A stretch of DNA of 18,277 nucleotides from Candidatus Omnitrophota bacterium (GTDB taxonomy: Bacteria > Omnitrophota > Gorgyraeia > JABMRN01 > RBG-13-46-9). Where the stretch lies: NCBI GenBank assembly GCA_013203315.1, contig JABMQJ010000023.1, positions 1 through 18,277 of the forward strand. Reading direction: 5' to 3'. Shown one piece after another: positions 1 to 18,277 of this stretch (position 1 is its first letter; each line of letters begins with the position of its first letter). The notes under the pieces are model-generated. The model did no database searches and had not been told where the DNA came from. It worked only from the letters and a program-made list of their open reading frames with translations. The position numbers and the translations under genes are program-made.

Positions 1-9
1 CGAAAATTT

Positions 10-86
10 GGGCACATGGCTTAGTTGGTTAAAGCGCTGCCCTCACATGGCAGAGATCGAAGGGTCAAATCCTTCTGTGCCCACCA
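10..86 (+). tRNA. tRNA-Val, anticodon CAC, encoded CCA end
   Basis: Full cloverleaf: acceptor GGGCACA(10-16)/TGTGCCC(76-82), D-stem GCTT/AAGC, anticodon stem CTGCC/GGCAG with loop CT-CAC-AT (CAC 44-46), T-stem GAAGG/CCTTC, discriminator A83, CCA 84-86. The T-loop reads GTCAAAT instead of TTCRAAT. Confidence 0.95.
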
Positions 87-113
87 GATTTGCGAACGTA
101 GCGAGCAAATCTG
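85..113. repeat. 9-bp inverted repeat directly 3' of the tRNA
   Basis: CAGATTTGC(85-93)/GCAAATCTG(105-113) around GAACGTAGCGA. No U-tract follows, so it is not a typical intrinsic terminator. Confidence 0.6.
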
Positions 114-175
114 TCACGAGGAGTAATTCATATTGACGAGGGGCAACGCAACCTAACGGAGTAAGCACAAAAACT

Positions 176-895
176 ATGGTAACGATAAGCATGGAAGAAC
201 AGATAAAGATGTTGATCGAGTTACAGGCGCTCGACAGCGAAATATTCAACAAAAAAAGGTTTTTAGAGTCCATTCCTGAGAAACTGAAAGAATTTGACAA
301 AATTATTGAAGAAAAATCTGCAAATCTCAAGAACCTGGAAGAGGAATCCAAGAATGTCCAGGTTAAGCACAAAGAAAAAGAAATGGATCTGAAAATGAAA
401 GAAGAAACAATAAAAAAGCATCAGGGGCAACTGTACCAGGTCAAAACAAATCAGGAATACAAGGCTTTGGAAAAGGAGATAGGCAGCGTAAAAGCGGACG
501 TGTCTTTACTGGAAGAAGAAATTATCAATATGCTTGAGAAGGTTGATCAAATTAAAAAAGACGTTGTCAAAGAAAAAGACATGCTCGAAGGCGAGAAAAA
601 GAAAATCCAGGAAGAGAAGCAAAAAATTGAGATAGAGAAAAAAGCTGCCGAAGAAGAATTTAATAACCTGAATAATATGCGTAAAGAATTTACGGAAAAA
701 ATAGATAAAAATACCTTATCAAAATACGAAAGAATTCTAAAAAACAGGGACGGCCTGGCCATGGTGCCTGTGATAGCCGATGCCTGCGGTGGTTGCAACA
801 TGAATTTACCGGCTCAGGTAATAAACGAAGCCAAGCTGAAAAAAGGCCTTACCCTCTGCGGTAATTGCGCCAGAATTCTATATTCGGAAGGATAA
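176..895 (+). CDS. Coiled-coil protein with C-terminal C4-type zinc ribbon (DUF164 / CT398-CdsZ / HP0958-like family)
   Basis: 239 aa. LIELQALDSEI near the N-terminus, long E/K-rich coiled coil, KTNQEYKALEKEI hairpin motif, C-terminal CGGC...CGNCARILY. Confidence 0.92.
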   Translation: MVTISMEEQIKMLIELQALDSEIFNKKRFLESIPEKLKEFDKIIEEKSANLKNLEEESKNVQVKHKEKEMDLKMKEETIKKHQGQLYQVKTNQEYKALEKEIGSVKADVSLLEEEIINMLEKVDQIKKDVVKEKDMLEGEKKKIQEEKQKIEIEKKAAEEEFNNLNNMRKEFTEKIDKNTLSKYERILKNRDGLAMVPVIADACGGCNMNLPAQVINEAKLKKGLTLCGNCARILYSEG

Positions 896-1305
896 TGAAA
901 AAGCTAACGCTGTATGTTGACGGAGGCTCAAGGGGTAACCCCGGTCCCTCCGGAATAGGCGTTGTTATATTAGACCCAAAAGGGCAAAGGGTAAAAGAAT
1001 TTAAAAAATATATAGGCATTGCGACAAATAATATTGCCGAATATAACGCGGTAATTTATGGCTTGCAGGAAGCGCTGATAGAAAAAGCAACAGAGATAGA
1101 GCTAAACCTTGATAGTGAGCTCGTGGCCCAACAGCTAAAAGGCGAATATAAGGTAAAAAATTCTAATATTAAACCTCTATTCGAGCAGGCGCTTCACCTT
1201 ATATCCGGATTCAAAAAAGTCGATATAAGGCATATTGATAGGGCAAAGAATAAAGAAGCGGATAAGCTTGTCAATAAAGCCATAAATCTTGGCGGTCTTT
1301 TATAG
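895..1305 (+). CDS. rnhA: Ribonuclease HI family protein (short type, similar to the Rv2228c N-terminal domain)
   Basis: Motifs YVDGGSRGNPG, TNNIAEY, LDSELV and NKEADKLVN supply the D/E/D/D catalytic set. Start placed at ATG 895, which overlaps the upstream stop (TAATG), rather than at 865. 136 aa. Confidence 0.9.
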   Translation: MKKLTLYVDGGSRGNPGPSGIGVVILDPKGQRVKEFKKYIGIATNNIAEYNAVIYGLQEALIEKATEIELNLDSELVAQQLKGEYKVKNSNIKPLFEQALHLISGFKKVDIRHIDRAKNKEADKLVNKAINLGGLL

Positions 1306-1307
1306 TT

Positions 1308-1714
1308 TAGCAGAGTAGGTCGGGTGGTCGCCCTTATGTCAACTTTGTTGACGCAAGGGAGGAAAGTCCGAGCTCCGGAGAGCAGCGTAGCGGCTAACAG
1401 CCGTCCATCGAAAGGTGAGGACTTCCCCCGTGGCGCTTTAGCGCCACTCGGGACGATTGCCAACGAAAATGCGGCAATCGAGAGCCACAGAGACGAGTCT
1501 CTCCGCCTATGGCGGAGAGGGTGAAACGCGGCAATCTCTACGCGGAGCAAGGCCGAATAAATCCCGATCAAGGAGTTGCTCATTCCTACTGAGAGTTATC
1601 AGTATCGGGAAGGGTAGGCTGCACGAGGCTGGCAGTAATGGCAGCCCTAGATAGATGGCCATCGGCGGGCGTAACGCCCGCGCACAGAACTCGGCTTACA
1701 GGCCTACTCTGCTA
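1308..1714 (+). ncRNA. rnpB: RNase P RNA, bacterial type A variant
   Basis: Universal motifs GAGGAAAGTCCGAGCTCC (~1359-1376), CCACAGAGACGA, GGTGAAAC, GGAGCAAGGCC, CTAGATAGATG and ACAGAACTCGGCTTA. P1 is TAGCAGAGTAGGTC(1308-1321)/GGCCTACTCTGCTA(1701-1714). P6 GAGC/GCTC, P16, P17, P18 and P19 are recognisable. Mature ends are uncertain by a few nt. Confidence 0.97.
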
Positions 1715-1728
1715 TTCTTTTTTTTCTT
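1715..1728 (+). terminator. U-tract immediately after rnpB, probable transcript end
   Basis: TTCTTTTTTTTCTT directly follows the 3' strand of P1. No separate local GC hairpin seen. Confidence 0.4.
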
Positions 1729-1773
1729 CCCTCCAAAATACAAAAATCCTTACTTAGAAGCTTGTACGGCATG

Positions 1774-1815
1774 CTATATTCTAACGGAATGAGAGGGTAT
1801 TCCGTTAGAATATAG
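1774..1815. repeat. Perfect 17-bp inverted repeat with 8-nt loop, MITE/REP-like element (copy 1)
   Basis: CTATATTCTAACGGAAT(1774-1790)-GAGAGGGT-ATTCCGTTAGAATATAG(1799-1815). Positions 1775-1801 recur at 18193-18219 with 26/27 identity. Confidence 0.85.
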
Positions 1816-1888
1816 AAGAAAAGTGCTATTTTTTGCTTTCTCCTAACCCCTTTATTTCTCAATACCTTGCGCGAAATATACCCCCGGG

Positions 1889-1904
1889 ACACTATATGTA
1901 GTAT
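1889..1904. promoter_or_regulatory. Possible single NrdR-box-like palindrome
   Basis: ACACTATATGTAGTAT resembles the NrdR consensus acaCwAtATaTwGtgt. No tandem partner seen at the usual ~31-32 bp spacing. Confidence 0.35.
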
Positions 1905-1951
1905 CTGTCCCAACTTACTAAAAAACTTTAAAAAAAGCCAGATTTGCACTC

Positions 1952-1980
1952 TTGACAAAGGTGGAGCGCTAGTGTATATT
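1952..1980 (+). promoter_or_regulatory. Sigma70-type promoter of the dcw operon
   Basis: -35 TTGACA (1952-1957), 17-nt spacer, -10 TATATT (1975-1980), 43 nt upstream of the mraZ ATG. Confidence 0.8.
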
Positions 1981-1990
1981 TGGTTACGTA

Positions 1991-2020
1991 AGTGGCGCAA
2001 AATGGAGCAAAGTGGAGTAA
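1991..2020 (+). promoter_or_regulatory. MraZ-binding direct repeats (dcw box), three units at 10-bp period
   Basis: AGTGGCGCAA-AATGGAGCAA-AGTGGAGTAA matches the GTGG(A/T)G plus 4-nt spacer arrangement known for MraZ operators. A further GTGGAG lies at 1961-1966 in the promoter spacer. Confidence 0.85.
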
Positions 2021-2023
2021 TAA

Positions 2024-2464
2024 ATGTTTTACGGCGAACACGAACATAAGCTAGACAAGAAGCAGCGGATCATAATCCCCTCGGATTTCAGGGAAGTGAG
2101 TAAGGAAAATTATATCGAGAAGTTTTATATAACGAGGGGGTTGGATATCTGTATTTTTATGTTTCCCGAAGAAGAGTGGAAAGCGCAGGAAGCAAAATTT
2201 AAAGGTCTTTCCTTTACAAAAAGAGAAACGAGAAAATTTAACCGGCTTTTCTTTTCGGGCGCGGTTCTGGCCGTACCGGATAAGCAGGGCAGAATACTTA
2301 TACCGAACTACCTTAAGAATTATGCAGGCATAAAAAAAGAAATAATGATAATAGGCGTTTCTAATCGGATTGAGATTTGGAGCAAAGAAAAGTGGGAGGA
2401 GTTTTATGCCGGCTCCAAAGATGCGTTTGAGGATATCGCGGAAAAATTGATAGATCTGGAATAA
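2024..2464 (+). CDS. mraZ: Division/cell wall cluster transcriptional repressor MraZ
   Basis: 146 aa. MFYGEHEHKLDKKQRIIIP and DKQGRILIP (two DxxGR-type motifs, the first degenerate), IGVSNRIEIW. SD GGAG at 2014-2017. Confidence 0.97.
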   Translation: MFYGEHEHKLDKKQRIIIPSDFREVSKENYIEKFYITRGLDICIFMFPEEEWKAQEAKFKGLSFTKRETRKFNRLFFSGAVLAVPDKQGRILIPNYLKNYAGIKKEIMIIGVSNRIEIWSKEKWEEFYAGSKDAFEDIAEKLIDLE

Positions 2465-2482
2465 AAGAAAGAGGTGATAGCC

Positions 2483-2659
2483 ATGTTTACATTTAGTGTT
2501 GTAAAAAAACTGGGAGAGGGGAATTATTTAAGCGAAGGCCGTTTTATTATCGAAAGAGTCAGAAGAGAAAACGCACTAAACATGCACACTTTTAAACGCG
2601 ACGACAATAAGTCTAAGGCCAAGTCTATTAAGAAAAATGGAAAACAAAAGCCCTCATAA
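2483..2659 (+). CDS. Small hypothetical basic protein (58 aa)
   Basis: Strong SD GAGGTG (2471-2476) 6 nt before ATG 2483. The ORF fills the mraZ-rsmH gap and overlaps the rsmH start by 23 nt. No family recognised. Confidence 0.6.
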   Translation: MFTFSVVKKLGEGNYLSEGRFIIERVRRENALNMHTFKRDDNKSKAKSIKKNGKQKPS

Positions 2660-3536
2660 GCCGGTAATGGCGAGTGAAGCAATAGGCTTGCTGCAATTAA
2701 AAAATGGTTACAAAGTTTTAGATGCGACAACAGGGTGCGGGGGGCACGCAAGCTTCATATTAGATAAAATCCGGCCCGACGGTGTTTTGATAGGCGTAGA
2801 CCGCGATCAAAACACCCTTAAAATTGCAGAAGAAAGATTAAGTGAATTCGGCGGAACGGTGAAATTAAGACACGCGAATTTTCAGGACTTTGACAAAGTT
2901 CTTTTAAGTTTAGGCATCGAAAAAATTGATGCGGCGCTCTTTGATTTGGGTATTTCGAGCTACCAAATAGGCCAGCCTAACCGCGGGTTTAGTTTTGAGA
3001 ACGACGGTTTTCTTGATATGCGCATGGATCCGGAAGAAAAGCTTCGCGCTTATGACATCGTGAATAAATACAAGGGAGAAGATCTTGAAGAGATTATTCG
3101 CGATTACGGCCAGGAGCGGTATTTCAGGAGGATTACCGGTTTTATTCTGGAGGAAAGAAAAAGAGGCGCGATAAATTCCACGCGCGAACTTACAGAGCTC
3201 ATAAGGCATGCGGTTGGCGCCAGATACAGGTCGCAAAGAATACATCCGGCAACAAGAACATTCCAGGCGCTACGGATTGCAGTTAATAACGAGCTAAATT
3301 GCCTGGATAAAGCCATGGTTAAGATCGCGGATTTCTTAGGTCCGGGCAAAAGAGCCGCTGTTATATCTTTTCACTCGCTCGAAGACAGGATTGTTAAAAT
3401 TCGCTTCAGGGAGTTTGAAAAAAGCAAAAAGGGAAAAAGGGTCACAAAAAAACCGCTTACACCCACAAGCGAAGAAATAAGGGAAAACCCCCGCGCAAGA
3501 AGCGCGAAACTGCGGGTTTATGAAAGTAGCGTGTAA
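2637..3536 (+). CDS. rsmH: 16S rRNA m4C1402 methyltransferase RsmH (MraW)
   Basis: HKPVM, DATTGCGGHA, DLGISSYQ, LDMRMD, HPATRTFQALRIAVNNEL, ISFHSLEDRIVK, NPRARSAKLR. Confidence 0.98.
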   Translation: MENKSPHKPVMASEAIGLLQLKNGYKVLDATTGCGGHASFILDKIRPDGVLIGVDRDQNTLKIAEERLSEFGGTVKLRHANFQDFDKVLLSLGIEKIDAALFDLGISSYQIGQPNRGFSFENDGFLDMRMDPEEKLRAYDIVNKYKGEDLEEIIRDYGQERYFRRITGFILEERKRGAINSTRELTELIRHAVGARYRSQRIHPATRTFQALRIAVNNELNCLDKAMVKIADFLGPGKRAAVISFHSLEDRIVKIRFREFEKSKKGKRVTKKPLTPTSEEIRENPRARSAKLRVYESSV

Positions 3537-3539
3537 ACC

Positions 3540-3938
3540 ATGATAGAATCACGCCTTTTTAAAAACATTATATGTATAATATTATGTGCAGTAAGTGCGC
3601 TTTTTTACGTTCACCAGGAGGTGGAGATTATTAAAACAGGACTATGCATAAATGAAAACCGCCGCGAAGTATCCTTCCTGCTTGACCAATACCGCTCTTT
3701 GGTATATAATCTTTCCAGGTTGGAATCGCCAAAGAGGGTTGAGGATACGCTTTCCGAAAGCGAGATCATGCTTTGCATGCCGAAAATTGAAAACATACGC
3801 CACTTTGACAGGATAAGCAAGACGTATGCCGAAGGCAGTCAAAGCAAAAAAGGTAAAGAATCTCTTTTGGCGCGTATATTTGACCGCTTTTCTACAAAAG
3901 CAGAAGCAAAGGTTATCACGAACAGCTATAAGCCTTAA
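3540..3938 (+). CDS. ftsL: Divergent FtsL-like bitopic cell division protein with C-terminal extension
   Basis: Occupies the ftsL position between rsmH and ftsI. Short N-terminus, one TM segment (IICIILCAVSALFYV), heptad-like region, LESPKRVE resembling the FtsL L-x-x-P-x-R-I/V-E motif. Confidence 0.7.
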   Translation: MIESRLFKNIICIILCAVSALFYVHQEVEIIKTGLCINENRREVSFLLDQYRSLVYNLSRLESPKRVEDTLSESEIMLCMPKIENIRHFDRISKTYAEGSQSKKGKESLLARIFDRFSTKAEAKVITNSYKP

Positions 3939-3965
3939 GCCATAAGCTGTAAGCCTCTAGCTCAA
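3924..3965 (+). repeat. Degenerate 7-bp tandem repeat, 6 units
   Basis: AGCTATA AGCCTTA AGCCATA AGCTGTA AGCCTCT AGCTCAA, spanning the ftsL stop and the ftsL-ftsI spacer. Confidence 0.8.
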
Positions 3966-3983
3966 AAACTCTTCTGACAAATC

Positions 3984-5687
3984 GTGCATATAAACTTTAG
4001 TAAAACTCGCCAAATTCTTGTTTTTATTTTATTCATTTCTCTATTTACTATCCTTTTTGCGCGCCTATTATATATACAAATTATGAGAAGTAAGCCATTA
4101 AGAGATATGGCTTACCAGCAGCATAAGATTTTCGTTAAGCTCAATCCCAAGCGCGGCACGATGTATGACAGAAGAAACAGGGTATTGGCAATCTATCTGG
4201 ACACCGCGTCTATTTATGCAGTGCCAAAAGAGATAAGTGATAAAGAAAATACCGCATTCATTTTAGCGGAAGAATTAGGACTGGACGAAACGGATATTTT
4301 AAAAAAGCTCGAAAAAGACAATTACTTTGCCTGGATAAAAAGAAGGGTCGATACTGATACCGCGCAAAAAATAAAGGCACTTGGCTTGAAAGGGGTAGAT
4401 CTTACAAGCGAACCAAAAAGATTTTATCCCGGAGGAAAGCTTGCGTGTCACGTGCTGGGCATAACGAATATCGACAATAAGGGCATTGAGGGCCTTGAGC
4501 TTTACTATAACAGAGAGCTCTCCGGAGAGTACGGCTTTAGGCGTTCCATGAAAGACGCTAAGAAAAGGGAAATTATTTCTTTTGAAAAAGATGCCCTTCC
4601 TGCGCGCGACGGTGAAAGCCTTGTTCTTACCATTGACGAGGTTATACAGCATATCATTGAGCAGGAAGCGGAAAAAATTGTAAGCCTGCACAAACCAAAA
4701 GCTGTTTCCATAGTTGCCGAGAAACCCCAAACAGGCGAAATTCTCGGGCTTGCCGTTTATCCGTGGTTTGATCTGAATAACACCGGTAATATTAAAGCGG
4801 ATGCTTTAAGAAACAGGGCCATATCGGATTCCTTTGAGCCGGGAAGTGTATTTAAAATAATTACCGCAAGCGCAGTCCTGGAGGAAGGCGTCGCTGATTT
4901 CGATAGTGAATTTTTTTGCGAAAACGGAGCCTATAAGGTTGGTAATCGCGTTCTTCATGACTATAAACCTCACGGCACGCTCAATTTTCGGGAAATCATA
5001 GAAAAGTCAAGCAATATAGGCACAGTTAAGGTAGCAGCGCTTCTGGGGAAAGAAAAGTTATCCGCTTATATAAAACGATTCAATTTCGGAAGCCTAGTAG
5101 ACATAGATCTGCCCGGAGAGGTTTCCGGGATAATGCGTGATCCGTCAGGTTGGTCGAGCTCGGATATGACCACAATACCTATGGGGCAGGGCATTGCGAT
5201 CACGGCCGTGCAACTCGTTTCGTGTGTTTCTGTTATTGCAAACGGGGGCGTTCTAATGCGTCCGTACGTTGTTAGTAGGTTCTTAAATGCCGAAGGCGCC
5301 ACGATCGGTGAAAACAAACCAAAACCCATAAGGCGCGTAATTTCGAAAGAAACAGCGCATAAAGTCAAGGAGTTGATGGAGGGCGTTGTCCTGCGCGGCA
5401 CGGGTAAGCCGGCGGGACTTTCGAACTTCAGAGCGGGGGGTAAGACCGGAACAGCCCAGAAGGTAAGCCCGCGAGGCGGCTATTATAAAAATAAATATAT
5501 CGCTTCTTTTGTAGGATTCGCGCCGTTTGATAAACCCAGAGTATCTTTAGTCATTTGCGTGGATGAACCCAGAGGGCAGCACTTTGGTAGCCGCGTGGCA
5601 GGGCCGGCATTTAAGAACATAATGGAAAAAATATTGTCTTACATGGAAGTCGAGAGCGATAAAGTTGAAATTAAAAAAACTTCTTAA
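3984..5687 (+). CDS. ftsI: Class B penicillin-binding protein (divisome transpeptidase FtsI/PBP3)
   Basis: N-terminal TM, RGTMYDRRN, RFYPGG, GIEGLE, LTID, active-site motifs EPGSVFK (SxxK), SSN and KTGT. No PASTA domains. GTG start. Confidence 0.95.
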   Translation: MHINFSKTRQILVFILFISLFTILFARLLYIQIMRSKPLRDMAYQQHKIFVKLNPKRGTMYDRRNRVLAIYLDTASIYAVPKEISDKENTAFILAEELGLDETDILKKLEKDNYFAWIKRRVDTDTAQKIKALGLKGVDLTSEPKRFYPGGKLACHVLGITNIDNKGIEGLELYYNRELSGEYGFRRSMKDAKKREIISFEKDALPARDGESLVLTIDEVIQHIIEQEAEKIVSLHKPKAVSIVAEKPQTGEILGLAVYPWFDLNNTGNIKADALRNRAISDSFEPGSVFKIITASAVLEEGVADFDSEFFCENGAYKVGNRVLHDYKPHGTLNFREIIEKSSNIGTVKVAALLGKEKLSAYIKRFNFGSLVDIDLPGEVSGIMRDPSGWSSSDMTTIPMGQGIAITAVQLVSCVSVIANGGVLMRPYVVSRFLNAEGATIGENKPKPIRRVISKETAHKVKELMEGVVLRGTGKPAGLSNFRAGGKTGTAQKVSPRGGYYKNKYIASFVGFAPFDKPRVSLVICVDEPRGQHFGSRVAGPAFKNIMEKILSYMEVESDKVEIKKTS

Positions 5688-8475
5688 CGACATAAAAATA
5701 AAAGCAAATCCGCGGATCAAGGATTTGGAAATAACATCTGTCGCCGTGAACTCAAAAGGCGTAAAAAAAGGAAGCCTTTTTATTGCCATAAAAGGTTCGA
5801 GATTTGACGGGCACGGCTTCATAGGCGAAGCATTCAAGAGGGGTGCCCTCGCCGCCATAGCAGAGGAAGCAGAAACCCTCAAAATGGCCCCGGATAAGCT
5901 CAAAAACATTGTTCGAGTCAAGGATACAAGAAAAGCGCTTTCGGTTGCAGCGAAAAATTTTTATCACTCGCCCTCAGAAAAACTAAAAGTCATCGGGATA
6001 ACAGGGACAAACGGCAAAACAACAATATCCCTCTTAATCGAAAGCATATTTAACGCCGCGCGTATTCCATGTGGGGTTATGGGCACGATTGAAAATAAGA
6101 TAGGCAACCGCCGCATCCCGGCCGAGCGCACCACTCCGGATGCGCTTGGGGTAAATGTTCTTCTCGATCAAATGCTGAAAAATGGGCTAAAGGCTTCTGC
6201 GATGGAGGTCTCAAGTCACGGCCTTGACCAGAAAAGAGTCGATGATATATCTTTTGACGCAGCCATTTTTACTAACCTTACCCACGAACACCTTGATTAT
6301 CATGGTGACTTATCGCGTTATTTCAAGAGTAAAACAAAGATTTTCACGCGCCTTAAGAAAGAAGGCGTTGCCATACTGAACGTCGATGATCGCCGCGTAG
6401 CATCATGCGCGAAAAATATGACCGAACACAAATATATTACATACGGCCTGAAGAAGACCGCTTACGTTAGTGCTGACATAAGAAGGATTGACCTGGACGG
6501 ATCAGCCTTTACGGTCAAGCTGCGCGGAAAGGGCGCGTTTTTAATTAACACGAGGTTGATTGGGTTGCACAATGTCTCCAACATCCTTGCTGCCGTGGCA
6601 GCCGGGGTCACGCAGGGCATAGATTTACGCGATATAAAAAATGGCATTGAGCGGGTAAACAGCATAAAGGGTAGGGTCGAGCCCGTGTGCACTGAAGAGG
6701 GGTTCAAGGTTTTTGTCGATTATGCCCATACTCATAATGCCCTGGAAAATGTTCTTACGTTTTTGAGCACGATTAAACGAAATAGAATTATTACAGTTTT
6801 TGGTTGCGGCGGCGATAGGGATAGGTCAAAAAGGCCTTTAATGGGGCGGGTCGCACAGAAATTGTCGGATTTCGTTATTGTAACCAGCGATAACCCGCGT
6901 AGCGAAGATCCCGGTAAAATAGCTCGCGACATAGAGCGCGGTATGAAAAAACAAAAGTATGTTGTCGTGAAAGACAGAAAAAAAGCTATCGAAACGGCAT
7001 TAAAAATCGCCTGCCCGGGGGATATTGTGTTAATAGCCGGTAAGGGCCATGAAAATGTTCAGATTATAGGAAAAAGAGAAATACCCTTTAATGACAAGAA
7101 GGTAGCCGAACAGGCAATAAATGAGATCAAAGCAAAAAAATCAAAAATGCCGATAGAACACGTTTTAAAAAGCCCCGGAAGTATTTCCATAGATACGCGA
7201 ACCATAAAAAAAGGCGATACATTCCTCGCTATACAGGGCGAGAGATTTGACGGCCATTGCTTTGTTAAAGAAGCATTTAAAAAAGGCGCGAAACTCGCCA
7301 TTGTTTCAAAAATACCACAATTACCCACAGCTTATAAAAGCCGCCTTATTTGCGTAAAAAATACTGTTAAAACTCTCGGCGACATAGCAAGGCTGCGCAG
7401 GTTAGAATTCAACACTCCGGTTGTCGCCATTACGGGAAGTAACGGCAAGACAACCGCAAAAGACCTTGCGGCCCACGTTCTAGGGTCCGGCTACAATGTT
7501 TTAAAAAACGAAACTTCAAAAAATAATCTAATAGGCCTTCCGCTCACGCTTTGCAAGCTTCAGAAAAAACACGGCGTGGCGGTGCTTGAAATGGGAATGA
7601 ACCACTTTGGTGAGATCAGGAAATTAAGCGAAATTGCAAAACCCAATATAGGGGTCGTGACGAATATCGGACCTTCGCACCTGGAATTTTTGGGTACACT
7701 TAGGAACGTTTATAAAGCAAAGGCGGAATTATTTGAATGCCTAACCAAGAAGGATACCGTCGTGCTGAATGCAGACGACTCATATCTCCGGAATCCAAAA
7801 AATGTAAAGGCAAAAAAAGTATATTTTGGTATAGAAAAAAAATGTTTTTTTCAGGCAAAAAATTTGATACATGAGAAAAACAGATGGACTTTTTCTCTGG
7901 GGAAAGAAAAAGGTTTTGAGCTAACGCTTTTAGGAAAGCATAATATCTACAATGCGTTGATAGCTATTGCAGTCGCAAGACAATTCGGCATCGAATTTTC
8001 CACAATCAAAAAGCGGATAAAAACATTCCGGCCGTCCTGTCCTATGAGACTCCAGTCCAAGCGCGTAAGGGGGGTAGAGATATTGGATGACAGTTACAAC
8101 TCGAACCCTCTGTCTATGGAATGCGCGATAGATACGCTCGCAGGACACGTTACGCGCGGGAAACGCATCGTTGTCACGGGCGACATGCTGGAATTGGGAA
8201 AAAACGCAAAAAGCATGCATGAAGAAGTTGGCGGTTTAATCGCACGCGGTCCGTTTGATACGCTTATAACGATGGGTAGGTTATCACGCTTTACAAGAAA
8301 CAGAGCAAGGGATAGGGGCATGCAGAGCCTGTATCACGCTGCATCGCACCGGGGCGCGGCCAGTCTTCTAAAAAAGATCACAAGGCCGGGAGATATTGTT
8401 CTAGTAAAGGGCTCCAGGGGCATGCAGATGGAAAAGGTTATAGAGGAGTTTAAAAGCTTGCCCGCAGGCAAGTAG
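5665..8475 (+). CDS. murE-murF: Fused MurE-MurF (meso-DAP ligase plus D-Ala-D-Ala adding enzyme)
   Basis: 936 aa uninterrupted. N-half: GITGTNGKTT, MEVSSHGL, TNLTHEHLDYH, DYAHT, GCGGDRD, SDNPRSE (DAP type), AGKGHE. C-half: SIDTR, RFDGH, ITGSNGKTT, LEMGMNHFGEI, DDSYNSNP, GDMLELG, VKGSRGM. TTG start overlapping ftsI. Confidence 0.96.
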   Translation: MKLKKLLNDIKIKANPRIKDLEITSVAVNSKGVKKGSLFIAIKGSRFDGHGFIGEAFKRGALAAIAEEAETLKMAPDKLKNIVRVKDTRKALSVAAKNFYHSPSEKLKVIGITGTNGKTTISLLIESIFNAARIPCGVMGTIENKIGNRRIPAERTTPDALGVNVLLDQMLKNGLKASAMEVSSHGLDQKRVDDISFDAAIFTNLTHEHLDYHGDLSRYFKSKTKIFTRLKKEGVAILNVDDRRVASCAKNMTEHKYITYGLKKTAYVSADIRRIDLDGSAFTVKLRGKGAFLINTRLIGLHNVSNILAAVAAGVTQGIDLRDIKNGIERVNSIKGRVEPVCTEEGFKVFVDYAHTHNALENVLTFLSTIKRNRIITVFGCGGDRDRSKRPLMGRVAQKLSDFVIVTSDNPRSEDPGKIARDIERGMKKQKYVVVKDRKKAIETALKIACPGDIVLIAGKGHENVQIIGKREIPFNDKKVAEQAINEIKAKKSKMPIEHVLKSPGSISIDTRTIKKGDTFLAIQGERFDGHCFVKEAFKKGAKLAIVSKIPQLPTAYKSRLICVKNTVKTLGDIARLRRLEFNTPVVAITGSNGKTTAKDLAAHVLGSGYNVLKNETSKNNLIGLPLTLCKLQKKHGVAVLEMGMNHFGEIRKLSEIAKPNIGVVTNIGPSHLEFLGTLRNVYKAKAELFECLTKKDTVVLNADDSYLRNPKNVKAKKVYFGIEKKCFFQAKNLIHEKNRWTFSLGKEKGFELTLLGKHNIYNALIAIAVARQFGIEFSTIKKRIKTFRPSCPMRLQSKRVRGVEILDDSYNSNPLSMECAIDTLAGHVTRGKRIVVTGDMLELGKNAKSMHEEVGGLIARGPFDTLITMGRLSRFTRNRARDRGMQSLYHAASHRGAASLLKKITRPGDIVLVKGSRGMQMEKVIEEFKSLPAGK

Positions 8476-8484
8476 GGAGATCAG

Positions 8485-9573
8485 ATGTTATACCATTTAT
8501 TGTATCCGCTCAGAGACTTATGGTTCGGATTTAACGTATTTCAGTATATTACCTTCAGGGCGGTCATGGGGAGTATTACCGCATTTTTGATAAGTGTAAT
8601 ACTCGGGCCTATCATTATCAGGAAGTTAACTTTTTTGAAAGTAGGCGAGTCACCGAGAAGACAGCATGTTGAAAATCTTTACAAGCTTCACAAACATAAG
8701 GAAGGCACGCCTACGATGGGTGGGATAATCATCCTACTGTCTCTGGTGCTGTCCGCGCTTCTATGGGCCAGGCTCGATAACAGGTTTGTTATTCTCTGCC
8801 TTATAAGCGTTCTTTGGCTCGGAGTGGTTGGCTTTATAGACGATTACATAAAACTAATTAAGGTCCGGTCGCTTGGACTTAGTGTCGCAGCAAAATTCAC
8901 GGGCCAGCTAATTCTGGGCATAGGCATTGCGCTGTATTTATTCTTTGATGCGCAATTCTCTACCCAGCTTTATGTGCCTTTTTTGAAACACGCCTTAATA
9001 AATTTAGGCATCTTCTATATCCCGTTTATTGTCCTCGTTATAGTCGGAACCAGTAATGCCGCAAATCTGACCGATGGCCTGGACGGTCTTGCCATAGGAT
9101 GCGTAACCTTTATAGCGCTTACTTACGGCGTCATTACTTACCTGACAGGCCACATAAAAATAAGCGAATACCTGAATATCTACTATCTTGCAGGAAGCGG
9201 TGAGCTTACGGTGTTTTGCGCGTGCTTAGCAGGTAGTGGTTTGGGCTTTTTATGGTTTAATTCTTACCCCGCTACGATTTTTATGGGTGACACCGGTTCG
9301 CTTCCCTTGGGAGGGGTGCTCGGCGTTATAAGTGTATTGATAAAAAAAGAAATTCTTCTACTCGTAGTAGGCGGCATATTTGTCGCGGAAGTTCTAAGTG
9401 TAATAATACAAATCGCGTCATACAGATTTTTTGGCAGAAGGGCGTTCCTTATGACACCCCTTCATCACCATTTTCAACTCCTGGGCTGGCCGGAATCCAA
9501 GGTTACCATACGATTCTGGATAGTGGCATTTATACTTGCACTTTTTGGCCTGGTGACGTTAAAATTAATGTAA
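8485..9573 (+). CDS. mraY: Phospho-N-acetylmuramoyl-pentapeptide transferase
   Basis: KEGTPTMGG, GFIDDY, NAANLTDGLDGLA, FMGDTGS, PLHHHF, multi-TM. SD GGGAG. Confidence 0.98.
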   Translation: MLYHLLYPLRDLWFGFNVFQYITFRAVMGSITAFLISVILGPIIIRKLTFLKVGESPRRQHVENLYKLHKHKEGTPTMGGIIILLSLVLSALLWARLDNRFVILCLISVLWLGVVGFIDDYIKLIKVRSLGLSVAAKFTGQLILGIGIALYLFFDAQFSTQLYVPFLKHALINLGIFYIPFIVLVIVGTSNAANLTDGLDGLAIGCVTFIALTYGVITYLTGHIKISEYLNIYYLAGSGELTVFCACLAGSGLGFLWFNSYPATIFMGDTGSLPLGGVLGVISVLIKKEILLLVVGGIFVAEVLSVIIQIASYRFFGRRAFLMTPLHHHFQLLGWPESKVTIRFWIVAFILALFGLVTLKLM

Positions 9574-9582
9574 AGGGAGCGA

Positions 9583-10953
9583 ATGGATCTACGTAATAAA
9601 AAAGTGACAGTTGTGGGAATGGGTTCAAGCGGCATCGATAGCGTACTACTTCTCGAGAGAGCCGGCGCAATCGTCTCAATTACTGATAGCGGCGATGATG
9701 AGAGCGTAAAAGAACGCGCCGAGTGCCTGGCAGAAAAATATATCAATCTTGAAACAGGAAGGCACACAGAGTCTTTCCTGGAAGACACTGAACTTTTGGT
9801 CGTTAGCCCCGGTGTGGAAAACGGAGCGCTGCCGATACGCTATGCAAATGAGAACAACATCCCGATAATAAGCGAACTGGAGCTCGGCTATCTTTTTTGC
9901 GAGGGGACCATAGTGGCCATTACGGGCACTAACGGTAAGACAACGGTGGCAACGCTTTTAGGGGAAATTTTACGCTCGGCCGGGATACCCGTAAATGTGT
10001 GCGGTAATATCGGAAACTCTCTATCGGGTGAAACAGGAAACATTAAAAAAGATACTGTGGTTATACTTGAGACAAGTTCATTTCAGCTCGAGAGAATCGA
10101 TTCTTTTAAGCCGAAAATTTCCGTTATACTGAATGTTACCGAAGACCATCTGGATAGATACCGAAACTTCGAGGAATACCTGGATGCCAAAAAAAGAATA
10201 TTCAAAAACCAGGAAACGGGAGATATTATCGTATTGAATTACGATGATAAAAATTTAAGGGACCTAATCAAAACCGGCAAGGTTAGATCAAAGGCGCTAT
10301 ACTTCAGTATGAAAAAGAAAGTTGACGGAATATATCTCGACCGCGGCAATATTAAGCTCTCTTTGAAGAATAAAACGAAGAATTTAATGGTGCCCGGGGA
10401 TTACAAATTAAAGGGCGCGCACAATACAGAGAACGTCATGGTGTCGTGTCTTGTGGCAACTTTACTCGGTGCGTCGCCGGATGCGGTAAAAAAGGCGGTG
10501 AAGAATTTTAAGCCGCTTGCGCACAGGTTCGAAAGCGTTGCCCTGGTAGGCGGAGTGGAATTTATAGATGACTCGAAAGCGACCAATATTGATTCTACCT
10601 CTAGGGCGCTTCTTTCGCTTGATAAGCCTGCTATCCTGATCGCGGGCGGCAAGGATAAAAATCTTTCCTACGAGAAGGTTTTACCGGCCATAAAGAAGAA
10701 TGTTAAGAAAATTATTCTGATCGGGGAAACAAAGCCTAAGATGCGAAAAATATTTAAAGATTTCGTAGACGTGAGAGAAGCAGATACTCTCCCGGAGGCG
10801 GTAATCCTTGCCTATAAGAGCGCCTCGCCCGGAGAATCCGTACTTCTTTCTCCGATGTGTTCCAGTTTTGACATGTTCGGTGATTACAAGGAGAGGGGCG
10901 AAGTGTTTAGAAGGGCGGTTGGGGAATTAAGAGTTAAAGATGCGGTCGATTAG
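9583..10953 (+). CDS. murD: UDP-MurNAc-L-Ala:D-Glu ligase
   Basis: VVSPGV, AITGTNGKTT, ETSSFQL, LNVTEDHLDRY, DDSKATN, LLSPMCSSFDMF, ERG. Confidence 0.97.
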   Translation: MDLRNKKVTVVGMGSSGIDSVLLLERAGAIVSITDSGDDESVKERAECLAEKYINLETGRHTESFLEDTELLVVSPGVENGALPIRYANENNIPIISELELGYLFCEGTIVAITGTNGKTTVATLLGEILRSAGIPVNVCGNIGNSLSGETGNIKKDTVVILETSSFQLERIDSFKPKISVILNVTEDHLDRYRNFEEYLDAKKRIFKNQETGDIIVLNYDDKNLRDLIKTGKVRSKALYFSMKKKVDGIYLDRGNIKLSLKNKTKNLMVPGDYKLKGAHNTENVMVSCLVATLLGASPDAVKKAVKNFKPLAHRFESVALVGGVEFIDDSKATNIDSTSRALLSLDKPAILIAGGKDKNLSYEKVLPAIKKNVKKIILIGETKPKMRKIFKDFVDVREADTLPEAVILAYKSASPGESVLLSPMCSSFDMFGDYKERGEVFRRAVGELRVKDAVD

Positions 10954-12025
10954 AAGATATATCCTTATTATCACGCTCATGCTTATCTCTATAGGCGTTG
11001 TCATGATATATTCCACAAGCGCCATATACGCGCATGAGAAGTTCGGAAGCAGCATATTTTTCCTAAAACGGCATCTTTGGTTTTTGCTGTCGGGTTTTAT
11101 TTTAATGTTTGGGGCGATGTCGGTTAATCTTACCGAGCTCCAAAAGCACGCCAGGATCCTGATGGTCTTATCAATTTTACTTTTGGTTGCTGTTCTTGTC
11201 CCAGACATAGGTTTTTCGGTGGGCGGCGCAAGGCGTTGGTTCAGGTTAGGGGGGTTCAGTTTTCAGCCATCCGAACTAGCAAAATTTACCCTCATAGTGT
11301 ACCTGGCGTCTTTTTTCAGCAGAAAGGGTTATAAAATTAAAGATCTTTTTTATGGCTATATCCCCGTGCTTTCAGTGGTTTCCGTAACGTGTCTTTTAGT
11401 CCTGCTCCAACCGGACCTGGGGACAGCCATTGCAATTTTCTTCATAGGAACGCTTACTATATTTATTGCGGGAGGAAGCCTCAAGCACTTGGTTTCGACA
11501 GCGCTTCTTGGCGTTCCTTTTTTATATTATGTAATTTTCAGCGTTCCGTACAGAAGAAGGCGCATGCTAATTTTTCTTAATCCCTGGCAAGATCAAAGGG
11601 GCGCCGGGTTTCAAATTATTCAATCCTTTCTCGCGCTTGGTTCGGGCGGGCTTTTCGGTGTGGGCCTGGGCCAGTCAAAACAAAAGCTTTTTTATTTGCC
11701 CGAGTCGCACACGGACTTTATATTTTCCATAATAGGGGAGGAGCTAGGGTTTTTAGGGTGCACATCTATAGTTTTACTATTCGGGGCGCTTTTCGCGCTT
11801 GGCATGAGAGCATTTTATAAGGCGCACCGCCCGTTTAACAAAATGCTTATTTTTGGAATAACAAGTATGATAGCCTTTGAGGCTGTAGTAAATATAGGCG
11901 TTGGTGTGGGCGCCTTTCCGACAAAGGGCCTGCCTCTACCGTTTATTAGCTACGGAGGATCATCGCTTGTATTTCACATGACGGCCATAGGGCTTATGCT
12001 AAATGCTATGAGAGGGGACCGATGA
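10940..12025 (+). CDS. ftsW: SEDS peptidoglycan glycosyltransferase FtsW
   Basis: GARRW, FQPSELAK, QPDLGT, GLGQSKQK, LPESHTDFIFS, LPFISYGGSS. Located between murD and murG. Confidence 0.96.
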   Translation: MRSIRRYILIITLMLISIGVVMIYSTSAIYAHEKFGSSIFFLKRHLWFLLSGFILMFGAMSVNLTELQKHARILMVLSILLLVAVLVPDIGFSVGGARRWFRLGGFSFQPSELAKFTLIVYLASFFSRKGYKIKDLFYGYIPVLSVVSVTCLLVLLQPDLGTAIAIFFIGTLTIFIAGGSLKHLVSTALLGVPFLYYVIFSVPYRRRRMLIFLNPWQDQRGAGFQIIQSFLALGSGGLFGVGLGQSKQKLFYLPESHTDFIFSIIGEELGFLGCTSIVLLFGALFALGMRAFYKAHRPFNKMLIFGITSMIAFEAVVNIGVGVGAFPTKGLPLPFISYGGSSLVFHMTAIGLMLNAMRGDR

Positions 12026-13119
12026 CTGTATTAATCGCATCAGGAGGAAGCGGGGGGCATATATTTCCCGCTACTGCGCTTGCAAAAGAGCTTGAGAAAG
12101 CCCAAGCAAGCGTAATCTTTGTGGCTAGCAGAAGGCACCTGGATACGGAAGTATTACAAAACGAAAAATATAAAAAAATATTTCTTTCCGCTAATCCCAT
12201 GCCTTACAGGCTGGGCCCGGGAACTTTTGTATTTTTATTTAAATTAATTCTCGACATGTTTCAGGCCGGTTATATTCTCGCGAAATTCCGGCCCGAGATA
12301 GTTGTTGGTTTTGGCGGTTACACGGGAGGAGCCATTTTACTGCTTGCGTCACTGATGGGAATAAAAACAGTGATACATGAGCAAAATTTGGTTCCGGGCA
12401 GGACAAATACTTTCCTTGACGGATTTGCTAACGAGATCGCGGTGAGCTTTGCCGAAACTAAGGATCACTTCGAAAGCAAGAATGTTACTCATACAGGTAA
12501 CCCCCTCCGCGAAGAGAGCCTGAAAGAATGCCGTTCGGACGCCATTAAAAGATTCAATCTGAAAAAAGACAAATTTACGATTCTTGTCATGGGGGGAAGC
12601 CAGGGGGCCCGCTCTCTAAACATCCTGGCTTCAACGAGCCTTGCTCTCCTGTCGCCAGAAAGAAAGGAAAAATTACAGGTTATCCACATCACGGGGCACC
12701 GGGACTTTGATAAAATTAAGGGTGTTTACCGTAAAAACGGAATACCTGCGGTGGTATTCGGATTCATTGTAAATATAAACGAAGCCTATAGCGCCTGTGA
12801 TATGGCCATAAGCCGAGCCGGCGCAGCGGCAATTTCTGAACTAGCGGCTTTTGGCAAGCCCATGATGCTGATACCCTATCCGAGCCGAAAGAATAACCAG
12901 CGTTTTAATGCCATGTTTTTTGCGGAAAACGTGGCAGCAATTTATAAAGATGAAAAGCATCTCACTGATACAGGGTTAAAAGATTTAATAATTGCCTTGA
13001 TGGAAAATCCGGATAAGCGGAAAATACTTTCTGAAAATGCGAAGAAACTTAGCATAGTTGACGGAGCCAAAAGACTAAAAGAGGTTGTGGAGAAATGCCA
13101 AACGACAAAATACAAATAG
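12022..13119 (+). CDS. murG: Lipid II GlcNAc transferase MurG
   Basis: GGSGGHIFPA, GFGGY, HEQNLVPGRTN, GNPLR, GGSQGA, SRAGA, Q-x-x-NA. ATGA overlap with ftsW. Confidence 0.97.
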   Translation: MTVLIASGGSGGHIFPATALAKELEKAQASVIFVASRRHLDTEVLQNEKYKKIFLSANPMPYRLGPGTFVFLFKLILDMFQAGYILAKFRPEIVVGFGGYTGGAILLLASLMGIKTVIHEQNLVPGRTNTFLDGFANEIAVSFAETKDHFESKNVTHTGNPLREESLKECRSDAIKRFNLKKDKFTILVMGGSQGARSLNILASTSLALLSPERKEKLQVIHITGHRDFDKIKGVYRKNGIPAVVFGFIVNINEAYSACDMAISRAGAAAISELAAFGKPMMLIPYPSRKNNQRFNAMFFAENVAAIYKDEKHLTDTGLKDLIIALMENPDKRKILSENAKKLSIVDGAKRLKEVVEKCQTTKYK

Positions 13120-14486
13120 AAAGAATTAAAGTACACTTAGTCGGGATTGGCGGTATAGGCATGAGCGGCCTTGCATTTATTTTGTCCGGAATGGGCGCAA
13201 GCGTTACCGGTTCTGATATCGAGGAAAACAGTATCATAAAGAAGTTGCGAGAAAGAAACGTTAACATTAACATCGGCCACAAGGCCGAGGCTATAACCGA
13301 TCAGGAGCTCTGCGTTTACTCAACAAGCATTCGAGAAAACAATCCGGAACTTTTAGCGGCAAGGGATAAAGGAATTCCTGTAATGCCACGGATCGAGCTT
13401 CTTAACCTAATAATGGAAAGATATGAAAAAGTAATAGGCGTTACGGGGACACACGGTAAAACCACGATTACCGCGATGGCGTCGCATCTTTTGGAAGTTG
13501 CCGGTATGGATCCCACGGTTTTAATCGGTGGAGAATCATCAAATTTTGACGGGAATGCAAAGCTTGGAAAAGGAAACGTGCTTGTCGCGGAGGTCGACGA
13601 AAGTGACGGACGGTTTGTCGTCCTGGATAATCTTACGCATATCATCATGCCTAATCTCGAAAAAGAGCACATGGAATATTACCGGAGCGAAGCCCATCTT
13701 CTTGATGTTTTCAAAAAGTTTTTAAGTGCGCAATCCGCAAAGAGCACATTTTTTTATAGGCAAGAAGACAGGAATTTGCAAAATCTTGCTTCAAACGCCT
13801 CAATGGGTAAAAAGAGTAGCTTCGGGTTTACTGACCGTTGCGATGTACGAGCGGCCAATGTAAGGATAGATATATTCAGGATTGAATTTGATTGTTTTTG
13901 CAGAGAGAAAAACCTGGGCGCTTTTACCATAAACATGCCCGGCATCCACAATGTTACAAACGCATTAGGCGTGATTTCTTTAGGAGTGGAATTGGGTATT
14001 GACCCCAGCATTATAAAGCAGGCGCTCTTAACCTATAAAGGTGTAAAAAGGCGCTTTGAAGTGATAGGCGAGGCCGGCGGCACTAAGATCGTGGAAGACT
14101 ATGCCCATCATCCCACGGAGATAAAAGCCACGATTGCCGCTGCGTATTCACTTAAACCGAAAAGGCTTATAACAATATTTCAGCCACACAGATATACCCG
14201 GACAAAATCATTTTACAAAGAATTCTCATTTTCTTTTGCGGGCTCGGATGAGGTGATACTTACGGAGGTATATTCCGCAAGCGAAGACAAGATAGAGGGC
14301 GCAGGCGCCAGGAGTATATACGATATCATGGCAAAAGGAAACTCCATTCCGGTTAAGCTTTTGGAAAAGGACGCGATACCCGGCTACCTGTCTAAAAAAG
14401 CAAAAAACGGAGACCTTATTCTTGTATTGGGTGCAGGCGACATAAATAAAACGGCACGTAAAATTTTATCTGAATTAAAGAAATGA
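13095..14486 (+). CDS. murC: UDP-N-acetylmuramate:L-alanine ligase
   Basis: GIGGIGMSGLA, GTHGKTT, EVDESDG, GVKRRFE, DYAHHPTEI, FQPHRYTRT, LGAGDI. Confidence 0.97.
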   Translation: MPNDKIQIERIKVHLVGIGGIGMSGLAFILSGMGASVTGSDIEENSIIKKLRERNVNINIGHKAEAITDQELCVYSTSIRENNPELLAARDKGIPVMPRIELLNLIMERYEKVIGVTGTHGKTTITAMASHLLEVAGMDPTVLIGGESSNFDGNAKLGKGNVLVAEVDESDGRFVVLDNLTHIIMPNLEKEHMEYYRSEAHLLDVFKKFLSAQSAKSTFFYRQEDRNLQNLASNASMGKKSSFGFTDRCDVRAANVRIDIFRIEFDCFCREKNLGAFTINMPGIHNVTNALGVISLGVELGIDPSIIKQALLTYKGVKRRFEVIGEAGGTKIVEDYAHHPTEIKATIAAAYSLKPKRLITIFQPHRYTRTKSFYKEFSFSFAGSDEVILTEVYSASEDKIEGAGARSIYDIMAKGNSIPVKLLEKDAIPGYLSKKAKNGDLILVLGAGDINKTARKILSELKK

Positions 14487-15373
14487 AAAAAAGAATCAAT
14501 TTTCCTAAAATTAAGGGCAAGCTTTGTTATAATGAGCCGCTTTCCGCTCATACTACATTCCGTATCGGAGGGCCTTGCGCGACATGGGTTGAGCCTCAGA
14601 ATGAAAAAGAGCTAAAGAATATTTTAAAATTTGCCCGGTCTAAAAAGAAGAAGATATTTATAATAGGCGCGGGAAGCAACATATTGTTTCGTGACAGGGC
14701 ATTTAACGGCATAATGATTCACCTCGGGAGCAAAAATTTTAGGAAAATTCATTTTACCGGAACGAAAGTGACAGTAGGCGCCGGCGCGATGCTAAGCCAA
14801 ATTATCATGCAGGCGTGCAAAAATGGTTTAAGCGGCATAGAGGGGCTGGTGGGTATTCCGGGAACGATGGGCGGGGCAATCTTTATGAATTCCGGTTACA
14901 ATAGGGTGGTGACGGACTCTCTAGACGAAATAAAAGTCATGGAGAGAAAAAGCGGCAATATCAGGCGTTTAAAAACAAAAAATATAAAGTTTGCATATAG
15001 ACATTCCGGGTTGAATAGTTATATAATGCTGGAGGCGACTTTGCGTTTGAAAAAAAATAATAGGAAAGTAGTTACAGAGGAAAGGGCGAGGCTTCTTGGC
15101 GCTAAAAAGAAAACTCAGCCGCTTCGCGAACGTAGCGCAGGTTGCGTATTCAAAAATCCGGATAACAGAATACCCGCTGCGCTTTATATCGAGATGTCGC
15201 AGCTTAAAGGTCGAAAAATCGGGGACGCAAAAATTTCTGAAAAACATGCAAATTTTATTATTAACACAAAAAGCGCTAAGGCAAACGATGTTTTGCGGCT
15301 CATCAACCTTGTTCGCAAGCGCGTGAAATCACGCTTTAATATAAATCTGATTCCGGAGATAGAAATTGTTTAA
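14483..15373 (+). CDS. murB: UDP-N-acetylenolpyruvoylglucosamine reductase (short, type II-like)
   Basis: HTTFRIGG, IGAGSNIL, GIPGTMGGA, FAYRHS, SAGCVFKNP, SEKHANFIIN. Confidence 0.96.
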   Translation: MKKRINFPKIKGKLCYNEPLSAHTTFRIGGPCATWVEPQNEKELKNILKFARSKKKKIFIIGAGSNILFRDRAFNGIMIHLGSKNFRKIHFTGTKVTVGAGAMLSQIIMQACKNGLSGIEGLVGIPGTMGGAIFMNSGYNRVVTDSLDEIKVMERKSGNIRRLKTKNIKFAYRHSGLNSYIMLEATLRLKKNNRKVVTEERARLLGAKKKTQPLRERSAGCVFKNPDNRIPAALYIEMSQLKGRKIGDAKISEKHANFIINTKSAKANDVLRLINLVRKRVKSRFNINLIPEIEIV

Positions 15374-16352
15374 ACCAAATAACGCTAAAAAAACCGGTTA
15401 CGGAAGAATCGCAGTGCTTGCCGGCGGGCCTTCAAGTGAGCGTGAAATAAGCATAAAAAGCGGAAGGGCCGTTTACGAAGCGCTTAAGCGCAAAAATCAG
15501 GATGTATTTTTTTTGGATGTTGGAACCGATGTCCTCGAAAAATTAAAAAACGCCGGTTTTGACATAGCTTTTATTGCGTTACATGGTAGGTTCGGAGAAG
15601 ACGGAACAGTTCAAGCTATGCTGGAAGAATTGAAGATTCCTTATACCGGATCCGGGGTTCATGCTTCCAGGCTTGCGATGGACAAGGTGGCTTCGAGAAA
15701 GGTTTTTTCGGCAAGCGGAATTAAAGTACCACGCTATCAAGTTGCCAATAAGAATGAAGACCTGCGCGGTATTCTAAAAGGCTTTAAAACGCCTTTTGTC
15801 GTAAAACCGCAAAGCGAAGGCTCGAGCATAGGCCTTACCATAGTAAGAGACAAAGCGCGCCTTGAAGAGGCGCTTAGAAAAGCCTTCCTGTATCATGAGA
15901 ATGCATTGGTGGGGGAATACATACACGGCAGAGAGCTTACAGTAGGCATTCTTGAAAACAAGGCTTTACCGGTGATAGAAATTGTCGCAAAAAATCAGGT
16001 ATATGATTACGAGGCAAAATATGAAAACAAAGCGACGGAATATATTGTCCCGGCGAATTTAAGCGAAAACGAGAAAAGGGCTGCACAGGCCGCCGCGTTA
16101 AAGGCGCATTCCCTGCTTGGCTGCAGGGATTTTTCAAGGGTTGACATGCGCATGAACGACAAGGGGGATGTTTTTGTCTTGGAGGTAAACACGATACCCG
16201 GCATGACAAAGCGTAGCCTTCTACCGAAAGCGGCCCTGGCGGAAAACATAAATTTTGAGGATTTGTGCATGAAACTTACTGAATTAGCACACAAAAGGGG
16301 GGAAGTAAAAAATGGCGAAAAGCAAGTGGAACAAAAAGAACAGCTCCAATAA
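15366..16352 (+). CDS. ddl: D-alanine--D-alanine ligase
   Basis: GGPSSEREIS, LHGRFGEDG, PYTGS, MDK, VKP-x-x-EGSSIG, omega loop YDYEAKY (Tyr type), RVD, LEVNTIPG. The TTG start is uncertain. Confidence 0.96.
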   Translation: MFKPNNAKKTGYGRIAVLAGGPSSEREISIKSGRAVYEALKRKNQDVFFLDVGTDVLEKLKNAGFDIAFIALHGRFGEDGTVQAMLEELKIPYTGSGVHASRLAMDKVASRKVFSASGIKVPRYQVANKNEDLRGILKGFKTPFVVKPQSEGSSIGLTIVRDKARLEEALRKAFLYHENALVGEYIHGRELTVGILENKALPVIEIVAKNQVYDYEAKYENKATEYIVPANLSENEKRAAQAAALKAHSLLGCRDFSRVDMRMNDKGDVFVLEVNTIPGMTKRSLLPKAALAENINFEDLCMKLTELAHKRGEVKNGEKQVEQKEQLQ

Positions 16353-17118
16353 AAAACAGAATAAAAATCGGCATAAAACTGAAATAAGAAAACTCCTACC
16401 GAAGAAGCCGTTTCCGAAAAAAATCGTACATTCCGCAGTTATCTTTATTTTGATTTTAGGTGCATTTTTATTTTTGAAAAATTCAAGCTATTTTAAATTA
16501 GAAAAAATAGACATAGTTGATGTTCGTCGCGCCACAGAGCTTGACGCCAATGCAATGCTTCCTCTATACAAGGGGAGAAACATTTTTGAAATCGATATCA
16601 ATTCCATAGCATCCTCGATTGAAAGTGACTACCCTGTCATAAAAGAGGCGGTTGTAAAAAGGGTGCTGCCGAACCGTCTCGAAATCGACATTGTCTCACG
16701 TGTGCCCGTCGCCAGAATAAAGTCGCGCAAAATTTTTACGATAGACAGAAGCGGAATGGTTCTTTCACCCGGGATAAAAAGTCATGACCTACCTGTTGTC
16801 ACCGGGTTTTCAATGTGGACAAAAATTCGTACGGGTGAGAAGCTGAAAAATCAACAACTTGAAAGCGCCTTTTCCCTGATCGACGCGCTCGGGGAAAGTG
16901 CTCCTGGTGCGAATTATAAAGTAGCAGAGATCGATGCGTCGAACTACAAAAATCTTTCCTTTTATCTAGAAAACGGCATCGAGGTAAAAATAGGCGGCGA
17001 GGATTTTCCGAATCGCCTCAAGGCGCTAAAAGTTACCCTGGCAAATCCGAAACTGAATAAAGACAACATTAAATACATTGATTTGCGTTTCAGAGACGTA
17101 GTGATAGGCCCTAAATGA
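16312..17118 (+). CDS. ftsQ: Cell division protein FtsQ/DivIB
   Basis: Basic cytoplasmic N-terminus, single TM, POTRA-like GRNIF...IKEAVVKRVLPNRLEI, C-terminal YIDLRF. Purine-rich SD upstream. Located between ddl and ftsA. Confidence 0.92.
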   Translation: MAKSKWNKKNSSNKKQNKNRHKTEIRKLLPKKPFPKKIVHSAVIFILILGAFLFLKNSSYFKLEKIDIVDVRRATELDANAMLPLYKGRNIFEIDINSIASSIESDYPVIKEAVVKRVLPNRLEIDIVSRVPVARIKSRKIFTIDRSGMVLSPGIKSHDLPVVTGFSMWTKIRTGEKLKNQQLESAFSLIDALGESAPGANYKVAEIDASNYKNLSFYLENGIEVKIGGEDFPNRLKALKVTLANPKLNKDNIKYIDLRFRDVVIGPK

Positions 17119-18176
17119 AGAGACTGGTAACTGTCATAGACCTCGGATCAAATAAAATCGCGGCTTGCGCAGCCGCCATAGACAGGGACGGACATTCGTC
17201 TGTCGTAGCGCTTGATAATTTGTATTCACGCGGCATAAACGGCGGCGACATAACTGATCTTAACAAGGCAATCGAGGACTTATCCTCCGTAGTGAAGAGG
17301 CTGGAGCGACAAAATAAGAGAAAGATAAAAAATGTATTTGTCACGGCAAGCGGCATTGACATAGAAACCGATGTCTCGCGCGGCATGGTGCCGCTCGCAA
17401 AAACACCCAGGGAAATTACAAGAAGGGATGTCAAAAAATGTCTCGATATCGCAAAAATGACAAGGCTGCCGATGGAGCGTACGATTCTGGAAAGCGTCGT
17501 GCGGGGTTTTTATATTGACGGCGGAAAAATGGGTATTACAAATCCCGTAGGGCTTTACGGGATGAAGCTGGAAGTTGAAACTTTTATCGTAACTACCAGT
17601 CAATCCAAGCTTCAAAATATCGCAAAATGCATAGACCACGCCGGATTCCTACTTGATGGCATACATCTTTCGAGCATTGCTTCCGCCAACGGCGTATTGG
17701 AAACCGAAGAAAAAGAAAATGGTGTTCTTCTGCTGGATATAGGTGAAACGTTAACCGAAACCCTCACTTTTAGGGACAATATGCTAAAAGATCTGCGTGT
17801 TATCAAAAAAGGCGCAAGCAGTGTTTTGGATAAAAATATGTGCGTGGACAAGTCAAAGCTTGACGCGCTTCTTGGGGGATTGGCAGATGCCCTTTCCGGT
17901 GAAAATGAGAACTTTTCTTCTGTAGTTGTAACCGGGGGCGGTGCTCTTCTTGACGGCGCGATCGAAGAGGCGGAGAAGATATTTAAAGTACCCGCCAGGA
18001 TCGGTATTGTAAAAAAAGCAGGTCGTAACCTAAATTCGCAAGACGCCATTATCCACACCTCAACAGTCGGCCTCATTAATAGCATTGCTAAAGATTACAA
18101 AGCCCGCCAGACCTACGGAAACCCCATCCACAAAGCCTTCCGCAAAGTCCTGGACATATACGAAAGCTACTTCTAA
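17115..18176 (+). CDS. ftsA: Divergent, shortened FtsA (353 aa)
   Basis: IDLGSNKI (phosphate 1), SRGINGGDITD, subdomain 1C (ITRRDV...FYIDG...ITNPVGLYGMKLEV), EEKENGVLLLDIG, VVVTGGGALLDG, PARIG, TVGL, C-terminal amphipathic helix ending ESYF. The subdomain 2B region is much shorter than canonical. Confidence 0.9.
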   Translation: MKRLVTVIDLGSNKIAACAAAIDRDGHSSVVALDNLYSRGINGGDITDLNKAIEDLSSVVKRLERQNKRKIKNVFVTASGIDIETDVSRGMVPLAKTPREITRRDVKKCLDIAKMTRLPMERTILESVVRGFYIDGGKMGITNPVGLYGMKLEVETFIVTTSQSKLQNIAKCIDHAGFLLDGIHLSSIASANGVLETEEKENGVLLLDIGETLTETLTFRDNMLKDLRVIKKGASSVLDKNMCVDKSKLDALLGGLADALSGENENFSSVVVTGGGALLDGAIEEAEKIFKVPARIGIVKKAGRNLNSQDAIIHTSTVGLINSIAKDYKARQTYGNPIHKAFRKVLDIYESYF

Positions 18177-18192
18177 CCCCAACCCCGATGAT

Positions 18193-18219
18193 TATATGCT
18201 AACGGAATGAGAGGGTATT
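18193..18219. repeat. Second copy of the element at 1775-1801 (left arm and loop only within the window)
   Basis: TATATGCTAACGGAATGAGAGGGTATT vs TATATTCTAACGGAATGAGAGGGTATT, one mismatch, same orientation. Confidence 0.85.
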
Positions 18220-18277
18220 GTGTGCGACTTGGCACGGTAACGAAGGAGCTCTTTCTTCTTCAAAAAATTTTAGTAAG

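Follow-up and report, generated by a model that had tools for sequence, protein, structure and literature searches.

FtsA lacking most of subdomain 2B in the Omnitrophota, a phylum without detected FtsZ

An FtsA from which about 50-60 residues of subdomain 2B are absent is encoded by the last gene of the dcw cluster of a Candidatus Omnitrophota bacterium. The deletion is neither chance nor artefact, and it occurs in a phylum where FtsA is kept and where no FtsZ was found in any sampled genome. By its textbook definition, FtsA is the membrane tether of the Z-ring. Canonical FtsA, as represented by the proteins of Escherichia coli, Vibrio maritimus and Thermotoga maritima (7Q6D, 7Q6F and 4A2A), has subdomains 1A, 1C and 2A, the membrane anchor and the place after ftsQ in common with the protein described here, whereas it also possesses what the latter lacks, namely a full 2B (the site of the FtsZ tail and part of the longitudinal contact), an ftsZ partner, and the Gly-Gly of the phosphate-2 motif.

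Identity of the Gene and Its Place in the dcw Cluster

The window, which is the whole stretch of DNA that was analysed (18,277 nucleotides), comprises an entire contig (G000:C22) of a 1.5-Mb genome that is assembled into 32 contigs and has 97% completeness and 0.4% contamination. According to the ORF list and Pfam, it harbors a complete dcw cluster in the order mraZ-rsmH-(ftsL?)-ftsI-murEF-mraY-murD-ftsW-murG-murC-murB-ddl-ftsQ-ftsA, where murE and murF form a fused gene and an ORF of 132 aa occupies the position of ftsL. The ftsA gene is the last of the cluster and directly follows ftsQ, the stop of which overlaps the start of ftsA by 4 nt. Nothing lies 3' of ftsA in the window because a dispersed repeat ends the contig 101 bp past the gene, and at this repeat the depth of the contig climbs from some 12-17 to 140-314. 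The features concerned are the following.

16312..17118, + strand: ftsQ (POTRA_1 and FtsQ_DivIB_C; from Pfam and coordinates)
17115..18176, + strand: ftsA coding sequence, 353 aa, ATG start, the form without 2B (from the ORF, TIGR01174 and solved-structure matches)
18199..18277, unstranded: copy of a dispersed repeat of about 80 bp, which closes the contig (at least 20 copies in the same genome, many at contig ends)

The gene is a true FtsA orthologue by sequence model, synteny and fold. The NCBIfam equivalog model of FtsA (TIGR01174) scores 194.3 bits with the window protein against a cut-off of 175.85, while PF02491 and PF14450 give 58.8 and 36.9 against cut-offs of 25.4 and 31.8, respectively. 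A search of the same protein with the PilM model TIGR01175 returned no match at E <= 0.01, and even a full-length FtsA relative reached only 26.6 bits with that model, the cut-off of which is 133. Two further parts that are characteristic of FtsA are retained, just as the original prediction, made from the DNA letters alone, had stated along with an intact frame; the ORF is indeed uninterrupted.

17358..17594, + strand: subdomain 1C (the SHS2 insert), residues 82-160 (PF02491 SHS2_FTSA, E 7.1e-16)
18123..18173, + strand: C-terminal amphipathic helix (membrane-targeting sequence), ending in a conserved YF (model helix 337-352; hydrophobic moment)

Subdomain 1C is the best-conserved region of the short forms, with a mean pairwise identity of 41.7% compared with 28-36% in the other kept regions. 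The C-terminal helix, PIHKAFRKVLDIYESYF, displays a hydrophobic moment of 0.63 compared with a shuffle mean of 0.26, and only 1 of 2000 shuffles was as high. All of the 78 FtsA sequences compared have the terminal F353, and at least 90% of them have Y352. Judged by its sequence, this helix is the predicted membrane anchor of the protein.

Loss of Subdomain 2B

The region of interest, 17736-17945, corresponds to residues 208-277 of the window FtsA, and it is delimited by two nucleotide-binding motifs with the remnant of 2B between them.

17736..17756, + strand: phosphate-2 motif DIGETLT (DIGGGT in the usual form), residues 208-214 (from the sequence)
17805..17900, + strand: 2B remnant, residues 231-262 (alignment A1 and interval counts, 31 aa compared with 78-90 aa in full-length forms)
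17925..17945, + strand: adenosine motif VVTGGGA, residues 271-277, kept (from the sequence; G274 invariant in 78 sequences)

From D208, the phosphate-2 Asp, to T273 of VVTGGG the protein counts 65 aa, exactly as first noticed. The 41 full-length FtsA of Omnitrophota have 113-127 aa here, and E. coli-type FtsA has about 125 aa, where roughly 120 aa had been given for E. coli. When 35 Omnitrophota FtsA were aligned, the stretch that separates the last strand of 2A from the strand ahead of the adenosine motif was 31 aa long in the window protein; other short forms have 9-31 aa there, one intermediate has 58 aa, and the full-length forms have 78-90 aa. The alignment gap relative to full-length relatives falls between C243 and V244 (nt 17843|17844), within the string GASSVLDKNMCVDKSKLDALL at residues 233-253, which is the very replacement that had been reported. 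Against solved E. coli-type FtsA, residues 2-234 of the query match 7-236 of the chain and residues 268-321 match 330-383, which leaves 34 aa of the window protein where the solved chains have 94. Compared with canonical FtsA, two helices, the S12-S13 hairpin and half of the next helix are missing from 2B.

Structure models are consistent with this picture. The AlphaFold2 model of the window FtsA, computed with 78 relatives in the alignment, has a mean pLDDT of 91.5 and a pTM of 0.87, and it runs from a strand (223-230) through a short turn into a single helix (246-259) and on to the next strand (269-273). At the corresponding site, the model of the nearest full-length relative (L019, pLDDT 90.2) contains two helices (233-244 and 248-257), a hairpin (269-274/277-282) and a helix of 26 residues (283-308), the last of which occupies the site of the one 2B helix remaining in the window protein. 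Thus the hairpin had correctly been described as lost, while the following helix is not wholly replaced, since its C-terminal half survives as model helix 246-259.

All top solved matches of the window model are FtsA, led by 7q6f_A (Z 38.2, rmsd 1.9 A, 322 of 382 residues aligned), with the T. maritima FtsA:FtsZ-peptide complex 4a2a_A at Z 33.8; the range is Z 33-38 for FtsA and Z 22-28 for PilM. About 60 residues of the solved FtsA chains stay unaligned. An actin-like fold in which 1C replaces the 1B of actin was found both in the model and in its solved-structure matches. In the model, 1A, 1C and 2A are intact and 2B consists of only the C-terminal half of its last helix, so that superposition revealed no intact 2B fold. 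With 2B reduced to one helix, the protein is an FtsA by descent and no FtsZ tether.

The window FtsA contains DLGSNK and VVTGGGA, while its phosphate-2 motif, DIGETLT, which D208 opens, lacks Gly-Gly, as the original prediction had noted. The pattern DIGxxxT(E) occurs throughout the class, in full-length FtsA as well, and the change is therefore not tied to the deletion of 2B. In several full-length lineages, the phosphate-2 and adenosine motifs are far more degenerate. The phosphate-2 motif without its canonical glycines, together with the degenerate motifs of many relatives, makes nucleotide binding appear uncertain.

Occurrence and Heritability of the Short Form

For comparison, 78 FtsA genes of relatives were fetched, to which short forms had been added on purpose, and in this set the interval from phosphate 2 to the adenosine motif is 43-70 aa in 34 genes, 94-105 aa in 3 and 113-127 aa in 41; the relatives are accordingly not all full-length, and the same deletion is shared by the 34, which come from many genomes. 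Two broader samples gave the same forms. Among the best 150 FtsA matches listed, without selection, from a phylum sample of 201 genomes, 21 are short or intermediate. Among the best 150 cluster representatives at 50% identity, drawn from 1.8 billion proteins, 140 span both flanks, comprising 30 short, 4 intermediate and 106 full-length forms.

The identical protein occurs on 5 contigs from 4 sources, and a copy with 90% identity is found on a public contig (L021). Three per-run contigs of 9.6-16.7 kb, which stem from one study and possibly from the source sample, cover 16900-18261 with one letter different and no gap, and hence cross the junction without an indel. In a further run (X4), the small contigs leave 17837-17874 uncovered, a stretch that is bridged by the other three runs. 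The dN/dS of five pairs of short forms lies at 0.10-0.21, which indicates that the short-form ftsA is under purifying selection and is no pseudogene.

Absence of FtsZ

No FtsZ or tubulin match was obtained in the genome of the window (97% complete) with PF00091, PF12327 or TIGR00065, and PF00091 was likewise without a match in 41 relatives (0/41) and across the phylum (0/201 genomes, 151 of them at least 90% complete), while the controls of the FtsZ models were positive in 13-14 of 14 model genomes. Searches for ZapA, SepF and MinC in the genome of the window also gave no match, and these negatives are weak because their controls match in just 4-7 of the 14 model genomes. FtsA was detected in 200 of the 201 sampled Omnitrophota genomes and in all 151 of high quality. 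Since FtsA is kept and FtsZ is absent from all sampled genomes, FtsA must serve an FtsZ-independent job.

The gene order past ftsA points the same way. On a contig of the same genus, 532 bp of dispersed repeats separate ftsA from the next genes, yggS and proC. Another contig of the window's own genome (C14) opens with a copy of the repeat, after which comes the orthologue of yggS, and this is the order of the same-genus contig; the repeat-yggS order across the contig break implies that the ftsZ slot is empty and is not an assembly gap. In the single-contig relative G012, ftsA is followed by a 261-aa gene of unknown kind and PilZ genes. Taken together with the loss of 2B, the FtsZ searches support the earlier proposal of a membrane-anchored FtsA that is unable to hold FtsZ in the canonical way and is part of a divisome without FtsZ.

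The absence of FtsZ itself was already known, in so far as a figure legend of Pende et al. 2021 (PMC8178401) places Omnitrophica beside Planctomycetes and Chlamydiae among the groups that lack FtsZ; the structural variant of FtsA without 2B appears to be new. In the PVC survey of Henriques et al. 2025, Omnitrophota are grouped with the phyla whose dcw genes are 'highly conserved', while a 2025 review calls the Planctomycetes the only known free-living FtsZ-less bacteria, and the main text of Seymour et al. 2023 makes no mention of FtsZ, FtsA or MreB. No description of an FtsA without 2B was found in the main texts covered. Chlamydiota and Planctomycetota are described (PMC5147048, PMC12283558, PMC8178401) as PVC bacteria that have peptidoglycan and dcw genes and lack FtsZ, and the Omnitrophota resemble them in these respects. 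Chlamydiota and Planctomycetota are reported to have mostly lost FtsA too, whereas the Omnitrophota retain it, here in a trimmed form.

Order of Events

Most of the phylum has a full-length 2B, and so do the other classes sampled, except for one short form in family f46. Because no sampled Omnitrophota genome has FtsZ and most have a full 2B, the loss of FtsZ would have come first and the deletion of 2B later; by parsimony, the loss of FtsZ probably dates to the base of the phylum or earlier, and that of 2B is more recent. The suggestion that the short FtsA might be an intermediate toward the loss of FtsZ is therefore not sustained.

In a tree of FtsA computed without the 2B columns, 31 short rows (families f1, f2, f5, f26 and f27) fall into one group with an SH-aLRT of 95, which one full-length row (f22) joins in a basal polytomy. 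Three further short rows (f10, f15, and f46 of another class) are placed elsewhere on long branches. Separate origins of the full deletions were considered and set aside, since the AU test with all 34 short rows as one clade did not reject a single origin on this tree (p = 0.287). A partial deletion, which removes the hairpin only (interval 94-105), occurs within family f16 beside a full-length member, and it alone is clearly a separate event. Some genera of the window's family are left with an even shorter remnant, with intervals of 43-53 aa.

Among the full-length forms, 2B has a pairwise identity of 22%, which is only slightly below the 25-31% in the remainder of the protein. Most Omnitrophota have retained 2B after the loss of FtsZ, which implies that 2B has some FtsZ-independent use and that its deletion is no automatic consequence. 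Most plausibly, 2B serves in polymerisation or in nucleotide contacts, and the clade of short forms would have abandoned or replaced this use. A census of the phylum with a profile of 2B only (A2) matched 154 of 201 genomes at E <= 0.01, a count that is unusable because weak matches fall on other actin-fold proteins (frames of 540-645 aa), and direct measurements of the interval were preferred. The same profile missed some clearly full-length FtsA of other classes, e.g., G053.

Proposed Function and Alternatives

According to PMC4281207, the S12-S13 hairpin and 2B are required for the interaction with FtsZ, and 1C recruits late proteins. As described in PMC7613929, the cytoplasmic peptide of FtsN binds the IA-IC cleft in E. 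coli, and the double filaments of FtsA are built through lateral contacts via IC and longitudinal contacts via IIA-IIB; in T. maritima FtsA, 1A and 2B touch 1C and 2A of the next protomer (PMC8897712). E. coli FtsA engineered to lack S12-S13 or 2B, which PMC4281207 and PMC7613929 cite from Rico et al. 2004, lost the interaction with FtsZ, and the functions of 1C proved separable. These deletions remove the same part of the protein as is missing from the window FtsA. As presented in the citing papers, they are laboratory alleles, lethal or filamenting, in an FtsZ-dependent cell, whereas the Omnitrophota deletion is natural, fixed in a clade, under purifying selection, and situated in an FtsZ-less background. 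We class the short FtsA as a separation-of-function allele of natural origin in a phylum that lacks FtsZ.

The explanation that fits best as a whole, and that is judged probable, is as follows. In a phylum without FtsZ, there would be no Z-ring to hold and 2B would become dispensable, so that it could be deleted in frame in the common ancestor of a large clade (f1, f2, f5, f26 and f27) and its remnant trimmed further in some members. What stays would be the actin-fold core (1A and 2A), 1C and the C-terminal amphipathic anchor, all under purifying selection. The protein would then act as a membrane-bound adaptor or activator of the neighbouring septal peptidoglycan machinery (FtsQ, FtsL/B, FtsW and FtsI), with 1C and the IA-IC cleft, the FtsN-binding surface in E. 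coli, as its working surface.

MreB, FtsB/DivIC and two SPOR proteins are present in the genome of the window. One SPOR protein (194 aa, G000:C24:21951-22532) is bitopic, with a cytoplasmic head of ~50 aa, one TM helix, a linker and a C-terminal SPOR domain, and in this layout it matches FtsN. An FtsN-like protein of this kind occurs in 37 of 41 relatives. At its extreme N-terminus lies the motif Q-K-E-L-F-x-E-F, which is conserved in lineages with short and with full-length FtsA alike. Architecture and conservation make this FtsN-like protein a candidate partner of FtsA, and its N-terminal cytoplasmic peptide would be the likely ligand of the cleft. An adaptor that links the FtsN-like peptide and FtsQLB to FtsWI is the favoured arrangement and, on our reckoning, has somewhat more for it than against it. 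The basic cytoplasmic tail of FtsQ was also considered as a partner of 1C and was rejected, being 9-40 aa long across relatives with no conserved motif.

Since 2B provides half of the longitudinal filament contact, canonical protofilaments of the short form would be unlikely. When the window FtsA was co-folded with a second copy of itself (alignment A3), the score was 0.01 against a mark of 0.42, a result that carries no weight either way. A more far-reaching form of the adaptor reading, put forward tentatively, is that of a minimal FtsZ-independent divisome in which the membrane-anchored FtsA would be the sole cytoplasmic organiser, and the form without 2B might be a non-polymeric or laterally paired switch that couples the FtsN-like peptide to FtsQLB-FtsWI.

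Among the alternatives, the one that survives best, though it is rather unlikely, regards FtsA itself as the division cytoskeleton of the Omnitrophota, which would form membrane-bound polymers, the form without 2B doing so via remodelled longitudinal or lateral 1C-1C contacts. MreB serves as a division scaffold in Chlamydia, and its presence in the window's genome means that it could be the scaffold here in place of FtsA. The retention of FtsA in 200 of 201 FtsZ-less genomes agrees with a cytoskeletal role, as does the conservation of 2B in most lineages, which would fit polymerisation, and 1C, which according to PMC7613929 makes the lateral contacts, is the best-conserved part of the short forms. 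Against this, the deleted 2B gives the longitudinal IIA-IIB contact, without which the five-family clade lives, and the nucleotide motifs are degenerate in many members.

It is improbable that the short FtsA plays no part in division and is a relic, either decaying or re-purposed, such as an adaptor of another envelope machine in the manner of PilM. The likeness to PilM (2YCH, 5EOU) is real in so far as PilM, too, is about 350 aa long with an actin fold and an insert of the 1C type, and as described in PMC7613929 it binds the N-terminal peptide of the bitopic PilN in its IA-IC cleft; size and a fold similarity of Z 22-28, the altered nucleotide motif, and one database copy of a short form annotated as 'hypothetical protein' count in favour of a relic. 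Still, PilM is not encoded in the dcw cluster and its structures match at Z 22-28, whereas FtsA matches at Z 33-38. PilM is not known to have a C-terminal membrane helix. The short FtsA has conserved both its membrane anchor and the YF at its end. The intact frames with dN/dS of 0.10-0.21, the fixed place behind ftsQ, with overlap, in the dcw cluster, and a TIGR01174 score above cut-off where the PilM model gave the window protein no match all speak against a relic.

An artefact, either a mis-assembled deletion or an ftsZ that lies in the gap past the contig end or is too divergent, is suggested by the stop of the window 101 bp past ftsA, at the usual ftsZ site, and by the 32 contigs of the genome, yet it is extremely improbable and already largely refuted by the deletion in 34 fetched genes and 30 cluster representatives, the exact protein on 5 contigs, the terminal dispersed repeat with the matching repeat-yggS order of C14, the unrelated genes after ftsA in the single-contig G012, and the FtsZ models that found nothing (three models in the own genome and PF00091 in 201 genomes) with positive controls.

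Significance

The Omnitrophota present an evolutionary knock-out, i.e., a phylum with FtsA and without FtsZ, in which a large clade sheds 2B while it retains 1C, the predicted anchor and the signature of purifying selection. The loss of 2B confirms 2B as the FtsZ module of the protein and shows that FtsA has a selectable function independent of FtsZ. If the tentative reading as a switch is true, the deletion of 2B would be a natural separation-of-function allele, and the essential ancestral job of FtsA would be the activation of septal wall synthesis and not the tethering of FtsZ. The finding bears on the division of walled bacteria without FtsZ, and the phylum-wide absence of FtsZ deserves an explicit statement. 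Meanwhile, the short FtsA offers a small, confidently foldable protein for probing the FtsZ-independent function of FtsA.

Gene content around ftsA

The dcw cluster in the window is preceded on its 5' side by a tRNA and a bacterial class A RNase P RNA, and two ORFs lie ahead of the latter and of the cluster. Within the cluster, a single ORF carries the complete complement of Mur-ligase domains twice over and resembles a fusion of murE and murF. A shorter ORF between rsmH and ftsI, which has no match in Pfam, occupies the usual position of ftsL.

10-83, +, tRNA
176-895, CT398-like ORF (coiled-coil/zinc-ribbon)
865-1305, RNase H-like ORF
1312-1714, +, RNase P RNA (184 bits)
1775-1801, partial copy of a dispersed repeat of ~80 bp
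3540-3938, +, ORF of 132 aa between rsmH and ftsI
5665-8475, +, ORF of 936 aa, Mur-ligase domains N, M and C twice
18199-18277, copy of the ~80-bp repeat

The assembly break 3' of ftsA is caused by this repeat, at least 20 copies of which were found in the source genome, many of them exactly at contig ends. Since contig C14 opens with a repeat copy followed by yggS-proC, it probably adjoins the contig of the window (C22). In the closed, single-contig genome of the relative G012, ftsA is directly followed by a 261-aa ORF (L039:7905-8690, +) with no match in Pfam, beyond which lie two genes with a PilZ domain and one with DUF4416.

A candidate partner of FtsA

An FtsN-like protein encoded outside the window is a candidate FtsA partner.

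G000:C24:21951-22532 (source genome; locus L092:1144-1728), +, FtsN-like protein of 194 aa

Its cytoplasmic head is followed by a single TM helix and then by a linker that leads to a SPOR domain at the C-terminus. The protein is present in 37 of the 41 relatives, with a conserved N-terminal motif (Q-K-E-L-F-x-E-F) and a conserved LGVERGK motif directly past the TM helix.

Variation of FtsA among relatives

In family f16, the interval between the phosphate-2 and adenosine motifs forms a graded series of 127, 105, 94 and 94 aa (L026, L087 and L054 versus L059), which is a partial erosion of subdomain 2B in the hairpin region, a separate event that stands beside a full-length member.

Strongly degenerate nucleotide motifs were also observed in many full-length FtsA of Omnitrophota, for example:

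family f20: L027, L055, L057, L063
family f29: L045-L049
family f17: L038

In such proteins, the sequence at phosphate 2 is FISYSATH, YMSYSAVH or NLGKSKLE; at the adenosine motif it is GDLT, GQPV or GVLS. Such degeneration at the sequence level suggests that ATP binding by FtsA may have been lost in several lineages of the FtsZ-less Omnitrophota.
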